From an uncultured archaeon (GTDB lineage Archaea; Asgardarchaeota; Thorarchaeia; Thorarchaeales; Thorarchaeaceae), in NCBI GenBank assembly GCA_964610875.1, contig CAZSWP010000001.1, positions 1 through 64,000 of the forward strand: a DNA stretch of 64,000 nucleotides. Reading direction: 5' to 3'. Below, in pieces: positions 1 to 64,000 of the stretch; position 1 is the first letter of the stretch, and every line of letters starts with the position of its first letter. Both the position numbers and the translations under genes were made by a program. Below the pieces are notes generated by a model, which did no database searches, was not told the DNA's origin, and worked only from the letters and a program-made list of their open reading frames with translations.

Positions 1-11
1 TCACTAAAGAA

Positions 12-362
12 ATGTCCAACTTTGACCAGATCTCTTGTAACTGTTGGCAACCCTTATCAGTGGTTCTCTATTATTTAGACCAAACTTACGGAGGTAAAAT
101 TACATGGCTAAAACTATTCGGTGGGATAGCGTTTGTTCGACGCACATTCTTAGCATTGCCTCCCTCTGCAAAGTTTCTCTACGTTCTACTTAAGAGCACT
201 CGTCGGATGTCCCGGCAAGAGCTGATAAGTAAGACATTTCTTCCTCCTCGAACAGTCAACTATGGACTTAGTCGACTAAAAGACCTTGGTCTAATTGAGG
301 AAGAAGAAAACCGAGAAGACGCGCGCGAGAGGGTATATGTGCTTACAACAGCTCCAATGTGA
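12..362 (+). CDS. small winged-helix (MarR-like) archaeal transcriptional regulator; true start probably downstream of 12
   Basis: LPPSAKFLY...SRQELISKTFLPPRTVNYGLSRLKDLGLIEE..DARERVY matches the small archaeal wHTH family. Confidence 0.7.
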   Translation: MSNFDQISCNCWQPLSVVLYYLDQTYGGKITWLKLFGGIAFVRRTFLALPPSAKFLYVLLKSTRRMSRQELISKTFLPPRTVNYGLSRLKDLGLIEEEENREDARERVYVLTTAPM

Positions 363-525
363 GAGTCGGGCAACAAAGGCTTCGCTGTAGTAAGATATTC
401 TTCATCGAAGCCATCCCTTTTGGCAATCAACAACAAATGACTCACCACTATATAGAACGGTTAGTTCCAAAACAGTCTTAATGTGAGTGAGTTGGAATTC
501 AATGACACTCTTCGAGGCGAGTTGC

Positions 526-1884
526 ATGGACTATTATAATAAGGCTGGTGTAGAACCAATTGGTGATATAACCCGTACGCATTATACAAAAGATATTACT
601 TCCGAGAATGTGGGCAAGAAAGTAGTTCTAATGGGTTGGGTTCACATTCTACGAGATAAGGGGAAAATAAAATTCTTAGTGCTTCGTGATGAACGTGGAA
701 GTACTCAAGTAACAATCCCACAAAAGAAGGTGACAGAAGAAGTCTTTGACTTATCTGGGAACCTAAAACCTGAGATGGCTATATGTGTTGAAGGTGATGT
801 TGTTGCGACAAAGCATCTTGAATCTGGTGCTGAGGTCATACCGACCAAGATTCGAATTCTAAACACTTCGGAGAGACTACCAATAGAGATTGTAGAAGGC
901 AAAGTCTTCATTGATCTGGATACACGACTGACTCATCGGATTCTTGACCTGCGTAAACCTACTGTAAATGCTATTTTCCGGATTCAACACAGTCTTGTCC
1001 GTTTTGCACGAGAGTTCCTAGAGCAGAATGAGTTCGTTGAAATCCACACACCCAAAATTGTTGCAGAAGCAACAGAGGGTGGCGCTAATCTATTTGAAAT
1101 AAAATACTTTGAGAAGAAAGCGTATCTTGCTCAGAGCCCGCAATTCTACAAACAATTGATGCTTTTAGCAGGATTTGGACGAGTCTTTGAGATTGCTCCT
1201 GTCTTTAGAGCTGAAAAGCACAACACTCGACGACATGTAAATGAATACACATCTTTTGACTTTGAGATGGCATGGATAAGTGATGTCGAAGATGTCATGA
1301 AGATGGAAGAGCAGATGCTAGAGTACTCCTTCAGGAAGACAAAGGAACATGCTGCTGCTGAATTGGACTTACTTGAGATTGATTTCAAGATTCCAAAATT
1401 ACCATTCAAGAGGGTCAAATATATAGAAACAATCGAGTTGCTAAATGATGCTGGCAAAGATCTCAGTATTCATGATGATATAGACCCTGAAGGTGAAAAA
1501 CTACTGGGAGAGATATTCCCTGAGAAATATGATACAGACTTGGTATTCATTACTCATTATCCATTGGAACTCAGGCCTGCCTATACAATGCCGAGTCTGA
1601 CAGATGAGGGAATGACAGAGAGTTTCGACCTCACATACAAAGGAATGGAAATAACCACTGGGGGACAAAGAATTCATCTCTGCGACCTTCTGGTTGAGAG
1701 ATTCAAAGCAAAAGGCTTCAATCCAGATGCATTTGGTTTCTATCTTGACCCATTCAAATTTGGTGCACCACCTCATGGAGGCCTAGGTCTGGGTGTTGAA
1801 CGTCTAACAATGCAACTGCTTGGTATTGAAAACATACGGGAAGCCACATTACTTCCAAGGGATAGAGATCGCATTACTCCATAA
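526..1884 (+). CDS. aspS: aspartate--tRNA ligase (archaeal type)
   Basis: OB-fold N-terminus ([11 protein letters not shown]), [10 protein letters not shown], motif 2 FRAE, motif 3 [16 protein letters not shown]-terminal PRD; start moved to ATG 526. Confidence 0.93.
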
Positions 1885-2023
1885 TTTGCTACTCACGAGT
1901 ATTAGATAGCATAGATTTGGTATTAGTCACATTCAGAAGATAATACTCCCTCTTAAAGCATCATTTGATTCATTTTTAACTACCTAGTCAACACTAGATA
2001 AAAAAAGAAAGGATTCCAGTATA

Positions 2024-2800
2024 ATGTATCACAACGTTGAAACTGAGCTTTATGCTTCCATCGCTACCCTTGACCAATTGAAGAAGCTCTATGATGTTGG
2101 CGCTGTAGATATAGTATCATATCAAAGAGAATCAGAAGCTCTTGTAAGAGAAGTGAATTCAAGAATAGAAGAACTCAGAAGATTGGGCGTTGATGTGGGT
2201 GACTTTCTAAGTTCAGAGAGAGTTCCTGACAACTTCCCTGATGCTGCATCACTCCTCAGGTTTCAAAGCAGACAACAAACCTCCTCTTCAGATGGTATGA
2301 AAATGGACCAATATTATGATAGATTAGGGCTAGCAATTCTTGATGTCGCAACATATAATGCTTCAAAAGGCCTTATGGGCCTCGCCGAACTGATTGTCGA
2401 AGTGGTGAAACGAGTTCCTGAGTTAAAATCCGTGAGCTATAATGATGTAATTGAAGCAGTAAATCGTGTTGCTGAAAATGGTCTTATCCCCGGAATCAAG
2501 ACATTACGCGGTGGAGTAAAAGTTGTAGAACTACGACCTCTTGAATTAAGGCGTGATCAAGCTGATGTTGTAAATCTGGCTGCGACAAAAGGATTTACAT
2601 CAGTTGAAGAAGTCATGGTAGAGTTGAAATGGTCTGAAGAACATGCTCGTCAAGTCTTGGGTAGTCTAGTAGACGCTGGGATGGCAGTTGCAGATATTAG
2701 GTTTAGCACTGGAGGAAGGTATTATTTTCCCGGTCTAAGAGCTAGGGATTCTCGAGCTCGGGGATATACCCAACGGTCAGATGAGCGAATGTCTGCATAG
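2024..2800 (+). CDS. Vps28 N-terminal (ESCRT-I)-like domain fused to EAP30/Vps22-Vps36 (ESCRT-II) winged-helix domains
   Basis: aa1-80 ELYASIATLDQLKKLYDVGAVDIVSYQRESEAL resembles the Vps28 N-terminal hairpin; aa95-240 DQYYDRLGLAIL...GLMGLAEL...PLELRRDQ...KGFTSV...LKWSEEHARQVLGSLVDAGMAVAD...YYFPGL aligns by eye with Snf8/EAP30; ESCRT gene context. Confidence 0.8.
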   Translation: MYHNVETELYASIATLDQLKKLYDVGAVDIVSYQRESEALVREVNSRIEELRRLGVDVGDFLSSERVPDNFPDAASLLRFQSRQQTSSSDGMKMDQYYDRLGLAILDVATYNASKGLMGLAELIVEVVKRVPELKSVSYNDVIEAVNRVAENGLIPGIKTLRGGVKVVELRPLELRRDQADVVNLAATKGFTSVEEVMVELKWSEEHARQVLGSLVDAGMAVADIRFSTGGRYYFPGLRARDSRARGYTQRSDERMSA

Positions 2801-2808
2801 AATCTGAT

Positions 2809-3537
2809 TTAGACAATTATCTTAACAGCAAATTTCTTTTTGTCCACCCATTCAGCTTGTTCTCGTTCTACAAGAACTTTGAGGACTTGTTCAATGTCCT
2901 CTTCTGGCAGACTTGCAAAGCCGATATTTGAGTGCTGTATCACAATTGTCTGGAGATCGAGTCTTAAAGTTCCTGTCTTTATGGACCACTCATAAATTTC
3001 ATCAGCCCAATCTTCTACGGGTTTCCAATAAACTCGAAGCTGGTGTCTTTTCCTATCTTTCCATATTGCAACATCATCATCCACAAGTTTTGAAGCAATT
3101 AATTTGAACGCCTTAGTCTTATTGAGGATATCTTTGAACGGATGTTCCTTTATGAAAACCGTCAGTGAGATGATATGCGCTTTATTTACTTCCGTCCACT
3201 GGAGAAGAAAATCTGCCCATTCTGAAGCCCACATCTCTTTATCTTCATCTCTTGGTGGGATTGAATACATCCATTCCGTTTCTTCAATCGTACCCCATAA
3301 CGGTGAAAGAACATCTTCCACTGCAATTTCTACAGGAGTACTATCCATTTTTTCCGTATCTGTCGTTTCTTCCTGCTCTGTTTCCCTTATCTTCACTTCT
3401 GGAATGTGAGTTTCAACTTCGGGTTCCAGCTCATATTCATCTCCGAGCTCAGGAAGGGTGACCTCTCTCCCCTCTGTCTTTTCTTTTTCAGATGTCTTGG
3501 ACTTCTCTTTTTTTCTGCGTCTTTCCCTGACGCCCAA
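2809..3537 (-). CDS. vps25: ESCRT-II subunit Vps25 homolog with charged N-terminal extension
   Basis: WMYSIPP...WADFLLQW...VYWKPVEDWADEIYEWSIKTG...FASLPEEDIEQVLKVL...AEW follows the Vps25 tandem winged-helix pattern; directly downstream of vps4. Confidence 0.85.
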   Translation of the reverse strand: MGVRERRRKKEKSKTSEKEKTEGREVTLPELGDEYELEPEVETHIPEVKIRETEQEETTDTEKMDSTPVEIAVEDVLSPLWGTIEETEWMYSIPPRDEDKEMWASEWADFLLQWTEVNKAHIISLTVFIKEHPFKDILNKTKAFKLIASKLVDDDVAIWKDRKRHQLRVYWKPVEDWADEIYEWSIKTGTLRLDLQTIVIQHSNIGFASLPEEDIEQVLKVLVEREQAEWVDKKKFAVKIIV

Positions 3538-3540
3538 GTT

Positions 3541-4776
3541 CTAGGAACCCTCCGCCCATTCGATATATTTTCTCAAATCCTCTGGTGAAGTCGCTGGACG
3601 AATATTTTCTATGGCATTAAGAAAGTCGTCACGTGAAACAGGCCGCAAATCAAAAATCTCTGTGTCATCATCCATTCTTCCTGTCCTCTGAAGGTCGCGT
3701 ATTGGTTCCATTGCAGCCTCTCTACAAATCACACTGATATCACGTCCACTATAGCCTTCACTAAGGTCTGCAAGCTCGGCGTAGTCCACATCTGGTGATA
3801 CCTCAATCTCTTCCATATGAATTTCAAAGATTCTCTCTCTTGCTTTCCTATCTGGTAGAGGAACATGAATCCGTTTTTCAAATCGTGATCTAAGAGCAAA
3901 ATCGAGCTCCCAAGGCAGGTTTGTTGCCCCAATGATGGTAATTCTCTCATCACTTCTACTTGCTAGGCCCTGTATCTCGGTGAGTAACTGTGTCTTTAGA
4001 CGTCTCTCTCCCCCAACATCATCTCCTGACCTTGCTACTCCAATAGAATCTAATTCATCAATGAAGATTATTGCAGGCTGATTTCTTCGTGCCATCTCGA
4101 AAAGCTTTCTAACAAGTCTCTCTGATTCTCCAAGCCATTTACTTACTATATTTGCAGCTGACACATTGAAGAAAGTTGCATTGACTTCAGTTGCAACAGC
4201 CTTTCCAATTAGTGTCTTACCACATCCTGCAGGGCCATAGAATAAAATACCTCTCCAAGGTTGTCTTGATTTTCCCTTGAACAATTCAGGATGCTTCATG
4301 GGTGCAAGAATGGCATCATTGATTGCTTGTTTTGCATCTTTCAAGCCTGCGACTTCATCTAATCTTACATCAGGACGTTCTGTAATTATCGTATCAGTAA
4401 TCATCTCTTGAAGACGTTTGGTATCGTCATCATCTTCTGCTTTTGTAGACGGTTCAGCTTCCACTTTATGAGTTTCAGGAGTACTATCCACTTGTGGTAT
4501 AGTTTTGAGCCCATCAACAGGGCCTCTACTCTTTTTCTTTATCCCTGAAAGATATCTGACCCGATCCACGCACTCTTCAGCACGTGCAAGATAGTGTTTC
4601 CTAACAGAAGGTAGGGCACTTGAATTTGACATCTTTATGAGAATCTTACTAGCTTTGAGATAATGTTGGCATGCTTCTTTTTTCATACCTCTCTTATCTA
4701 GCTCTATTGCCCGTTCTAGCAGATTCTTCAGACCTATATCCAATCGGTCACTGCCACTCCCTGTCATTTCACTCAC
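3541..4776 (-). CDS. vps4: Vps4 AAA+ ATPase (MIT + AAA + C-terminal helix)
   Basis: N-terminal MIT-like helices (AIELDKRG..EACQHY), Walker A GPAGCGKT, pore loop SKWLGESE, Walker B IIFIDELD, ATNLPWELD..RSRFEKR, C-terminal helix. Confidence 0.93.
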   Translation of the reverse strand: MSEMTGSGSDRLDIGLKNLLERAIELDKRGMKKEACQHYLKASKILIKMSNSSALPSVRKHYLARAEECVDRVRYLSGIKKKSRGPVDGLKTIPQVDSTPETHKVEAEPSTKAEDDDDTKRLQEMITDTIITERPDVRLDEVAGLKDAKQAINDAILAPMKHPELFKGKSRQPWRGILFYGPAGCGKTLIGKAVATEVNATFFNVSAANIVSKWLGESERLVRKLFEMARRNQPAIIFIDELDSIGVARSGDDVGGERRLKTQLLTEIQGLASRSDERITIIGATNLPWELDFALRSRFEKRIHVPLPDRKARERIFEIHMEEIEVSPDVDYAELADLSEGYSGRDISVICREAAMEPIRDLQRTGRMDDDTEIFDLRPVSRDDFLNAIENIRPATSPEDLRKYIEWAEGS

Positions 4777-4964
4777 TCATTTCTTATGGCTTTACGTTAA
4801 TAACTTAGGTGTTGCCGAGATACGTATATCATATAAACACAAGATAGATGCGCATCTTTCTCTAAGGATAAGTGTTTTTTATTAATTCAATTATTAGCAC
4901 CGAAGTATTAAATGGCAATTCGTGCTTGGACTGGTAGGGAAAAACACTTCCCGTGGTGAGTGAT

Positions 4965-5582
4965 TTGGGAATCTTCAAGAAAGCCTTTTCATGGGGTCGG
5001 AAAAAACCCGACATAAGTGAAGTTACAGGTCAGTTGCGAATAATGTCTAAACAGCTAGAACGACAACGCAACAAACTCGAAAAAGAAGAACGTGACACTA
5101 AAGCGAGAGCTATTCGCGCACGTCAAACCGGAAATCTAGAGGCATACAAAACATATGCTACAGAGATGGTTCGCTTTAGAAGAATGGCATTATCTATCGA
5201 TAGGTCGCGTCTTCAAACACTAAAGATTCTTGCTCACGTCACCCGTGCTCAAACAACTGCACAAGCGTCTCGTGCGATTGAACAAGTTGCATCAATTCTT
5301 GGAATGCTTGGTGATTCCACTGATGCAAGTAAGGTAGTTGCAAATGCAGATGAGATTGCTAGACGTCTTGAAGAATTTGAGATTGAAAGTAGCATAACTG
5401 GAGATGCATTTGATTCAACAATGGATTCACAGGTCACATCAGAGGATGTTGCAAGTGCAATGCGAGAAATTGATCGTGAAGCGGGTTTGGCAGAAGCTGA
5501 AGAAGCCACTACACAACCTGTGAGCAAGGCCGAAGAACTCGAAGAGGCTATTCGCTCTCTCGAAAAAGAACTCGGTGTATAA
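4965..5582 (+). CDS. ESCRT-III (Snf7 family, probably Vps2/24/46 class)
   Basis: N-terminal amphipathic MGIFKKAFSW (TTG start at 4965 after GGTGA), basic helical hairpin, acidic C-terminal half, MIM1-like ELEEAIRSLEKEL; divergent from vps4. Confidence 0.88.
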   Translation: MGIFKKAFSWGRKKPDISEVTGQLRIMSKQLERQRNKLEKEERDTKARAIRARQTGNLEAYKTYATEMVRFRRMALSIDRSRLQTLKILAHVTRAQTTAQASRAIEQVASILGMLGDSTDASKVVANADEIARRLEEFEIESSITGDAFDSTMDSQVTSEDVASAMREIDREAGLAEAEEATTQPVSKAEELEEAIRSLEKELGV

Positions 5583-5583
5583 T

Positions 5584-7146
5584 TTACCATCTATGCCCGC
5601 TAGAATCGCGTTTAGTACTTTCCAGTTGCTTTCTAGCTAGATAGGTGTCACGCATTAAGCCACGATATCTCCTGATGAAATCTTCGGGAACAATTCTTCT
5701 ATTTCTCATCATTTGAATTGTTTCCTCTAATGCTTCCTGCAGCGCTACGAAGTCCTGTCTAAGTTTGTAAGGATCGCTGCTCCCATTGTATGATTGGGTT
5801 GGTGGTCTTTGCCATCTGTCTGAAAGCCTATGTTTAAGTTCGTCCCTAAAACTATCCTCTCTTCGATACATGTCCTCTCTTATGAGACCCCCAACGGGTT
5901 CTCCATAGTATGGAGACCTCTCATCTCGGTATCCTGATTCAGGATGTCTTACACCTATTGGGTTCTTTGAGGAGAGCAATGCATACACAAGACTCTCTAT
6001 TTTTATCCTCACGTCACTGATATTCACATTCTGTTGTTCTATCTTCCTGACACGCTGCATATCGGATTGCACATAGCGGTCGAATTTCTTTGCTATCTCA
6101 AGGTAGTCTGGTAGAACGCGTAATGTCTGTTCACTGCAAGCAATTTTCAAATCTCCTTGTTTGAGATGAATGACCAGCTTCTTTCGTATTCTCCCATCTT
6201 CCTCGAGGGTATTAATATACATAATTGGAAAGTCGAATATGACCTCCATTTTCTTCCTTACAATACCAGTTTCAGCTAGAAATACAATTCTCTTATTTGT
6301 CACATATAATGTGCCTTGAGCTCTATCATGTCTGAGAAAATCACTGCCTGCTACTTTGATATCGGGAAATGCACATACTGGTAATTCACTCACAGATAGC
6401 TCGCACACCTCATAAAAACCAGCAAAGTGTTTCTTATAGTAGTGTAGTCCATCAAGCTGTCGATGCAGCTCTGTTAGTTCCTTGTGGGCATTACTTAATG
6501 AATCCTCTACATTCATACGATACTGTTCACCAATAGAAATGACTCGATTAGTGACACCCTCTATAAATGGGAACTGTGAAGAACTCCAACCTGGATAGTC
6601 CATAAGACCCTTTGTTTCAGCTGCAAACCTTTTCGAAACCAATTCCGCTTGATTCATAATTCTACTTTTGACAGCTTCAATCTCCTTCTGTAATGCTTCT
6701 AGTCTGTCTTCGAGCCACTTGTAATGTAGAAAGTTTGCCATCCTTAGAGATACTAGGAGTCTTTTTGCAGATACGAGTTCGTTATTGAATTCACGAAGCT
6801 TTGTATGACCGTGATGAATGGACATTATCGCCTGTCGAAGATTCTGAGCTAGGCTCCTACGTTTTTCTTCGATGCTAATCACCATCGAGGAACGACATGT
6901 TGGACATACTTCCTCCACTCGCCTGCCATTACCTAAATCCTCAGATTCACATTCAGGACATTGCTCAAATGATTCTCCTGGAGTTTGTACGCCCAGGTTG
7001 TGATGGCACTCATTGCAAACGGTATATTTTGTGGATTGACTTTCCAAACAGTCAGTGCAGAGTACTTCGCCACATTCTTCGCACATATGGGTGGCTTGAT
7101 TTGTCTGACATCTTTGACAACGCTGAATCGAGGAATCTTCTCTCAA
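5584..7146 (-). CDS. multi-zinc-finger + coiled-coil + GRAM/PH-like + steadiness-box (Vps23/Vps37 core) protein, ESCRT-I-like
   Basis: six CxxC pairs at N-terminus; long heptad region; GTLYVTNKRIVF GRAM/PH motif; C-terminal ALEETIQMMRNRRIVPEDFIRRYRGLMRDTY like the TSG101/Vps37 steadiness box; GGAGG 7 nt before TTG 7146. Confidence 0.75.
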   Translation of the reverse strand: MREDSSIQRCQRCQTNQATHMCEECGEVLCTDCLESQSTKYTVCNECHHNLGVQTPGESFEQCPECESEDLGNGRRVEEVCPTCRSSMVISIEEKRRSLAQNLRQAIMSIHHGHTKLREFNNELVSAKRLLVSLRMANFLHYKWLEDRLEALQKEIEAVKSRIMNQAELVSKRFAAETKGLMDYPGWSSSQFPFIEGVTNRVISIGEQYRMNVEDSLSNAHKELTELHRQLDGLHYYKKHFAGFYEVCELSVSELPVCAFPDIKVAGSDFLRHDRAQGTLYVTNKRIVFLAETGIVRKKMEVIFDFPIMYINTLEEDGRIRKKLVIHLKQGDLKIACSEQTLRVLPDYLEIAKKFDRYVQSDMQRVRKIEQQNVNISDVRIKIESLVYALLSSKNPIGVRHPESGYRDERSPYYGEPVGGLIREDMYRREDSFRDELKHRLSDRWQRPPTQSYNGSSDPYKLRQDFVALQEALEETIQMMRNRRIVPEDFIRRYRGLMRDTYLARKQLESTKRDSSGHRW

Positions 7147-7309
7147 CTGAAATGCCTCCAGTTTCATTTTTACTACTATTATTGCTATGAATAACCTGAG
7201 TATCACGTGGGTATTGTTCAGTTTTCAGAACCAGCGGCCGAAATATGCCCATGTCGAACTAATTATATTCAATCTCATTTGCGATTTTTATAATACTCAG
7301 GGGATATCT

Positions 7310-8695
7310 ATGGAAGAACTTGCCCAAGCTGCGATTGAAGCTGCCCTTTCCACTGGAGCTACTTTTGCTGATGTTAGAATTGAGAATAGTACTACTACGA
7401 TAATTGAAATCACAGATGGTGTGACCAAGCGATCACTTGCCTCCAGACTAAAGGGTGCAGGTATTCGTGCGTTTATAGATGGTGCGTGGGCTTTTGCTCA
7501 GACCACCGATTTGACTCCAAAGGGCATGAAAGAAACTGGCCTTTCAGTTGGAAGATTAGCTGTGACTACCAAAGATAAAGTTGCAGAGAAATTCAATATT
7601 GAAGGGACCTCCTATAATGATAGAATTGAGATGAAAACCAAGACACCCTTCGATTCAATTTCTATTGAAGAAAAGATGGAATTCGTGAAGTCAATTGATG
7701 ACCAAGCTCGTTCTTTCGATAAACGTATTGTAAACAGCCGCTCGATTTACGGTGAACTTTGGACTGAATTGTATATTGCAAATTCACTCGGTACATCTGT
7801 GTACATGGAAAACTCATTGCCTAGAATCATCTCTAATCCCACTGCAAAGGAAGGCGCAAATAGACAGCGTGCTTTCAAATCTATTGGTGTAAGAGGTGGT
7901 TTTGAAGAAATGGAAAAAGAAGCCCCTCAAAATGTAGGAGTCACAGCCGCAAAACTGGCAATTGATTTACTAGAAGCAGAGGCTGCAAAAGGTGGCAAAT
8001 TCGACGTTGTGATGGACCCTATCTTAAACGGGGTCATGGTCCACGAAGCATTTGGTCATGCTTGCGAAGCTGATAATTGGCCTGCACATGCAACAGTACT
8101 TGAGGACAAAGTTGGTGAGCAGCTGGGCCCTGAACATCTGAACCTTACGGACGACCCAACACTGGAAGGTGAACGAGGTTCCTTTGAATATGACTGGGAG
8201 GGAACTAAGACCAGAAGAAGAAACTTGGTAAAAGATGGAATTCTTACTGAGCTTCTGCATAGTCTTGAAACCAGTACAAGATTAGAGATGGACCCCAATG
8301 GTGCATCTCGTGCTCAGTCATTCATGTATTCACCTCTACCAAGAATGTCAAACACTTTCATGGAGTCTGGTGATTGGGATGTTGAAGAACTGATTCAGGA
8401 TACAAAAACAGGAGTCCTTCTATGCAGTTTCAATTATGGGTATACGGAACCTAGTAAAGGACAGTTCATGTTTCAGGCAAGTCATGGGTATATAATCGAG
8501 AATGGTGAACTTGGACAGATGGTGAGAGATGTTTCCCTTGCAGGTCAAATTCTTGATGTTCTTATGAAGATCGACGCAATTGGCAATGATTTTGAGATGG
8601 ATGCTGGCACTTGCGGAAAATCCGGTCAGGCAGTACCTGACATGAGTGGAGGACCGCATGCAAGAATAAGAGAGATTCCGGTAGGAGGTATGTGA
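7310..8695 (+). CDS. tldD: TldD-family metalloprotease
   Basis: HEAFGHACEAD zinc motif, PRMSNT, CGKSGQ; start moved to ATG 7310. Confidence 0.92.
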   Translation: MEELAQAAIEAALSTGATFADVRIENSTTTIIEITDGVTKRSLASRLKGAGIRAFIDGAWAFAQTTDLTPKGMKETGLSVGRLAVTTKDKVAEKFNIEGTSYNDRIEMKTKTPFDSISIEEKMEFVKSIDDQARSFDKRIVNSRSIYGELWTELYIANSLGTSVYMENSLPRIISNPTAKEGANRQRAFKSIGVRGGFEEMEKEAPQNVGVTAAKLAIDLLEAEAAKGGKFDVVMDPILNGVMVHEAFGHACEADNWPAHATVLEDKVGEQLGPEHLNLTDDPTLEGERGSFEYDWEGTKTRRRNLVKDGILTELLHSLETSTRLEMDPNGASRAQSFMYSPLPRMSNTFMESGDWDVEELIQDTKTGVLLCSFNYGYTEPSKGQFMFQASHGYIIENGELGQMVRDVSLAGQILDVLMKIDAIGNDFEMDAGTCGKSGQAVPDMSGGPHARIREIPVGGM

Positions 8696-8696
8696 G

Positions 8697-10043
8697 ATGG
8701 AAAACCTGCAATCTGTAGCTGAGATAGCTTTGAAGAAAGCTGAATCATTAGGTGTTTCTCAAGCCGAAATCTATGTGGCGTCATCCCAATCATTCTCAAT
8801 AGAAGTTGAAAATAATGCAATAAAATCCGCATCTGAGAGAAGAGACTCTGGTATTGGGATTCGATCTGTTCTTGGAAAGAAAATCGGATTTGCTTATGTT
8901 ACCAATTTGGAAGATAAGGATGTATTTGAAGCAGTTGAGAAATCCGTTCGGTTAGCTAAGGCTTCTCTTGAAGATCCCGATTTTATCAGTCTTCCAACCT
9001 TTAGTGGGACGTATCCTCGTGTAAAGAATCTCTATCATAAAGAAGTTGCAAATCTTTCAAGTGAGGAGACTGCCGAGCTGATTCTTAGAGCTGTAGATGC
9101 CTCAAGAGTAGCAGCCGAGGGGAAAAAACTAGCGCTAGAAGCATCTATAACTGCAAGCAGTGGTACTCGGTCTATTGTAAATTCCCTCGGGATTTCAAAT
9201 AGCACAGAAAGCACTTCGATCTGGCTCTACTGTGCTCCAACGGTGAAAGACGACAGTGATCAAAATTCAAGTTTCGAATATCAAGTAGGTAGGTCTCTTG
9301 ATGGATTTAATCCTGAGAATGTTGGACAAAGTGCCACCAAGAATGCATTGAGAAATCTTGGGGCAAAAACAATAGATGGTGGAGATTCACCTGTTATTTT
9401 TGCTCCTCTGGCAGTGGGCACATTACTTGGTAATGGACTTGCTGGAGCTGTGAATGCTGAAGAGGTACAGTACGGACGATCCTACATATCAGACGCATTT
9501 GGTTCTGAAATCGCATCTAAAGAGCTGACAGTTACTGATATTGGTCACTTAGACGGTGGTACAGGTTCGCGTGTGTTTGATGCTGAAGGGTACCCTTCTC
9601 AAGAAACGCCTGTCTTAGAAAAGGGGATTCTCCGAAGTCTACTGCATAACTCATATACTGCAAACAAGGATGGTGTCGAGAGCACTGGCAATGCAAGTCG
9701 TCCTTCTTATTCTGGTTTACCCAGTATCTCCACGAGCAATTTCGTGATACAACCGGACAGAGGTACTATTGATGACCTGATATCCGAAATGGGTAAAGGT
9801 GTCTTATGTATCAATACTGGAGATCGACCAAACATGACCACTGGAGATCTAAGCGCAATGGTGATGGAAGGTCACTACGTTGAGGATGGAGAGATTAAGC
9901 ACCCTGTGAAAAGTACACTGATTGGAATTAACATGCGTGATTTACTGAAACGTGTTATCAGGGTTGGTAATGATGTGCGTACTACTCTCTCAGTTGTTAG
10001 TCCGTCACTGATGATTGAATCCGCAAAGATAACCTCCGGGTAA
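8697..10043 (+). CDS. pmbA: PmbA/TldE partner subunit
   Basis: FDAEG, STGNASR, no HExxH, directly after tldD. Confidence 0.9.
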   Translation: MENLQSVAEIALKKAESLGVSQAEIYVASSQSFSIEVENNAIKSASERRDSGIGIRSVLGKKIGFAYVTNLEDKDVFEAVEKSVRLAKASLEDPDFISLPTFSGTYPRVKNLYHKEVANLSSEETAELILRAVDASRVAAEGKKLALEASITASSGTRSIVNSLGISNSTESTSIWLYCAPTVKDDSDQNSSFEYQVGRSLDGFNPENVGQSATKNALRNLGAKTIDGGDSPVIFAPLAVGTLLGNGLAGAVNAEEVQYGRSYISDAFGSEIASKELTVTDIGHLDGGTGSRVFDAEGYPSQETPVLEKGILRSLLHNSYTANKDGVESTGNASRPSYSGLPSISTSNFVIQPDRGTIDDLISEMGKGVLCINTGDRPNMTTGDLSAMVMEGHYVEDGEIKHPVKSTLIGINMRDLLKRVIRVGNDVRTTLSVVSPSLMIESAKITSG

Positions 10044-10068
10044 TTTAGAGCAATATTCCCGCTACAAC

Positions 10069-12000
10069 TCACATCCGCTCAACAATGGGGATTCCCAAAA
10101 GATTCAAGCTATTTGCCATAGTGATTTTGAATGCTTCAACAAGAGCAAGTCTTGCCTCGCGTAGTCTTGGCTCTGCTTTTAGAACTGGACAAGCATCATA
10201 GAATTTACTAAATAGAGTGGCCAGATTGAAGGAGTGTGATGTAAGCCTATTAGACTGAAAACTAGTTCCCCAAGTCTGTTTCTTTAACCCTCGCGCAACT
10301 TCAAGTACTTCTTGTGGATATTTGGCAATCGCTTTGAGCAGCTCGAATTCAGCATCATGTATCAATAATTTTAGGTCCGCTTCCATTGACTCCTTATATT
10401 CAGCACGTTCAAGAATCCTTTGTGCCCTTGCATATGAATACTGAAGATATGGTGCAGCATCCCCATTAAAATCAAGTACCTCCTCCCACCGGAATGTAAT
10501 TCTCCTATCAGGAGAAGCATTCAGTAGAAAATATCTGATTGCTCCAGAAGCCACACTCTCAGCAACTTGGTTCTTGAACTCTTCTGTTTCATCAGGATTT
10601 CTCTTAGTAACTTCTTCCTTAGCTAATTCAAAAGCCCTGTCAAGTACCACATCACACGAGTACCCCACCCATGTCCCTTTTCTGCCTGAGAAGCCAACAT
10701 CCTCAAGACCTACGAACTCGTAAGCAATATGATGTGAGTTCTCACTTTGTTTCTGATAACCCAGAAGGTCCAGAATGACATAGATAAGTTTCTGTGGATG
10801 TGCCTGGGGAGCTCCAATAACATTGAAGACGAGGTCAAACTTTCCCATACTATGATTGCTACCATTTATGACAGTTCGCAACACCTCGACTCCATTTGGT
10901 TGCTTTTCAAATACAGTATAGTTGAACGGATCCTTCAGTATTCCAAATTTCCACATCTGCAGTGCGACATCTGCTCCCGTATATGTTCTTGTACTATCCG
11001 ATCGAAATAGTACTTTATTTGGGTCCTTCATATCCTTGAACTCGTCTAATGCATCGAGCTTTGCCACTATACAACCAGCTTTCTCTCCCTCTTCAAGGAG
11101 TACTATATTCTCAGCTTCTAGCATTCTATTCTTTGCTTCTTGAAGGAGTCCGCTATGAGCAATACAACTCTCCCATATTTGATAATCATGATAAATACCA
11201 AGACGATATCCTGTCTGATTCTGTGCTTTTACACATCTTGTGACCATTTTTTCGCTGATTTTGGCTACTTCAGAACTTGGTTCTTCAAGTTGTTTTGCTA
11301 CAGCTCGAATCTTTGCTAGTACATTCTTATCACTCTCGAAGGCTGTTTGGACATCAACATATAATTGTCCAAGATAATGATCGTATTTGGCATCTGTTTC
11401 TTGAGTACCAATTTCTCTTAGCTTCCAAGTCAATTGGGCAATCTGAAGTCCAAGGTCATTTATGTAATCTAATCGGATAACATCAAATCCCACCGCTTCA
11501 AGTAGATTTCCCAGTGTATCCCCAAGAACCGCATTGCGAGTATGTCCTATGTGCCAAGGCTTTGACGGGTTAACCGCAGGCGATTCAATCAAAGCTCGTT
11601 TTCCCTTAAATTCTTCTGACGTACCATAGTCTTGTAGTATTTCTTTGACTGTTGATATAACACGTTGACAATAGAACCCTCTATCAAAAAACAGATTGAT
11701 GTAAGGCCCTTTTGAATCAACACGATTGAGAAGAGGTACACTCTCAATTAGTTTCTCCAAATTCTGAACTATATCGGATGCAATTTGTAGTGGGTTCTGC
11801 TTTCTCTCCTTTGCCAAGTAAAAAGAAACAGTTGTGGCAAGATCACCGAGTTTAGGGTCTGGTGGTTCCTCTACAAGATTTGTCAAGACTTCAGTACTAA
11901 GCCCCGTTGCTTCTGCAATTACATTCGTCGTTTCTCTAATGAATTCGTCCCATGGGTTAGGAAAAGATTTCTTCGATGTCATTGCAGACATGTCCTCCAA
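10069..12000 (-). CDS. argS: arginine--tRNA ligase
   Basis: HIGH motif (NPSKPWHIGHTRN), YINDLGLQ, FSGRKG, PYLQYSYARA, C-terminal ERM. Confidence 0.95.
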   Translation of the reverse strand: MEDMSAMTSKKSFPNPWDEFIRETTNVIAEATGLSTEVLTNLVEEPPDPKLGDLATTVSFYLAKERKQNPLQIASDIVQNLEKLIESVPLLNRVDSKGPYINLFFDRGFYCQRVISTVKEILQDYGTSEEFKGKRALIESPAVNPSKPWHIGHTRNAVLGDTLGNLLEAVGFDVIRLDYINDLGLQIAQLTWKLREIGTQETDAKYDHYLGQLYVDVQTAFESDKNVLAKIRAVAKQLEEPSSEVAKISEKMVTRCVKAQNQTGYRLGIYHDYQIWESCIAHSGLLQEAKNRMLEAENIVLLEEGEKAGCIVAKLDALDEFKDMKDPNKVLFRSDSTRTYTGADVALQMWKFGILKDPFNYTVFEKQPNGVEVLRTVINGSNHSMGKFDLVFNVIGAPQAHPQKLIYVILDLLGYQKQSENSHHIAYEFVGLEDVGFSGRKGTWVGYSCDVVLDRAFELAKEEVTKRNPDETEEFKNQVAESVASGAIRYFLLNASPDRRITFRWEEVLDFNGDAAPYLQYSYARAQRILERAEYKESMEADLKLLIHDAEFELLKAIAKYPQEVLEVARGLKKQTWGTSFQSNRLTSHSFNLATLFSKFYDACPVLKAEPRLREARLALVEAFKITMANSLNLLGIPIVERM

Positions 12001-12337
12001 TACTCGAGATTATATGAATCTCTCATAAACTAAGCGATACTCCACTAAACGAAAGGAGAGTATGTTCTGAAAGGCACAAAATGAACCGATACTAATCGCA
12101 TCGTTACAAAATAAGACTAATAATTGCAATGAATATTTAGTAAAACTATTGTTTTATAAAACGTGCAAACCCTTATTTAACTTTGTTGATTTGCGATATT
12201 GTTCTTTGTAGAGAGAACAATGCCAACACATGCGCCACAAAAATGATGTGTTCTGATTGAACGCCAATAAGGACACAACATCGGTACTCAACGCTCTTAG
12301 AGCAGCTCTACAAACCCCCTAGTAGAGATGCACGGAG

Positions 12338-13303
12338 ATGATCGGACTGGCCAGCAAACAAGCACATACAAAGAAACAACGAGAGCAAGAGGGAGCAGCT
12401 GGTTACATTTGTTCTGCATGTAGTTCTACCGAAGTTCATATCGACCATTCGCGAGGAGAGGTTATCTGCGCAAGTTGCGGACTAGTTCTATCGGACCATT
12501 CAATCGATATGGGTCCAGAATGGAGAGCCTTCACAGCAGATGAGCAAAATGCTCGTCAGCGTGTTGGAGGTCCTGCAGATTGGAGTAAATTCGATCAAGG
12601 TCTCACTACCATTATAGGTAGACAGAATGTCGACGCAGCTGGGCGCAAGTTGAGCTCAACACGACGGGCACAGATACATCGTCTCAGAAAATGGCAAATA
12701 CGGACTAAAGTTCATTCGTCAGACAAACGTAATTTGGCGGTTGCCATGACCGAGCTGCACAGGATAAGTTCTCAACTGAGTATACCCTACTCAATTCGAG
12801 AAACCTCAGCAGTAATATATAGAAAAGCTCTCAGAAAACGCCTGACCCGAGGTAGAACGATTCTCGGAATGATTGCAGCTTCACTGTACTTGGCATGTAG
12901 GGTGCACCAAGTACCACGACCGCTTGAAGAAATCGTTGATCAGATACACATTACGAGGAAAGAGCTGAGCCTCTGTGTGCGTCTTATTCTTCGATATCTC
13001 AACCTGAAGATTCCATTTAGCAACCCTGTCGAGTTTGTACACAGATTTGGCAGTGAGTTAGGAATCCCTGGTGAGGCAAAGAAGAAAGCGATTGATATTC
13101 TCAAATTGGCTCGTGAAGAACGCCTAACAATCGGAAAGGATCCAAAGGGAATGGCTGCTGCCGCAATCTATGTTGCGAGTATTTTAACAGGTGCTCGTCG
13201 AACACAGCTAGAGATTGCGAAAACTGCACGGGTTACTGAAGTAACTGTGCGTAACCGCTACAAAGAGATGGTTGAGAAACTCGGAATCTCAACAACTCAG
13301 TAG
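12338..13303 (+). CDS. tfb: transcription initiation factor IIB
   Basis: Zn ribbon CSAC..CASCG, GPEWRAF B-reader, two cyclin repeats, GKDPKGMAAAAIY, VTEVTVRNRYKE. Confidence 0.95.
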   Translation: MIGLASKQAHTKKQREQEGAAGYICSACSSTEVHIDHSRGEVICASCGLVLSDHSIDMGPEWRAFTADEQNARQRVGGPADWSKFDQGLTTIIGRQNVDAAGRKLSSTRRAQIHRLRKWQIRTKVHSSDKRNLAVAMTELHRISSQLSIPYSIRETSAVIYRKALRKRLTRGRTILGMIAASLYLACRVHQVPRPLEEIVDQIHITRKELSLCVRLILRYLNLKIPFSNPVEFVHRFGSELGIPGEAKKKAIDILKLAREERLTIGKDPKGMAAAAIYVASILTGARRTQLEIAKTARVTEVTVRNRYKEMVEKLGISTTQ

Positions 13304-13461
13304 CGTTCAAGTGTTGTCACAGGTTTGGACAGGGCTTAGGCTCTGTCCATTCTATTCGTTTTTCAGTTTCTATATTAAAACAGTATAACCTCCATAGTAG
13401 GAAATCATACATATCCTTATGTAAAAACCTCGGGATATTATCCAGTGAGATTTGGGGAAAA

Positions 13462-14298
13462 ATGTCAAACAAACGGTCAATACATGGTGTCTGGCTTATT
13501 GAAAGAAAGACAGGTCGCAACCTCATTTCAAAGGCCTATACTGGTATTGATATTGATATGGACCTCATTGCACCTTTCTTATCTGCTACTCACACCTTCA
13601 TTGACAAAGCATCAAATGAGAGTCTGAAAACAATTGATACTGAAACACATCGTTATGTCTGGCAAGCAAATGAACATCTTCTATTCGTCATGGTAGTTTC
13701 AAAGGCAGCTAGGATTGGACATATGCGGTTCATTCTGCAATATGCTCTGAATGAATTCATGCGAAATGAAATTCCAAAAAAGAACACAATTGAAAGTCTT
13801 CTAAAGGAGTGGCATGGTTCCCCAAAGACATTCAAACACTTTGGTAACTTTGTTGATGAATTAATCAATCAATATGAAGAAACTGACGAAGCCCTCATTG
13901 CTGGAAAATCAATGGATTGTCTTGAAGTCTATAGCCATCTCTTTCGCTCCATATTTTCAGTTGAAATAAAACCAGCTAAGAAAAAGCACCTCGTGAAAAA
14001 GGTAAAGGAAATGATAGCACCAATTCTGGAAACTTATCCGTATCTAGAAGACGTTTCTATCGATGGTAAATGTGGTGTCGATGTGCTTAGTATAGATGTC
14101 TATAATGTCAATTACGGGTCTCTAAGAGATGCCTTAGAAGAGCTCCTAAGAATCACAAGTACTGCCACTCGTGAGATTGCAGGAGATGAAGCATTCAGAA
14201 AAATGATATTCGAGTATGCGATGCCCTACGTGAAAAGAGATATCAATCGCTTGCAGACTTATGCAATTCTGGATGATGCTATCAGATATCTATTCTAA
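13462..14298 (+). CDS. longin-like domain protein with uncharacterised C-terminal helical domain
   Basis: IHGVWLIERKTGRNLISKAY...DLIAPFLSATHTF...LLFVMVV fits the beta-beta-alpha-beta-beta-beta-alpha longin pattern common in Asgard archaea. Confidence 0.6.
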   Translation: MSNKRSIHGVWLIERKTGRNLISKAYTGIDIDMDLIAPFLSATHTFIDKASNESLKTIDTETHRYVWQANEHLLFVMVVSKAARIGHMRFILQYALNEFMRNEIPKKNTIESLLKEWHGSPKTFKHFGNFVDELINQYEETDEALIAGKSMDCLEVYSHLFRSIFSVEIKPAKKKHLVKKVKEMIAPILETYPYLEDVSIDGKCGVDVLSIDVYNVNYGSLRDALEELLRITSTATREIAGDEAFRKMIFEYAMPYVKRDINRLQTYAILDDAIRYLF

Positions 14299-15638
14299 AT
14301 TCTACCCAGCATAAGAACTGTTCTCTGAACGTACTGGCCATGTTTTCGCTCAGGTAACCCTTTTCTGTCCCCATTTATGGTAAGGCGTCTGTCTGTTGCT
14401 TTTGACTTACTAACAACATCCTGTGGAAGGAGAAAATATTCTGTGAACCCTGTGTCTTGAAGCATTCTTGTAGTATCAATGGTCACTTCTCCGTTTTTCG
14501 TCAAGAAGACTGGAATTGTCATTGCAACCCTGCCATCTTGTCGGAGAATGCCTGTTATGCCCAGTAGAACTTCTTTATAGAGATCCGCAAGTTCTTCGGC
14601 AATTCTTTCAGCATCATCTCTGCTTGGTTTCTCTTTGAAGACTGGTCCCAGATGCGGTTCAAACACCACTGCATCAACAACTTGTCGTACAAGTCTAGCT
14701 GCTTCCCTAGCATCACCACGAATGACTTCAAACTCGAGCTGCATTCCAAGATCTTTAGCAAGCCATAACATGTTCGCCTTAGTTCCTTCAACAGCGTTTC
14801 CATCAATATCGATACCTATGGCTTTCATATCTAACAGGGCCGCCTCCATCAGAAGTGTTCCTGTTCCACATGAAGGGTCCAAAATCGTATCTCCATCCTT
14901 TGCTCCAGCTAGTGTTAGCAATGTCCTGCAGATTTTCGGACTGGTACTAATTTCAGCTGAAACATATGATCTTGCTTCATCTCGATATTGTTGTAGAATC
15001 GAATCATACACAACAATGGTCTTTGCAAGATACACCTCAGTTTCCATTATTGCGGTAATGATCTCTGCATTTGGTGGGACCAATAGTTTGTGACGTGCAA
15101 TTGTTTGTGGCCAAAGGGCTGTATTTGTCCTTGATGGGTTTCTTCTGTCGGGTTCATCATATGCAAAATATTTGGCTCGCCTCGCACCTTCATTGAGTAG
15201 TTTCTTCTTCACATATTCATCCAGTGCTCGAGTAAATCGTTTCAAGTCTATTTTGTCGCGTTGTTTGAACAGAGGATATGTAGAAACACCAAATTTGATA
15301 TTACGAGCACCAATCTTAGGAAATACTCTTTTTACCCATCTACAATTCGCTATCTCTTCTCTTGCTTGCTTATCAATCGACCCTCTCGATGGGAAAGCTT
15401 TCTCAACTTTTTCCTTGGGAATAATCTCTACAACTCTAGCTATCTTGTAGCAACCCCCCAATGCGCTCTGTATATCCACAATCGTTTCATCAGTCAGTCC
15501 CTCTTCAATATTGACTACGGCTGCATTCCTTGAATGATTTACAATCTCGAAATAATATCCTCTATCCTCAAGATATACTATCAATTCTGCAATAGATAAT
15601 AACCAGTTCTTTCCTAGAATAAATACGAGCTTACTCAT
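14295..15638 (-). CDS. Trm11-like tRNA m2G10 methyltransferase (THUMP + SAM-dependent MTase)
   Basis: STSPKICRTLLTLA..GDTILDPSCGTGTLLMEAAL..GIDID motif I. Confidence 0.8.
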   Translation of the reverse strand: MSKLVFILGKNWLLSIAELIVYLEDRGYYFEIVNHSRNAAVVNIEEGLTDETIVDIQSALGGCYKIARVVEIIPKEKVEKAFPSRGSIDKQAREEIANCRWVKRVFPKIGARNIKFGVSTYPLFKQRDKIDLKRFTRALDEYVKKKLLNEGARRAKYFAYDEPDRRNPSRTNTALWPQTIARHKLLVPPNAEIITAIMETEVYLAKTIVVYDSILQQYRDEARSYVSAEISTSPKICRTLLTLAGAKDGDTILDPSCGTGTLLMEAALLDMKAIGIDIDGNAVEGTKANMLWLAKDLGMQLEFEVIRGDAREAARLVRQVVDAVVFEPHLGPVFKEKPSRDDAERIAEELADLYKEVLLGITGILRQDGRVAMTIPVFLTKNGEVTIDTTRMLQDTGFTEYFLLPQDVVSKSKATDRRLTINGDRKGLPERKHGQYVQRTVLMLGRI

Positions 15639-16480
15639 GCTCTTGACTTCTCCAATTCCTCAAGTAGGAACTTTGTATATAATGCACCGGTCAGGGGATT
15701 GGGTGTTTCTGAAATAATGGTGGGTCTGTATCCTAGATCGTGAATGATTTCCATCAAGGGGAAAATATCAGGTCCCCACTCCATTCCCAGTGGTCTATGT
15801 GACGCTTCGCCTGCTTCAGTGTAGGTTATGCCACTCACATGAAAATGCATGTTGTTCGTGAACTCCTTACCCAATGCATCCTCAAACCTCTCTATAGTCT
15901 TGATGTACCAGTCCTTGTCATCGACTTGGCCCTGTCTTCGTGCGTATAGGTGCGCCCAATCAATAGTAGGGATAACTCTTTCTACATCGCAACAAAGTCT
16001 TATGATTTGTTCTATTGACCCATACGACCTTACTTTTCCTGCTATCTCGGGTGCTAGATAAGCTCCATCTGCATCATAATCAACTGTTTCCCACACATCC
16101 CGTAACGCTTGACTCATCACTCTATGTACATCATCATCCGAAAGTCCACCGTAGGTTCCTGGATGAAACACAACTCGCTTTACTTTCATCAATGGAGCGA
16201 ATCTTAGTGCTTTTACAAGACGTTCTCTAGATTTCGTTCTAGTTTCTTCCTTTTTTGATGCCAGATTGATATAATATGCAGCATGAAGACTCATTGTGAT
16301 ATTATATTTTTGAGACAGAGTTCCAATCAATTCTGCTTTCTCTTTGGAGGTTCGTAATCCATGAACTGCAGCATATTCTAGTGCATTCACTCCGGATTCT
16401 TTCAGAATCTCAAAAACGCAATTGACATTACCTTTTGCCTGTGCTGGATATCCTGCTGGACCAATTTTGATCCCACTCAG
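15635..16480 (-). CDS. nfo: endonuclease IV (AP endonuclease family 2)
   Basis: SLHAAYYINLAS, VVFHPG, PEIAGK, IDWAHLYAR, HFHVSGI, ISETP; frame is open upstream of 16390 through IKIGPAGYP to a CTG at 16480 preceded by an in-frame TGA. Confidence 0.88.
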   Translation of the reverse strand: MSGIKIGPAGYPAQAKGNVNCVFEILKESGVNALEYAAVHGLRTSKEKAELIGTLSQKYNITMSLHAAYYINLASKKEETRTKSRERLVKALRFAPLMKVKRVVFHPGTYGGLSDDDVHRVMSQALRDVWETVDYDADGAYLAPEIAGKVRSYGSIEQIIRLCCDVERVIPTIDWAHLYARRQGQVDDKDWYIKTIERFEDALGKEFTNNMHFHVSGITYTEAGEASHRPLGMEWGPDIFPLMEIIHDLGYRPTIISETPNPLTGALYTKFLLEELEKSRA

Positions 16481-16485
16481 TCAAA

Positions 16486-16992
16486 TCATTCCTCCAGTGT
16501 AAACTCCCACTGGCAGTATGCATCATCTGGATGGTCATCAGGTGGACAGAATACACACTTTGTTTTAATTCGTGGGTCAATGGTCTTTGCAAACTCTTCA
16601 TACTCAATAACCCCGACCTGCTTGCATGGAAAGTCTGGAAGTCCTTTTCTTTTCCGTGCTATTTGGACTCGACATTCATTCATGGTGAATAACAATGTAT
16701 TCTGGTCTATCCGATTATATGACTGCTTATTCAGTTGCGCATATACTCGATAACCAAGGGCTTTTTGAAGTGCTTCAAGTCCTCCGTTCTCCTTTATTCC
16801 AAACTCGCGCATGATTCGCTTGGCTTCAATAGGTGAAAATATTCTCCAAGCTTCTTTATCCATCTCGATGGCTTCATCCATTCCGTACTTCTTCTCCAGT
16901 GATAGAAAATACGCTCCATCCATGGCTTGCCATGCTTTGGCATACATATCGATAAGTTTCAACAAGATTTCTTTTGGTTGATCATCAAACAC
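16486..16992 (-). CDS. DUF6125-like protein (V4R/ATC-hydrolase-like fold)
   Basis: DGAYF..LEKKYG, CRVQ..RKRKGL..FPCK, CPPDDHPDDAYCQWEF. Confidence 0.65.
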   Translation of the reverse strand: MFDDQPKEILLKLIDMYAKAWQAMDGAYFLSLEKKYGMDEAIEMDKEAWRIFSPIEAKRIMREFGIKENGGLEALQKALGYRVYAQLNKQSYNRIDQNTLLFTMNECRVQIARKRKGLPDFPCKQVGVIEYEEFAKTIDPRIKTKCVFCPPDDHPDDAYCQWEFTLEE

Positions 16993-17113
16993 AAGATTTC
17001 CTCCGCAATCATCTAATGATACGCGTACACTATGGTCTTTTTGCAGGTATCTGAAATCTCTTGTTATCTAAGACAATAGTAATATCGTTCGGTAAATAAT
17101 CAACGGTTTAAAC

Positions 17114-17579
17114 ATGACTACTACATTTCCTACTGTTACTGGTAGTAATTTGAATGGTGAAGACTACAAATTACCAGATGATTTGACTAATCCTTTGAAT
17201 GTCCTAATAGTTGTCTTTGAACGATGGCAGCAAAATGTCGTAAACACTAGGGGTCCCCTTCCTAGAAAAATTAGTGACCAATAATAATGATTTAGAATAC
17301 TATGAATTGCCTACAATCAGAGAGATGAATTTTGTAGCTCGAGGGTTCATCAATATGGGAATGCGGGCGAGAATTCCATCAAAAGAAACACAGCGAAGAA
17401 CAATTACCTTGTATATTGATAAGACGCCCTTCAAGGAATCTCTTGGCATCACTGACGAGGGATTAATTCACCTATTCCTCGTAACTGAATCGGGTACCAT
17501 CCTTTTTTCTGCAACAGGTGAACACACAGAAGAAAAGGCAAAGTCTTTGCAAGCTGCAATCAATTTACATCCATCCTAA
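17114..17579 (+). pseudogene. frameshifted thioredoxin-fold (ATP10-like) protein
   Basis: ATG 17114 gives MTTTFPTVTGSNLNGEDYKLPDDL...FERWQQNVVNT; continues in another frame from about 17250 as VPFLEKLVT...YYELPTI...GMRARIP. Confidence 0.65.
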
Positions 17580-17644
17580 TTTGGGTTACCCCGAAACCCT
17601 TTAATCCCAAATTACTGAGTCTGGATGTCGGATGTAGGTCTAAG

Positions 17645-18580
17645 ATGTCAGAACAGCCTTCTATCGCTGGTGAAAACAACAAACGATTCTATCCTTCAGC
17701 GTATCTCTCTATTATTCGACCTCAGAATTGTATCATTGGGGGTCTAACCGTTCTTGCTGGAATTGCGATTGCTTATCGAACTATCCCTGTGGGATCTATC
17801 TATGACTATGGATTGATGTTTCTATTTGGATACATCACCTACTTTTTCGTAGCTGCTGGTGGGAATGTGGTCAATGATATCTTCGACATTGAGATTGATA
17901 AAATCAATAGACCTCATCGTGCATTACCAAGTGGAAAAATGACCATAAAACAAGCATGGGGCTATGTTGTTGTTCTGAGTATTCTTGGTGTATTTTTCGC
18001 GCTATTGAATGGACCTCTTGGAGCTTTGATAGTAATTGTATTCTTGTTAGTAGGGTATGCATATGCGGCAAAGGTCAAAGAACTTGGTATTGCTGGGAAT
18101 TTCATGGTTGCTTTCTCATTTGCCTTTGGTGTATTGTACGGTTCTTTTGTTTATGCGGAAAATGCGACTCCTGCTTTATTCATTCCAGTTCCATCTTGGT
18201 TATTTTTCATCACTGCTTTTATGATACTCCAAGCCCGTGAAACAATCAAAGGTGCCGAGGATGTCGAAGGTGACAGACTTAGGGATGTTCGAACAATAGC
18301 TCGAGTATATGGCTTCAAAGCTGCGGCAGCTGTTTCAACAATATTGAATCTCATTGGTGTTGTCTGCTATGTTTTGATTTGGGTCCTCGGCTATGCTAGT
18401 TGGGATCTCTGGCTACTTCTGATACTTGGAGCTGGAATAGTTTTTGGAGCTGCAATAGCACCACTCACTGGGCCGAGTAATAAGAAGAGTCTCCTAATTG
18501 GAAGTACGTTAGATAAAATTGGTGCGTTAGTTGGCTTGATTGCCTTTGTTATAATTCCTCTATATGGTGTTTTATTCTAA
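17645..18580 (+). CDS. UbiA-family prenyltransferase, likely digeranylgeranylglyceryl phosphate synthase
   Basis: NDIFDIEIDKINRPHRALPSG, RETIKGAEDVEGD, multiple TM helices. Confidence 0.88.
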   Translation: MSEQPSIAGENNKRFYPSAYLSIIRPQNCIIGGLTVLAGIAIAYRTIPVGSIYDYGLMFLFGYITYFFVAAGGNVVNDIFDIEIDKINRPHRALPSGKMTIKQAWGYVVVLSILGVFFALLNGPLGALIVIVFLLVGYAYAAKVKELGIAGNFMVAFSFAFGVLYGSFVYAENATPALFIPVPSWLFFITAFMILQARETIKGAEDVEGDRLRDVRTIARVYGFKAAAAVSTILNLIGVVCYVLIWVLGYASWDLWLLLILGAGIVFGAAIAPLTGPSNKKSLLIGSTLDKIGALVGLIAFVIIPLYGVLF

Positions 18581-19386
18581 TGCGCCTGCCAAAAAGTCCA
18601 GCCTAATACCAACATAGACGCTATTGCTATAAGTACCGCCCATCCGGTTGATGTTTCATGTGCTTCACGGATACCGAAAATCAAGAGAAAACCGATCCAT
18701 ACAAAAGAGACTGTTGTCATATAATCGATAGTTACCCACATATTAGAGTTATAAACCGCCAGAATAACTTCAGTTGATGTTGATGTCCCTAGATGATAAG
18801 TGGGCATTACTGCAAAAATAACCAATAACGCAAGCAATCTGAATAGTAGCATTGGAATCATACTATACCCGACAACTGATATCGTCTGTCCTTTTCTCCC
18901 AATGCCGCCTGTGACCTTGAAGGCTAAATGTGCAAACGCACTACCAATAATCAGATAGACCATTCCTAGAAGAATACTTGGTAGTAAACCTGCGAGTGCG
19001 GCAAAGAAATATTGAACGCCCCAAGGTGATGCAACAACGCTCATATCTTGAGTTGTTCCCAGTGTTCGGTTTATTGTCACTGTGACTATGAATTTAGATG
19101 AGATCATCAGAAAGAAACCTGCTATGACCAGTGCATTTGCGATGATTATCATGAATGGGCCTGCATAATCCGGCTTCTGTGCAATATCGCGATATGTAGA
19201 AGCAGGTCTCCTAATAACTCCCCAAAGTCTATCAAAGACTCCCATTGATCGCACCTCGGGTGCCTCTGGCCTTTTCAATATGGGTAGTATTCTCTCAAGA
19301 GTTTCCTCAGCGATTTCCATTCTGCATACTGGGCAGATTGTAGCATCTGCAGGTACTGGTGAGTCGCAGAACTCACAACGGCGCAA
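18577..19386 (-). CDS. zinc-ribbon + Yip1-domain membrane protein
   Basis: CEFC..CPVC N-terminus; GVIRRPASTYRDI, VVGYSMIP, LLIFGIREAH Yip1-like TM pattern. Confidence 0.72.
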   Translation of the reverse strand: MRRCEFCDSPVPADATICPVCRMEIAEETLERILPILKRPEAPEVRSMGVFDRLWGVIRRPASTYRDIAQKPDYAGPFMIIIANALVIAGFFLMISSKFIVTVTINRTLGTTQDMSVVASPWGVQYFFAALAGLLPSILLGMVYLIIGSAFAHLAFKVTGGIGRKGQTISVVGYSMIPMLLFRLLALLVIFAVMPTYHLGTSTSTEVILAVYNSNMWVTIDYMTTVSFVWIGFLLIFGIREAHETSTGWAVLIAIASMLVLGWTFWQAH

Positions 19387-19467
19387 TTAATGACCTCCAA
19401 GATTAATGACTTGTTGTTTCATACAACATTCTCTATTTAAGGCATTGCCGAGTGCATCCTGAAGTTA

Positions 19468-20151
19468 TCACCAAAATCCATAATGCTTGTAGATGCCAGT
19501 TGTGTAGACCACTATAAACGGTACAAGTGCATCAAATATCGACTGAGTAGTATTCAGAATAATTGTGTATGTAGTAATGAATCCTACATCAGTTATACTG
19601 TATAGAAGAGGCACGATAATGATATTGACTGGAATCATGATTACACATCGAAGAACCCAAGCAAATATCATTAAGATAGCAAACCTCTTTGGACTTCCCA
19701 ATTTCGCACCAAACTTTTTTTCTTGAGATGTGGATTCAACAGGGAGGAAGGACCCCTCCCCGCCACGTCTTTCCATTACGCCCAAATATGGGATTAGAAT
19801 CATCGGGGCTGTTGCTAGGAATTTCAACAGGGGTCCAATTGGTGCTGTAGGATCAAAGAAATTCAACACAATTGTGCCCACAATCATACTAAAGCCGCCT
19901 ACCCAAGGACCTCCTATGAGAAATGCAATTATCCAGAATAAAGACGAAGGATCAAAGAGTGCAATTCCCCAGCCAGGGATTCTTGGAATGAATTGGGCTA
20001 CAGGTGCAATTGCCACCGATAGTGCTGCGAAGATAGCTGAAAGAGCCAGTTTCTTTACTCTCTCACTAGCTAGAGATTCTTCTGGAAGTTCCCATGAATC
20101 GATTTCAATATCATCATCATGATGAATATCCTCAATATCTTCGACAGACAT
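19468..20151 (-). CDS. ECF transporter S component
   Basis: LALSAIFAALS, FDPSSLFWIIAFLIGGPWVG, about 5-6 TM helices. Confidence 0.7.
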   Translation of the reverse strand: MSVEDIEDIHHDDDIEIDSWELPEESLASERVKKLALSAIFAALSVAIAPVAQFIPRIPGWGIALFDPSSLFWIIAFLIGGPWVGGFSMIVGTIVLNFFDPTAPIGPLLKFLATAPMILIPYLGVMERRGGEGSFLPVESTSQEKKFGAKLGSPKRFAILMIFAWVLRCVIMIPVNIIIVPLLYSITDVGFITTYTIILNTTQSIFDALVPFIVVYTTGIYKHYGFW

Positions 20152-20207
20152 AGGGCGGACTCAACATAACCAATATATAACTTTACGCATTTAGTATTAG
20201 ATACTCA

Positions 20208-20672
20208 TTATTGAGTATCACTTGATTCGCACCCGAGAAGTCGTTGGACTTTATCATGGACAGTTTTTTCACGGTCTCTTGCTCTACATCTTGTGATCAT
20301 TTGCAATAGTCTTCTAGTTGGTTCTAACCAATCTGGATTGATACGCCATTCTGCCCAATCGATACCTGAGTTCATAGAGGTTCTACTAATTATCAAACGA
20401 GAAGAAACCAAATCGTTCATACCGTTCATTATGGTTCCTATTGTGACTGCTCCGATTACCGGTCTGACTTGTTTTGCTGCTCGCAATAAATCTGCTGTAC
20501 TGACCCATGATCCATCATCAATCAGAATTTTAAGGACTTTTGAACGAACAGGGTCGTTTTCTAGAGCTCCTTTTAATGGAGCAAGATTGATAGATCCTCG
20601 TGCTTGTACGTGCTCTCTCTCTTGTTCCCATGGATTTCTTTGAGCTCTATCTCGTAAATAACTAAAGTCCAT
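20208..20672 (-). CDS. hypothetical winged-helix protein
   Basis: ALENDPVRSKVLKIL...STADLL...EWRINPDW ArsR-like pattern; start moved to ATG 20672. Confidence 0.5.
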   Translation of the reverse strand: MDFSYLRDRAQRNPWEQEREHVQARGSINLAPLKGALENDPVRSKVLKILIDDGSWVSTADLLRAAKQVRPVIGAVTIGTIMNGMNDLVSSRLIISRTSMNSGIDWAEWRINPDWLEPTRRLLQMITRCRARDREKTVHDKVQRLLGCESSDTQ

Positions 20673-20805
20673 TACTGAAGCACCATGTATTATTGTGATA
20701 GTAGTTCTTTTGAACTGCAGTATTATGTTACGACCAAACATCCCTAACAGTTGTGCATGCATTTTGCACAACCCTTATCTATATGCTTCAAAGTATAATA
20801 CAACG

Positions 20806-21189
20806 ATGACAACAGTTAGGAATCCAATCGAAGGATTATTCACAAGAACATTCGATAAGCCATCAGATTTCCTCTGTTGCGCTTTCGGTCTGAGGAGTAG
20901 TGAGATTGATACATATTTCGCTTTACTCTCAGAACCAAAATCAGTGAAGGATATTGCCAAAGATATCAACAAAGATAGGAGTACTGTCCAGCGAGTATTA
21001 TCCAGATTATTAGAAAAAGGCCTTGTTGTAATGGAAACAAAATACTTCGACAGAGGTGGTTTCTATCATGAATATCAGGCTGTTTCAACTGAGGATGTCA
21101 AGCAAGACATTCTAGATCAACTTGATGAATGGTATTCGAAAACCAAAAGATTCTTGTTGAAATCATGGAGTGCCCCGTCTCAACGGTAA
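20806..21189 (+). CDS. TrmB-like HTH transcriptional regulator
   Basis: CAFGLRSSEIDTYFALL..SVKDIAKDINKDRSTVQRVLSRLLEKGLV..GGFYHEY. Confidence 0.82.
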   Translation: MTTVRNPIEGLFTRTFDKPSDFLCCAFGLRSSEIDTYFALLSEPKSVKDIAKDINKDRSTVQRVLSRLLEKGLVVMETKYFDRGGFYHEYQAVSTEDVKQDILDQLDEWYSKTKRFLLKSWSAPSQR

Positions 21190-21207
21190 TAAGTTGAGGA
21201 AAAATAG

Positions 21208-21768
21208 ATGGTTGAGAGTTCCTTATCAAAACACACTGCAATACTAATCACACTTGCGATTCTAGGTTCGATTGGAATCTTCGCACGTTTCTATATAAGA
21301 GTCACATTGATTCCTGGGTTTTTTGAACTGACTTTGGGATTCTTCTTTTCTCTATTGGGTGGGATTATTGGTGGTATTCCTGGTGGCATTTTTGTTGGCA
21401 TTATTGTTGGTCTAGGTGGTCTACTTGCTGGCGGAGAATTTCCATTACTGCCGCTATTGGGTAATATCTGCTTGGGAATCGGTACAGGATATGCAATTCA
21501 TGTTACTCGAGATCGGGAAAGCATCAAATACGCATTTCTGGTTATCATTGGTGGTGCTCTAATCGGTGGATTTCTTCCTACCCTACTAATTTCATTAGCT
21601 TTGGCTGAATCTCTTGTTCTAAGTCTAATTTATGCAGTGTTTGATATGATTCAAGCTTTCGTTTGGGCAGTTCTAGCAATATTTGTTGACAGGACTATTA
21701 TCATTCCATATTTTGGCAACTATCTCTATTATCAGGCAGACGTTTCTAAACTTGAACTGGAGGAGTAA
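21208..21768 (+). CDS. membrane protein, probable ECF S component
   Basis: five to six Gly-rich TM helices, GIIGGIPGG motif. Confidence 0.55.
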   Translation: MVESSLSKHTAILITLAILGSIGIFARFYIRVTLIPGFFELTLGFFFSLLGGIIGGIPGGIFVGIIVGLGGLLAGGEFPLLPLLGNICLGIGTGYAIHVTRDRESIKYAFLVIIGGALIGGFLPTLLISLALAESLVLSLIYAVFDMIQAFVWAVLAIFVDRTIIIPYFGNYLYYQADVSKLELEE

Positions 21769-21773
21769 ATTGA

Positions 21774-22424
21774 ATGACCGATCGCACAATCAAAATTGAT
21801 ATCAAAAAGGATTTATTTGGTGCAAATGAGGATGCAGCAAAACTCAATGCTGAGTTATTCAAAAAACACGGGATTTTCTCAGTTGATATAATGGGTTCTG
21901 TTGGATCAGGTAAGACTCAACTTATCGAAGCTCTATGCGAACGATTAAGCAACAAACACCGTATCCTTATGCTTGCCGGTGATTTAGCGACAACGATTGA
22001 TGCAGACCGTGTTTCTTCACATGGCGTGGATACTATCCAAATTAATACAGGGACTGCTTGTCATCTTGATGCTCGCATGATAAAGGTGTCACTCAAAGAA
22101 ACAGACTTGTCTAGATATAATCTAGTTTTCATTGAAAACGTGGGGAATCTGATTTGTCCCGCTGGATATCCACTTGGTGTTGATAAGAAGGTAGTAGTTG
22201 TTAGTATAACTGAGGGTCCGTATATGATTAGAAAACACCCTCTCACAATCAAACGAGCCGATATGGTGGTTGTGAATAAAATTGATCTTGCTGAAGCAAT
22301 TGGTTTCGATGTTGATGCTTTAGTTGCAGATGTGAGAGAGGTAGATGCAAAAATACCCGTACTTACAGTGAGTGCAAAGACCGGGGAAGGTATAGACAGG
22401 TTGATTTCCGAGCTTGGTGTCTAG
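21774..22424 (+). CDS. hypB: hydrogenase nickel-insertion GTPase HypB
   Basis: GSVGSGKT, QINTGTACHLDA, IENVGNLICPA, NKID, SAKTGEG. Confidence 0.93.
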   Translation: MTDRTIKIDIKKDLFGANEDAAKLNAELFKKHGIFSVDIMGSVGSGKTQLIEALCERLSNKHRILMLAGDLATTIDADRVSSHGVDTIQINTGTACHLDARMIKVSLKETDLSRYNLVFIENVGNLICPAGYPLGVDKKVVVVSITEGPYMIRKHPLTIKRADMVVVNKIDLAEAIGFDVDALVADVREVDAKIPVLTVSAKTGEGIDRLISELGV

Positions 22425-23107
22425 TCCTCTTCATTCAGCTTTTTATTCAGTAATTTTCTAACACCATCGATATGACCTGCACCCAACACTGCTACAACTT
22501 TTCCCTCCACATCATCAAGGATGGATTTCAAAGCGCTTGCAATGTATTCATCCCTCTCTTCGATGAGCACTCTGGAGATGTTTGGAAACTCCTCTTTGAA
22601 ACTTATCATTAAATCCCCTACCGCACCATCTTCTTTTAACATACTCATCAACTTTTCTACACCCAACTCATTCTCTACTTCTTTTGCTGCTCCTGGTATA
22701 GTACCCATGAGTTTGTAGATTTCATCAAGTGGTATGTGCATCAGTGATTGTGCTGTCACTTCGATTGGGCGGTCAATCAAAGCAATTTTTGCTCCTATCT
22801 CTCTTCCTACCTCTATAGCTGCCAGCATTTCTGTCCCTGCAGCAGCTCCGGTTATTGAACCAAGACTCTGTTCCAGAAGTGCAATCTGATTCATCAGGTT
22901 ACCTATTGTATCTCCCTGCGTTATGGGAGGTATGTCCTCTTGCATATTCTCAGCAGGCTCACTCAGTTGCTTGTATCTAGTCCTATCAAGCTCTACAGCT
23001 ACAACATCTGGTTTTGTTTCAAGTACTATTTCTCTTGCGTTCTCCACACTCTCTGTGTCTGTATGAATTACAGCAACGAACACGACTCTTTCCAAGTCAT
23101 TAACCAC
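22421..23107 (-). CDS. TraB/PrgY-domain protein
   Basis: KPDVVAVELD, GTEMLAA, LIDRPI, LIEERD, VLGAGHIDG. Confidence 0.85.
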   Translation of the reverse strand: MVNDLERVVFVAVIHTDTESVENAREIVLETKPDVVAVELDRTRYKQLSEPAENMQEDIPPITQGDTIGNLMNQIALLEQSLGSITGAAAGTEMLAAIEVGREIGAKIALIDRPIEVTAQSLMHIPLDEIYKLMGTIPGAAKEVENELGVEKLMSMLKEDGAVGDLMISFKEEFPNISRVLIEERDEYIASALKSILDDVEGKVVAVLGAGHIDGVRKLLNKKLNEED

Positions 23108-23305
23108 TTATTGCACTTCCAACTTCAGGGATGGATTACCATCTTTTCTTACTTTCCATTCAAGACAATCCTATTCGAAAGCAAGTAAACGCTTCCAGTT
23201 GAGAAACCCCTTTAGAGGGCCTCTAGAGGTGATAAATCGAAGGCAGAACCTTTTTCATCAACTTAACGTTTACTTACTTGTGTTGTTGTTTAGAGGTTTG
23301 GAGTC

Positions 23306-23659
23306 ATGAAAGCTGATCTTGATGTATCACTAGCCAAATTGATGAATCCCCGGATGAGCGCAGGCCTGATGGTGTTATATAGTCTACTCGATGGATTGAT
23401 GGGGCCTTCTGTTCAACCACGTGATGTCCGTTCAATGGTTGACAAGGCAATGAAGGGGAGAAAGGTGTCAAAACAATCTATAACTAACGCTGCTAGAAGG
23501 CTTGAAGAATCTAATATGCTTAACAGAGAAGATGGATACTCTGTAAACTATGGCTATCTTATTTCAGTTCTCTTGAATGCAGTGTTGGAACTATCTGAGC
23601 GACTGCGTGATCTTGAGGATGAAATTGAAAATCTAAAGTCTTCTTCAGAGTTCAGTTAA
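23306..23659 (+). CDS. hypothetical wHTH + C-terminal coiled-coil protein
   Basis: VSKQSITNAARRLEESNML HTH-like; C-terminal heptads. Confidence 0.55.
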   Translation: MKADLDVSLAKLMNPRMSAGLMVLYSLLDGLMGPSVQPRDVRSMVDKAMKGRKVSKQSITNAARRLEESNMLNREDGYSVNYGYLISVLLNAVLELSERLRDLEDEIENLKSSSEFS

Positions 23660-24837
23660 TTTGCAGGTATTGTCGAAGCTATATACTCCAAGTCATTGAA
23701 CAACGCATTCATCGCTCCCTGATCAACATGTGGCATGATGACCAAGCGAATTGTTGGCGGCAGCGGTGAAGTCGCCATTCGCCACCCTCTCTTCTCCATA
23801 TCTTCCACTATCTGATCAATAGGTCGTACTTTACTTGTTATCCCTAAAATATTCATTACAGGTTCAATTGTTATATCCAACATCTGGGACTGTTTTACTC
23901 TCTCTCGTGCAAAGAATGTTCTTTTCATACAATCCTCTATAATCTTTCTATAACCATTTCTACCCAGATTCTTCATAATTGCCCATGTTGAGAGTATAGA
24001 CGCAGCTGGACGTGTTCCAAGAATGGATGCTTGAGTTGCACTTGCTCCTCGAAGATAGGGTACTTTACTTGTGATTTTTTTCAACTGTTCCCCATCACGA
24101 AATACAACAGAACCAGCGGGAATTGGAGCAAGACCCATTTTATGTGGATCTACACTAATACTTGACACTCCTGGTACAGAAAAATCGAAATTTCCCTTGA
24201 AGAGTCCGAGATCTTTGAGGAATGGTATAACAAAGCCTCCGAAAGCAGCATCAACATGCATAAAGATTTCATGTTCTTCTGCAATCTCTCCCATCTCTGG
24301 AATGGGATCTACTTGACCAAGGTAGGTTGTGCCTGCAGTAGCAAAAATACCAATCGTGTTATTGTTGATAGTTTTCTTGATAGCCTGAATATCTGCCTTA
24401 AATTCATCATCTACCTTGGTTCTTACCAGTTTCACTCCGAGTAACCAAGCAGCTTTATCGATTGAAGAATGTGCATTCTCTGGAGCTATTACTTCTGGCT
24501 TTTTCCCCCTCTCTTTGGAGCTCTCTCTTGCTGAAAGCATAGCAAGGATGTTTGACTCCGTTCCTCCAGAGGTCGTTGTACCAAAAGGTGACCTGAGGTT
24601 GAGTAGGTCTCCTAGCATTCGGATGACGTCCTGTTCTATCTGAGCTGAACCTTCGAATGTGTGCAAACGTCCTGCATTTTTTTCAAGAGTTCTCGAAAAA
24701 ACTTCAACTCCTAGTGGATGCGGAATAGTCGACATTGACGCTATAGGATGGCCTGAGCTATATGTAGAATCAGCTTCCAGAATTTTTTGAAGCTGTTCAA
24801 GTACTATTTGCGCATCAAGGCCTTTCTCGTTGAACAT
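23656..24837 (-). CDS. mfnA: PLP-dependent L-tyrosine/L-aspartate decarboxylase
   Basis: TSGGTESN, HVDAAFGGF, SVDPHKMG (PLP lysine), GTRP, RLVIMPHV. Confidence 0.88.
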   Translation of the reverse strand: MFNEKGLDAQIVLEQLQKILEADSTYSSGHPIASMSTIPHPLGVEVFSRTLEKNAGRLHTFEGSAQIEQDVIRMLGDLLNLRSPFGTTTSGGTESNILAMLSARESSKERGKKPEVIAPENAHSSIDKAAWLLGVKLVRTKVDDEFKADIQAIKKTINNNTIGIFATAGTTYLGQVDPIPEMGEIAEEHEIFMHVDAAFGGFVIPFLKDLGLFKGNFDFSVPGVSSISVDPHKMGLAPIPAGSVVFRDGEQLKKITSKVPYLRGASATQASILGTRPAASILSTWAIMKNLGRNGYRKIIEDCMKRTFFARERVKQSQMLDITIEPVMNILGITSKVRPIDQIVEDMEKRGWRMATSPLPPTIRLVIMPHVDQGAMNALFNDLEYIASTIPAN

Positions 24838-24927
24838 CAGATATACTCCTTTCCATAGGATTCTTCATTGGATGATTTTGTTTGTTGTATAACCCTTGTG
24901 GCTTGACGGATGATTAGATAATACACA

Positions 24928-25467
24928 TTAAGACTGTGGAATGACTCGAATTGCATCTATCCACTCTTTTGCCTTCTTGTCAATCCTCCTTATGAATTCC
25001 TCTTTACCATCAGTATATGCTGCTGGGTTTGTTTCAAATCTCTTTGCATGTTTTTCTTTTAGTTGACTATATGCTCTCGCCTCTTTCGGATGGGATATCA
25101 TGTAGTCTCTAAAGTTTAGAAGACGTTGGACTTCAGGATGTCCCGCCTCAAAGATATGGAGATGATGAGTATCAGTTTCGCCAATACTCTTCACAAAATA
25201 CCCTCCACCTTTGATACCAAATTCTCTTCGTGTTTCATAACCAATCTCTGCAAGATTATCTATGTATGATTCAATCCTAGATATATCACGAACTTCAGCA
25301 AGAATGTCAATAGTGGGTTTTGCTTTGATACCAGGAATGACCGTGCTTCCTATATGGTACATTACAATCACTTCGAACCGAAGAACTGAACGAATTATTT
25401 TTGCCTCTTCATGATACATATCTGACCATTTGGGATTATGCTGCTCGAGGACAATTATCCGGCTCAT
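24928..25467 (-). CDS. GrpB family protein
   Basis: HIGSTVIPGIKAKPTIDI, HHLH, FRDY, YTDGKEEFI. Confidence 0.88.
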   Translation of the reverse strand: MSRIIVLEQHNPKWSDMYHEEAKIIRSVLRFEVIVMYHIGSTVIPGIKAKPTIDILAEVRDISRIESYIDNLAEIGYETRREFGIKGGGYFVKSIGETDTHHLHIFEAGHPEVQRLLNFRDYMISHPKEARAYSQLKEKHAKRFETNPAAYTDGKEEFIRRIDKKAKEWIDAIRVIPQS

Positions 25468-25659
25468 TCTTTGACCTCTGTTCTCTCATTTTTGATTTGC
25501 TTTTGAGAATACTGAGATATGCAAGAGATGATCAGTGATTATTGGTCCCGTGATTGAGTTATCAGGAAACAATGTCACTGCTAAATCCCGTGAAAGGACT
25601 CTTTTTTATTTATTTGTCTTCATGGAGTGTAGATATCTTGGGCAAGTGTTGTCTATTTG

Positions 25660-26230
25660 TTTGCTATCCTTTTAATGATGTTAACAAGTAGTAAAACGAA
25701 TACAATCTCAAATCCTATGTAGGTCAGTATCCATTTTATCGTTGTCGCTGCGCTAGCAAGTAAATTTAATCGGTTCTGAGAGAGTTGGATGACTAGCTAT
25801 TTGTAGAAGAATCAGAAGGTTTTCTACATAGTCCATTATAAAACTAAAGATTGGAATTAGAAGAGTATATTGTATTGGAGCGTTCTAAGGATTTGTTCTT
25901 CGTAATAGTAGAATAATCCCAAATGCAAGAGTAAATCCTTACACCCACGGGAAGATAAAATCCCGCGGGCGCATCTGAACCAAAGCATTTAGTCCATCAT
26001 TTCCAAGTATATCAAATGCCTCTTGAATCTCCAAAGGTCCATAGATAATTCTGATGTCCTGCATATCAGCTTCACCGTAGATATCATACACCATTGTCTG
26101 AGTAAGATATCCCATGATTGAAACAGATGTGATACTCAAAATGATAGCACTAGCCAAGTTTCGCCCAGTAGATTACTGGTCTATAATTTTTACAAACTTC
26201 TTCAATGAAATCAAACTCCCCACTTCATTT
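25660..26230 (-). pseudogene. disrupted uncharacterised membrane protein
   Basis: DIRIIYGP..AFDILGNDG..DFIFPWV, stop, then GFTLAFGIILL and further-shifted MDYVENLLIL...ATTIKWIL; one family pattern broken by a stop and frameshifts; ends approximate. Confidence 0.5.
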
Positions 26231-26272
26231 TGTATTGAAACCTAAGGAGATTTGAAAATGAATAAGTTATGC

Positions 26273-27310
26273 CTATGTCTTTATACTGCGATATATTTCA
26301 AGAACATCCTCGAGAATGGAATATCCAGTGGGGAGTCTGCCTGCTCCCGGACCTATAATCGTAACATCCTCAAGATATTTTGTAGAATATGTTATGGCAT
26401 TTGTTGGACCCATGACTGAGGCAAGTGGATGCTCTAATGATATCTCGATTGGTTTCACGTGCGCTTGAACTGTTCCATCACTCAACCTTTCAGCAGTTGC
26501 TATTAACTTCCAGCGCATATCCCTTTTCTTTGCGTTCCGTATATCCGTTTCAGTTATTTTTGAAATACCTTGACAAGAGATATCTTCTACTTTCAAGGAA
26601 GCCCCCATGATCGTGTTTGCAATGATAACAATTTTTGCTAGAGCATCATGTCCCTCTACATCAGCTGTTGGATCTGCTTCTGCATAACCAAGGTCTTGAG
26701 CCTGTATTAATGCATCACTGTAACTCAGTCCCTTCTCCATTTCTGTTAGAATGTAATTTGTTGTGCCATTCAAAATTCCCTGTACTTTCGTTATATCTGA
26801 AGCTGCAAGACTGTTTAATCCAAGAGTAACTGCTGGCGTACCACTGAGTACCGTTCCTTCATACTTTAGTTGGACCCTATTCTTCTGTGCGAGTTCAAGG
26901 AGTTCTCTAGATGCTAAAGCAACAGGTCCTTTGTTTGCCATGACTACATGTTTGCCACTAGAGAGCGCTGCTTTTGTGTGTGAGATTGCTGGCTCACCTG
27001 TCTTTATGTCTGTCCAAGTGACCTCAACTACGATGTCTGAATTTGTATAAGATGCTACATAGATACTATCGATACCTTTCTTTGCTCTGTGATATCCATC
27101 TATGCTCCCTGTTTCTTTAACAAGGGAGAGGACCTCCTGCATGTCTAGCCCTTCTGGGTCATAGAGGGATCCTTTGAGTTTGTCTGCGATAGCAACAATC
27201 TTCCACTCAAATCCGAATTTATCACGAAGATATTCTTGCTGCTCAACGAGTATCTCTGCAAACCCTTGTCCAACCGTACCGAACCCAATAATCGCAATGC
27301 GAGTAACCAT
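26273..27310 (-). CDS. hom: homoserine dehydrogenase
   Basis: GFGTVG, ANKGP, GILNGTTNYIL, GYAEADPTADVEGHD, GPGAG. Confidence 0.94.
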   Translation of the reverse strand: MVTRIAIIGFGTVGQGFAEILVEQQEYLRDKFGFEWKIVAIADKLKGSLYDPEGLDMQEVLSLVKETGSIDGYHRAKKGIDSIYVASYTNSDIVVEVTWTDIKTGEPAISHTKAALSSGKHVVMANKGPVALASRELLELAQKNRVQLKYEGTVLSGTPAVTLGLNSLAASDITKVQGILNGTTNYILTEMEKGLSYSDALIQAQDLGYAEADPTADVEGHDALAKIVIIANTIMGASLKVEDISCQGISKITETDIRNAKKRDMRWKLIATAERLSDGTVQAHVKPIEISLEHPLASVMGPTNAITYSTKYLEDVTIIGPGAGRLPTGYSILEDVLEIYRSIKT

Positions 27311-27412
27311 AATCTCTTCTCCTGAAAACATCTAGAAATCCATTGATTGTGGTATGCAATCTATGACATCTCATTTTCGATTCATTAAAATGATTTCATA
27401 TCTAGGTATATA

Positions 27413-27655
27413 GTGGTAAATATCAAAATGGGCAACTACTTTCTGACGCATAATGATGCAGGTAGAGAGTATCTGAAACGGTTACTCTATGTGAATATTT
27501 CCTTCTATATCGTAGCTGCAACCGTATATGTTGTTTCCATAGTCGAAACATTCTTCATCATCACGACGTTGTTTTCTGCTTCATTTGTATCCGTTCTTTA
27601 TGTGGCATATTTCATATATTCGAATCCTCCATGTGGACAAGAACATGTTGAATAG
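27413..27655 (+). CDS. small hypothetical membrane protein (possibly a fragment)
   Basis: two hydrophobic segments only. Confidence 0.3.
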   Translation: MVNIKMGNYFLTHNDAGREYLKRLLYVNISFYIVAATVYVVSIVETFFIITTLFSASFVSVLYVAYFIYSNPPCGQEHVE

Positions 27656-28333
27656 ACAGGACTTAGTTTGATATGGGACATCGTCAATTTGGTCTGTTTT
27701 GTACACTTCAGGATACCACAAGCGGATATGCCAATATGTCAAGATTCTCTTGCTAGCTAACGCTGACGCATCAATTGTTTACCTGACCGCCCCGTTTCCC
27801 AACAAAAACCCCACGATTCAGAAGACAACCTCTGACTGGTGATTTTGTTCGATATACTCTCCTGAAGAACGACAGGTGAGGTGAATCTATTCTAAAGTCA
27901 AGGTGGTCCGTGCCTTTTTTCGTTAATCGGGCAGTCCTCAACCCTAATCAGAGATAGGGGTAATCTACTCCGATAGTAGAATAGGGATGCATTCTCCGGA
28001 GATGATATATGTCCCATTCTCCAATACATGGGATGTCGAGCAGCTTTTCGACATCTGGACTGAATAAGGTGCGTGTTAGTGATGGATTTGAATGTAGGTA
28101 TAGAACCGTTCATTCAAAGTTGGAGAATTCTGAATACAAGAGTGTCTTTTTTCCAAATAACAGCATTAAATGGTTTCTGTTGTGATCAATGATTGTGTTC
28201 TAGTGACCAGCTCTCAATTATTGGCTGGAACACGCAAACTCCTATGTTGAGGTGCCCAACTCTGTCGAAGTTCCAAGCAGATGTATGCTAACCTGCAGAT
28301 TCCTTCCGAACATGTAAAGATGAGAGAAGAATC

Positions 28334-29590
28334 ATGTGCTTACAGCGTTATCCCATTATAGACTATTGGAATGATATCACTCTTTTGTCGAACAGTGTCC
28401 AACCCACATCATATGGTACAGCAGCAGATGGGGTTATTATCCTTTATGAGATCGGCCTTCTCATCATTGTCGTATCTCTCATTGCAGCCCTCTTTCGACG
28501 CATCAAACTGCCTGGTCTCATTGGTGCTATTGTAGTGGGCCTATTCATTGGCGGTCCGGGGGGTCTGGGACTGGTCACCAATCTGACAATTATCAATGCG
28601 ATTGCAACTCTAGGTGTTGTTCTCCTGCTCTTCGTCACAGGGCTTGAGTTTGAACTCTCCGAGTTCTGGGCATCAGGAAGGACTGCATTCTTCTTGACTT
28701 CAGTTGGCGCGGCGTTCTCAGTCATTGGTGGATATCTCATGGGAATCTTGCTGGGCTGGTCTCCTATTGCATCATTCATACTAGGAGTTCTCATTGCTCC
28801 AAGCGGAACCAGTGTTATTGCCGCGTTGATATCCAGTGAGAAACTTGGAGGGAGCGATACAGGTTCAACCTTGCTCACTGCATGCATTGTAGATGATGTT
28901 GAAGGGCTAATTCTACTGACAGTCGCCTTGGGCTTACTCACAGATGGTGGAGCCTCTCCACTAAGTATCATCCAAGTCATAGTGATATCAACTGTGTTCA
29001 TCATCGGGTCATTGATGGTTGGAGGAGAGATCATGCCTAAAGCAATAGACCGATTTGGGCAGCACATATCTGAGGAAACACTATTCGCATTTCTTCTTGG
29101 CCTTGGTCTGTTGTTTGCCTACACTGCCAGTCTTATCGGATTAGCTGCTATTACTGGGGCATTTATTATAGGTGCAGTAATCCCCAAAAAACCATTGGGA
29201 GAAGAGATGGCAAAACGACTTGCAACCATGAAAGACCTGTTTGCAGCTATCTTCTTCGTAAGTATCGGTCTGGTCATTAATCCCTATACCATTCCGGATA
29301 TCCTCCCACTCACTCTCTTGATATTGGTAGCTGCGATTGCAGCACGACTCATAGGAGGACTTCTTGGAGGTTTCATTGGAGGATTGAAAGGCGGACCGCT
29401 CATACCCCTTGTACTAGCATTGAGTATCCGAGCCGAGATGTCACTCATCATTGCAAGGGAAGCCGTTCTTTCCGGGGTCTTGGGTGATGAGTTCCTAGTA
29501 ATAGCTACGGTCCTTGTCATTGGCTCTATCATCCTGACAGTACCCTTGTTCTCAAGACTGGTTTCTCATCCCAATCTCTCTGAGGGTTGA
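28334..29590 (+). CDS. cation:proton antiporter (CPA2/Kef family); start uncertain
   Basis: LGVVLLLFVTGLE, ACIVDD, GAFIIG, AIFFVSIG, about 12 TM helices. Confidence 0.88.
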   Translation: MCLQRYPIIDYWNDITLLSNSVQPTSYGTAADGVIILYEIGLLIIVVSLIAALFRRIKLPGLIGAIVVGLFIGGPGGLGLVTNLTIINAIATLGVVLLLFVTGLEFELSEFWASGRTAFFLTSVGAAFSVIGGYLMGILLGWSPIASFILGVLIAPSGTSVIAALISSEKLGGSDTGSTLLTACIVDDVEGLILLTVALGLLTDGGASPLSIIQVIVISTVFIIGSLMVGGEIMPKAIDRFGQHISEETLFAFLLGLGLLFAYTASLIGLAAITGAFIIGAVIPKKPLGEEMAKRLATMKDLFAAIFFVSIGLVINPYTIPDILPLTLLILVAAIAARLIGGLLGGFIGGLKGGPLIPLVLALSIRAEMSLIIAREAVLSGVLGDEFLVIATVLVIGSIILTVPLFSRLVSHPNLSEG

Positions 29591-29810
29591 AATCCGCATT
29601 CACACCATCTGAGATAATAACAGTAGCATTACGAGTATAGAGATCAGATATCTGAGAACGTATCGTCGAATCTTGTCATTTCTCTGCGAGTCAACAATTA
29701 GTTTCGTTTACTGCTGGGTTTTCACTCTTCTGGACCTTTCTGTTCTTGCCTTATTGTCGCACAGAAACATTCAGTTCCCAAAGATATTCGAAAAATAAAT
29801 CGTTCAATGA

Positions 29811-29885
29811 TGGGGCCCGAAGGGGGAATCGAACCCCCGTCAAGAGAGCCACAATCTCTTATGTTGCCATTACACCACTCGGGCC
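29811..29885 (-). tRNA. tRNA-His(GTG) with encoded G-1, C73 and CCA
   Basis: minus strand GGCCCGAGTGGTGTAATGGC...AGAGA-TTGTGGC-TCTCT...GGGGGTTCGATTCCCCC TTCGGGC C CCA. Confidence 0.95.
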
Positions 29886-30406
29886 ATCATTCTCGTTTTT
29901 TGGTGTAACCGATTTTCGTCGAAACCGTTACTTCTTATTAGCTTATCTCTATGTGAGTAGCTGATTGGAAATCAAACCAAGAAAAACACCTAAAACTCCT
30001 GGTATTTTTTTTACGAATCCTCAAATAATCAAGTTTCTTGCTTCAGGATTGTGTATTCAAATGGATAAAAAATTCTTGAATTCTTTGTATGGTCACGGTG
30101 TTAGCTTCTAATACATTCTAGAATTATTTGGATGAAATCAAGAGAATGGAAGTAGCACATTGTCTGCAATTCTATTTCACTTCTCCATAAATTTCACAGG
30201 ATAGCTGATTGAGGTATCCACTATTGGGTCAATAATCCAGTTCGTGCTCCAGCTCTGTTTTGCGATTCTCATTGTTTACATATAGAGAAACAAATTTTTC
30301 AGAAGTAGAGAGAAAGCCGAATTCGAGTGAAGGTGTCTGTGTTTGTTCCATTCCTCTCAATTCTTAAGGTACTAGCGTCATTCCAAATTTAATATGGGTT
30401 GATTGT

Positions 30407-31537
30407 ATGAAATTGGAACCTTTTCTATTGGAGCGCATTCAGTCAAAATGGGAGCATATTGTCGATATTAATCTGACAGAGAGTGGTGTTGAACCAATCT
30501 CGATTCACGAGTTGGTCCCAGATGAGAAAGAGCTCGAAGAGATATTGAACATGAAACTTGGCTACTCTCAGACCAATGGCACAATTCCACTTCGGAAAAC
30601 TATAGCCTCTATGTATGAAGGGGTTACTATCGACAATATTCTTGCAACGAGTGGGGGTGCTGAAGCCAATTTTCTGACAATATGGAATCTGTTACATGAG
30701 TCCGAAGACAGAAAACAAGTGATCATGATGCAACCCAACTATAATCAAATTTCTGGGATTGCCAAGGCTCTTGGAGGAGAATTCACTCCCTACTACCTGA
30801 AGATGGAGAATGATGAATGGGTTCCTGATATTGAAGGTCTGAAAGAGGTGGTGTCAAATCAAACCCTTGTCATCACTATCTGTAATCCTAACAATCCTAC
30901 TGGAGCAATATTTGGACTCGATTATCTCAATGCAATTGCTGATATCGCTGAAGACCATGGAGCTTGGATTCTCTCGGATGAGATCTATCAAGGTGCCGAG
31001 ATGGATGGTGTTCGTACTCCGACCATGTTCAATAGGTATGAGAAAGCCATTGTTACTAACAGTCTATCAAAAGCGTATGGCTTGCCAGGTCTACGACTTG
31101 GCTGGATTGTGACTCCAGAGGAATCTCACTCAGAATCTCTTTGGACCTATTCGGATTATACAACAATCTGCCCATCGAAGATTAGCGACAAATTAGCAAC
31201 GATTGCACTCCAACCTAAGAAAAGAGCATGGCTTAGTAATAGGGCAAGTGAAAGAGTAAGAAAGCACTGGGGATTCATGAAGCAGTGGTTTGATGAGCGG
31301 AGTGATGTCTTTGAATATGTTGCTCCAAAAGCTGCGAGTATCTGTTTTCCAAAATATGATCTTCCAATCAACTCTTTGGAATTAGTCGAACGACTATTGA
31401 AGGAGAAAAGCCTGTTACTCGCACCAGGTGTGCATTTTGGAATGGAAAAGTATCTGCGGATTGGCTTTGGGTATGAGGAGGAACACTTGAAGAAGGGTCT
31501 CTCACTTATAGACGAGATGATTCAGAGTATAAAGTAG
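30407..31537 (+). CDS. class I/II PLP-dependent aminotransferase
   Basis: CNPNNPTG, DEIY, SLSKAYGLPGLRLGW. Confidence 0.9.
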   Translation: MKLEPFLLERIQSKWEHIVDINLTESGVEPISIHELVPDEKELEEILNMKLGYSQTNGTIPLRKTIASMYEGVTIDNILATSGGAEANFLTIWNLLHESEDRKQVIMMQPNYNQISGIAKALGGEFTPYYLKMENDEWVPDIEGLKEVVSNQTLVITICNPNNPTGAIFGLDYLNAIADIAEDHGAWILSDEIYQGAEMDGVRTPTMFNRYEKAIVTNSLSKAYGLPGLRLGWIVTPEESHSESLWTYSDYTTICPSKISDKLATIALQPKKRAWLSNRASERVRKHWGFMKQWFDERSDVFEYVAPKAASICFPKYDLPINSLELVERLLKEKSLLLAPGVHFGMEKYLRIGFGYEEEHLKKGLSLIDEMIQSIK

Positions 31538-31554
31538 ACCTGTAATGGAGCGTA

Positions 31555-32550
31555 ATGAAAATGGAGGATGTCTTAATTCTCAACCAACAAGAAGTAAAAC
31601 AGTGTCTCTCTATGAAAGAAGCAATCAAAGCAGTGAAAATTGCTTATTCTGCTTTTGTTGAAGGTCGTGTTGAGATGCCTCCGGTCCAACATCTTGATGT
31701 AAAACAGTACAATGGTGAAGTAGATATCAAGTCAAGCTACGTTGAAGATTTCGGTTTGATTGCCACTAAGGTTGCTTCTGGATTTTATGATAATCCCGCA
31801 AAAGGCCTACCTCCTGGAACCGCATTGATTGTGCTTCTTGATCTGGAAACTAGTCTTCCATTAGCTATCATAGATGGTACTCATATTACAGCTTACAGAA
31901 CCGGAGCAGCTGGTGCAGTTGCCGCAAGTGTATTGGCAAGAAAAGATTCGACTGAGGTAGGAATTTTGGGAGCTGGCACACAGGGTCGAATGCAACTCTT
32001 AGGTCTGTTCGAGGAATTTGATATTATGCGTGTAAAAATCTGGGATATCAATTCGGAAGCAGCTGAGAAATATGCATCTGAAATGACGAGAGATTATGGT
32101 GTGGACATAGAAGTGGTTTCAAACCCGGAGCATGTCGTTCCTGGTTCAGATATTCTTGTCACAGCAACACCTTCTCGAAAACCATTGATTACTGCAAAAA
32201 CAATCCATGAGGGTATGCACATCAACGCGATTGGAGCTGATGGTCCAGGAAAACAAGAACTAGAGCCCTCAGTCGCTACACTAGCTTCAAAGATTGTAGT
32301 TGATAGTCTTGCTCAGTGTAAGAGGATTGGAGAGTTGCAGCATGCTTTCAATGCTGGATTAATAGATGATGCAAAAATCCACGCGGAGATTGGTCAGATT
32401 CTGGTCGGAAAGAAAGATGGTAGGAATAACGAATCTGAAATTACTCTGTTCGATGCTACTGGTCTATCGGCACAGGATGTCGCAGCTGCTAAGATAGTAC
32501 TTGATGCCGCTAAATCAAAGGGATTGGGTAAATCTGTAAGACTTCTGTGA
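31555..32550 (+). CDS. ornithine cyclodeaminase/mu-crystallin family (possible archaeal alanine dehydrogenase)
   Basis: ITAYRTGAAG, GAGTQG, HINAIGAD..GKQE, FDATGLSAQD. Confidence 0.9.
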   Translation: MKMEDVLILNQQEVKQCLSMKEAIKAVKIAYSAFVEGRVEMPPVQHLDVKQYNGEVDIKSSYVEDFGLIATKVASGFYDNPAKGLPPGTALIVLLDLETSLPLAIIDGTHITAYRTGAAGAVAASVLARKDSTEVGILGAGTQGRMQLLGLFEEFDIMRVKIWDINSEAAEKYASEMTRDYGVDIEVVSNPEHVVPGSDILVTATPSRKPLITAKTIHEGMHINAIGADGPGKQELEPSVATLASKIVVDSLAQCKRIGELQHAFNAGLIDDAKIHAEIGQILVGKKDGRNNESEITLFDATGLSAQDVAAAKIVLDAAKSKGLGKSVRLL

Positions 32551-32622
32551 GTAACAAGCATTCACATATCCTAAGATGGATTGTGATCATGTTCCTCGTC
32601 TACAGCTAATTCTGGTGTCAAA

Positions 32623-33957
32623 CTATCTATCTTCAATGATTTGCTCTTCTTTGATATATTCATCATCAATATATCGTTCTGTACCTAATTCTCTTGTATC
32701 AGTGTCTTGCTCAAGTGGCTTCTCTTCAATATTCATTAGTGACGGCACGAAGAAAGCAATGAAGCTAAGAATTGTCGTAACTACTCCTGACAATATGAAC
32801 CAAAAAGACACTCCTGTAACGTCTGCAATTGGTCCTGCTACAGCTAAACCTATAGGTGACATTGCAGATGCCCCAGCTACTAGAAGGGCCAGAACTCTTC
32901 CTTGTTTTTCTGGAGGGATTGTTGCTTGAAAGATTGCTATCAATGCACCATTGACAATTGGATTGAGAAAATTGACGATTGTATAGAATGCAATTGCTAC
33001 ATAGAACGAGTCTGCTGGAACAAATCCAATTGCAGCCAAAGCTACTCCTTCAAACACGAGGGCTCCCAAAGCTGTCACTATCTTCTTCTCTGTGCCTCCC
33101 CATGCAGTCAATAATACTGCTCCTATCAGCATCCCCATTGCACCTACAGATTGCATAAGAGCTAGATCAAGTTCCGTACCAAGGAAATAGTTCTTCACAA
33201 GTATTGGTGACAATGACATCGCAGGTGCCGCTAAAAGATTCAATGCCATTGCAAAGAACATTAGGAGAAACCCTCCTCTCCAATCCTTGAGATATGTGAA
33301 TCCCTCTTTCATATCTCTGAGAACGGATGTTTCTTCAACAGCAAGAGCTCTTGCTGGTTGAGGTATTGCAATTGATGCAACCGCAATGATTGCAATCATT
33401 GCAGAGAACACATCGACAAGAAGGATGCTTTGCATTGGTAGCAATACATACAAGACTGCACCAATCGGAGGTGCTATGATTGTTGAAAACCCATTGAGTG
33501 ACTGATTTAGTCCTCCCGTACGTGCAAGATGTTTCTTTGGAACCATGAGGGTGGTAGAAGCCTGCATCGCTGGCCAGTGAAATGCCCCGAATGCTGAACC
33601 AACGAACATGATCAAAAATACATACCAGATGTTAGCTATACCAATGAAGAACAGATATGCTAGACACATAATTGACACTGCTATTAGGGCATCAGCTGCT
33701 ATCATCGTCCTACGACGATTCCATCTATCGACATATGATCCTGCAAAAGGAGCAATGAATACTTGTGGCAATAGTGCCATTATTGTTCCGATTGCCAACA
33801 TGGTAGCAGAACCAGTCAGGTCTGTAATCCACCATACCAACGCAAATCTCACTATTCTTGAACCAAAGAGTGAAACTGCTTGCCCACTCCACATGATACC
33901 AAAAGGTCGCAGTGATTCAGGTTCTGGATTGTCATTAGTTACCACGTACGACACCAC
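32623..33957 (-). CDS. MFS transporter (MefA/DHA3-like)
   Basis: GQAVSLFGS, motif A GSYVDRWNRRR, 12 TM helices. Confidence 0.9.
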   Translation of the reverse strand: MVSYVVTNDNPEPESLRPFGIMWSGQAVSLFGSRIVRFALVWWITDLTGSATMLAIGTIMALLPQVFIAPFAGSYVDRWNRRRTMIAADALIAVSIMCLAYLFFIGIANIWYVFLIMFVGSAFGAFHWPAMQASTTLMVPKKHLARTGGLNQSLNGFSTIIAPPIGAVLYVLLPMQSILLVDVFSAMIAIIAVASIAIPQPARALAVEETSVLRDMKEGFTYLKDWRGGFLLMFFAMALNLLAAPAMSLSPILVKNYFLGTELDLALMQSVGAMGMLIGAVLLTAWGGTEKKIVTALGALVFEGVALAAIGFVPADSFYVAIAFYTIVNFLNPIVNGALIAIFQATIPPEKQGRVLALLVAGASAMSPIGLAVAGPIADVTGVSFWFILSGVVTTILSFIAFFVPSLMNIEEKPLEQDTDTRELGTERYIDDEYIKEEQIIEDR

Positions 33958-34084
33958 ACGAGTCTGGATATTATGTTCATATAATTGGATGTATCTCTGC
34001 TTTCATCAATAATCTTGTTATGATCATTTAGATTCATCACCTGTTTTGATCTCAATTTGTGGCTCGTCATTAAACATCAATACA

Positions 34085-34345
34085 TACTTCCACCAATCTC
34101 TGCGATACAAAAAGCAAAGACTCCAATGCTCGTGCAACATGGTGAAAAGGATGAACGAATCTCAGTTATTAGTACTCGAGAAATGTACAGGATACAAAGA
34201 GAAGGGAGTTGACACTGAACTGTCTGTCTATCCTTTCCGGTCTAAGTCATGGATATTTAACATCTCGGGAGAATTATGTGGTTATGCTTCATTCATACAG
34301 ATGGTTCTGTCATTATCTTCCTGGCGAAGAACTAGATTTGTTTGA
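34085..34345 (+). pseudogene. C-terminal remnant of an S9 (acylaminoacyl/prolyl oligo-) peptidase
   Basis: PISAIQKAKTPMLVQHGEKDERI in one frame, KEKGVDTELSVYP and LSHG in others; ends approximate. Confidence 0.6.
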
Positions 34346-34366
34346 GAATGATTTCTGAATATCAAA

Positions 34367-34408
34367 CAAAAGAAAAAAAGGAGGCGTGGAAGGTTACGCG
34401 CCTTCCAC
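34367..34408 (-). terminator. hairpin + U-rich tract downstream of the subtilase gene
   Basis: perfect 8-bp stem GTGGAAGG/CCTTCCAC (34386-34408), 7-nt loop, followed on the minus strand by a T-rich run (A-run 34367-34379); 12 nt after the stop. Confidence 0.6.
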
Positions 34409-34420
34409 CATGCTAGGGAT

Positions 34421-36049
34421 TTAGGTTGTTGCTCCATCGGCTTGAACGAATCCTGCACCCTGTACAGTCACATCATAGCCTAAGTCAACAGCTGTTGACT
34501 GTAGATAGCCTTCAAGCCATGCTACACTCATTGTGCCATGTGCTTGAAACATCAAAGCATAGACACCTGATGTCTGTGGGCAGCTGAAACTGGTTCCGCT
34601 TATGTAGTAGTATCCACCATAGTATGGGAGAATGAGATTCTCACCAATTGCAGTGACATCTACTTTTCCTCTTGAAGAGAAGTCCGAAACAAAGACACCT
34701 GAGAAGTCTCCTTCTCCAATATCTGTCCAAATTCCTTCTAAACCATAGGAACCAGTAAGACCTTCATGACCTGCAGCTGCGACTGACGTCGTATCTGCTA
34801 AATTCGCTGGGTATGCTGTTGTATCAGCATCTGGGCCACTATTACCTGCAGAAGTAGATACGACAATCCCCTCGTTCTCAGCGTTTGCTATGGCTGTGTT
34901 CAGATTGTCATTGGTGTTATCGTAACCAAGTGACATTGACACAATCATATTGTAACCACTCAGTGCTCCACTCTTCAATGATCGTGCATAGTCAATACTA
35001 TCTGCCCAATTGTTGAGCATGGTGGTTTCAGTAACTCTATTCCTACCAAAACCTCCAATCCAATAGATACATCTTAGCATGACGATTTTAGCATCCTCTG
35101 CAACACCTTCAATCCAATAGTCAGTAGTGCTGTCCAGACGGTATCCAATCACAGTTCCGGTGACTGCAGTACCATGTCCTTCTGTGTCTTCGTTCCAATC
35201 AACATTGTCATAGCCTAGCTCTTTTGTATAGCTTCGGCTGTATGATGTAAGGATATTTTCTTGTGGGAAATAATCAAGATAGTTTGCAACCAAACCTGTA
35301 TCAATTATAACAACCACTGATCCTACACCCGTGTAGCTTGTCTGGTCTACATCGATGACATCGTTCCACCATGGCATCTTATGTATCAATGTATCTTTCG
35401 ACCAACCTTGACCGCTACCACCACTGTTGTCGACTGTCACGGATACTGTATCAGAATCCTGTAATCCTCCACTATCAGTTGCTTCTGCATAGATAGCATG
35501 AGATCCATCAGAGTATCCTGTTGTATCCCAATCGTAGGAATATGCAGTTGTGATGTACACATCATCAATGTAGATGTCTGGTACAAGACTGTCTTCATCC
35601 TCTACTGTAACTGAAATGGTAACTGTGTCTGCTACAGTTGCACCATTTGACGGACTGGTAATTGTAACAACTGGTGGATTGTTTGTACTACCGCCACCGT
35701 TACTAACAGTAACCGTAATTTTGTCAGTTGCACCTGGGACTTTGGCTTCAATAGTGTGAGTACCGTCACTATAGTATGTCGTATCCCAATTATATGTGCT
35801 ATATGTTCCAACTTGGCTCCCATCAATGTACAGTCTTGGGGTCTGAGAAGCGTCAACAGTTATTGTCACCACACCTGATACTGTTTCCCCATTTGTTGGG
35901 TTTGTTATAGTACAGTATCTCGGTGGGGGTGCCATCAACGCTGTTTGCATATCTCCTCCGCTTAGAGCAGCAACGCTTGTACCCATAAACATAGACATTG
36001 TGAAAACAAAGACGAAGATGAGTCCAAAGGACTTCTTGAATTTCATCAT
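34421..36049 (-). CDS. secreted S8 subtilase with two N-terminal Ig-like (Big) domains
   Basis: signal peptide; repeats ITNPTNGETVSG / ITSPSNGATVAD..WDTT.YSDG.H; triad IIDTG, GHGT, SGTSFS; oxyanion AGNSG. Confidence 0.9.
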   Translation of the reverse strand: MMKFKKSFGLIFVFVFTMSMFMGTSVAALSGGDMQTALMAPPPRYCTITNPTNGETVSGVVTITVDASQTPRLYIDGSQVGTYSTYNWDTTYYSDGTHTIEAKVPGATDKITVTVSNGGGSTNNPPVVTITSPSNGATVADTVTISVTVEDEDSLVPDIYIDDVYITTAYSYDWDTTGYSDGSHAIYAEATDSGGLQDSDTVSVTVDNSGGSGQGWSKDTLIHKMPWWNDVIDVDQTSYTGVGSVVVIIDTGLVANYLDYFPQENILTSYSRSYTKELGYDNVDWNEDTEGHGTAVTGTVIGYRLDSTTDYWIEGVAEDAKIVMLRCIYWIGGFGRNRVTETTMLNNWADSIDYARSLKSGALSGYNMIVSMSLGYDNTNDNLNTAIANAENEGIVVSTSAGNSGPDADTTAYPANLADTTSVAAAGHEGLTGSYGLEGIWTDIGEGDFSGVFVSDFSSRGKVDVTAIGENLILPYYGGYYYISGTSFSCPQTSGVYALMFQAHGTMSVAWLEGYLQSTAVDLGYDVTVQGAGFVQADGATT

Positions 36050-36188
36050 GTTTTACTCCATCTGTTTGTCAATCATTCATGAATGTCCATGAACAACTAA
36101 CTTATCCAGTAGTGTGGGAAAATGCAAACTAATATATAAGTGATATGCACATTTTCCCATGAGAATATTTCAGGTGGATATATAAGCC

Positions 36189-36683
36189 ATGATTGCATTT
36201 TCCAGCTTTATGACAAGAGAGAAGCGGATGGGCATCATAATCATTGTTTTCATGTCTGTGCTTCTTCTATCAACACCTCAAGGTGTGTCAGCAACCCACG
36301 ACAAGTTCGAAGTTGTTATTGAAGAAGCATCTTACGGAGACTTCGATAATGATACCTATGAAGATGACGTGGTTGTTATCTTCACCTGTAGAGTTCTCGA
36401 TGGAGCAAAGAGTCCTGCAAAGACCGATGTATATTTCACGCTTACATTGCCGTCTGGAAAACAACACTTTGCTCTAGTGACAATCGTTGGAAAGTACTCG
36501 GAAATAACTCTAGGAATGTATTGGTTCAATGTGGCTACCGAACCGGGATGGTACAACATTGCAGCTGATGCATATACTTATGGTGGTCCGGATGCTCGGA
36601 CATCAGACTCCGATGTACTCATCTTTGACCCTCCCACTGGGTCAGGCAATGGTGATCCAACAATCAAGTTGTTCACTTGCTAG
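36189..36683 (+). CDS. secreted hypothetical beta-rich protein
   Basis: signal peptide, acidic D.D.D..EDD motif, FDPP C-terminus. Confidence 0.55.
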   Translation: MIAFSSFMTREKRMGIIIIVFMSVLLLSTPQGVSATHDKFEVVIEEASYGDFDNDTYEDDVVVIFTCRVLDGAKSPAKTDVYFTLTLPSGKQHFALVTIVGKYSEITLGMYWFNVATEPGWYNIAADAYTYGGPDARTSDSDVLIFDPPTGSGNGDPTIKLFTC

Positions 36684-36727
36684 AAGATAAAGCCATCATG
36701 CAAACAGCCAGAACTCGAGGTAATTGA

Positions 36728-37834
36728 TTGAGGGGACAACATCTTTCATCAAGACATCTACAACTACTCATTGCATTACAGGAAGGTCCGATGGACCGAC
36801 TGGAAGATATTGCAGAGAGAGTAAAGATATCTAGGACTACAGTTTCAAAGAATTTGAAGTGGTTATCAGGTGAGTCCAAATCTGGCAAAAAGAGATATTT
36901 CAGAGTTGTACCTGATCTAAATGAAGCACGCCTTGGTATGCATACCGTTGATGTCCTTTTTGACACCCCTACCTTTGCATCACTCAAAAAAGTAGAGGGG
37001 TTGTGTAACATCCACGCCTATACAAAATACAGAGCCAGATGCTATGGTGGCGAAAGTGGGGTATTCGCACAATTTCGAATACCGAATGATACCGCTGATT
37101 TGTTATACGCATTTCTAGAGGAATCCAAAGCTAATGGTAATTTCGAAGATTTCTGGGTACTTCCGACTCAAGATATTGATTCTATCTTCACAGTACCACG
37201 TCTGGAATATTGGAATAATGATTCATTCGCATGGGAGTTCAACTGGGATGAATGGTTTGATGCTCGCTATAAAATGAAACAAGTTCTAAAAAAGAAGAAG
37301 CAAGCGCCTATGCTTGATATTCTTACTAAAGATGATATTTGGATTATGAGCCTATTACCGAGGGGAATGCGTCGAAAACAGAAGGCACTCATTGAAGATC
37401 TAAAAAGAGAAGGCATAGAATTCACCTCTCAAGAGTTCTCTAGAAGATACAATCTTATCAAAGAGAACTTCATTACACGTTATCATGTTTATGTGGATGT
37501 TGATACGTTTGATCTTTATAGTAATGTCCTAATAACGGCGGATTCCAACACAAAATTCTCGTCCGAATTACGACAAAGGCTGCAATCAAATCCAATACCT
37601 TTCAGATCTACTGCAAAGATAAGTGATGATTTCCTCTTCTGGTATCTAAGAATGCCTTCAAGTCATCTCTCACGACTTCTGAATCATCTTCATCATGAGG
37701 TCACAGACCTCAAGCTCTCACTAGTTGATTATCAAAGAACAGAAGTATTTGGTCTCTGGTCTGAGGCGTTTGATGAAACCAATAGGGCTTGGCGAGTAGA
37801 ACCTGATTTCATGATGTGTCGTAATCTTGAATAG
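36728..37834 (+). CDS. Lrp/AsnC-like tandem HTH regulator
   Basis: LLIALQEGPMDRLEDIAERVKISRTTVSKNL HTH; second HTH-like segment in the C-terminal half. Confidence 0.65.
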   Translation: MRGQHLSSRHLQLLIALQEGPMDRLEDIAERVKISRTTVSKNLKWLSGESKSGKKRYFRVVPDLNEARLGMHTVDVLFDTPTFASLKKVEGLCNIHAYTKYRARCYGGESGVFAQFRIPNDTADLLYAFLEESKANGNFEDFWVLPTQDIDSIFTVPRLEYWNNDSFAWEFNWDEWFDARYKMKQVLKKKKQAPMLDILTKDDIWIMSLLPRGMRRKQKALIEDLKREGIEFTSQEFSRRYNLIKENFITRYHVYVDVDTFDLYSNVLITADSNTKFSSELRQRLQSNPIPFRSTAKISDDFLFWYLRMPSSHLSRLLNHLHHEVTDLKLSLVDYQRTEVFGLWSEAFDETNRAWRVEPDFMMCRNLE

Positions 37835-37874
37835 ACATGAATTAAGAATTGGTGGAGCAAAGAACTAGGAAGGT

Positions 37875-38831
37875 TTGCCCTTGGTATCAATTGATGATAT
37901 TCTCATAGCACGAACACGTATAGCTCCATATGTCAAAGAAACCCCTCTGTATTTCTCACGATATCTCTCAGAACTAGTTGATGCTAAGGTGTATCTCAAA
38001 CTAGAGAATAAACAGCTCACTGGGTCCTTCAAGGTCAGAGGAGCTTTGAATAAGATGCTGAATCTGACTCCTGAAGAACTCTCTCTAGGTGTTATTACGG
38101 CATCAACTGGAAATCATGCTCAAGGATTTGGATTTGCTGCTCGAGAATTAAAGGTAGAAGCAAGTGTGGTTTTTCCTAAAGGTGCTTCCGAACATAAGAA
38201 ATCCAAGATTCAAGAATATGGTGTCAAGGTCATTCAAGATGTCGGCTATGATGAGATTGAACCATACGCGCGAAAACTTGCAAAAGAACTGGGTATGACA
38301 TATGTGAGTCCTTACAATGATCCTCTAATTGTTACAGGCGCTGGAACAACCGGTCTCGAGATACTTGAACAAACCGAGAATATAGATCAGGTCATTGTAC
38401 CTGTAGGTGGAGGCGGTTTAATCTCTGGAATTGCTATTGCTATCAAGAACAAATTGCCGGATGTGGAAATAATTGGAGTACAATCTGAAGCTTCTCCAGA
38501 AATCTACAAGTCGTGGCGTGCCGGACATTGGGTAGAAGCTCCAGAGAGTGACTCTCTGGCGCAAGGATTAATGGGTGGTGTTGAAGCAGATTCTATCACA
38601 TTAGATATTATCCAAGAGAAAGTCACGCGAATGACATTGGTCCGTGAGAGTTCCATTTTGAATGCGATGAAACTCTTGTACGAGAAGGACAATCTTGTCA
38701 TTGAAGGAGCTGGTGCAATCTCTACTGCTGAGTTAATTGAGCATAAAGAGGCCTATGAAGACAAGAATGTCGTAGTGGTTGTCAGTGGGGGAAATATCCA
38801 AACTGATGAACTCATATCACTCATTCAATAA
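37875..38831 (+). CDS. threonine/serine dehydratase (short form)
   Basis: KLENKQLTGSFKVRGA, ASTGNHAQG, PVGGGGLISG, SGGN. Confidence 0.9.
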   Translation: MPLVSIDDILIARTRIAPYVKETPLYFSRYLSELVDAKVYLKLENKQLTGSFKVRGALNKMLNLTPEELSLGVITASTGNHAQGFGFAARELKVEASVVFPKGASEHKKSKIQEYGVKVIQDVGYDEIEPYARKLAKELGMTYVSPYNDPLIVTGAGTTGLEILEQTENIDQVIVPVGGGGLISGIAIAIKNKLPDVEIIGVQSEASPEIYKSWRAGHWVEAPESDSLAQGLMGGVEADSITLDIIQEKVTRMTLVRESSILNAMKLLYEKDNLVIEGAGAISTAELIEHKEAYEDKNVVVVVSGGNIQTDELISLIQ

Positions 38832-38840
38832 GATGAATCC

Positions 38841-39365
38841 CTAATCACGAAATATCTCCATGTAATGTGTATCAACATACTCTCCATTAACATAGTATTT
38901 TCCATGTGCTGTACCATAGTGCTTGAATCCAATTTTCTCATACACATGCTTAGCTCTAGGATTTTGGTCATGTACACCCAGTTCGACACGTCGAAGATTC
39001 AGATGCTTCCATCCAAAATCTAGGATAAGTTCAATCGTTTCTGTTCCATAGCCTTTTCCCCAATTCCTTTCTTCATAGATGGCAATGCCAAGAACACAAG
39101 ACCTTGACAACCAATCTATATCATGAAGCGCGGTCGATCCTATCATATTGCCCTCTGGCATTGTTTCGATAGCAAAATGAAAATCAGTCCTTTTCTTCAA
39201 TGCCTCTTCAGCTGCTTGCAACCACTCCCTCTCAACATTTCTAGTGATTGGCATGTAGCCTCCTAAGTATACTCTCATCTCTGGGTCGTTAAAATGTTCC
39301 ATGATATAATCAAGATGCTTTTCTTCATCAAGAGGAACAAGTCTGACACTATCTCCAACTAACAA
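38841..39365 (-). CDS. GNAT acetyltransferase (RimJ/RimL type)
   Basis: WGKGYGTE, LNLRRVEL, NPRAKHVYEKIGF. Confidence 0.88.
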   Translation of the reverse strand: MLVGDSVRLVPLDEEKHLDYIMEHFNDPEMRVYLGGYMPITRNVEREWLQAAEEALKKRTDFHFAIETMPEGNMIGSTALHDIDWLSRSCVLGIAIYEERNWGKGYGTETIELILDFGWKHLNLRRVELGVHDQNPRAKHVYEKIGFKHYGTAHGKYYVNGEYVDTHYMEIFRD

Positions 39366-39468
39366 TTTGAAAACCTGCGTCTGGCTTGTTTGATTTAGTT
39401 AAGAGTTTTGAGTACGATTTTAAATTGTTCTGTTTATGAAATTTGCACTTCCTAAAGATTGATTTTCC

Positions 39469-40188
39469 ATGATTAACCAGATTGACCTGATTGCTATGAC
39501 TATTCTTTCAGAAACACTACAAGAACTTCTGAATGATATGGGTCCATATCTTGATCTTCTCACCAGTCAGGCTGGGAAAATGAATGCTGGATTCGAACTG
39601 ACTGACACGGGAGAACAGGCAACACTCATCTTTGATGAAGGAATCACTATATGTGAAGGACTCGTAGATGTAGCTTTCAAAGTCACGCTGACTAGTGAAC
39701 TTCTAGAAATGGCAATGAATGGAGAAGTCGATTTGTTTGCTTTGGCTGGTCGAAGTCATATCTCAGAAAAAAAAGCAGTAGATTTCGAATTCTTCGATAG
39801 AAGTAGAATGAAAGAGATTTTTGATACAATCTACGTATTGGGAACACATTTCTTTGTCCCTGGAAAAATCAAATCCCGAGTGATGCGACCTGAATTAGCT
39901 GGAAGTGCACATGGTGCAAGACCAATTCCTCTTGTGTACTGGAAAGACTTGCGCACTGCTTGGTACTATATACCCGCAGGAGAGATTCTAAACGTTGCAG
40001 GCGAGAAGGACCCGTATCCACAGGCCTTCGTAGTTCTGAGTGGGAAAGGTCGTTTAATAATGGAAAATGGAGAAGTAGATATCGAACCGTCTTGTACTTA
40101 CTATATACCAAGGAATTTCACTCACCGAGTACATGCTGAAGAAGATACTACCTTGATATGGATCGCATATGATGCTCCAATGTTTTAG
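39469..40188 (+). CDS. SCP2-like + cupin domain protein
   Basis: C-terminal cupin QAFVVLSGKG..YIPRNFTHRV; N-terminal SCP2-like pattern. Confidence 0.55.
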   Translation: MINQIDLIAMTILSETLQELLNDMGPYLDLLTSQAGKMNAGFELTDTGEQATLIFDEGITICEGLVDVAFKVTLTSELLEMAMNGEVDLFALAGRSHISEKKAVDFEFFDRSRMKEIFDTIYVLGTHFFVPGKIKSRVMRPELAGSAHGARPIPLVYWKDLRTAWYYIPAGEILNVAGEKDPYPQAFVVLSGKGRLIMENGEVDIEPSCTYYIPRNFTHRVHAEEDTTLIWIAYDAPMF

Positions 40189-40289
40189 TATTTGAATGAC
40201 TACAGTACTCAAAATACACTGTAACCTCCACTGACTTATGGACATATGGTGAAATACACGATAATCGTTACCGTGGTCATTTCTAAAAT

Positions 40290-40748
40290 CTAGAAGATTG
40301 ATACATCTTCTGGCTTGAAGTCCTCTTGAAGAACAATGTCTTTGCTGAACTCATGCTCTTCCTCAAGTCTAGGATAGAAGAATGCAAATAGTGCATCGAA
40401 TCCCCAACCTGTTTCAATGCTTGGGAATATTGCAAATTTTATATCCCCATCAACTTCTACTCCAGTTGTACTATGATACAAATGACGTAGAAATCTATCA
40501 GCTTGTTCTTTCTGAATCGATGTATCTATCAACATATCAAACAATTCTTCATAGATATCAATGAAATATGGTCTAAGTCCGAAATCATTCTCTGAAACCC
40601 ATCCTTCAAAATCAATCCAGCCCATTTCTTCGAAGCTATCAAATACTGTCTTCAAATCAAGCTTTATTCTATCATATTTTTCACTAACAGGACCATCTGT
40701 TAGACTTGTTACAATTACATAACCTTCAGGTCTCTCACTAATTTCCAT
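40290..40748 (-). CDS. hypothetical acidic protein
   Basis: 152-aa ORF, no recognised motif. Confidence 0.5.
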   Translation of the reverse strand: MEISERPEGYVIVTSLTDGPVSEKYDRIKLDLKTVFDSFEEMGWIDFEGWVSENDFGLRPYFIDIYEELFDMLIDTSIQKEQADRFLRHLYHSTTGVEVDGDIKFAIFPSIETGWGFDALFAFFYPRLEEEHEFSKDIVLQEDFKPEDVSIF

Positions 40749-40984
40749 TTCAATTTACCATACAGTTAGAATAGAACGATTTTCTAAAAATACATAATAA
40801 CCAAAAAAACCAAACACACATAATTACCTAATTGTCCAATCGAGTCGGATATCCCGTATTTGCTTATTTACCATTGTTAACCCTAACATCAGTAAAATAG
40901 ATAACAGTTCCTTATAAACCCTCTCTATTTAAAAGGAGTTTTTAAAACCCTCTTTTTGTTTTATTTCAGTGAATAAACCTTTCA

Positions 40985-41881
40985 TTATGCAAAAGCTGCC
41001 ACAATAAAGAAGATGTCCGCAATTGCATGGGCAATTATGGCTCCAGCTATACTCCCTGTTTTCCACATTATGTAACCACATAACGCACCAAGGATGATAG
41101 TGAAACAGAAGAATGCTATCATTAGGGGTATTCCCAAGAATTGTATTGAAATAGCGTGAAATATACCAAATATGAGTGCACTCAAGCCGATTGCCCATTT
41201 TGGTTCAAAATAGAAGTTGAAAGCTCGAAGGAATAACCCTCTGAACATTAGCTCTTCCATGATACTATTAGCAAAGGCAAAGGTCAGGAACCAAGGTGTC
41301 CAAGCTAGTAGTGTATTGATATCTGTACTGAATGACAACATTGTGACTGCTGCAAATTGAAGTAGGGCCATTGGTGCGTATATCAACCCCGTCATCAGAC
41401 TTAGTTTCAACTTGCCCTTTTGTAAGTACAAAAAGCCAACATCCATGCCGCGGAAACGAATACCAAGAAGAATGATCACTATTATAGGAACAGCTTCAAG
41501 TAATTTGTATACAGTCCATCCTTCGACCGAGTCTTTCACAATAATTGGGATTTCCACATTGAAAAACCATACAACAACAAAACTAAGTGAAACAAGGAAA
41601 AAAGCATCGATGAGATATTGATAAGATCCCAGCCCAACTACTTTTCTTGCTCCTAGAACAAGTGATAGTAGAAACAGACTTAGTATCAATCTCACTATTA
41701 ACTTCGTTTCAGAACTCATGAAATTATTGTACCCTGCGATATTAAACACAATAAAGCTTGCAATTATGATAACAAGAGAGAGTAGAATCCGTTTCTTTCT
41801 AATTTCATCCTTTGATGCATCAGACAGAAAAGGTCTTTCGTAATATGAACCAGGTGTCTTATTCTCATTCTCTCTACTCAA
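40985..41881 (-). CDS. CPBP/Abi (CAAX protease-like) intramembrane metalloprotease
   Basis: EELMFRG, FGIFH, HAIAD motifs. Confidence 0.88.
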   Translation of the reverse strand: MSRENENKTPGSYYERPFLSDASKDEIRKKRILLSLVIIIASFIVFNIAGYNNFMSSETKLIVRLILSLFLLSLVLGARKVVGLGSYQYLIDAFFLVSLSFVVVWFFNVEIPIIVKDSVEGWTVYKLLEAVPIIVIILLGIRFRGMDVGFLYLQKGKLKLSLMTGLIYAPMALLQFAAVTMLSFSTDINTLLAWTPWFLTFAFANSIMEELMFRGLFLRAFNFYFEPKWAIGLSALIFGIFHAISIQFLGIPLMIAFFCFTIILGALCGYIMWKTGSIAGAIIAHAIADIFFIVAAFA

Positions 41882-41967
41882 ACTTTATTCCCCAAGATTT
41901 TGTTAGATATTTTACTTTGGAATGTTCCATTGTAAAACCATTAGATACGGTTTTCTATTAATGCCAA

Positions 41968-42285
41968 TTAATCATTCTCTGAAAAGGAACGTGCTGTGAA
42001 CTTGGTACAATCGGTACATACAATCTCGTAGTCCCAGTATGCATCTCCACTTGCTGTACTCACACACCACTTTGCATAGATGACCAGAACATTGTCACTA
42101 CTACAATTAGCACATCCATGCATATTGAGTCGTTCTCTGAGTGGATGTTCTGCAATCTCAATACCTCTCCCTGTGTATTCCATCCATGTCCATTCGTTGT
42201 CTTCATTTGGGGTAATGGCATCACTCAATTCGATATAATTCTTAGATGCAATATTCGGACTGTCACTCACTCTTTCGTAAAACAC
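41968..42285 (-). CDS. hypothetical zinc-ribbon protein
   Basis: CANC...CTDC pair. Confidence 0.5.
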   Translation of the reverse strand: MFYERVSDSPNIASKNYIELSDAITPNEDNEWTWMEYTGRGIEIAEHPLRERLNMHGCANCSSDNVLVIYAKWCVSTASGDAYWDYEIVCTDCTKFTARSFSEND

Positions 42286-42336
42286 AATTAGTCACAGTTA
42301 GTGGTCCGTCATTTGCTTATACTACTTGTGCAGATT

Positions 42337-42561
42337 CTATCTGATTTCTACTGTATCTTGTTTTTCTCTATAGCTCTCATATTTCCTGCTCATTGTTCTC
42401 ATGTAAAACAACTGATATAGAACTGACATGAATCCAAACAGCAGACCAACCGTAGCAGCATATGTTGGATTAACTGGAATCCACCCTATCACAGAAAGAA
42501 GGTATGCTGTTATACCAGAGCTCACGGTAATTATTGCAATCATAAAGAACCTAGGATACAA
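42337..42561 (-). CDS. small membrane protein, possibly 5'-truncated
   Basis: two TM segments; Lys-rich sequence upstream in the poly-A stretch. Confidence 0.35.
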   Translation of the reverse strand: MYPRFFMIAIITVSSGITAYLLSVIGWIPVNPTYAATVGLLFGFMSVLYQLFYMRTMSRKYESYREKQDTVEIR

Positions 42562-42588
42562 CTTTTTTCTTTAACTTTTTTTTTCCTC

Positions 42589-43040
42589 TTTACGCCTATT
42601 TTACTGACCATATTTTCGATGAAGACTATTTTGGCGAAGTGCGTATGATGGAGGAATGCAAGAATTGCAGCATATGTCTGAATTCCTGTCCGACTGGTGC
42701 TATTCGCAAGGAGAATTTTGTCATAGATGTTGGAAAATGTATTTCACTGTACAATGAAATGGACTCTGATTTTCCTGATTGGATTCCCATAGATGCTCAT
42801 AATGCATTAACAGGTTGCATGAAGTGTCAATTTAGTTGTCCGGGTAACAAAGATGTAATCAATAAGACCCTACAACTGGGTACGGTTACAGAGAACGAAA
42901 CTAAAGCTATTCTGAATGGAACTCCTTCAGTAGAGCTCCTTGAAAACCTGACAGAGAAACTCAATGGATTCATTCCAGTAACCTCGGAAGAGCATTTCCA
43001 TATGTTCACAAGAAACCTTAGCGTCCTGTTAGAAACCTAA
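42589..43040 (+). pseudogene. 5'-truncated 4Fe-4S double-cluster (QueG-like) protein
   Basis: LYAYFTD..CKNCSICLNSCPTGAI..CISLYNE..GCMKCQFSCPGN; N-terminal half absent. Confidence 0.6.
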
Positions 43041-43107
43041 GATTTTGCGGTCCTAGTTTTTCTCGACAAGAGAAGGTGTCATATAGTTGAGAGTTTACTG
43101 AAAGTCC

Positions 43108-44256
43108 ATGGATGTAATACCTGACTATGCTGGTCATTCGCTGGTTAATTTGATGAGTTCAATTGCTTCATCTCTTGAATTGAATTCTCCGTATCCAGAA
43201 CTCATGGAATTGAATTCTATTGAAATTCAACAGACAGAAAAAGTTGTGCTGATTGTTGTTGATGGATTGGGATATAATTACTTGAAGAAGAAATTGAGAA
43301 GTAGTAATCTTCAGAGAAATCTTCATGGAAAAATGACCTCTGTCTATCCTGCAACCACAGCAACAGCGGTCTCAACATTCTTCAGTGGTCTTCCAGCACA
43401 ACAACATGCTGTTACTGGATGGTGGGTATATCTCAAGGAGTGGGGTATCGTCACTGTAATTCTGCCATTCATGAGTATATTGGGAGGTACGGTTCTTAAT
43501 GCTGAGATCTCCGAAGTCATTGACGTTGACCGTATCTTCACAAAGTGTTCCTACAAGTATTCTGTAATCTTAGGTACATCTATTGTTCATTCAACATTTT
43601 CAAGGCATATGACTGGTGGAGCTAAAAGGAAAGGATATAGGAACATCGATGAATTCTTTGAATCAATTCAATCATGTGTACAAGAAAATGGACACAGCTA
43701 TACCTATGCATACTGGCCTAAACTGGATGACATTGGCCATCGAATTGGTATCATGTCTAATGATGCCATTGCTCATTTAGAGGAGTTCGATGCACGATTT
43801 GGTGAAATGATTGATTCAATTGATGGTACAAATACCACAGTCATTTTGACAAGCGACCATGGTCTGACTGATTCTACTTCTGATTCTAAGCATTATACAG
43901 GTGACCATCCAGTTCTTTATGACACACTGGCATTACCTCTCTGCGGTGATGCACGGTCTGCATATTGTTATATCCGTCCATCGAAAGTAGAGGTCTTTGA
44001 AAGATACATTGAACGAAATCTCAGCGAGTCCTTTGATCTTCACAAGAGTATAGATTTGATAGAAGACAACTGGTTTGGATTGTACGAACCACATCCAAAA
44101 CTGAAGGATCGGATTGGTGATTATACCCTCATTGCAAGAAACAACAATGTCTTGTTACATTCATATCAGGGATTGCCCAAGACTGATTTAGTTGGTTTTC
44201 ATGGTGGAACTACTGAAGATGAGATGTATGTCCCGTTAATAGTAAAGCAGTGTTAA
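43108..44256 (+). CDS. alkaline phosphatase superfamily (nucleotide pyrophosphatase/phosphodiesterase)
   Basis: VVDGLG, SVYPATT, DDIGH, TSDHG, GFHGG...EMYVP. Confidence 0.88.
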   Translation: MDVIPDYAGHSLVNLMSSIASSLELNSPYPELMELNSIEIQQTEKVVLIVVDGLGYNYLKKKLRSSNLQRNLHGKMTSVYPATTATAVSTFFSGLPAQQHAVTGWWVYLKEWGIVTVILPFMSILGGTVLNAEISEVIDVDRIFTKCSYKYSVILGTSIVHSTFSRHMTGGAKRKGYRNIDEFFESIQSCVQENGHSYTYAYWPKLDDIGHRIGIMSNDAIAHLEEFDARFGEMIDSIDGTNTTVILTSDHGLTDSTSDSKHYTGDHPVLYDTLALPLCGDARSAYCYIRPSKVEVFERYIERNLSESFDLHKSIDLIEDNWFGLYEPHPKLKDRIGDYTLIARNNNVLLHSYQGLPKTDLVGFHGGTTEDEMYVPLIVKQC

Positions 44257-44310
44257 CAAATAGCAATCATCAGTGATTTTATTTTGAATGAGTAAATCCT
44301 AATTTTCATA

Positions 44311-45030
44311 ATGACTCATAATCGACAACTCGTCTATCTGCTGTGTATACTCTTTGTAATAGTTTCATCTCGATCTGTTGATGCACAGACGACATATACC
44401 ACAGTTCGAGTTGGCTATAGAGAATTACAGCTCTCTCCAGAGGACTTTTCATCTGTTCTAACGGACTATGAGCCATTTCGAACCGATACCAGTATTGATT
44501 CCCTATTAGCTTCAAATGATACACTTTTCTGGGAACCCTTAGGACATATTGATCCGAACTATGATTATAATGCTAGTATCAACACAGTAGGTTTTATTCA
44601 AATCAATACAACCGGTTTTTATCAAACACTTATCGGACTCGATTCATTGAACTCTAGCATTTTATGGATATCTCTTCTAGACAATACTGTATCATCAAAT
44701 TTCACTTACATTGTTGAAGCCGCTACGGATTTCTTTGCTAACGATAATCGATATTGGGGGGTATGTGAAGAGATTGTGGTAGTACCAGGTAGTCTTATTC
44801 AAGAAGAAATCCATTATGTTTGGAGATTCACATTCAGGCTTATTGCTGAGGGTGAAAGGTGGACATTACTTTTTGACTCATCAGGTAACTTACTGAACCA
44901 AGCATTAGAAGACATCCCTTGCTCAAGTTGTAATCAGACAACACCGTTTGTTATTCTTGGCGTAACCGGAGCTATTGTTACAATAGTCATGGTATTGTAT
45001 ACTGTAAACAAGAAACGAGCAACTCAATGA
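44311..45030 (+). CDS. secreted protein with C-terminal membrane anchor
   Basis: N-terminal signal, C-terminal TM followed by KKR. Confidence 0.6.
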   Translation: MTHNRQLVYLLCILFVIVSSRSVDAQTTYTTVRVGYRELQLSPEDFSSVLTDYEPFRTDTSIDSLLASNDTLFWEPLGHIDPNYDYNASINTVGFIQINTTGFYQTLIGLDSLNSSILWISLLDNTVSSNFTYIVEAATDFFANDNRYWGVCEEIVVVPGSLIQEEIHYVWRFTFRLIAEGERWTLLFDSSGNLLNQALEDIPCSSCNQTTPFVILGVTGAIVTIVMVLYTVNKKRATQ

Positions 45031-45452
45031 TGATGTTCAAATCCTTCATCACTAGGCAAGTTAAAACGAAATAGATGGGCATATTCTATTCCTGAGAGCC
45101 CTTTGATTTTGTTTGCTAGTTTCTCTATGCCGTATTTCTTTCCTTTGATGGTAAGAACCTCAAAGCAATGCCTCTTTGTGAGATGTACATGTACTGTTGA
45201 AAGAACGTTGGCTTCAGCACCATGTTGTGCTTCCAAAAGAGCTGTCATTAGAGCTGGTTTATGATGGTAGACAATATTTAGGGATGCAAAAGACCCCTCT
45301 TGATTCGATTCCCATTTTGCTTCAGAAATGAACATCCTCATCGCATCTCGTATAGCTTCCGATCTTCCCATGTATCCTCTTTCTGCTATCAATTTATCAA
45401 ATTGTTCCAGCAGGTCATCGGGAATTGACACACCAAAGCGTTTCATTTCCAT
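45024..45452 (-). CDS. nikR: nickel-responsive regulator NikR
   Basis: RHH MKRFGVSIPDDLL..RSEAIRDA; HVHL...CFE nickel site; divergent from the ECF operon. Confidence 0.92.
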   Translation of the reverse strand: MEMKRFGVSIPDDLLEQFDKLIAERGYMGRSEAIRDAMRMFISEAKWESNQEGSFASLNIVYHHKPALMTALLEAQHGAEANVLSTVHVHLTKRHCFEVLTIKGKKYGIEKLANKIKGLSGIEYAHLFRFNLPSDEGFEHHH

Positions 45453-45472
45453 TCTATCCACCTTATATTGAA

Positions 45473-45528
45473 TAACACAATTGCACACATTTAGTAACAC
45501 AATCTCCAGATAAGTAACACATTTAAGG
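45473..45528 (+). promoter_or_regulatory. putative NikR operator GTAACAC-N13-GTAACAC abutting a TATA-like TTTAAG
   Basis: exact 7-mer repeats at 45494-45500 and 45514-45520, third TAACAC at 45473-45478, between nikR and nikM. Confidence 0.55.
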
Positions 45529-45578
45529 TAATCCCTTCCTTCTCGAATAACTTTTGGATATTCTATGAGTGATGTAGT

Positions 45579-46289
45579 ATGCACGTGCCAGATGGACCTG
45601 TACCAATATGGTTGCTCGCGATTCTTTGGGTTGTTAGTATTCTCTTTCTTTTTGTATCTGGAAAGATGGTGAATAAGAAATTTGATGACAAACTCGTTCC
45701 ATATATAGGTGTATTAGCAGCTGTGATCTTTGCTGCGCAGTTTGTCAATTTTCCAGTTCCTCCAGCTTCAAGTGGTCATCTTGTTGGCACAACCCTCTTG
45801 GCGGTGCTGCTGGGTCCATGGGCCGCAATGCTAATTATGGGCCTAGTACTCTTTGTACAGGCTCTCTATGGTGATGGCGGAATCCTTGCTTATGGTTTAA
45901 ACTTTTTCAACATGGGTGTCGTGGGAAGTTTTGTTGGTTGGACTATCGCTTTGATACTATTCAAGGGACTCTCTCGTTTCACTGATGAGAAGAAAGCTGT
46001 AATTCCTGCTACAGCAATTGCTGCTTTTGTAACAATCATTGTATCAGCGTTCGTACTTGGTCTACAACTTCTTTCTGTACCTGGTTTCACATGGGATGCC
46101 GTCATGGTCCTTACCGGTGTTCATGTGATTATAGCAATTGGAGAAGCAATTCTAACATCAGTAATACTTCTTTATTTTGTAAAGGCCAAACCAAGTGTGA
46201 TTTCATTTCTCAAAGACAGCGAAACTAAAGAAATGTCTTGGATAGAAGAGTTCCCATTGGAAAAACCTGTTGCTAAGGAGGTTGATTAA
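45579..46289 (+). CDS. ECF Ni/Co transporter S component NikM/CbiM
   Basis: N-terminal MHVPDG metal-binding motif, SGHLVG, DGG. Confidence 0.92.
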   Translation: MHVPDGPVPIWLLAILWVVSILFLFVSGKMVNKKFDDKLVPYIGVLAAVIFAAQFVNFPVPPASSGHLVGTTLLAVLLGPWAAMLIMGLVLFVQALYGDGGILAYGLNFFNMGVVGSFVGWTIALILFKGLSRFTDEKKAVIPATAIAAFVTIIVSAFVLGLQLLSVPGFTWDAVMVLTGVHVIIAIGEAILTSVILLYFVKAKPSVISFLKDSETKEMSWIEEFPLEKPVAKEVD

Positions 46290-46574
46290 GTGGAGCGAGA
46301 TACACTGACCAAATTTGTACTACCTGCGATTATTGTGGTATCAGTAATAATATCTATTCTAATCCTATGTGGTCTTGCATCTGAGAATCCCGATGGATTT
46401 GAGTGGACCTTCTTCGATTTTGCTGGCATATCGGAACCAGAAGGTGGCTTTGAAGGAATTTGGAGTTTCCTCGGTGAGGGTCCTTTTGTGGATGTTATAT
46501 CTGGAGTTCTAGGAATCGTCATTGTCCTTATTCTAGGCTACCTAGTCTTCTGGTTCACCTCAAGAAAGTCCTAG
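46290..46574 (+). CDS. NikN/PDGLE-domain component
   Basis: ASENPDGFE motif between two TM helices. Confidence 0.85.
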   Translation: MERDTLTKFVLPAIIVVSVIISILILCGLASENPDGFEWTFFDFAGISEPEGGFEGIWSFLGEGPFVDVISGVLGIVIVLILGYLVFWFTSRKS

Positions 46575-46641
46575 ACCTTAGTAGACTACTCTTTCAAAAG
46601 GAAGTCTTTGTATAGAAGAGAATATAGTATGTGTATTCACT

Positions 46642-47427
46642 ATGAGCAAGTTCCTATTACCATTTAGAGAGGGACAAAATACCCTGAACAGATTCTCTCC
46701 TACTGGTCTCTTCCTTAGTGCGATTGCTAGTGCAGTGGTGATTGCTATTCTGATCAACCCGTTGTTTGTTCTCATTGGATTCCTCTTGGCTATTACCGTT
46801 GGTTCAATTGCAAGAACAAGATGGCGTGTTGTACTGTCCCTGGTGGCAAAATTTGAATTGATTATAATGTTCTGGGTTTTGCTTGAACCATTCATGTATG
46901 GAACTACTATTTTGTACACTTTTACTACTCCATTTGGTCCGTTAAATGTCTATGAAGAAGGACTAATCTTTGGGATATTGCTAGGTCTTCGAATGATCAC
47001 AATTCTCACTATATTCTCCATGACTCTCTCACATATGACACTGACAGAATTTATTAGTGCACTCAGAACACTAAGGGTGCCACCATCAATTCTGGGCTCT
47101 CTTTTGATCATGCTACGCTATGTTCCACTTTTTATGACTGAGAGAAGGCGAATGCAGGAGGCTCAGTCTCTCAGAGGCTTTGAACTAGGTGAGAGATGGG
47201 ACCGCATCAAATCATTGGGTTACTTGGTAGGTACGACAATTGATAGGGCAATGGAACGAAGTGTATCTGTATATGAAGCCATGAAGCTGAGAGGCTATGG
47301 CAGTGGCATGAAAATAAGTGGTGCTGGATTCAAGCGAAGTGACAGCATTCTTGCATTTGCTGTCTTACTCTTTGTACTCTCTTCTTTCTTCTTATTCCCA
47401 TACTTATTGGAGGTTGTTTTACTGTGA
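46642..47427 (+). CDS. ECF T component (NikQ/CbiQ)
   Basis: LRYVP, EAQSLRG, EAMKLRGY. Confidence 0.9.
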   Translation: MSKFLLPFREGQNTLNRFSPTGLFLSAIASAVVIAILINPLFVLIGFLLAITVGSIARTRWRVVLSLVAKFELIIMFWVLLEPFMYGTTILYTFTTPFGPLNVYEEGLIFGILLGLRMITILTIFSMTLSHMTLTEFISALRTLRVPPSILGSLLIMLRYVPLFMTERRRMQEAQSLRGFELGERWDRIKSLGYLVGTTIDRAMERSVSVYEAMKLRGYGSGMKISGAGFKRSDSILAFAVLLFVLSSFFLFPYLLEVVLL

Positions 47428-48161
47428 CATGTGCAATTGAAGTCCACAATGTCTACTTCAGATATGATGAATTTGCACTCAGAGATATCAATATGGAACT
47501 ACATCTAGCCGAACACAAAGCCATGGTGGGTCAAAATGGGTCTGGGAAGACCACCCTGTTCAAAATCATGTTAGGTCTCTTGGAGCCACATGCAGGGGAA
47601 ATATACATCTTCGAACGCAAAGTCAGTCCTGAGAATTTGTGGGCTATTCGAAAAGATGTCGGATTTCTATTTCAAAATCCTGACGACCAGTTATTTGCTC
47701 CGACAGTTTGGGAAGATGTTGCATTTGGTCCAACGAATCTGGGCCTTCCTGAAGATGAGGTTGAGAAGCGAGTAGAAGAATCATTACGATTTGTTGACAT
47801 GCTTGATTTCATTGAACGTCCCGTGAACCAGATGAGTCATGGCCAAGCAAAACGTGTGGCATTGGCTGGTATTCTAGCAATGCGTCCGAAGATATTGTTT
47901 CTTGATGAACCATTTGCAGGACTGGATTTCAAGATGGTTCGGAAGATGGCTGGCATGATCAAGACACTGAGGAATGATGGAATCAGTATTCTCTTCACCA
48001 CACATAATAGATTCTTCCTTGAGCACTGGGCTGATTCAGTAGTAGCCCTAAGGGATGGCAGAGTTATTTTTGATGGGCTAGCATCGGAAGCTCTTCAAAA
48101 TGAAGAGGTATTAGAACAGATTGGAGACTGGTCCCAGCTTCGTAGAGATCTTTCAATATAG
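47424..48161 (+). CDS. ECF ATPase (NikO/CbiO)
   Basis: GQNGSGKTT, FQNPDDQLF, MSHGQ, LDEP. Confidence 0.92.
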   Translation: MTCAIEVHNVYFRYDEFALRDINMELHLAEHKAMVGQNGSGKTTLFKIMLGLLEPHAGEIYIFERKVSPENLWAIRKDVGFLFQNPDDQLFAPTVWEDVAFGPTNLGLPEDEVEKRVEESLRFVDMLDFIERPVNQMSHGQAKRVALAGILAMRPKILFLDEPFAGLDFKMVRKMAGMIKTLRNDGISILFTTHNRFFLEHWADSVVALRDGRVIFDGLASEALQNEEVLEQIGDWSQLRRDLSI

Positions 48162-48248
48162 TACAATCTCTATTTGGATTTAATATATGTGGATCACCAC
48201 ACAATAGCATTCTAATAATCTCGCTTCGTTATAGAAGAGTGGTAGGCA

Positions 48249-48809
48249 GTGTTATACTTGAAAAAATCGGAGTATTTGCTCTTTACTTTGGTTGGACTAC
48301 TTTTTATTACGCCAACAATTACTCCGGCAAATGCGAATATTCCCAGTTTGGATAACTATCGATTAGGTCCTTTTGTTGAGAAGGTAGTTTTTAACTTCTT
48401 CCAAAACGAAACAGAGATGGTTGCTGGACTTTACAATAATGAAATTGATCTGATTCCAGGCATATCTCCACTGATGTATTCAATTGATACAATGATTGGA
48501 CCGGAAGATGTGGAAATGGATTTCGTCCCATCAAATAGTTATTAAGCATTGACAATAAATTGTCAGAAATACCTCTACAATATAACCGCATTCCGACAAG
48601 CGATTGCTTTTGCTATTGATAAGATACAACTCATTGATGATATTTTCAACGGATTGATGTATCCTCTTGATGGTATCATCTCTTTATCAAATCGCTTCCC
48701 TATAGAAGAGGCTTGGAACAACACACTCACGACTATACTGACAATCAGTGCCATTATTGGATTATGCGGCATTGCGATTGTCTTGATAGTATGTCATGTA
48801 AAAAAGTGA
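48249..48809 (+). pseudogene. degenerate ABC (family 5) substrate-binding protein
   Basis: signal peptide, GPFVEKVVF, in-frame TAA at 48543-48545, then INCQKY..FRQAIAFAIDK and an abrupt C-terminal TM anchor; most of the domain missing. Confidence 0.65.
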
Positions 48810-48860
48810 AAGAGAATCTTGTCATATGGCGTTCACATCTTATCGAAAACTAGTATTAGA

Positions 48861-48875
48861 CAAAAGCATTATATC
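48861..48875 (+). promoter_or_regulatory. BRE/TATA-like promoter of tRNA-Leu
   Basis: CAAAAGC ATTATATC about 30 nt upstream of the tRNA 5' end. Confidence 0.45.
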
Positions 48876-48904
48876 AAGACAGAGGTCCAAACAGATTCGC
48901 ACAT

Positions 48905-49024
48905 GCGGAGGTTGCCAAGCCAGGTCAAAGGCGTAGGGTTCAGATCCCTATCCCGTAGGGGTTCGCGAGACTTCCTGTAACTTGTAGACAGGAAGCGCGT
49001 ATTCGAATCTCGCCCTCCGCACCA
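48905..49024 (+). tRNA. tRNA-Leu(CAG) with 32-nt intron at position 53/54 (48970-49001), encoded CCA
   Basis: acceptor GCGGAGG/CCTCCGC-A-CCA, anticodon arm TAGGG-TTCAGAT-CCCTA, long variable arm, T-arm GCGAG|TTCGAAT-CTCGC restored by removing 48970-49001. Confidence 0.92.
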
Positions 49025-49026
49025 CT

Positions 49027-49500
49027 TTACTTTCTCTCAACCTTATAGACGAATATCACTTGGTCATTATTCCAACTGAGATAATGTGATGCATCGCAGC
49101 TTTTCTCAAATCCACACGAGAGATAGAAGTCCTGTGCGTAGGTCATAAAATCTCCCGTATCAACACGGATTACATTCACCAGAGGACTACTCTCTGCAAT
49201 CTCTTTGATTTTGTCGATGAGAGCTTTCCCAACTCCTTTTCGTAGATACTGGTGGTGAGTAATGATTGATACGATTACAAGTGCCCTCCACTCGAACTGG
49301 ATTGCGGAATATCCGATTATTTTTCCAGAATCACCATCTTCAGCAACGAGGATTTTACCGAAGTCCTTGAATGCTTCAAAGACCTCAATTCTAAGCAATT
49401 CATGTTCCAAAAATGGTTCCCCAAAATTTTCAGCATTGAGAATGAGATTCTGCACACTACTCAAATCTTGGGGGTGATATTCTCGTACTCGTACTTGCAT
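49027..49500 (-). CDS. GNAT acetyltransferase
   Basis: YLRKGVGKALI, AQDFYLSCGF; start moved to ATG 49500. Confidence 0.8.
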   Translation of the reverse strand: MQVRVREYHPQDLSSVQNLILNAENFGEPFLEHELLRIEVFEAFKDFGKILVAEDGDSGKIIGYSAIQFEWRALVIVSIITHHQYLRKGVGKALIDKIKEIAESSPLVNVIRVDTGDFMTYAQDFYLSCGFEKSCDASHYLSWNNDQVIFVYKVERK

Positions 49501-49552
49501 GTTAGATTCTCTTCTCCTTTTTGACTTGAGTTGTTCTTGAAACCCAGACCTA

Positions 49553-49999
49553 CTACTTATCGTCGGGATTTGGCATAAGAAACATGGTTTCGAGACGTTC
49601 CACACCATTGAGTTTCTCAAGCTTACCGGTCATGAAAGAAGAGAGTTCAGCCATGTCCCGTAGTCGAACAATACAGATGAAATTCGCAGGACCTGATGTC
49701 CAGAATATCTTGCCTACCTCTTCAAAACTCTTTAATGATGTATAGATATCTTGTGAGAGACCAGGCTTACATGTAACTAAAATAATGACCTGAATCTCAT
49801 AACCAAGTTTTCGATAATCGATATCAACTGTATATCTCTTTACAAACCCAGCTTCACAGAGTCGTTCCATACGGTTTCTCACAGAACTGGGACTCATCTT
49901 GACTTTTCTAGCAATCTCTCTGAGTGAGCATCTAGCGTTCTTACTCAACATATCGATAATGATTTCGTCTCTCCCGTCTATTCTCTCCACTGAACCCAT
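49553..49999 (-). CDS. Lrp/AsnC family regulator
   Basis: IDGRDEIIIDMLSKNARCSLREIARKV..SVRNRMERL..G; start moved to ATG 49999. Confidence 0.88.
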   Translation of the reverse strand: MGSVERIDGRDEIIIDMLSKNARCSLREIARKVKMSPSSVRNRMERLCEAGFVKRYTVDIDYRKLGYEIQVIILVTCKPGLSQDIYTSLKSFEEVGKIFWTSGPANFICIVRLRDMAELSSFMTGKLEKLNGVERLETMFLMPNPDDK

Positions 50000-50078
50000 A
50001 CAATCAACCCTATTCTGAAAATGTATCATCCACAACCAAGTGATAAATGGTTGGGAGATATTTACTAAAACCCGCGCT

Positions 50079-50474
50079 TCATTTGACGCGTGTGATGACC
50101 TTCTTGCCCATGATATCCCATATCTCAACTTCTGCATTGAGTTCGATTTTTCTACCAATCTCGTCATCTGTGGGTTTGACAATCTCGTAACTCTCGTATG
50201 TTTCGGAATCCATAACACTCCAGCTCTCGCCCATATCCGCAATTATTGTTCCGCTTCGCTTGTCAATTAAAGGGACATCGACCATACGATCAGCTGGCAT
50301 AATCACATTACGTTTTCTTCCGTCAAAAAATCCTACAGCAGTGATGTTGGCTTTCGCAGAACCATGTTTGCCAGGTTTTGATTTTTCTATGCTTATCACC
50401 CTACATGGTTCATCATCGATGTTTAAGTAACTACCCGGTTTCAGGCTCTTTACAATAGTCTTCTTAATACTCAC
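50079..50474 (-). CDS. eif5a: translation factor aIF5A
   Basis: SKPGKHGSAK hypusine motif. Confidence 0.95.
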   Translation of the reverse strand: MSIKKTIVKSLKPGSYLNIDDEPCRVISIEKSKPGKHGSAKANITAVGFFDGRKRNVIMPADRMVDVPLIDKRSGTIIADMGESWSVMDSETYESYEIVKPTDDEIGRKIELNAEVEIWDIMGKKVITRVK

Positions 50475-50633
50475 TTGAATACACCAGCTCTGCTTCTTTC
50501 TTGCAGTGAATTAAGAATCACTCCTAAGGATTCCAATTATACTTTTCCTTATGAAGGGGTGCCAACTATTTCTACAATAATCGACAAGAGTAAAAGGGAA
50601 TTCGTATGTCCAGACGACGGACGTGACGGCCAT

Positions 50634-51506
50634 ATGATTGAGCACAACCCGAAAATTCTCTCGGAGAAGAGAGCGGTTGGCCTAATTTGTAAACCTGGCA
50701 GACCTGCGATGGAAAAGACCGCAAGTGTGCTGGTCGACATACTGACTGCTAGAAATATTGATGTTCAGGTCGATAAAGGGTCTTGTCTCATAACCCATAA
50801 GCGAACTAATCCAACTGAAATCTCTAAGATGGATGTTGACTTCGCTATCACCATAGGCGGTGATGGAACTATCCTCTACACTCTTTCACAATTGAAGAAC
50901 CGAGAGACCCCGCTCTTCTGCATCAATCGTGGCACTGTTGGTTTTATGACTGAAGCGAGCACAATGCAAGCTGTTTCAACCTTGAAGAAGATACTAGAGA
51001 ATAAATGTATCATAGAGAGTTGTGTGAATCTAACATCTGGTGTTCGGGACAGAGTATTTGAAGAGGCTCTAAATGAGGTATATGTTGTTTCCAGAATTCC
51101 AGGAAGGCTTCTGACGTTCGAAGTAAGGATCAACGGGAACAAGATAGATTATGGAAGAGCTGACGGTGCAATGTTATCTACTCCCTCAGGGTCAACTGCA
51201 TATGCACTAGCTGCAGGTGGCTCGATACTCTCCCCAGGTGTTCAAGGACTCATCTTTGTCCCAGTCTGTCCCCCTCGATTCGAATTGAAGTCACTTGTTA
51301 TTCCTGACTCGTCAAAACTTGAACTCGAACTAGTGAAGAAAGGTGCTCCTGGTTTGGCTGTTATTGATGGACAAGTACAATACGATGTAGAACCATTTGA
51401 AACCGTTTGGATAAAGAAGTCCAAACTTATGTCAAGATTCATCCGTCTTGAAGAAAATTACTACACTCGTCTCAATACTCGCTTGGTGCCTAGAGCCCCA
51501 GAATAG
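50634..51506 (+). CDS. nadK: NAD kinase
   Basis: GGDGT, GTVGF, LNE, STPSGSTAYALAAGG, IDGQ; start moved to ATG 50634. Confidence 0.92.
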   Translation: MIEHNPKILSEKRAVGLICKPGRPAMEKTASVLVDILTARNIDVQVDKGSCLITHKRTNPTEISKMDVDFAITIGGDGTILYTLSQLKNRETPLFCINRGTVGFMTEASTMQAVSTLKKILENKCIIESCVNLTSGVRDRVFEEALNEVYVVSRIPGRLLTFEVRINGNKIDYGRADGAMLSTPSGSTAYALAAGGSILSPGVQGLIFVPVCPPRFELKSLVIPDSSKLELELVKKGAPGLAVIDGQVQYDVEPFETVWIKKSKLMSRFIRLEENYYTRLNTRLVPRAPE

Positions 51507-52025
51507 GTGAAACAAATGACTGATGTGTACCTGCTTGATGCAGGAGCACTACTGACAAACTGGGTGGACAAACATCCAAAAGAACGATTTATGACAACTA
51601 AATCTGTGGTTGATGAGCTTAGGAATAGACCCAGTCGTCAGAGAATTGAATTTCTATTATCTACGAATCGAATTGAAATCGGCACACCAACACCCTCCTT
51701 TCTTGAGAAAGCAAGGGCATTAGCTAAGCGTAGTGGTGATGAGAAAGTTCTCTCGGATACAGATATAGAGCTCCTCGCACTGGCTTTGGAACAGAGCTCT
51801 GATAGTTCCATAACTTTGGTTTCAACAGATCTTGCGGTTCTTAATGTGGGGGCACATACAGGTCTTATTGTAATGGATCCTGCTGGGCGAATGCGTCATG
51901 TTATCATATGGGGAAACAAATGTCCAGCATGTGGTCATGTGGAGTCTGGAGAAGTCTTGAACAACGAGTGTCCGATTTGTGGCACACAAATGCGCAGAGT
52001 CCGTGTGAAGTCAAACAAGAGATAG
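51507..52025 (+). CDS. nob1: NOB1-like PIN endonuclease with Zn ribbon
   Basis: LLDAG, VVDEL, LSDTDIELLALA, STD, CPAC..CPIC. Confidence 0.82.
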   Translation: MKQMTDVYLLDAGALLTNWVDKHPKERFMTTKSVVDELRNRPSRQRIEFLLSTNRIEIGTPTPSFLEKARALAKRSGDEKVLSDTDIELLALALEQSSDSSITLVSTDLAVLNVGAHTGLIVMDPAGRMRHVIIWGNKCPACGHVESGEVLNNECPICGTQMRRVRVKSNKR

Positions 52026-52104
52026 TAAAACCCTTCGCAAGTGAGTATTACATAGGTCATACTCCAGATTATGTGAGCTCACATTCTACTCGTATGATAG
52101 GTGC

Positions 52105-52380
52105 TTGGTAATGCGACAAAAGAAACCCCTTACTATTGATAGAGATATTGAAGATGTGAAAGCACAGGTCAAAAAGGAACTTGATACTATTCGTAGTCTA
52201 ATGGACAGTTATTCATACAGAAATACCCCCCCAGGTTGGACAATGCCATTCCAGTTGCATCGACTTAGACGTGCATTGAGAATCCACTATTTGGCTCTAA
52301 AGATACGTGAAACAACACCCGTTCCTGATAGTGTTAGAGAGCTTGTTTGGGATTTAGATGGTGACCAAATCACATTCTGA
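52105..52380 (+). CDS. hypothetical protein
   Basis: 91-aa ORF filling the gap, no motif. Confidence 0.45.
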   Translation: MVMRQKKPLTIDRDIEDVKAQVKKELDTIRSLMDSYSYRNTPPGWTMPFQLHRLRRALRIHYLALKIRETTPVPDSVRELVWDLDGDQITF

Positions 52381-52800
52381 TCATTCACCAATCATTACAA
52401 TCTCCACATTCCTACTTCGAGGCCTGTTATCGAAATCAACAAATGTAACCTGTTGCCAAGTACCTAGTTTCAATTTTCCATCGATAATAGGGATTGTCAT
52501 GTCTGGACCAATGATAGATGCACGTATATGTGAGTGTCCATTTCCATCACCCCACCGCAGATGATGCTCATAGACTGCATCCTTAGGTGCAAACCTTTCC
52601 ATTGCTTCTGGGAAATCTTTTAGCAATCCTCCTTCATATTCTATCGTAATTAGAGAAGCAGTCGAACCAGGAACAAACGCTGTACAAATTCCAGTATTCA
52701 GACCACTCTTTTGCACAACTTCTTCCAGGTCCTTGGTGATGTCAATCATATCACAATCACCCCTCGTCTTGAATGATAGAGTTGTAGTATATGTCGCCAT
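52381..52800 (-). CDS. yjbQ: YjbQ/UPF0047 family protein
   Basis: DGNGHSHIRAS, LGTWQ, DFDNRPR. Confidence 0.9.
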   Translation of the reverse strand: MATYTTTLSFKTRGDCDMIDITKDLEEVVQKSGLNTGICTAFVPGSTASLITIEYEGGLLKDFPEAMERFAPKDAVYEHHLRWGDGNGHSHIRASIIGPDMTIPIIDGKLKLGTWQQVTFVDFDNRPRSRNVEIVMIGE

Positions 52801-52861
52801 TTTAACTAAACCAACATAAGTAAGAGTTCAAACCATCCTAATCTCTTTTTTGAAGAACGAC

Positions 52862-54649
52862 CTATTCTTTGAGAAAATCTATTATCTTTCTAAGACGGTT
52901 TCTTTTGTCTGGTAGTTCTTCTTCATGCTCTTGCAAACTGAGTATAGATGCAGTATAGTTTCCTTTGACGAGAGGCCTTAGAACTGACATTACAGCAGTG
53001 CTTGCAGTAGTTGGACTTATCTTCGCGATCTCCTCCATCTTTTTCAAGGTAGAATTCATAGCACGTTTTTTTGAATTTGGATGAAACACTAAGGCTTCAA
53101 AGATGGAAAACAAATCTTCAAAGGATTCTTGATACTCCTTTGCTTCTTCAAATCCATCAGCTGCTCTTCCTAGAAGGTCGATTCCTCTATCAAGCAAGTC
53201 CCTATCACTTGTCTTTAGTGCTTCAAGTCCTGCAGTTCTAAACCAGAGTGTTGCAAGTTCCGGAATTTCCATATTCATATAATCGTCAGCCGCGGCTTCT
53301 GCTTTCTTACTCGCAGTCCCGTAGAATGCCTCCATTCGCTTTTCATCACCAAGCTTTTCTGCACAAACTGCTGCTCTGCTATAAAATCGTGAAGCATCCT
53401 CTAGAGCTCCAGATTCTGATGCCGCTTCTGCTAGTTGCACATACACCTCTATTGCTCTCTCAAGATGCTCTGTTGCTTCCATGGAATGACCTGCTTCATA
53501 AAGTACATCCGCAGCTTCCTCAAGCGCAAGAGCATGTGCTTCTTTGTTATCTTTGTCCTTTTCCTTCTTTGCTTGTGAAAGGTAGTACGTGATCACTTCT
53601 TTGAATATATCATTTGATTCGGGAATCATTCCTGATTTCTTCAAACTGATCGCTTGATGTCTGAGGTAGGTCTTTTCGGATGTATTATCATTTTCTCGTT
53701 TGGCAATAGTCGCTAGTTCAGCAAAAAGATCTCCTGCATTTTTGTATGCCCATTTTGCTTTCATTGGGCGTCCTATTTCAGTGAACATTTCTCCTGCCTT
53801 AAAAAGCAAAGGTGCTATAACTTCTGGTCTTCCCTGCATTTTCAGATAGGCTTCAGCAGCTCTAAACATGGCCTGTTTTCTTGCATTGCTCAATCTCTGA
53901 AGTTTGTATGCTTCTTGTGCTGCGTCGTAGATATTACCTGCTTTTTCAAACAGCTCTACTGATTCATACAATTCCCCAGCATCCATCATAACACGAATAG
54001 ATTCAATAGTGTCCCCAACATCCTGCATTAATTGTGCTGCTTCTGCTAGTGCATTTCCCGCAGAAAGAAAATCTCCGGAAAGGCGACTCTCTTCTGCCCA
54101 TCTATTTGCAATTTTTATGGCTCTATTGAATATCCTACTGCCTAATTCCGAGTCTCCTGCTGAATAATACAAGCTCCCAACGCGCTTGAGAATGCCCACT
54201 GCATCTTCTAGTGATCCTTCTTCCTCCTTTATATCAGCTAGTATCTCTAAAGCATCTGCAGCTTTAATCATGAGTTCGTCTTTTTCTTCATCACTAGCAG
54301 CAAAATCTGTAGCACGCATGTAAAAGTCTGCGGCCATCCTATATTCTGTAGCATTCTCTGCGATTTTTCCTGAATCGATGTTCAATCTAACTATCTCAGG
54401 ATGCACTTCAAGATCGCTCATCCTTAGAAGCATCACAGTAGCACTCTCCATTAATCCAAAGCATTCATCGGCTCTGTAGAGGTCTTTAGCTAAAACACCT
54501 GCCTTTTCGTACAAGTTGGCTGCTTGTCTATATAGTCCTCTGGATGCAAAACTATCAGCTACCTCAGTAAGAAGAATTCTTGCTTGATTCTTCTCATCTG
54601 CCTTCAGAAGTTCTGCAATTTCATTCAGTTTTTCTTTGTCAGAGGACAA
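52862..54649 (-). CDS. all-helical TPR-like protein resembling alpha-SNAP repeats
   Basis: repeated AAxxYxKAG/AAEAY helical-hairpin motifs over about 590 aa. Confidence 0.6.
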   Translation of the reverse strand: MSSDKEKLNEIAELLKADEKNQARILLTEVADSFASRGLYRQAANLYEKAGVLAKDLYRADECFGLMESATVMLLRMSDLEVHPEIVRLNIDSGKIAENATEYRMAADFYMRATDFAASDEEKDELMIKAADALEILADIKEEEGSLEDAVGILKRVGSLYYSAGDSELGSRIFNRAIKIANRWAEESRLSGDFLSAGNALAEAAQLMQDVGDTIESIRVMMDAGELYESVELFEKAGNIYDAAQEAYKLQRLSNARKQAMFRAAEAYLKMQGRPEVIAPLLFKAGEMFTEIGRPMKAKWAYKNAGDLFAELATIAKRENDNTSEKTYLRHQAISLKKSGMIPESNDIFKEVITYYLSQAKKEKDKDNKEAHALALEEAADVLYEAGHSMEATEHLERAIEVYVQLAEAASESGALEDASRFYSRAAVCAEKLGDEKRMEAFYGTASKKAEAAADDYMNMEIPELATLWFRTAGLEALKTSDRDLLDRGIDLLGRAADGFEEAKEYQESFEDLFSIFEALVFHPNSKKRAMNSTLKKMEEIAKISPTTASTAVMSVLRPLVKGNYTASILSLQEHEEELPDKRNRLRKIIDFLKE

Positions 54650-54805
54650 TGTGGTTCACCTGCTGAACGGTATATTCTGACTTATACATCTTTCATCGAT
54701 GGCTTTTGATACATATTGATTTTGATTACGCAGTAACATGCCCATCAGAAGATTTCATATATTAGGGAAGAGATGATAGACATGTTATCTAGGTAAGGGA
54801 GACCT

Positions 54806-55912
54806 TTGAGCGATACAAAAAAGCTTGGCCTGGGTTTGATTGGTGTCGGGAATATTGGTAGGATACATCTCATTGCAATAGCTGCTCTGATTGAATCAAA
54901 CCTGATTGACATGCGACTTGAAGCTCTTTGTGATATTGATTCAGAACAATTACAGTCTTCATCAGAATTATTTGAAATTAAGAAGACCTACGAGGATTAC
55001 AAAGAGTTAGTTAAGGACCCTCATGTGGATATTGTCTATGTATGTACTCCCACGAATCTCCATATTGATATGGTGAGAGCCGCAGCAAAAGCGGGAAAAA
55101 ATGTATTCTGCGAAAAACCTCTGGCACATAGTAGTCCTCAGGCTAGTGATCTGGTTGCTACTATAAGAGCTGCAGGTGTTAAGGCAGGGATCGGTCTTGT
55201 CCTTAGATACAATCAATTTCTCTTGTACGCGAAAAGGATACTCGAAGAAAAGGACTTTGGAAAACCTATTGTAGCGCACATTCGGGACGACCAGCACTTT
55301 CCCGTCAATTATGAATATTATAGTTACTGGCGAGGTGAGAAATCTATTGCCGGTGGAGGCACTCTCATTGAACATAGTATTCATGATGTTGATGTTCTTA
55401 GGTGGTTCTTCGGGGACATCAAGAGCGTCTTCGCAAAAGTGAGATTTGTATCAGAACGCGAGGTAGAAGACCACGCCTCTCTAGTAATGACCCATGTCGA
55501 CGGTACTATCAGTACACTTGATTCGGTGTGGCATTCTGTTGACAGACCAAATGAACGGTATATGGAATTCTTTTTTGAAAATGGTTACATCGGTATAAGA
55601 TTAGAATCCGATAAATGTCACTTGGATTATCACCTAAACGATGAATGCCCTGTAAGGATATGGGAAGAAACTGCAAATGATGCCCTATTGAATGATTTGG
55701 GTTTGAACATGAACGGGCTATCTGAGAGTGCTATAGAAGCGATTACATCTCTTGGTACACATCGTTATGGGGCTTTGAATTATGCATTTCTTAAAGCAAT
55801 AGAAGGGAACGAGATTCCATCACCAAACTTTCTTGATGCAGTTGCTGCACACAAGATTGTTGATGCTGCTTACGAATCATCCAATAAAGGACGGTCCGTA
55901 GACCCATTGTGA
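54806..55912 (+). CDS. Gfo/Idh/MocA oxidoreductase
   Basis: GVGNIG, CTPTNLH, CEKPL, GGGTLIEHSIHDVD. Confidence 0.9.
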   Translation: MSDTKKLGLGLIGVGNIGRIHLIAIAALIESNLIDMRLEALCDIDSEQLQSSSELFEIKKTYEDYKELVKDPHVDIVYVCTPTNLHIDMVRAAAKAGKNVFCEKPLAHSSPQASDLVATIRAAGVKAGIGLVLRYNQFLLYAKRILEEKDFGKPIVAHIRDDQHFPVNYEYYSYWRGEKSIAGGGTLIEHSIHDVDVLRWFFGDIKSVFAKVRFVSEREVEDHASLVMTHVDGTISTLDSVWHSVDRPNERYMEFFFENGYIGIRLESDKCHLDYHLNDECPVRIWEETANDALLNDLGLNMNGLSESAIEAITSLGTHRYGALNYAFLKAIEGNEIPSPNFLDAVAAHKIVDAAYESSNKGRSVDPL

Positions 55913-55967
55913 TTCATAATAGGTCATGCTTAAGTACCCTCATAGAAAAAACCGGACCGAATGAACC

Positions 55968-57344
55968 ATGCAAGAAAAGATGATCGATCAAGTTCAACCT
56001 GATGATTATGACTGTATAATCACGGGTGCGGGAGCAGGAGGGCTGCTTACAGGTCTTGCAATGACTGCACAGGATAAGCGAGTCCTCATGATTGAGAAAT
56101 CAGACCGCCTCGGTGGCGTCTGGCATGGTTATTGGGTCGATGGCTATAGAGTAGATCAAGGTTTACACGTCATCACTAGAGTCAAACGTGGAGCTTTTGC
56201 GAAATTCTTGAGAAATCACATATCGCCTCCTCCTGAATTCATTCTTCATGAGGGATGGTATTTCCGAGTTCATGACAAAGTGGGTACAATTCCTGGGAGT
56301 ATAGGACAGACGCTTAGATGGCCTCTGACAGGACTTCGTGGAAGATTGGGCATGGCCAAGATTGGAGCCAAGATTAAGACTATGAAACTTGATGAGATGA
56401 AGAAATACAAAGACATCTCTTTTGAGGAATTCATGCATTCCAAAGGTGCTACGAATCAGGTCATGCTTGATGTCATGCAAAGCGCGATATACATGGCTGC
56501 AGGTGTTCCAATCGACCAAGCGTCAGCATACGAAGCTCTGTGTACCTTGAAAGACACAGATAAGGAATCATCAAAACTCCGTTCTGTAAAGAAACTGCTC
56601 TTTGGAATGGGTGAAGAATATGATGAAGGGTACATCATTGGAGGCATGCTATCTTTAGTTGAGAGAGTCGCTGAATCAATTAAGGGAGATTACGTTCTAA
56701 ACACTCCTGTTGATCGTTTTCTAGTCCATGACTCAATGATAAAGGGAATCCAGACATCAGGAAAAACACTGGAGCATGAACTGATAGTTAGCAACATTCC
56801 TCTTTGGGAAATGCCAAAGCTCACTCGGTCATTTCTGCCGGTTGGTAAAGATTTCTTCTCGAAATGGGGAGATATGCAAATAACAAAGGGTGTCACACTT
56901 TGGCTAGGTCTCGACAAAATAGTCTTAGGCGATAGAAAATCACGAGTCTTAGTTCATCCTAATCCCAACCGATGGATTATATCCCTGTCAAGTTTTGATC
57001 CCTCCTGTGCTCCTGAAGAAAAGGAACTGATTGCCATTGCGACGATGCGTGATGAAACAAAGACTGTAGAAGAGCAAGTTGCTATTATGAAATCAAATGG
57101 AATGGAGAAATACTATCCTGAGATATTGGAACACATTGAGATGGAGCATGTGCAGACATCATATGCTACACGAGCTGCTCTAATTCCCGGACAGACGGAC
57201 TTAGACCGTCCTGGTCCTCATACCCCCATCAAAGGACTCTATATTGTCGGTACTGATACTGCTGGTGCTGGAGTTGGTCTTCAGCAGGCAGCCAACTCAG
57301 CAGAGGGAGCAATCGCCGCCATCAAACATGACTACAACTGGTAA
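55968..57344 (+). CDS. FAD-dependent oxidoreductase, phytoene desaturase-like
   Basis: GAGAGGL..EKSDRLGG, DQGLH, TPIKGLYIVG. Confidence 0.8.
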   Translation: MQEKMIDQVQPDDYDCIITGAGAGGLLTGLAMTAQDKRVLMIEKSDRLGGVWHGYWVDGYRVDQGLHVITRVKRGAFAKFLRNHISPPPEFILHEGWYFRVHDKVGTIPGSIGQTLRWPLTGLRGRLGMAKIGAKIKTMKLDEMKKYKDISFEEFMHSKGATNQVMLDVMQSAIYMAAGVPIDQASAYEALCTLKDTDKESSKLRSVKKLLFGMGEEYDEGYIIGGMLSLVERVAESIKGDYVLNTPVDRFLVHDSMIKGIQTSGKTLEHELIVSNIPLWEMPKLTRSFLPVGKDFFSKWGDMQITKGVTLWLGLDKIVLGDRKSRVLVHPNPNRWIISLSSFDPSCAPEEKELIAIATMRDETKTVEEQVAIMKSNGMEKYYPEILEHIEMEHVQTSYATRAALIPGQTDLDRPGPHTPIKGLYIVGTDTAGAGVGLQQAANSAEGAIAAIKHDYNW

Positions 57345-57434
57345 GCGGGTTGTTTCCTTATGCGAAGCATTTTTACATAGGCAATGTTCGAGTTGTCTTG
57401 GCTTCCAACTAGATTTGGATAGGAGTCCACAAAG

Positions 57435-57992
57435 ATGCCGATGATTGAGATTAGATGGCATGGTCGAGGCGGCCAGGGTGGCGTGACCTCAGCCGAGCTA
57501 CTTGCAAAAGCTGCGTATCTTGATGGTTATAAAGGCGTACAAGCCTTTCCATATTTTGGAGCTGAACGTCGAGGTGCTCCTGTAAAAGCATTCACACGAA
57601 TTTCTGACAAAGAGATTAACGTAAGGAGTCAGATTTACACTCCGGATATTGTCGCTGTCCTCGATCCCGGAATTCTTGATTCAGCTGATATCAGCGAGGG
57701 ACTTGTTGAAGGCGGCAAAATAATCATAAATTCACAGAAACCATCTTCAGAGTATGATTATGGTGATGCCCATGTGTATACTTACGATGGCACTGGTATC
57801 GCATTGAAATACGGACTACTTGTTGCCGGTCTGCCTGTGGTCAATACAACTATGCTTGGTGCTTTTGCCAAGGCAACAGGACTTGTCAAACTCGAAACTG
57901 TACAAAAAGTCATCAAAGAGAAATGGCCTGGAAAGGTTGGAGAACGCAACGCTGAAGGTGCAAAAGAAGCATATGCGGACTGTAGCGATTGA
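57435..57992 (+). CDS. 2-oxoacid:ferredoxin oxidoreductase gamma subunit (pyruvate synthase PorC/PorG type)
   Basis: EIRWHGRGGQG, FGAERRGAPV, NTTMLGAF. Confidence 0.92.
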   Translation: MPMIEIRWHGRGGQGGVTSAELLAKAAYLDGYKGVQAFPYFGAERRGAPVKAFTRISDKEINVRSQIYTPDIVAVLDPGILDSADISEGLVEGGKIIINSQKPSSEYDYGDAHVYTYDGTGIALKYGLLVAGLPVVNTTMLGAFAKATGLVKLETVQKVIKEKWPGKVGERNAEGAKEAYADCSD

Positions 57993-58029
57993 AACACTCC
58001 AGCCCACAATTTTCTAAATGCTGAATTTC

Positions 58030-58812
58030 TTACCAGTCTAAATGCACATCACTGGATAACCATGCTCCTACTTGTGGCATTTGTGCTCTGAAGAAGATGA
58101 CAGCTAGCAAGAAACGCGCAAATGCTGCGATTAAGTTGAAATAGAATATTGACACAATCGAGATTAGGAAAACCAATCCGGTTATCTGAGTCAGTTCTTT
58201 ATATCCTGTGTAATCTCTGGCTTGATACACCGTGACCCCTATTACTAATCCATTAATTGCACCTATCAAACTCACTGCGAAAAGCAAGGAAATGTTTTCA
58301 GATGGTAATGAACCCGAGCTAAGAACAAGATTCATAATACCTGATGCAATCATGCTGGAAATTTGTGTAATTACCGCAAAGAGGGCAATAGTCAGTTCAT
58401 AATATCTATAGAGGCCAAATAGTCCAAAAACAGCCAGAATCCCTCCAACAGGACTTGTTGCTGAAGCGACAATATTAATCAATGCAATTAGAATCACAGA
58501 AACTCCAGACGAGGATAATTGAATTGCGATAAAACTGAACACCACAACGACCACGAGAATAAGGTTACCAATACCCCCCATTAGGAATAGGTTTCTGTTC
58601 CCGGTATCTATTGGAGTATCAATAGTTGCATAAGTTCTGCTAGTTGACTCATTTGTTGTTTCTTGCTTAGTTCCATCAACCCATGCAGAGTCAACACACA
58701 TTCTGCATGTGAGTCTTCCCTGAATAGTTTCAGCACACAAAGAACAAACTACTTTTCCACAATTAATACAAGTACCTATCGCGTCTCTATCTTCATGAAA
58801 ATAGCACTTCAT
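58030..58812 (-). CDS. B-box zinc finger + multi-pass membrane protein
   Basis: CYFHEDRDAIGTCINCGKVVCSLC..CRMC then about 5 TM helices. Confidence 0.7.
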   Translation of the reverse strand: MKCYFHEDRDAIGTCINCGKVVCSLCAETIQGRLTCRMCVDSAWVDGTKQETTNESTSRTYATIDTPIDTGNRNLFLMGGIGNLILVVVVVFSFIAIQLSSSGVSVILIALINIVASATSPVGGILAVFGLFGLYRYYELTIALFAVITQISSMIASGIMNLVLSSGSLPSENISLLFAVSLIGAINGLVIGVTVYQARDYTGYKELTQITGLVFLISIVSIFYFNLIAAFARFLLAVIFFRAQMPQVGAWLSSDVHLDW

Positions 58813-58910
58813 TTATTTCCGTCCAATATCTATGAGTATATGGAATGAAACTCCTCTCTAAATTCCACAAGATTTTCTCTACTTGAAGGGATAAAAGGAT
58901 TTAGTGCTGT

Positions 58911-59690
58911 CTACGCGTAGATACGCTCATATCCGCGTCCTGTACCTTTCTGACCGCCCTGTCGCATTCCTTCAACTTGTTTTGCCACGCCCTCCATCTT
59001 CTCTCTTATCTTATCGCCGCTCTCTTGAAGTTCGGTCACATCCACTCCAACTTCATACATTCTGTTCAAAGCATTAAGAAGTTGTACTGCTCCTTCTGGG
59101 TCAGGAATTATAGCTACAGCTGGTGTAAGTAATGCAAACCCAATCATTGAACGACAAAGGGTTTCAGACAAGATTGAGCCTGAAATTCCTGTGATGATAC
59201 CTTTTTCTAAAATCTCCATAGTCTCATGTTCTTCAAGGTCTGCAATCTTCTCTTCTTCAGCGGCATAGAGTACTTTCCTTTTTGATGGCAGTCCCTGTAC
59301 AGGAATGCCGTCCAGTATAACGGTTTCTTTAACTCCAACTGAAGCCGCCCAGTCCAGCAAAGCTGAGCTTACTTCATACAAACCATCCTCAGCAATTGGT
59401 AGTTCAGTTGTAACAACAAGTAAATTCTTGTTACTTGACCCATAGATTCTGAATGGGTGTCGCAATCGACCATCTAAGAACACAGCTGCCGATGGTAAAT
59501 GCTTTGACCGCATATGGGCGATTTCCTCCATATTGAATTGTTCTATAATGGTATTTGCTGCGATAGTACCAACAACTCCTGCTGATGGGAAACCACACAC
59601 TAGTAACGGCTTCTTCATGTCAATTTCTTTCGTTTGTCTGATCTGAGCATCTGGTGCTCCTAGTACTTTTGCCTTGCATTCGTCTGACAT
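58911..59690 (-). CDS. PAC2-family proteasome assembly chaperone (PbaB-like)
   Basis: GFPSAGVVGTIA, HPFRIY, PDPEGA, C-terminal HbYX (IYA). Confidence 0.88.
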   Translation of the reverse strand: MSDECKAKVLGAPDAQIRQTKEIDMKKPLLVCGFPSAGVVGTIAANTIIEQFNMEEIAHMRSKHLPSAAVFLDGRLRHPFRIYGSSNKNLLVVTTELPIAEDGLYEVSSALLDWAASVGVKETVILDGIPVQGLPSKRKVLYAAEEEKIADLEEHETMEILEKGIITGISGSILSETLCRSMIGFALLTPAVAIIPDPEGAVQLLNALNRMYEVGVDVTELQESGDKIREKMEGVAKQVEGMRQGGQKGTGRGYERIYA

Positions 59691-59825
59691 CTACATCATC
59701 TCTTACTATAAAGAAAGGACTAGTAGATATTAACTTTGACCAAATACTCTTTTTGAGGAGTAAATCAGATAATCCATACCATTCATAACCAGATAATGGT
59801 CTAAATTCTCTAAGGGACGATTAGA

Positions 59826-60983
59826 GTGAGATTTCGCACAAAAGACATCAGACCGCCACCTATTGTCAAGCTTGCTGAGGCTGCAAAGAGGTTCATTGGT
59901 TCTCAAGATTTCATGGACCTCGGACAAGGGGTTCCGGGTCACATTCCACCAGCCAAGGTTCTTGCATCACTGAATGAGAGAATTAAGCATCCTGTTACTC
60001 ACAGATATACCTCTGATCAAGGCCACATAGAACTACGTGAAGAGCTCTCTTTGTATCTTCGTAGAACATCAGGAATCGATGTTGACCCTCAGAAAGAATT
60101 AGCTATTACAGCCGGGGGAAATCAAGGATTTGCTGGAACAATATTGACCCTGATTGAACCGACTGCGAATATCATCATCCTTTCGCCGTATTATTTCAAT
60201 TCTGTTATGGCTGTACAGTTAGCTGGTGGTGATGTAAAAGTTGTACCTGTATCACCGACATTTCAACCTGATATAGATGTAATATCCTCAGCAGTAGATG
60301 AGAAGACAAGAGCCATTCTCATTGTGTCTCCTAATAACCCCACAGGTAGTGTATATTCAAAAGAGGTTGTTAACGCGATTGTTGATTTATGTTTGCAACA
60401 TAATCTGATGCTAATATCTGATGAAGCTTATTCAAGAATGGTCTTCAATGGTGCAATTCATTATTCCCCTAGGTCACGACGTGATGCTATTGATAATGTT
60501 GTATCAATAGGCAGTTTTTCCAAGGATTTTGGCATAAGCGGTTGGAGAGTAGGTTATGTCATCGGCAATCCAGACTTCATCAATGAGTTTCTCAAGGTCC
60601 AAGATACTGTGACCATATGCGCACCCACAGCAGGACAATTACTTGCTCTAGAGATGCTTAAGAAAGGACTTGACGCAGTTGATGATGAACTGGAGCGTCT
60701 CAGTTTACTTAGGAAACTTGCGTATCTCAGAATTAACGAGATTGATGAATTAGAAACTGTTGAAACATCGGGGACCTTCTATCTCTTTCCAAAAGTGAAA
60801 GGATGCACCGATTCAAGAAAGCTAGCTCTCGACCTTCTTGAAACTGCTAAAATACTCGTTCTTCCGGGTAGTATTTTTGGAGAGGCAGGGGAAGGACATA
60901 TTCGCCTTTCTATAGGACCCCTAACTCCAGATGCTGTGGATAAAGCATTTGATAGGCTTGAGCGATATTTCAATACATCATAG
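59826..60983 (+). CDS. class I PLP-dependent aminotransferase
   Basis: LGQGVP, SPNNPTG, DEAY, SFSKDFGISGWRVGY. Confidence 0.9.
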   Translation: MRFRTKDIRPPPIVKLAEAAKRFIGSQDFMDLGQGVPGHIPPAKVLASLNERIKHPVTHRYTSDQGHIELREELSLYLRRTSGIDVDPQKELAITAGGNQGFAGTILTLIEPTANIIILSPYYFNSVMAVQLAGGDVKVVPVSPTFQPDIDVISSAVDEKTRAILIVSPNNPTGSVYSKEVVNAIVDLCLQHNLMLISDEAYSRMVFNGAIHYSPRSRRDAIDNVVSIGSFSKDFGISGWRVGYVIGNPDFINEFLKVQDTVTICAPTAGQLLALEMLKKGLDAVDDELERLSLLRKLAYLRINEIDELETVETSGTFYLFPKVKGCTDSRKLALDLLETAKILVLPGSIFGEAGEGHIRLSIGPLTPDAVDKAFDRLERYFNTS

Positions 60984-62315
60984 GTCAGAATATACTATCC
61001 ATTCCCAATCAGTGACTGACTCATTCATGTATTTAGTCCATTCGTCCCCTTTTATTCTGATAAACTCATCAAGTGTTTCTTTTCCTATTGCATCTGCTAT
61101 CACTCGATCCTCTTCAAGGTGAGTGAGTGCTTCTCCAAGGTTAGCTGGGAGATTCTTTATGCCCTTCTTCTTTCTTTCTTCATCGGAAAGTCGAAATACA
61201 TCTCCATTGACAGGTTCAATAGGTGTGAGAGCTCTCTTTATTCCGTCCATTCCAGCAGCCAGTATTGCTGCAAATAACAGATAGGGATTAGCTAGGGGGT
61301 CTGGAGATCTTAACTCAATAGCTGCCTTCTGACTTGTCGTAAATAATGGGACTCGAATCAATGTGGTCCTGTTCATAAGTCCCCATGAGATGTATACAGG
61401 GGCTTCATGATGCGGTACCAACCGTTTGTAAGAGTTTACTGTTGGATTTGCAAGTGCCGTTAGTGCTGGGGCATGGTCTAGTAAACCAGCAATGAACATC
61501 TTGGCAGTGTCTGATATTCCATTTGCATCACCAAAGAGATTCTTTCCATCTTTCCAGAGTTGTAAATGACAATGCAAACCGCTCCCTGCGAGATCTACGA
61601 AGGGTTTTGGCATGAAGGTGATACCAATCTCTGCTTCTTGAGCGATTGCTTTTGCGGTATGCTTGAAGAGTAGTATCATGTCTGCCATTTTCCGGATATC
61701 CACATAATCTATCTCGATTTCCTGTTGTGCTTCACCTACTTCATGATGGACTACCCTAACTTCCATTCCCATCTCTTGGATTGCTGAAGCAATTTCAAGA
61801 AGAACCTCCATACCTGAGCTTACTGGATATGTATCTGCATATTGTGCATAGTCAAATGGTTCGCCATCTTCATCAATGAAATAGAACTCTGGTTCAACTT
61901 TTGCTCGAAGCTCCATACCTTTCTCCAGAATAGTTTCACATGCATTGTGTAGTATGCCACGGGTATCTTTGGGATAGTATGAAGTCCCGGTTTCCGACTT
62001 TTCACGAATGAAGCACATTGCTGCAGCGGTTCTTTGTAATCTATAGGGAAGTTCCACAAGGGTTGATGGATCTGGATCTAGACGTAAGTCTGATGATTCA
62101 ACTCTCGCCAAACCTAAGATTGAGCTTCCATCAATGCTAGTCCCACTCCGCATAACTGGGCTGTCAATAAGATCCTTAATGTCATCGACCGGTTTGCAGG
62201 GTACTATCATCGCTTTCAATCGGCCAAGAATATCAGTTAGTCTGAATTCGATATACCGTATACCTTCTGACACGTGCATCAACTCTACAGGGGTAAGCAA
62301 ACTGAAACATCTCAT
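60978..62315 (-). CDS. glnA: glutamine synthetase type I family
   Basis: DGSSI, EPEFYF, HHEV, FMPKP, GSGLHCH, NSYKRLVP, IELRSPD. Confidence 0.88.
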   Translation of the reverse strand: MRCFSLLTPVELMHVSEGIRYIEFRLTDILGRLKAMIVPCKPVDDIKDLIDSPVMRSGTSIDGSSILGLARVESSDLRLDPDPSTLVELPYRLQRTAAAMCFIREKSETGTSYYPKDTRGILHNACETILEKGMELRAKVEPEFYFIDEDGEPFDYAQYADTYPVSSGMEVLLEIASAIQEMGMEVRVVHHEVGEAQQEIEIDYVDIRKMADMILLFKHTAKAIAQEAEIGITFMPKPFVDLAGSGLHCHLQLWKDGKNLFGDANGISDTAKMFIAGLLDHAPALTALANPTVNSYKRLVPHHEAPVYISWGLMNRTTLIRVPLFTTSQKAAIELRSPDPLANPYLLFAAILAAGMDGIKRALTPIEPVNGDVFRLSDEERKKKGIKNLPANLGEALTHLEEDRVIADAIGKETLDEFIRIKGDEWTKYMNESVTDWEWIVYSDL

Positions 62316-62348
62316 CTCATATTAAAAAGCTACTCTGTTATGCAAAAA

Positions 62349-62660
62349 CTAGCCCCATAGATCCTTATACCAGTCTTCGGCTTCATCGCCGAGTTCCAGT
62401 CGTATCGATCCAGTAGCAACACTAATTTCATCATCCTCTTTTATCTCAAAATTCATCGCTGCAATTCGAATCGCTCTCTTTTCAAGGTGTACATTATTGA
62501 TATTCCTTGAATGGAGTCTGGCTACTGTTTTTCCTCCATCCATTGTGAGCATCATATCTTCATAGGAAACATCACATTTCATCTTGAACTTAGTCTTACC
62601 AAATCCGCCCATATGTATCTCGAGGTTTTCGAATTGGGCTTTTGCTTTCTCTACCTTCAT
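62349..62660 (-). CDS. hypothetical protein, possible PH-like fold
   Basis: beta-rich, ending in helix EAEDWYKDL; start ATG 62660. Confidence 0.5.
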   Translation of the reverse strand: MKVEKAKAQFENLEIHMGGFGKTKFKMKCDVSYEDMMLTMDGGKTVARLHSRNINNVHLEKRAIRIAAMNFEIKEDDEISVATGSIRLELGDEAEDWYKDLWG

Positions 62661-62764
62661 GTAACTCACGAGAATGAAATATCTCAATTGCCTTTTGAAT
62701 CTCATCTTTTACGAAGTAATTGATGGAAAGAGTCAATTTGATGTATGGCATATGGATTGCTGTC

Positions 62765-63580
62765 ATGAAAAAAGGACTGTTTATAGGAACAAGTGGTTGG
62801 TCTTACAAAGATGATTGGCGTGATGTATTTTATCACTCTCTATCATCTCTGCTAGAACAATACTTGACCTATTTTGATACAGTTGAGATTAACTCTACAT
62901 TCTATGCTCTTCCCCGCAAATCGTTTATCAATCATTTAGTAGAATTACCATATTCCGAGAAATTTTTCTCCGCCAAACTTCCAAAGGTTGTAACACATGA
63001 TAATAGACTAAGGCTCGATGGTGAGGGTGGAACCATATTGGAAACCTACTTCTCTCTTATGAAACCGCTCAAGGAAAAAACTGAGGCGTTACTGATCCAA
63101 CTACCTCCATGGGCTATTTCGACGATGGGTGACTTGGAAAATTTCTTCTCGAACCTGGACTTAAGCTTTAGATATGCCATCGAGTTCAGACACAAAAGTT
63201 GGTTGACAGAAAGAGTCTGGAATCTATTAGAGGACTATGGAATTGCTCATGTGATTGTAGATGAACCAAAATTACCAATTAATACGCGAATAACTACTGA
63301 TTTTGTATACATTCGGTGGCATGGTCATGGTACCAAACCATGGTACAAATACAGATACTCCGAAGAAGAGCTTTTAGAGTGGAAACCGATTCTTGAAGAT
63401 TTAGAAACTAGAAGTGAAACTGTCCTCGGGTATTTCAATAATCACTTCTATGGTTATGCACCATTAAATGGACTTCAAATGTTACAATATATGGGGAAAA
63501 TCAATTCCCATCAGAAAAACAAACTTGAGAGAATGACCGAGTATTTTTCTGTTGAACAGACTACACTATTCGATTTTTAA
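62765..63580 (+). CDS. DUF72 family protein
   Basis: IGTSGWSY, VEINSTFY, QLPP, EFRH, YIRWHG, YFNN. Confidence 0.9.
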   Translation: MKKGLFIGTSGWSYKDDWRDVFYHSLSSLLEQYLTYFDTVEINSTFYALPRKSFINHLVELPYSEKFFSAKLPKVVTHDNRLRLDGEGGTILETYFSLMKPLKEKTEALLIQLPPWAISTMGDLENFFSNLDLSFRYAIEFRHKSWLTERVWNLLEDYGIAHVIVDEPKLPINTRITTDFVYIRWHGHGTKPWYKYRYSEEELLEWKPILEDLETRSETVLGYFNNHFYGYAPLNGLQMLQYMGKINSHQKNKLERMTEYFSVEQTTLFDF

Positions 63581-63733
63581 ATTAGGGAAATGAAAAAGAA
63601 GTTACATGAATCAAATCTGAGGTTGTATTCATTTACGTTCGAGGTAGAATAACGCAATCCCATCTAGAAAATACAGAAAGAAAGCCTAATAAGTAATCTA
63701 AAGTCAGCGTGCCGAAGAAGGTGGAAGGTCACT

Positions 63734-64000
63734 ATGAGCTTCGATATCATTGCAGAACCTGTTGTTAAATCTCCAAAGGATGGTAAACCACGACGCGGAA
63801 GAGGATTTACTAGAAAAGAATTAGAAAATGCAGGACTTACGGTAGAAGATGCCAGAAATATGGGTCTAATTGTTGACCTTCGTCGCAGAACCACGTATGA
63901 GCAGAATGTTGAGATCCTTAAAGAATACATCCAAGATATGGAAGACATTGTGTCTGCTCTTGCAGCTGAAGAAACCTCCACTGTCGATGTTTCATTAGCA
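63734..64000 (+). CDS. rpl13e: ribosomal protein L13e (runs off the window)
   Basis: MSFDIIAEPVVKSP..RRGRGFTRKELENAGL..ARNMGLIVDLRRRT..NVEILKEY; absent from the ORF track because no stop lies in the window. Confidence 0.9.
   Translation, partial: MSFDIIAEPVVKSPKDGKPRRGRGFTRKELENAGLTVEDARNMGLIVDLRRRTTYEQNVEILKEYIQDMEDIVSALAAEETSTVDVSLA

Follow-up and report, generated by a model that had tools for sequence, protein, structure and literature searches.

Closest described systems

The closest described counterpart of the locus analysed here belongs to Thorarchaeota AB_25, whose ESCRT proteins were assayed by Y2H and bear the locus tags ThorAB25_08990 (SB), 09000 (ESCRT3A), 09010 (Vps4), 09020 (Vps25) and 09030 (Vps22); the data of that study hold no Vps28 among these five Thor proteins (Hatano et al., 2022, PMC9192718). 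The same source describes Thorarchaeota as lacking ubiquitin, proposes for Loki and Thor that their freestanding SB protein "may interact with Vps28", reports a Vps25–ESCRT-IIIB contact in Asgard by Y2H, and gives Thorarchaeota Y2H results that suggest routes to ESCRT-III bypassing Vps25. Loki- and Thorarchaeia were found to be without UEV-Vps23 by Lu et al. (10.1101/2023.07.25.550441). Two pertinent architectures, Vps22# (cog.002769) and Znr_CC_PH_SB (cog.011556; also Znr_PH_CC_SB), were defined by Makarova et al. (2024, PMC10936438), who assigned residues 1-70 of a Thor Vps22 (KXH75178.1) to Vps28-N (HHpred 99%), considered Znr_PH_CC_SB a likely membrane-associated ESCRT-I component, and noted a Thor protein with BAR and Vps28-C-like parts (KXH73277.1).

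The ubiquitin-ESCRT systems of Odinarchaeota and Heimdallarchaeota resemble ours in Vps22, Vps25, two ESCRT-III subunits and Vps4, but own ubiquitin, UEV-Vps23 and a full-length Vps28, none of which we detected here. The Odin Vps23:Vps28 complex is 2:1 (Hatano et al., 2022; see also Lu et al. for these systems), and the Heimdall UEV-Vps23-Vps28 protein is another fusion of adjacent ESCRT genes. Likeness to the eukaryotic ESCRT-I headpiece (2F6M; 6VME) lies in the Vps28-N fold and the Vps23-type hairpin, and likeness to eukaryotic ESCRT-II (2ZME, 1U5T) in the tandem winged helices of SNF8-like and Vps25 proteins and in a PH/GLUE-like domain within the system. In contrast to the eukaryotic complexes, however, UEV, Vps37, Vps28-C and Vps36 went undetected, the PH domain belongs to the SB protein, and Vps28-N and Vps22 form one chain.

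The locus is a published Thorarchaeia ESCRT cluster

Within the window (the whole 64,000-nucleotide stretch of DNA that was analysed), ORF calling and Pfam recovered the five ORFs at 2024-7146 that had been described from the sequence (Table 1), and the domains originally called in them were borne out by Pfam, Asgard HMMs and fold comparison. Because their strands are mixed (+,-,-,+,-), the five ORFs make up a cluster and not one operon. Their order (SB, ESCRT-IIIA, Vps4, Vps25, Vps22) is that of the Thorarchaeia cluster in Hatano et al. (2022), where the AB_25 data show the same five genes under consecutive locus tags and with N-terminal sequences that can be recognised as the same; homologues also bear Thorarchaeota names. 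The five genes are the standard, previously published Thorarchaeia ESCRT cluster. With the locus in Hatano et al. (2022) and both domain architectures in Makarova et al. (2024), the idea that the architecture might be new is unsupported, and the locus adds little as a discovery.

Table 1. Genes and protein regions of the cluster (window coordinates).
Feature	Position	Strand	Description
Vps28-N/Vps22 fusion gene	2024-2800	+	258 aa; orthologue of ThorAB25_09030; 'Vps22#' type of Makarova et al. (2024)
Vps28 N-terminal domain (residues 1-82)	2024..2269	+	steadiness-box hairpin and short extra helices
Vps22/SNF8 tandem winged helices (residues 91-240)	2294..2743	+	EAP30 match, SNF8 match, fold
Vps25	2809-3537	-	242 aa
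Vps4	3541-4776	-	411 aa
ESCRT-IIIA	4953-5582	+	209 aa
Znr_CC_PH_SB protein	5584-7146	-	520 aa; cog.011556; orthologue of ThorAB25_08990 'SB'
Putative zinc-binding region (residues 10-84)	6895..7119	-	12 Cys, six pairs, about three predicted Zn sites; weak B-box match (E 0.004)
Three long helices, 'coiled coil' (residues 92-240)	6427..6873	-	structure model
PH/GRAM/GLUE-like fold (residues 243-359)	6070..6420	-	fold comparison
Candidate Vps23-type steadiness-box hairpin (residues 459-515)	5602..5772	-	C-terminal, after disordered linker

The central genes are conventional. Vps25, the only one found in the genome, matches the Pfam ESCRT-II/Vps25 family (E 1.6e-12) and Odinarchaeota Vps25 7pb9 (E 3.5e-35) and is extended at its N-terminus by about 80 aa of charged, low-complexity sequence. 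Vps4 has AAA and Vps4_C domains by Pfam, with a weaker N-terminal MIT match that lies below its cut-off. The ESCRT-III protein (Pfam Snf7, E 2.9e-7) is A-type, CHMP1/Vps2-like, and the orthologous position in the Hatano et al. data is labelled ESCRT3A. The B-type subunit is encoded on contig C5 of the same genome (C5:30029-30712), and genes elsewhere, away from the locus, specify another Vps22-like protein and additional SB-like proteins. The cluster is therefore not self-contained, and calling it a minimal five-gene module was too strong.

An apparently derived Vps28-N/Vps22 fusion

Residues 4-86 of the fusion match an HMM built from 30 Asgard Vps28 proteins (E 2e-16), and a search of the rest of the genome with the same HMM gave no match below E 0.76. 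In the structure model, residues 1-82 share the fold of a chain of the human ESCRT-I headpiece (6vme_U: Z 11.7, rmsd 2.0, 80 aligned); yeast Vps23-C:Vps28-N likewise has a matching chain (2f6m_D: Z 10.0, rmsd 1.9, 78 aligned). Pfam alone detects neither Vps28-N nor SB, for which Asgard-specific HMMs and fold comparison were required, and sequence matches to the PDB are weak (Vps28 E 0.18, Vps23 E 0.56). The Vps22 part matches human SNF8 (E 3e-20) and, in fold, 2zme_A (Z 13.7); the Pfam EAP30 match (E 1.6e-14) covers model positions 64-218 only, and the protein lacks the helices with which Vps22 normally begins. [quoted passage not shown] Both features of Vps22# are present, an N-terminal Vps28-N/SB domain and a C-terminal SNF8-like tandem winged helix; the Hatano et al. 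data name the AB_25 orthologue plain 'Vps22'.

The full-length fusion occurs in 25 of 26 genomes of the same family and in the sole other genome of the order, and among the matches listed none from outside the order covers it entirely. Makarova et al. (2024) describe the same two architectures, the Vps28-N assignment, the ESCRT-I role and the membrane role of the PH domain, but state an SB fusion for Asgard Vps22 generally, whereas we found the Vps28-N/Vps22 fusion only in Thorarchaeia. Elsewhere in Asgard, vps22 is a separate gene downstream of vps28 and on the same strand at 28 of 30 vps28 loci; at 30 non-Thor vps28 loci an HMM of the Thor N-domain matched the Vps28 ORF, with no match to any Vps22 ORF, and four non-Thor Vps22 proteins match EAP30 from model position 2-5 onward. 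This separate, adjacent arrangement suggests that the fusion probably arose by deletion, ancestral neighbours vps28 and vps22 having been joined in frame with the loss of Vps28-C and of the Vps22 N-terminal helices. The fusion looks like a derived feature of Thorarchaeia, and its coincidence with the loss of ubiquitin, UEV-Vps23 and Vps28-C argues for secondary simplification as opposed to a pre-ubiquitin ancestral state.

Ubiquitin, UEV and separate Vps28 are undetected

The absence of ubiquitin, E2 and UEV, at first noted for the window, extends to the 95%-complete genome, where Pfam cut-offs and Asgard-specific HMMs revealed none of these and no separate Vps28, and ubiquitin, UEV and separate Vps28 were also absent from 27 further Thorarchaeia genomes; a canonical UEV-Vps23 or full-length Vps28 elsewhere in the genome, which would have told against the original prediction, was thus not detected. 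Ubiquitin was found in 0 of 28 Thorarchaeia genomes versus 107 of 123 other Asgard genomes. Because the Pfam UEV model is insensitive (0/25 and 0/19 in two ubiquitin-bearing families), the absence of UEV rests also on the Asgard HMMs and on Lu et al. A RING search was silent in the genome and in controls alike, and is therefore uninformative.

Several weak candidates were discarded. A ubiquitin-HMM match (C16:34545-34757, E 0.015) has neither a Pfam match nor a C-terminal Gly-Gly. Five weak PF03997 matches in relatives, to frames of 414-522 aa, might have been hidden full-length Vps28 proteins, yet none scored with the Asgard Vps28 HMM; the remaining such matches in the family proved to be the fusion or a frame broken by a stop. 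The best genome match of a Vps28-C HMM (C30:9103-9624) reached E 0.46, a search that a very diverged Vps28-C might escape, and with this HMM we identified no counterpart of KXH73277.1.

The Znr_CC_PH_SB protein is inherited

We placed the start of the Znr_CC_PH_SB protein at the ATG at 7146, which matches the start of full-length homologues. Its 12 conserved cysteines, in six pairs, correspond to the three zinc ribbons of cog.011556 as predicted sites, and the coiled-coil region and PH domain of that family are present. In a fold search over the three long helices and the PH region, residues 243-359 resemble MTMR2 (Z 12.7, rmsd 2.7, 107 aligned) as well as EAP45-GLUE (Z 10.6, rmsd 3.5, 97 aligned). 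Reading the three long helices as a BAR or DH domain was rejected: DH-PH matches deviate by rmsd 6-27 A over that part, and the helices are accordingly left without a domain assignment. The C-terminal hairpin is a steadiness box with moderate confidence, the assignment being weaker than the others (hhalign to Asgard Vps23 SB, E 8.6e-5, probability 60%; Pfam Vps23_core, only E 0.35), and Pfam places no UEV domain in the protein. Of 123 other Asgard genomes, 72 have matches to it, and many of these 72 carry ubiquitin, which indicates that this protein was retained and not, as first proposed, newly rewired. Its Zn/PH end may recognise cargo or membrane, as the original prediction had it.

Modelled pairing of the SB and Vps28-N hairpins

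That the SB protein would pair with the Vps28-N half of the fusion was part of the original prediction, and at the level of a model it finds support. A complex of SB (452-520) with Vps28-N (1-88), predicted in one job at 1:1 stoichiometry, scored 0.81 versus 0.01 for the best control. Of 80 solved complexes 58 attain that mark, as do 2 of 110 mismatched pairs; the runs share at least 97% of contacts, and partner pLDDT is at least 84. Because similar complexes have been solved (2F6M, 6VME), this pass may reflect model memory, and close cousins also pass. Conservation is higher at the interface than in the remainder of each domain (0.83 vs 0.60 and 0.77 vs 0.56; p about 0.001 for both), a difference that may partly mirror helix cores. 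In 24 of 26 relatives the two genes share a contig and lie no more than about 7 kb apart. The model and the conservation support a headpiece like that of ESCRT-I, in which the Zn/PH protein would pack its SB hairpin on that of Vps28-N.

Other SB-like hairpin proteins of the genome could also be partners of Vps28-N, and the hairpin might be a common dock for interchangeable SB adaptors, each with a different input, which we consider rather unlikely. Candidates besides the Zn/PH/SB protein are a GIFT/GATase-like protein with coiled-coil and SB-like regions (C37:10971-12164), for which the literature searched gave no description, and a small CdvA-like hairpin protein (C14:9770-10306); a further hairpin to consider lies at C5:13321-13980. 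An Asgard UEV-Vps23 HMM aligns by its stalk and SB to the C37 protein (E 7.7e-5; hhalign E 1.8e-4), which has an IFT52_GIFT domain in the position of UEV; all 41 of the order's 41 genomes examined contain this protein, its gene often 11-16 kb from the fusion gene, and Makarova et al. (2024) allow that multidomain SB proteins might bind ESCRT-I SB motifs. However, what it matches in coiled coil and hairpin is of a generic, SHOCT/GvpG-like kind, its hairpin is without the aromatic and basic pattern common to the Zn/PH SB and Vps23 and fails to align to the former (E 0.35), and the conserved distance may be family-wide synteny; in this genome, contig C37 and the start of C1 share no exact overlap that would link the gene to the locus. 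A fuller version, in which Thorarchaeia lost ubiquitin and UEV-Vps23, hard-wired ESCRT-I/II by the vps28–vps22 deletion-fusion, and use Vps28-N as a plug-in site for SB adaptors including this Vps23-like protein, seems to us unlikely; if true, it would provide a natural ESCRT-I/II system that works without ubiquitin, has new input domains and could be reconstituted.

It is more doubtful still that the Vps28-N hairpin is a self-association element replacing the Vps22 N-terminal helices, with the Zn/PH/SB gene acting separately. Thor Vps22 does self-interact in Y2H (Hatano et al., 2022) without the N-terminal region, one cross-linked dimer surface of Heimdall Vps22, and in the genome from the other family of the order the fusion and Zn/PH/SB genes are unlinked; but the second Heimdall dimer surface (residues 160-167) lies further along, probably inside the retained winged helices, and the complex model and conservation favour a heterologous SB/Vps28-N interface. 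Finally, it is very improbable that SAMP/Urm1-type modifiers replace ubiquitin and are read by the zinc ribbons or the PH/GLUE-like domain: the genome encodes at least three ThiS/Urm1/SAMP-like Gly-Gly proteins above the ThiS cut-off and two ThiF/E1-like enzymes, and EAP45-GLUE, which the PH domain resembles, is a fold solved in complex with ubiquitin, but ThiS/ThiF are common sulfur-carrier genes (ThiF exceeds its cut-off in 11 of 14 control genomes), none lies at the ESCRT locus, and GLUE is not the top fold match.

A proposed pathway and its meaning

Taken as a whole, the locus is probably best explained as the standard Thorarchaeia ESCRT cluster with a covalent ESCRT-I/II fusion, a modelled SB/Vps28-N headpiece and a pathway drawn from known families. 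The PH domain would target the Zn/PH/SB protein to the membrane, where its SB hairpin and the Vps28-N hairpin may form the ESCRT-I-like headpiece; the joining of vps28 to vps22 would make the link from ESCRT-I to ESCRT-II covalent; the Vps22 winged helices would bind Vps25, which would recruit the off-locus ESCRT-IIIB and, through it, the ESCRT-IIIA of the locus; and Vps4 would remodel the ESCRT-III polymer, leading to membrane budding or sealing. The trigger would be something other than ubiquitin.

Our survey refines the literature in that the fusion appears as a lineage-specific simplification in Thorarchaeia. The cluster also has some value as a test system: a eukaryote-like ESCRT-I/II/III/Vps4 set without detectable ubiquitin lets one ask what recruits early ESCRTs when there is no such tag.

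The locus and its domain content

Five intact ORFs lie within 2024-7146 of the window, on strands +,-,-,+,- (Table), in a genome of 3.75 Mb (95% completeness, 5.8% contamination). The genes and the domains claimed for them in the original prediction are real and were correctly read, as judged by Pfam, an Asgard Vps28 HMM, fold superposition and hhalign. Gene 1 is a Vps28-N/Vps22 fusion, whose predicted structure comprises a helical N-terminal domain (residues 2-86), which a low-confidence linker joins to two winged helices. Its C-terminal part matches human SNF8 in sequence (E 3e-20) and, as a predicted model, in structure (Z 13.7, rmsd 3.9, 151 aligned), and residues 1-82 of the model superpose on the human ESCRT-I headpiece (6VME chain U: Z 11.7, rmsd 2.0) and the yeast Vps23-C:Vps28-N complex (2F6M chain D: Z 10.0, rmsd 1.9). 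The expected profile match to Vps28-N was present: an HMM built from 30 full-length Asgard Vps28 proteins matched gene 1 at residues 4-86 (E 2e-16), with no other match below E 0.76 among 21,189 ORFs of this genome.

Gene 5 gave only weak Pfam matches (B-box, PH, Vps36). Its terminal hairpin matched Asgard Vps23 steadiness boxes (SB) moderately (hhalign E 8.6e-5, probability 60%), making the putative steadiness box the weakest domain call at the locus, but one that is in line with the literature.

Table. Coordinates of the ESCRT cluster, its flanks and related genes (C, contigs of the source genome G000; L, extracted DNA pieces; G044 and G053, other Asgard genomes)
Feature	Location	Strand	Details
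MarR-type HTH gene	window 12-362		
Aspartyl-tRNA synthetase	window 487-1884	+	by inspection
Gene 1, Vps28-N/Vps22	window 2024-2800	+	258 aa; Pfam EAP30 at residues 52-224, model 64-218 only
Gene 1/gene 2 junction	window 2797-2812		convergent, gap 8 bp
Gene 2, Vps25	window 2809-3537	-	242 aa; Pfam Vps25
Gene 3/gene 2 spacing	window 3535-3544		3 bp
Gene 3, Vps4	window 3541-4776	-	411 aa; Pfam MIT/AAA/Vps4_C
Gene 4, ESCRT-IIIA	window 4953-5582	+	209 aa; Pfam Snf7
Gene 4/gene 5 junction	window 5579-5587		convergent, gap 1 bp
Gene 5, Zn/PH/SB protein	window 5584-7146	-	520 aa
12 conserved cysteines	gene 5 residues 10-84		
Three long helices	gene 5 residues 92-240		
PH fold	gene 5 residues 243-359		MTMR2 Z 12.7, EAP45-GLUE Z 10.6
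Disordered linker	gene 5, PH fold to terminal hairpin		
Terminal hairpin	gene 5 residues 459-515		
TldD/PmbA pair	window 7187-10043	+	by inspection
Arginyl-tRNA synthetase	window 10069-12000	-	by inspection
ESCRT-IIIB	C5:30029-30712 (L048:3029-3712)	-	stand-alone, flanked by housekeeping genes
Vps22-like protein	C14:12842-15166 (L047:4843-7167)	+	774 aa
Neighboring trio	C14:9770-12374 (L047:1771-4375)	-	368, 286 and 178 aa
GIFT/SB-like protein	C37:10971-12164 (L129:4972-6165)	+	397 aa
Helical protein	C5:13321-13980 (L130:4322-4981)	+	219 aa; two SB/SHOCT/GvpG-like hairpins; Asgard Vps23-SB HMM E 1.1e-5
Na+/H+ antiporter-like membrane protein	C6:32637-34298	-	two C-terminal SB/SHOCT-like hairpins, by inspection
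~605-aa frame	G044 C95:9037-10836; G053 C138:83409-85205		

Distribution and origin of the fusion

Most of the named homologues found for genes 1 and 5 belong to Candidatus Thorarchaeota (~58-76% and ~47-59% identity, respectively, among the matches listed). The full-length fusion occurs in 25 of 26 genomes of the same family, as well as in the order's one remaining genome, and none of the listed matches from outside the order covers both domains. At 30 vps28 loci of other Asgard archaea, an HMM of the Thorarchaeales N-domain matched the Vps28 ORF in every case and the Vps22 ORF in none; vps22 lies downstream on the same strand at 28 of these, the other two ending early downstream, and Vps22 from four of the 30 matches EAP30 from model position 2-5. 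The simplest reading, a tree-free inference, is that a deletion spanning the neighboring genes vps28 and vps22 joined them in frame, which would have removed Vps28-C and the N-terminal helices of Vps22. Because gene 5 has matches, some partial or weak, in every one of the order's 27 other genomes and in 72/123 other Asgard genomes, it is older than the fusion; the two genes share a contig, at most ~7 kb apart, in 24/26 relatives. In another Asgard family, a ~605-aa frame, possibly cog.002441 of Makarova et al., apparently matches gene 5 over its Zn/helical part and, in addition, the winged helices of Vps22.

Predicted pairing of the steadiness box with Vps28-N

The proposed interface was found in a model: complex prediction for SB (452-520) with Vps28-N (1-88) scored 0.81, against 0.01 for the best control, a mark reached by 58/80 solved complexes and 2/110 mismatched pairs (rates that are approximate for the alignments used here). 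At least 97% of contacts were common to runs, with partner pLDDT of at least 84; predicted contacts center on F490/I491/Y494/R495/M498/R499/Y502 of gene 5 and T7/Y10/A11/A14/T15/Q18/L19 of gene 1, and interface positions are better conserved than the remainder of each domain. Since similar complexes have already been solved, the model shows likeness to the textbook headpiece, not binding by this copy.

ESCRT components beyond the locus

The five-gene locus does not stand alone. The ESCRT-III that it encodes is CHMP1-like (type A), and a second ESCRT-III encoded elsewhere most resembles Heimdall ESCRT-IIIB (E 2e-11). In one Heimdallarchaeota system, type B acts first and then recruits type A (PMC11804906), and Vps25 pairs with ESCRT-IIIB in Y2H (PMC9192718). 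The analysis shows the domain content, the lineage restriction and, within the sensitivity of the searches, the absences. The SB hairpin of gene 5 is modelled to pair with Vps28-N of the fusion, and family knowledge suggests that the PH domain would target the membrane, after which Vps22, Vps25, ESCRT-IIIB, ESCRT-IIIA and Vps4 would act in that order.

Alternatively, Vps28-N could be a dock for multiple adaptors. The 397-aa protein, with an IFT52_GIFT/GATase-like domain, low-complexity linker, coiled coil and SB-like hairpin, is a candidate UEV-less Vps23-like adaptor: it matches Asgard UEV-Vps23 over stalk and SB (E 7.7e-5) and is present in 41/41 genomes of the order, often 11-16 kb from the fusion gene.

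The 774-aa protein carries tandem Vps22-like winged helices at its C-terminal end, along with a coiled coil and a carboxypeptidase-regulatory-like (Ig-type) domain, and most same-family genomes have similar frames of 780-860 aa. Nearby lie a winged-helix protein (368 aa), a fusion of longin with an Arf/Rab-like small GTPase (286 aa) and a coiled-coil protein with a CdvA-like hairpin (178 aa; E 5e-4), possibly forming with it a second trafficking-related locus.

Absence of ubiquitin

The lack of ubiquitin, E2 and UEV noted for the window extended to the 95%-complete genome, where profile searches for Vps28, UEV, ubiquitin and E2 returned none over cut-off. HMMs built from Asgard sequences for ubiquitin, UEV and Vps28-C likewise gave no convincing match. 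In a phylum-wide sample, ubiquitin was detected in 0/28 genomes of the order versus 107/123 others, UEV (with an insensitive model) in 0/28 versus 46/123, and Vps28 in 102/123 others; in the order, all Vps28 matches were weak, and several were to the fusion itself. The genome also encodes ThiS/Urm1/SAMP-like proteins and ThiF enzymes, so "ubiquitin-free" is no proof of "tag-free"; as an unlikely alternative, a SAMP/Urm1 tag could operate in the system. Four small ThiS/Urm1/SAMP-like proteins (L143-L146) end in Gly-Gly, three of them over the ThiS cut-off.

Stoichiometry and relation to published work

The suggested minimal three-polypeptide supercomplex would mean three kinds of chain: because Odin Vps23:Vps28 is a 2:1 complex and the Vps22 of Thor interacts with itself in Y2H (both Hatano et al., 2022, PMC9192718), an assembly of SB protein, Vps28-N-Vps22 and Vps25 would probably contain more copies. 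The role of Vps28-N could instead be self-association.

The architecture, whose earlier description the original prediction could not confirm, had already been published. Hatano et al. (2022, PMC9192718) worked with ThorAB25_08990 (SB), 09000 (ESCRT3A), 09010 (Vps4), 09020 (Vps25) and 09030 (Vps22), counterparts of genes 5, 4, 3, 2 and 1, report Thorarchaeota without ubiquitin and propose that SB and Vps28 interact in Loki and Thor. Architectures that match genes 1 and 5 appear in Makarova et al. (2024, PMC10936438): a Vps22 that carries a fused SB, with a 99% HHpred match of a Thor sequence to Vps28-N, and Znr_PH_CC_SB, regarded as a probable part of ESCRT-I whose PH domain associates with the membrane. 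Lu et al. (10.1101/2023.07.25.550441) report no UEV-Vps23 in Thorarchaeia. The locus is real, correctly read and already known. Added here are the restriction of the fusion to Thorarchaeia and the way it probably arose, an interface model that passed, and candidates encoded off the locus.

Follow-up and report, generated by a model that had tools for sequence, protein, structure and literature searches.

A Vps28-type head joined to Vps22 winged helices in Thorarchaeales, its likely origin by merger of neighbouring genes, and a candidate partner

Introduction

In eukaryotes the head of Vps28 packs with hairpins of Vps23 and Vps37 in ESCRT-I, and its C-terminal bundle contacts ESCRT-II (PMC10936438). 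A 64,000-nucleotide stretch of an uncultured thorarchaeal genome (the window; GenBank assembly GCA_964610875.1, contig CAZSWP010000001.1) raises the question of whether one gene joins these two complexes covalently and, if it does, whether the joined form is old or derived. A preliminary description had read the gene as a Rosetta-stone fusion of the Vps28 N-terminal domain to EAP30-type winged helices, relevant to how the two complexes evolved.

The fusion architecture itself is already published. Makarova et al. (2024; PMC10936438) described Asgard Vps22 of cog.002769 ("Vps22#") as carrying a fused steadiness box; in their Table S3, residues 1-70 of the Thorarchaeota protein KXH75178.1 are assigned to PF03997, the VPS28 N-terminal domain, with 99% (HHpred). 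Added here are the limit of the fusion to one order, a likely origin by merger of neighbouring genes, and a candidate partner, none of which we found stated in the open literature searched.

Results

The fusion gene is a single open frame with an ATG start, encoding 258 amino acids, and carries the motifs quoted in the preliminary description. The genes at the locus run in the order aspartyl-tRNA synthetase, fusion gene, Vps25, Vps4, ESCRT-III and Znr_CC_PH_SB (Table 1). The protein is 72% identical to ThorAB25_09030 over 243 residues and 72% identical to the SMTZ1-45 orthologue, in both cases with no gaps, and its named homologues are mostly labelled Thorarchaeota. Orthology and a place in the Vps22-Vps25-Vps4-ESCRT-III-Znr_CC_PH_SB cluster identify it as the thorarchaeal steadiness-box-fused Vps22. 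A promoter and terminator scan gave no signal above shuffled sequence.

The aspS gene stays adjacent to or near the fusion gene across the order (also at L011, L014 and L045-L051), and a TldD gene follows the ESCRT cluster in most sampled members of the host's family. The sister family differs: its ESCRT-III and Znr/PH genes are non-adjacent, the Znr/PH gene does not neighbour the fusion gene, and two membrane-protein genes, one with a weak bacterial PH match, lie between aspS and the fusion gene. A second ESCRT-III gene of this genome sits on another contig, away from the cluster.

Table 1. Features of the fusion locus and related genes. Positions without a prefix are in the window; C, contig of this genome; L, locus.
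Feature	Position	Strand	Basis or remark
Aspartyl-tRNA synthetase (aspS)	487..1884		
Fusion gene: Vps28-N head followed by tandem winged helices of Vps22 (asCOG cog.002769, thorarchaeal Vps22)	2024..2800	+	Pfam, homologues, orthologue identity
Vps28 N-terminal domain (steadiness-box hairpin plus Vps28-specific short helices), residues 5-80	2036..2263	+	profiles, predicted fold
Flexible linker at inferred fusion junction, residues 81-91	2264..2296	+	pLDDT <50 at 83-88; sequence poorly conserved, length fixed
Two winged-helix domains, Vps22/Snf8 type, residues 92-239	2297..2740	+	EAP30, human SNF8, Foldseek 3cuq_A
Vps25 (ESCRT-II), convergent neighbour of fusion gene	2809..3537	-	Pfam ESCRT-II E=1.6e-12
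Vps4 (MIT plus AAA ATPase)	3541..4776	-	Pfam
ESCRT-III (Snf7 family)	4953..5582	+	Pfam Snf7 E=2.9e-7
Znr_CC_PH_SB protein, 540 aa: zinc ribbons, coiled coil, PH domain, C-terminal steadiness box	5584..7206	-	weak Pfam matches; described in PMC10936438
C-terminal steadiness-box hairpin of Znr_CC_PH_SB (last 64 aa), predicted to pack on Vps28 head	5587..5778	-	profiles, complex model
Second ESCRT-III gene	C5:30155-30643	-	
Sister-family membrane-protein genes (about 454 and 240-266 aa)	L011:4337-6513, L014:2509-4601		
Free-standing Vps28 C-terminal-domain genes (93-107 aa), four Asgard families	L015:4440-4727, L016:5770-6051, L018:4389-4682, L019:4433-4756, L020:4470-4766		
Longer Vps22-like proteins (333-350 aa), two Asgard families	L032:4479-5480, L034:2970-3986, L042:5067-6068, L043:4483-5535		
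Coiled-coil protein, 358 aa, ending in weak Vps28-C-like bundle	C41:24200-25276	-	Vps28-C E=0.054
Coiled-coil protein, 173 aa, ending in weak Vps28-C-like bundle	C30:9103-9624	+	Vps28-C E=0.011
Second EAP30-type protein, 774 aa	C14:12842-15166 (locus L089:843-3167)	+	
Third EAP30 match, in a 703-codon frame	C3:64059-64394 (locus L006)	-	Pfam EAP30 E=1.4e-6

Residues 1 to about 80 had been described as following the Vps28 N-terminal pattern, and more sensitive searches bear this out. Pfam VPS28 gave E=0.092 with residues 1-85 alone (profile positions 3-59), below the cut-off, and no match at E<=1 in the whole genome; it is insensitive to the isolated head, and Asgard-specific profiles were used instead. 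Among homologous N-termini, 26 of 32 matched VPS28 (best E=1.6e-4), and at 26.9 bits the sister-family copy exceeds the Pfam cut-off of 24.5. A profile of unfused Asgard Vps28 N-termini, with members collected using the thorarchaeal head as query and recognised as full Vps28 proteins by Pfam, aligns gaplessly to residues 5-80 with E=3e-16, its sole clear match in the genome. The head alignment retrieved 44 proteins from 1.84 billion representatives; leaving aside thorarchaeal copies or fragments and a single repeat protein, each is an Asgard Vps28 or UEV-Vps23-Vps28 protein, whole or fragmentary. A sequence-profile search of solved structures with the same alignment placed yeast Vps28 at E about 0.2, a value not decisive alone.

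The predicted fold of the head (pLDDT 93.7) is a hairpin with three short helices, as in Vps28-N. Among 48,161 chains its best structural matches came from ESCRT-I headpiece or core structures, 6vme_E (Z 10.7, rmsd 2.2, 74 residues aligned) and 2caz_E (Z 8.2), with the Vps23 hairpin behind the Vps28 chains at Z 6.5, all on a scale where values of about 10 are modest for helical domains; Foldseek ranked yeast Vps28 (2f6m_B) first. In a two-way control, 120 fused N-termini scored 33-71 bits with the Vps28-N profile and no more than 6.6 bits with a profile of canonical Asgard Vps22 N-termini (62.9 and 1.2 bits for this copy), and 20 canonical, non-thorarchaeal Vps22 N-termini scored at most 8.4 bits against Vps28-N. 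The front domain is confirmed as a Vps28 N-terminal domain. The Vps28-C profile found no match in the reading frame, which lacks the C-terminal four-helix bundle of full-length Vps28.

The second half belongs to ESCRT-II. Dividing the protein at about residue 85, as had been suggested, left a clear Pfam EAP30 match in residues 86-258 (E=1.1e-13) beside the weak VPS28 score, with which the stronger tests of the head agree. This half also matches human SNF8 at E=1e-15, with no Vps36 match at E<=1. It is modelled as two winged helices, for which Foldseek gave human ESCRT-II SNF8 (3cuq_A) at E=6e-9 and chain B at 1e-4; both the SNF8 match and the Foldseek order place the winged helices nearer Vps22 than Vps36, as the preliminary comparison with Snf8/EAP30 had it. 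A tree with eukaryotic sequences is reported in PMC9192718. No Vps36-type GLUE/PH domain was found N-terminal to the winged helices, where the protein is all-helical Vps28-N; a PH-like domain occurs in the neighbouring Znr_CC_PH_SB gene and not on the fusion protein.

The canonical N-terminal helical domain of Vps22/Snf8 is not present upstream of the winged helices, so that this absence and that of the Vps28 bundle, both noted earlier, hold within this protein. The Pfam EAP30 alignment starts at residue 52, and we considered whether this start marks a remnant of the Vps22 N-terminus; that reading was rejected because the alignment of the canonical Asgard Vps22 profile does not begin before residue 85, and the N-terminal part of that profile gives 1.2 bits. 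The linker between the two domains, modelled with low confidence at residues 83-88, is real and varies in sequence (mean identity 0.39) at nearly fixed length across homologues; its earlier characterisation as Ser/Gln-rich applies to this copy only.

The fusion itself is conserved. Independent assemblies had been named as a check, and among the matches listed both domains occur in 120 of 120 homologues, from many samples. Among sequencing runs, none of RNA was listed as containing the gene. Two contigs from such runs span the junction; they belong to one study that may itself be the source, so they are not counted as independent. That the gene is an assembly chimera, or the head a chance likeness of helical hairpins, might be suspected from the single-sequence Pfam VPS28 value of only E=0.09 and from fold Z values near 10, which are modest for helical domains, but next to those 120 homologues, the profile match at E=3e-16 and the published HHpred match at 99%, it is exceedingly improbable.

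The joined form is restricted to one order among the genomes searched. Searching 331 Asgard genomes with the sister-family copy gave 68 full-length matches (170-509 bits), spread over 67 of 72 genomes from the order to which Thorarchaeota belong. The best match outside the order reached 134 bits, and outside matches mostly covered the winged helices only; several distant Asgard families fell below the threshold of this search, and for them the result is that no fusion turned up in the genomes searched. In two unrooted trees, one of the winged helices (98/97) and one of the head domain (95/88), the fused proteins come out as a single group. The Loki, Heimdall and Odin Vps22 sequences printed by Hatano et al. 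(PMC9192718) show, read by eye, no initial Vps28 motif.

Elsewhere the two genes are separate neighbours. Of 18 other Asgard families sampled, 14 have a full, co-oriented vps28 gene upstream of vps22, often 0-12 bases away, and in some sampled families a small free Vps28-C gene or another gene lies between them. The six non-thorarchaeal Vps22 proteins with an upstream vps28 that were scanned cover nearly all of the EAP30 profile, from its first positions to its last, like eukaryotic Snf8. Four Asgard families carry free-standing genes for the Vps28 C-terminal domain between vps28 and vps22 (Table 1), a type of gene mentioned in general terms by Makarova et al. (PMC10936438). In two further Asgard families, Vps22-like proteins have an N-terminus about 90 residues longer, with no Vps28-N match.

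The fusion is most likely a derived merger of neighbouring genes rather than the ancestral state, because it is restricted to one order, forms a single clade in both trees, and has as its counterparts elsewhere Vps22 proteins with Snf8-like N-termini and an upstream vps28. As the trees are unrooted, this direction rests on parsimony with eukaryotes and other Asgard archaea. Adjacent, co-directional vps28 and vps22 genes would have merged in frame a single time, in a common ancestor of this order, with loss of the C-terminal bundle of Vps28 and the N-terminal helices of Vps22. Exactly this protein would result if everything between the Vps28 head and the first winged helix were deleted without a shift of frame. 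No intermediate stage of the proposed deletion was seen.

[quoted passage not shown] Early branching of Thorarchaeia among Asgard archaea is possible, if debated, and counts for it. It would, however, require independent gains elsewhere of both the Snf8-like N-termini and the Vps28 C-terminal bundles, and the 20 non-thorarchaeal Vps22 N-termini score no more than 8.4 bits against Vps28-N, those scanned matching the EAP30 profile from its beginning. The unrestricted statement in PMC10936438 that cog.002769 Vps22 is fused to a steadiness box also speaks for an ancestral fusion, but the sole evidence listed there is one Thorarchaeota protein. We regard an ancestral fusion as quite improbable and proceed with the derived merger.

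Standard Vps28 was not found in the order with the Vps28-C profile, which gave strong matches in five of five control genomes and two marginal ones across 87 genomes of the order. Both marginal matches (3e-4 and 7e-4) have their orthologue here in a coiled-coil protein encoded on contig C41; this protein and another on contig C30 end in a weak Vps28-C-like bundle (Table 1). BAR-like proteins fused to Vps28 have been published for Thorarchaeia (PMC10307638), and the two coiled-coil proteins are probably examples of these. A total absence of the Vps28 C-terminal domain from the genome was rejected as too strong a statement, with divergent ones probably present on other contigs, and its function may have moved elsewhere in the genome instead of being lost.

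What the head binds is suggested by the neighbouring gene. Of 87 genomes in the order, 84 have Znr_CC_PH_SB, usually within the same cluster; its separation from the fusion gene in the sister family counts against the partnership. A UEV-Vps23 query, the one used, found nothing in the host's family, and its sole match in the order (E=1.8e-5) fell on the C-terminal hairpin of the Znr/PH protein from the sister family, a hairpin that on this account is Vps23-like. The profiles used here picked out no further convincing hairpin of the Vps23 type in the genome.

A complex model of the head with the neighbour's hairpin scored 0.78, and the best control scored 0.11. Among solved complexes 58 of 80 attained the level of this model, as did 2 of 110 mismatched pairs. 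Runs shared at least 88% of contacts, with partner pLDDT of at least 67, and one of two partner copies was placed confidently. Because the modelled pair resembles the solved Vps23-C:Vps28-N complex (2f6m), the score possibly derives from known solved structures, and passing the controls speaks for likeness, not binding. The predicted interface falls on invariant columns of both families, and conservation of the head is 0.85 at the interface and 0.71 in the rest, in a comparison of related sequences where buried positions are conserved anyway. A 2:1 complex of partner and head was set aside and no stoichiometry is claimed, with one copy only placed with confidence. From the model and the co-occurrence, the Vps28 head probably has as its binding partner the steadiness box of Znr_CC_PH_SB, the zinc-finger/PH protein encoded next to it.

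Hatano et al. (PMC9192718) remark that the Thor steadiness-box protein may interact with Vps28, and the Thor set given there lists no separate Vps28; the fused head could explain the remark. The same source reports that the AB_25 orthologue, ThorAB25_09030, self-interacts in yeast two-hybrid, and it does so without canonical Vps22 N-terminal helices. Since steadiness-box hairpins pack on each other, the head might serve mainly for self-association, as a dimerisation module that replaced the lost helices and forms no headpiece with the neighbour. Dimerisation need not use the head, however, as Heimdall Vps22 cross-links also in its winged-helix region (residues 160-167), and the neighbour co-occurs in 84 of 87 genomes and passes the model controls. 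Self-association as the main role is unlikely, and it is in any case compatible with a partner role, the two not being exclusive.

Thorarchaeia also encode further ESCRT-I-like multidomain proteins, and the head might bind a different steadiness-box or coiled-coil protein from elsewhere in the genome. The C30 coiled-coil protein has a weak Vps23_core match (E=0.019), but this match sits in the coiled coil, and our profiles found no second convincing Vps23-type hairpin in the genome, which makes such a partner highly improbable and leaves Znr_CC_PH_SB as the candidate.

Discussion

A single origin by merger, followed by formation of an ESCRT-I-like headpiece with Znr_CC_PH_SB, is as a whole the best explanation of these observations and in our judgement a likely one. 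The Vps28 head would pack on the steadiness box of Znr_CC_PH_SB to form the headpiece, and Znr_CC_PH_SB would bind membrane or cargo through its PH domain and zinc ribbons, replacing the missing UEV-Vps23 and ubiquitin. [quoted passage not shown] Neither ubiquitin nor E2 gave a match in this genome, which is 95% complete, and published work agrees with this.

Carried further, this scheme would give Thorarchaeales a ubiquitin-free, two-protein ESCRT-I/II core, in which the derived Vps28-head/Vps22 chain docks directly on a zinc-ribbon/PH steadiness-box protein; we give this proposal slightly better than even chances. If true, it would correct the published view of the fusion as general to Asgard Vps22 and name its partner, and it would mean that ESCRT-I and ESCRT-II, when held together by a covalent bond, can be coupled without the C-terminal bundle of Vps28.

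The protein differs little from what has been described in the same lineage. KXH75178.1, which we take to be the SMTZ1-45 orthologue judging from accession order and not from sequence, has the same architecture with no difference in kind; the difference is one of scope, in that the wording of Makarova et al. makes the fusion a trait of the whole Asgard family and our tests confine it to one order. ThorAB25_09030, from the same five-gene cluster and 72% identical, is handled as plain Vps22 in Hatano et al. (2022; PMC9192718), the Vps28 head going unmentioned in the part of the paper available. Canonical Asgard Vps22 and eukaryotic Snf8/EAP30 (3cuq_A, 1u5t_A) share the tandem winged helices, but their N-terminal helical domain of about 90 residues is here replaced by Vps28-N. 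Vps28 proteins (Asgard full-length; yeast 2f6m_B and 2caz; human 6vme) have the same fold of N-terminal hairpin and short helices, and in addition the C-terminal four-helix bundle that the fusion protein lacks. The UEV-Vps23-Vps28 fusion of Heimdallarchaeia (HeimAB125_14070) is likewise a lineage-specific merger within a vps23-vps28-vps22 gene row; it joins two ESCRT-I subunits and keeps all domains, whereas the thorarchaeal fusion joins ESCRT-I to ESCRT-II with domain loss.

[quoted passage not shown] It is probably a derived simplification, not an insight into eukaryotic ESCRT origins, and no forerunner of the eukaryotic complexes should be seen in it. The fusion is a Rosetta stone only in the weak sense of offering independent genomic support for ESCRT-I and ESCRT-II acting together in one pathway in Asgard archaea. 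The fusion also suggests a way for a lineage without ubiquitin to still recruit ESCRT-III, and its cluster makes a very small system for reconstitution. The refinements offered here, on order, merger and likely partner, are modest and mainly useful to specialists.

Two further EAP30-type proteins are encoded in this genome. The 774-residue protein on contig C14 has a long N-terminal part, a coiled coil, an Ig-like (CarboxypepD_reg-like) stretch and C-terminal winged helices of the Vps22 type, and could possibly be a Vps36-like partner of the fused Vps22; a second match occurs in many genomes of the host's family. A third match above the Pfam cut-off lies on contig C3 (Table 1).

Follow-up and report, generated by a model that had tools for sequence, protein, structure and literature searches.

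A Thorarchaeal zinc-ribbon, PH and steadiness-box protein predicted to plug into the neighbouring Vps22

An ESCRT gene cluster and a member of Znr_CC_PH_SB

The window, the whole stretch of 64,000 nucleotides of Thorarchaeal DNA analysed here, carries a cluster of five ESCRT genes: Vps22/EAP30 of ESCRT-II (2024-2800, plus strand), a predicted partner of the protein under study, with an N-terminal Vps28-type steadiness-box head encoded at about 2024-2275; Vps25, also of ESCRT-II (2809-3537, minus strand); a Vps4 AAA ATPase with a MIT domain (3541-4776, minus strand); a Snf7-family ESCRT-III gene, ESCRT-IIIA (4953-5582, plus strand); and the gene under study, which lies tail to tail with ESCRT-IIIA, its stop one base away. 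In several Thorarchaeal genomes (window 5582-5584; L048, L049, L051) the stops of these two genes are 0-1 base apart, so that separate terminators have no room. The gene under study and Vps22 are found within 6.5 kb of each other in 47 of 47 Thorarchaeal genomes in which the two share one contig, a set of kin and not of independent cases.

The gene lies on the minus strand as one uninterrupted reading frame (5584-7146; stop TAA at 5584-5586), as the sequence-only reading had called it. Two start codons come into question, TTG at 7146, giving 520 aa, and ATG at 7167, giving 527 aa; residues are numbered here from the ATG. In 65 of 78 Thorarchaeal homologues whose N-terminus is complete, 9 residues precede the first Cys, as they would from the TTG, and in 6 there are 16, as from the ATG. 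The TTG of that reading is the better supported start.

A homology search with the protein yields 164 matches, with 47-59% identity among the 120 matches listed, the window's own protein aside; the named close homologues are all annotated as Asgard and nearly all as Thorarchaeota. A search of 1.84 billion representatives returns 122 matches to the family. Of 301 Asgard genomes, 207 have a match to the family profile, as have 73 of the 76 genomes of the target's own taxonomic family. The profile finds nothing in four of four genomes of one lineage (G001 and family f3), which has a canonical cluster of UEV-Vps23, Vps28, Vps22, Vps25 and Vps4 (L059).

By profile and gene order the protein is a Thorarchaeia member of Znr_CC_PH_SB, asCOG cog.011556. 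For Znr_CC_PH_SB, also written Znr_PH_CC_SB, Makarova et al. (2024, mBio, PMC10936438) describe three Zn ribbons, a coiled coil, a PH domain and a steadiness box; they regard it as Asgard-only and as probably part of ESCRT-I and, reasoning from Vps36, expect its PH domain to associate with the membrane. All four features, namely Zn ribbons, a coiled-coil region, a PH domain and a C-terminal steadiness box, are found in the target. In Table S2 of the same paper, Lokiarchaeal cog.011556 lies between PepD-L35AE and MetE-Vps20-dehydroquinate synthase. Lokiarchaeal homologues retrieved by our family profile (E 1e-45 to 1e-50) occupy this very slot, and at one such locus (L033) the lengths of the MetE and dehydroquinate synthase genes match the table as well; membership in cog.011556 follows from profile homologues standing in the order PepD-L35AE-X-MetE-Vps20-DHQ synthase. 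The Lokiarchaeal proteins are 650-700 aa long and the Thorarchaeal ones about 520 aa, the difference being one of linker length, and the Thorarchaeal copies converge on ESCRT-IIIA rather than ESCRT-IIIB. One family member, P0216, has HEAT-like repeats behind the PH domain and a Zn ribbon at its C-terminus.

A Thorarchaeal orthologue, ThorAB25_08990|SB, was cloned and used in yeast two-hybrid (Y2H) assays by Hatano et al. (2022, Nat Commun, PMC9192718); we find that it shares with the target a five-gene order of SB, ESCRT-IIIA, Vps4, Vps25 and Vps22. The protein is not new, its family having been published in 2024; since both the domain architecture and the assignment to ESCRT-I are already in print, the value of the present analysis lies in a testable mechanism and not in discovery. 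What it mainly adds is a model in which the protein plugs into the neighbouring Vps22; the account of the protein in PMC10936438, in the parts that describe it, names no partner. A search of one literature collection for later experimental work on Znr_CC_PH_SB found none.

Domains of the protein

Pfam applied to the single protein gives nothing above cut-off (B-box E 0.004, bPH_3 0.04, Vps36_ESCRT-II 0.12) and no Vps23_core match for either the whole protein or its isolated hairpin; the domains are therefore assigned from family profiles and folds. The AlphaFold2 model has a mean pLDDT of 84.5 over the whole protein and of 95.3 for the N-terminal half alone. A UEV or E2 domain has no Pfam match in the target at E up to 1, other folds cover the whole chain, and the N-terminus is taken by a Zn module of 12 Cys, in line with the earlier statement that the UEV is absent. 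When the whole model is searched with Foldseek, DH-PH RhoGEFs rank first, at an rmsd of about 20 A and a TM of about 0.2; a RhoGEF identity was rejected, as these matches consist of a PH match plus unrelated helices.

The zinc module (6895-7119, minus strand) comprises six CxxC pairs from C17 to C91, carried on a long beta-hairpin (42-51/78-87), at nearly the limits first proposed (about 7119-6898). All 12 Cys are invariant in the Thorarchaeal alignment, and in a set of 79 Asgard homologues each reaches a conservation of 90% or more. From the long hairpin of the model we infer three Zn sites, 17/20/37/40, 29/32/88/91 and 51/54/70/73, which would form a cross-brace with an inserted ribbon. The module has a net charge of -8. 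The basic motif R(R/K)HHCR that precedes the second CxxC of FYVE domains is absent, the target reading ATHMC at this place, and Pfam FYVE is reached at E 0.86.

Next comes the "coiled coil" (residues 99-248; 6424-6873, minus strand), which in the model is an antiparallel bundle of three helices, 99-143, 150-184 and 196-248, at a pLDDT of about 95. The length of about 150 aa given by the sequence-only reading is exact, yet the region folds as three antiparallel helices and not as one long coil. Foldseek with the N-terminal model, Zn module and helices together, returns no match at E 0.001, and in a fold search (VIA) the same model matches generic bundles, with a top Z of 10.2, the Zn module being barely probed thereby. 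BAR, ALIX-V and the TRIM coiled coil were considered as kin of the helical region and none stands out; BAR domains, at Z 7.6-8.8, lie among the generic bundles and under the level that is meaningful for helical bundles. The family profile of the N-terminal half matches the RNF4 RING (E 2.4e-6), TRIM2 (3e-4) and chemoreceptors; homology to RNF4 or chemoreceptors was rejected, Cys spacing and heptad composition explaining the matches.

A resemblance to TRIM proteins (RING-B-box-coiled coil) had also been suggested. On the one hand, the first six Cys of the target keep the spacing of B-box ligands, ahead of helices, and 24 of 79 family members match the B-box at E 0.01 or better, if weakly. On the other hand, the match in the target spans only positions 4-31 of the 42 of the profile, at 17.8 bits against a cut-off of 24.1, and the His pair that closes a B-box is missing after C40; two extra putative Zn sites are present, the monomer model packs the helices of a single chain into a bundle of three, and the genome yielded no ubiquitin system. 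The resemblance is not supported.

The PH-fold domain (residues 256-364; 6076-6402, minus strand) belongs to the GRAM/bPH/GLUE group. Fold searches find the MTMR2 GRAM domain at Z 13.0 (rmsd 2.7, 107 aligned), Lam6 at Z 12.3 and the GLUE domain of EAP45 at Z 10.7 (rmsd 3.1, 97 aligned). The three motifs from which the sequence-only reading had deduced a GRAM- or GLUE-like fold, residues 283-299, 311-323 and 331-335, all lie within it. Among 78 family members, the domain matches Pfam bPH_3 in 41, GRAM in 14 and Vps36_ESCRT-II in 10, and the family profile of the domain reaches, weakly, a bacterial PH domain (3dcx, E 0.007) and the GLUE domain of yeast Vps36 (2cay, E 0.14). Given these counts and fold scores, the domain is placed in the group as a whole and not with GLUE in particular, from which it also differs in being unsplit and in having no zinc-finger insert.

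In two hairpin tips of this domain (301-306 and 325-330) Gly, hydrophobic and basic (Lys/Arg) positions are retained throughout the family; the Lys/Arg at 305, 329 and 330 is conserved in 82-90% of 78 members. With a net charge of only +2, and with the same Gly-basic hairpin occurring in bacterial PH domains, the domain need not bind lipid. PI3P is not known to be an established lipid of archaea.

Two helices that follow the PH domain (365-400; 5968-6075, minus strand) are conserved, at 69% identity among Thorarchaeal homologues. The next 65 residues (401-465; 5773-5967, minus strand) form a poorly conserved, disordered linker, with a pLDDT mostly under 50 and 15% identity among Thorarchaeal homologues. 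Its description as Pro-, Tyr- and Arg-rich fits for Arg (15%) and Tyr (8%), but its richness in Pro (9%) is moderate, not strong.

The C-terminus (466-523; 5599-5772, minus strand) is a Vps23-type steadiness box, a hairpin of helices 466-488 and 494-523 modelled at a pLDDT of about 96. Searched against the PDB, its family profile finds yeast Vps23 first (2f66_A, E 1.3e-8) and TSG101 (6vme_B) at E 4e-4. The two points on which the earlier assignment hung thus came out in its favour: the C-terminus models as a steadiness-box hairpin and the middle domain has a PH fold.

Predicted pairing with Vps22 and a natural fusion

In the headpiece of eukaryotic ESCRT-I, Vps23 pairs with Vps28. Searches for ubiquitin, E2/UEV and full Vps28 found none in the genome of the target, which is 95% complete, nor in two other Thorarchaeal genomes; the controls G001 and G207 were positive. 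The absence agrees with Hatano (PMC9192718) and with Lu et al. (10.1101/2023.07.25.550441). In the target's genome, Asgard Vps28 queries match in one place only, residues 1-90 of the window's Vps22 (E 1.8e-8; by profile 3e-10). Against the PDB the Thorarchaeal Vps22 head reaches yeast Vps28 at E 0.15 only, and its assignment to the Vps28 type comes from the Asgard queries and from Table S3 of PMC10936438, where the fusion of a Vps28 head to Vps22 was itself published in 2024.

Modelled as a complex, the hairpin of the target and the head of Vps22 reach 0.86 in each of three runs, against 0.05 for the best control; the solved Vps23-Vps28 subcomplex (2f6m) is similar to this pair, so that the value may stem from that similarity and shows likeness, not binding. 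The mark for such models is reached by 58 of 80 solved pairs and by 2 of 110 mismatched pairs. The runs share at least 97% of their contacts, with a pLDDT of at least 87 in the partner. On the target side the modelled interface consists of F497, I498, Y501, R502, M505 and Y509, of which F497, Y501 and Y509 are conserved; on the Vps22 side, where the interface residues are invariant in 31 sequences, the conserved residues are A11, A14, T15, Q18 and L19. We predict, from the model, that the steadiness box of the target would pair with the Vps28-type head of the neighbouring Vps22.

In published Y2H assays, the steadiness-box protein of Lokiarchaea is reported to interact with Vps22 and with Vps28 (PMC9192718). 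For the Thorarchaeal protein, ThorAB25_08990 SB, the text of that paper states that it may bind Vps28, yet the Thorarchaeal set given there is without Vps28; the present analysis finds a Vps28 head on Vps22. The genome of the target (G000) also encodes small helical proteins with steadiness-box-like hairpins, at C5:13285-13977 (plus strand; E 8e-8), C13:71829-72182 (minus strand; 8e-4) and C14:61243-61479 (minus strand; 0.04). The first two are possible alternative partners, and the first, with its repeated hairpins, may be the published Thorarchaeal "BAR-SB" type.

In one other Asgard genus (G053 and G044; in G061 the gene is cut by the contig end) the homologue at the same locus carries EAP30 winged helices and not the box (L053:8001-9806 and L055:1501-3318, both plus strand; proteins P0150, P0259 and P0260). 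Pfam recognises EAP30 at E 1.8e-11 and Vps36_ESCRT-II at E 1.8e-4, in a Vps36-like domain order. The fusion protein has neither hairpin, and its genomes retain a separate Vps22 and a separate Vps28. A true Vps36 orthologue was considered and rejected: the winged helices match Vps22/Snf8 at E 5e-6 versus Vps36 at E 3e-3, their nearest relative is the Vps22 of the same genome, and only three clusters exist, for which reasons the fusion is read as local. Another genome in the order of this genus has a UEV-Vps23 that matches in sequence the one published for Odinarchaeum, and the identity of that genome is presumed from the match.

The fusion speaks for joint action of the Zn-helix-PH module with the ESCRT-II core. 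The proposal of the sequence-only reading, that the target supplies the neighbouring EAP30 protein with the membrane-binding module it lacks, is supported indirectly, by the modelled hairpin pairing and by the Zn-helix-PH-EAP30 fusion.

A candidate membrane adaptor and its alternatives

To the domains, family membership, synteny and gene inventory established directly above, we add a mechanism in which lipid binding, cargo binding and pairing in vivo are inferred. The protein is probably a ubiquitin-independent, ESCRT-I-like membrane adaptor. Its PH domain, on an anionic membrane, would bind lipid head groups by way of the two hairpin tips, in which basic and hydrophobic residues are conserved; at the opposite end of the helical bundle, the zinc module would take the place of the UEV and bind cargo or a positioning protein that serves as landmark; and the steadiness box, on its flexible linker, would plug into the Vps28-type head of Vps22. 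According to the established ESCRT order and published Y2H data, Vps22 would then bind Vps25, Vps25 would recruit ESCRT-III, and Vps4 would recycle the latter. The pair of target and Vps22 would bring Zn fingers, PH domain and winged helices into one complex, the job of the single-chain Vps36. Thorarchaeia seem to be without ubiquitin, UEV-Vps23 and free Vps28, and the target is an obvious candidate for bringing ESCRT to their membranes; the modelled pairing yields a binding test with two fragments and named residues.

The protein belongs to Znr_CC_PH_SB and not to Vps23, Vps36 or TRIM. With Vps23/TSG101 it shares the C-terminal steadiness box and the predicted pairing with a Vps28-type hairpin, but a PH domain and Zn module stand in for the UEV, and a disordered linker of 65 aa between PH domain and box replaces the stalk helix. 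With Vps36/EAP45 it shares a PH fold of the GRAM/GLUE group and zinc fingers, and it would likewise act with Vps22. It has, however, no winged helices and no EAP30 match, its C-terminus being a two-helix hairpin; its PH domain is unsplit and by sequence nearer bPH_3 than GLUE, and its Zn fingers lie upstream of the helical bundle and are not inserted in the PH domain. Most likely, then, it works like an ESCRT-I scaffold that bears a Vps36-like membrane module.

An unlikely alternative to the adaptor is a CdvA-like role, in which the protein would anchor at the membrane or division site, polymerise by its own hairpins and recruit ESCRT-III directly without ESCRT-II. The hairpin of CdvA and the steadiness box are kin (PMC10936438), and in most Asgard lineages sampled the homologue converges on the ESCRT-IIIB (Vps20-like) gene and does not stand beside Vps22. 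Nevertheless, 2 of 66 family members match CdvA and 28 of 66 match Vps23_core; the Vps28-type head of the Thorarchaeal Vps22 is invariant, with the target as its nearest candidate partner; and the EAP30 fusion ties the module to ESCRT-II.

Just as improbable, or a little more so, is a protein whose box docks on Vps22 while its PH and zinc modules make no contact with lipid and either have protein ligands (a small GTPase, a longin partner or cargo) or oligomerise. Among the PH matches at Z 10-11 are many PTB domains and PH domains of RhoGEFs that bind proteins, the nearest matches in sequence are bacterial PH domains, the net charge is near neutral, and longin genes lie near several loci. The three best PH folds, however, are GRAM-type, and both tips have kept exposed hydrophobic and basic residues among Asgard lineages whose proteins are about 25% identical. 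Finally, a TRIM-like or RING-like ligase or scaffold that modifies ESCRT subunits is very improbable: the B-box, RNF4 and TRIM2 matches point to it, as do RING, CC and PH as domain labels in the legend of Fig. S8 of Hatano (PMC9192718), but the matches rest on Cys spacing, in a target that is below the B-box cut-off and lacks the closing His pair, and neither ubiquitin nor E2 was found in the target's or the two other Thorarchaeal genomes, yet the gene is nearly universal in the family.

The adaptor reading can be extended to a bolder and decidedly doubtful one, namely that in ubiquitin-free Thorarchaeia the target and Vps22 are a two-chain equivalent of Vps36, held together by a plug of the Vps23-Vps28 type, and that the PH domain of the target is the archaeal source of the eukaryotic GLUE domain. 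If so, a fusion like that of the one Asgard genus would have given rise to Vps36.

Several observations concern the surroundings of these genes. The ESCRT-IIIB gene of the target's genome is on another contig (G000 C5:30155-30643; L031). A protein of about 690 aa with EAP30 winged helices at its end (G000 C14:12818-15163, plus strand; L069:52-2127) is a second, long Vps22-like paralogue. Within 13 kb in the window lie a longin-like gene (13462-14298), a UbiA prenyltransferase gene (17645-18580) and a Zn-ribbon Yip1 gene (18577-19386); in other lineages (L047, L053), too, homologous loci have UbiA-like and longin-like genes beside them, and AspRS flanks the loci L042, L047, L048, L050 and L051.
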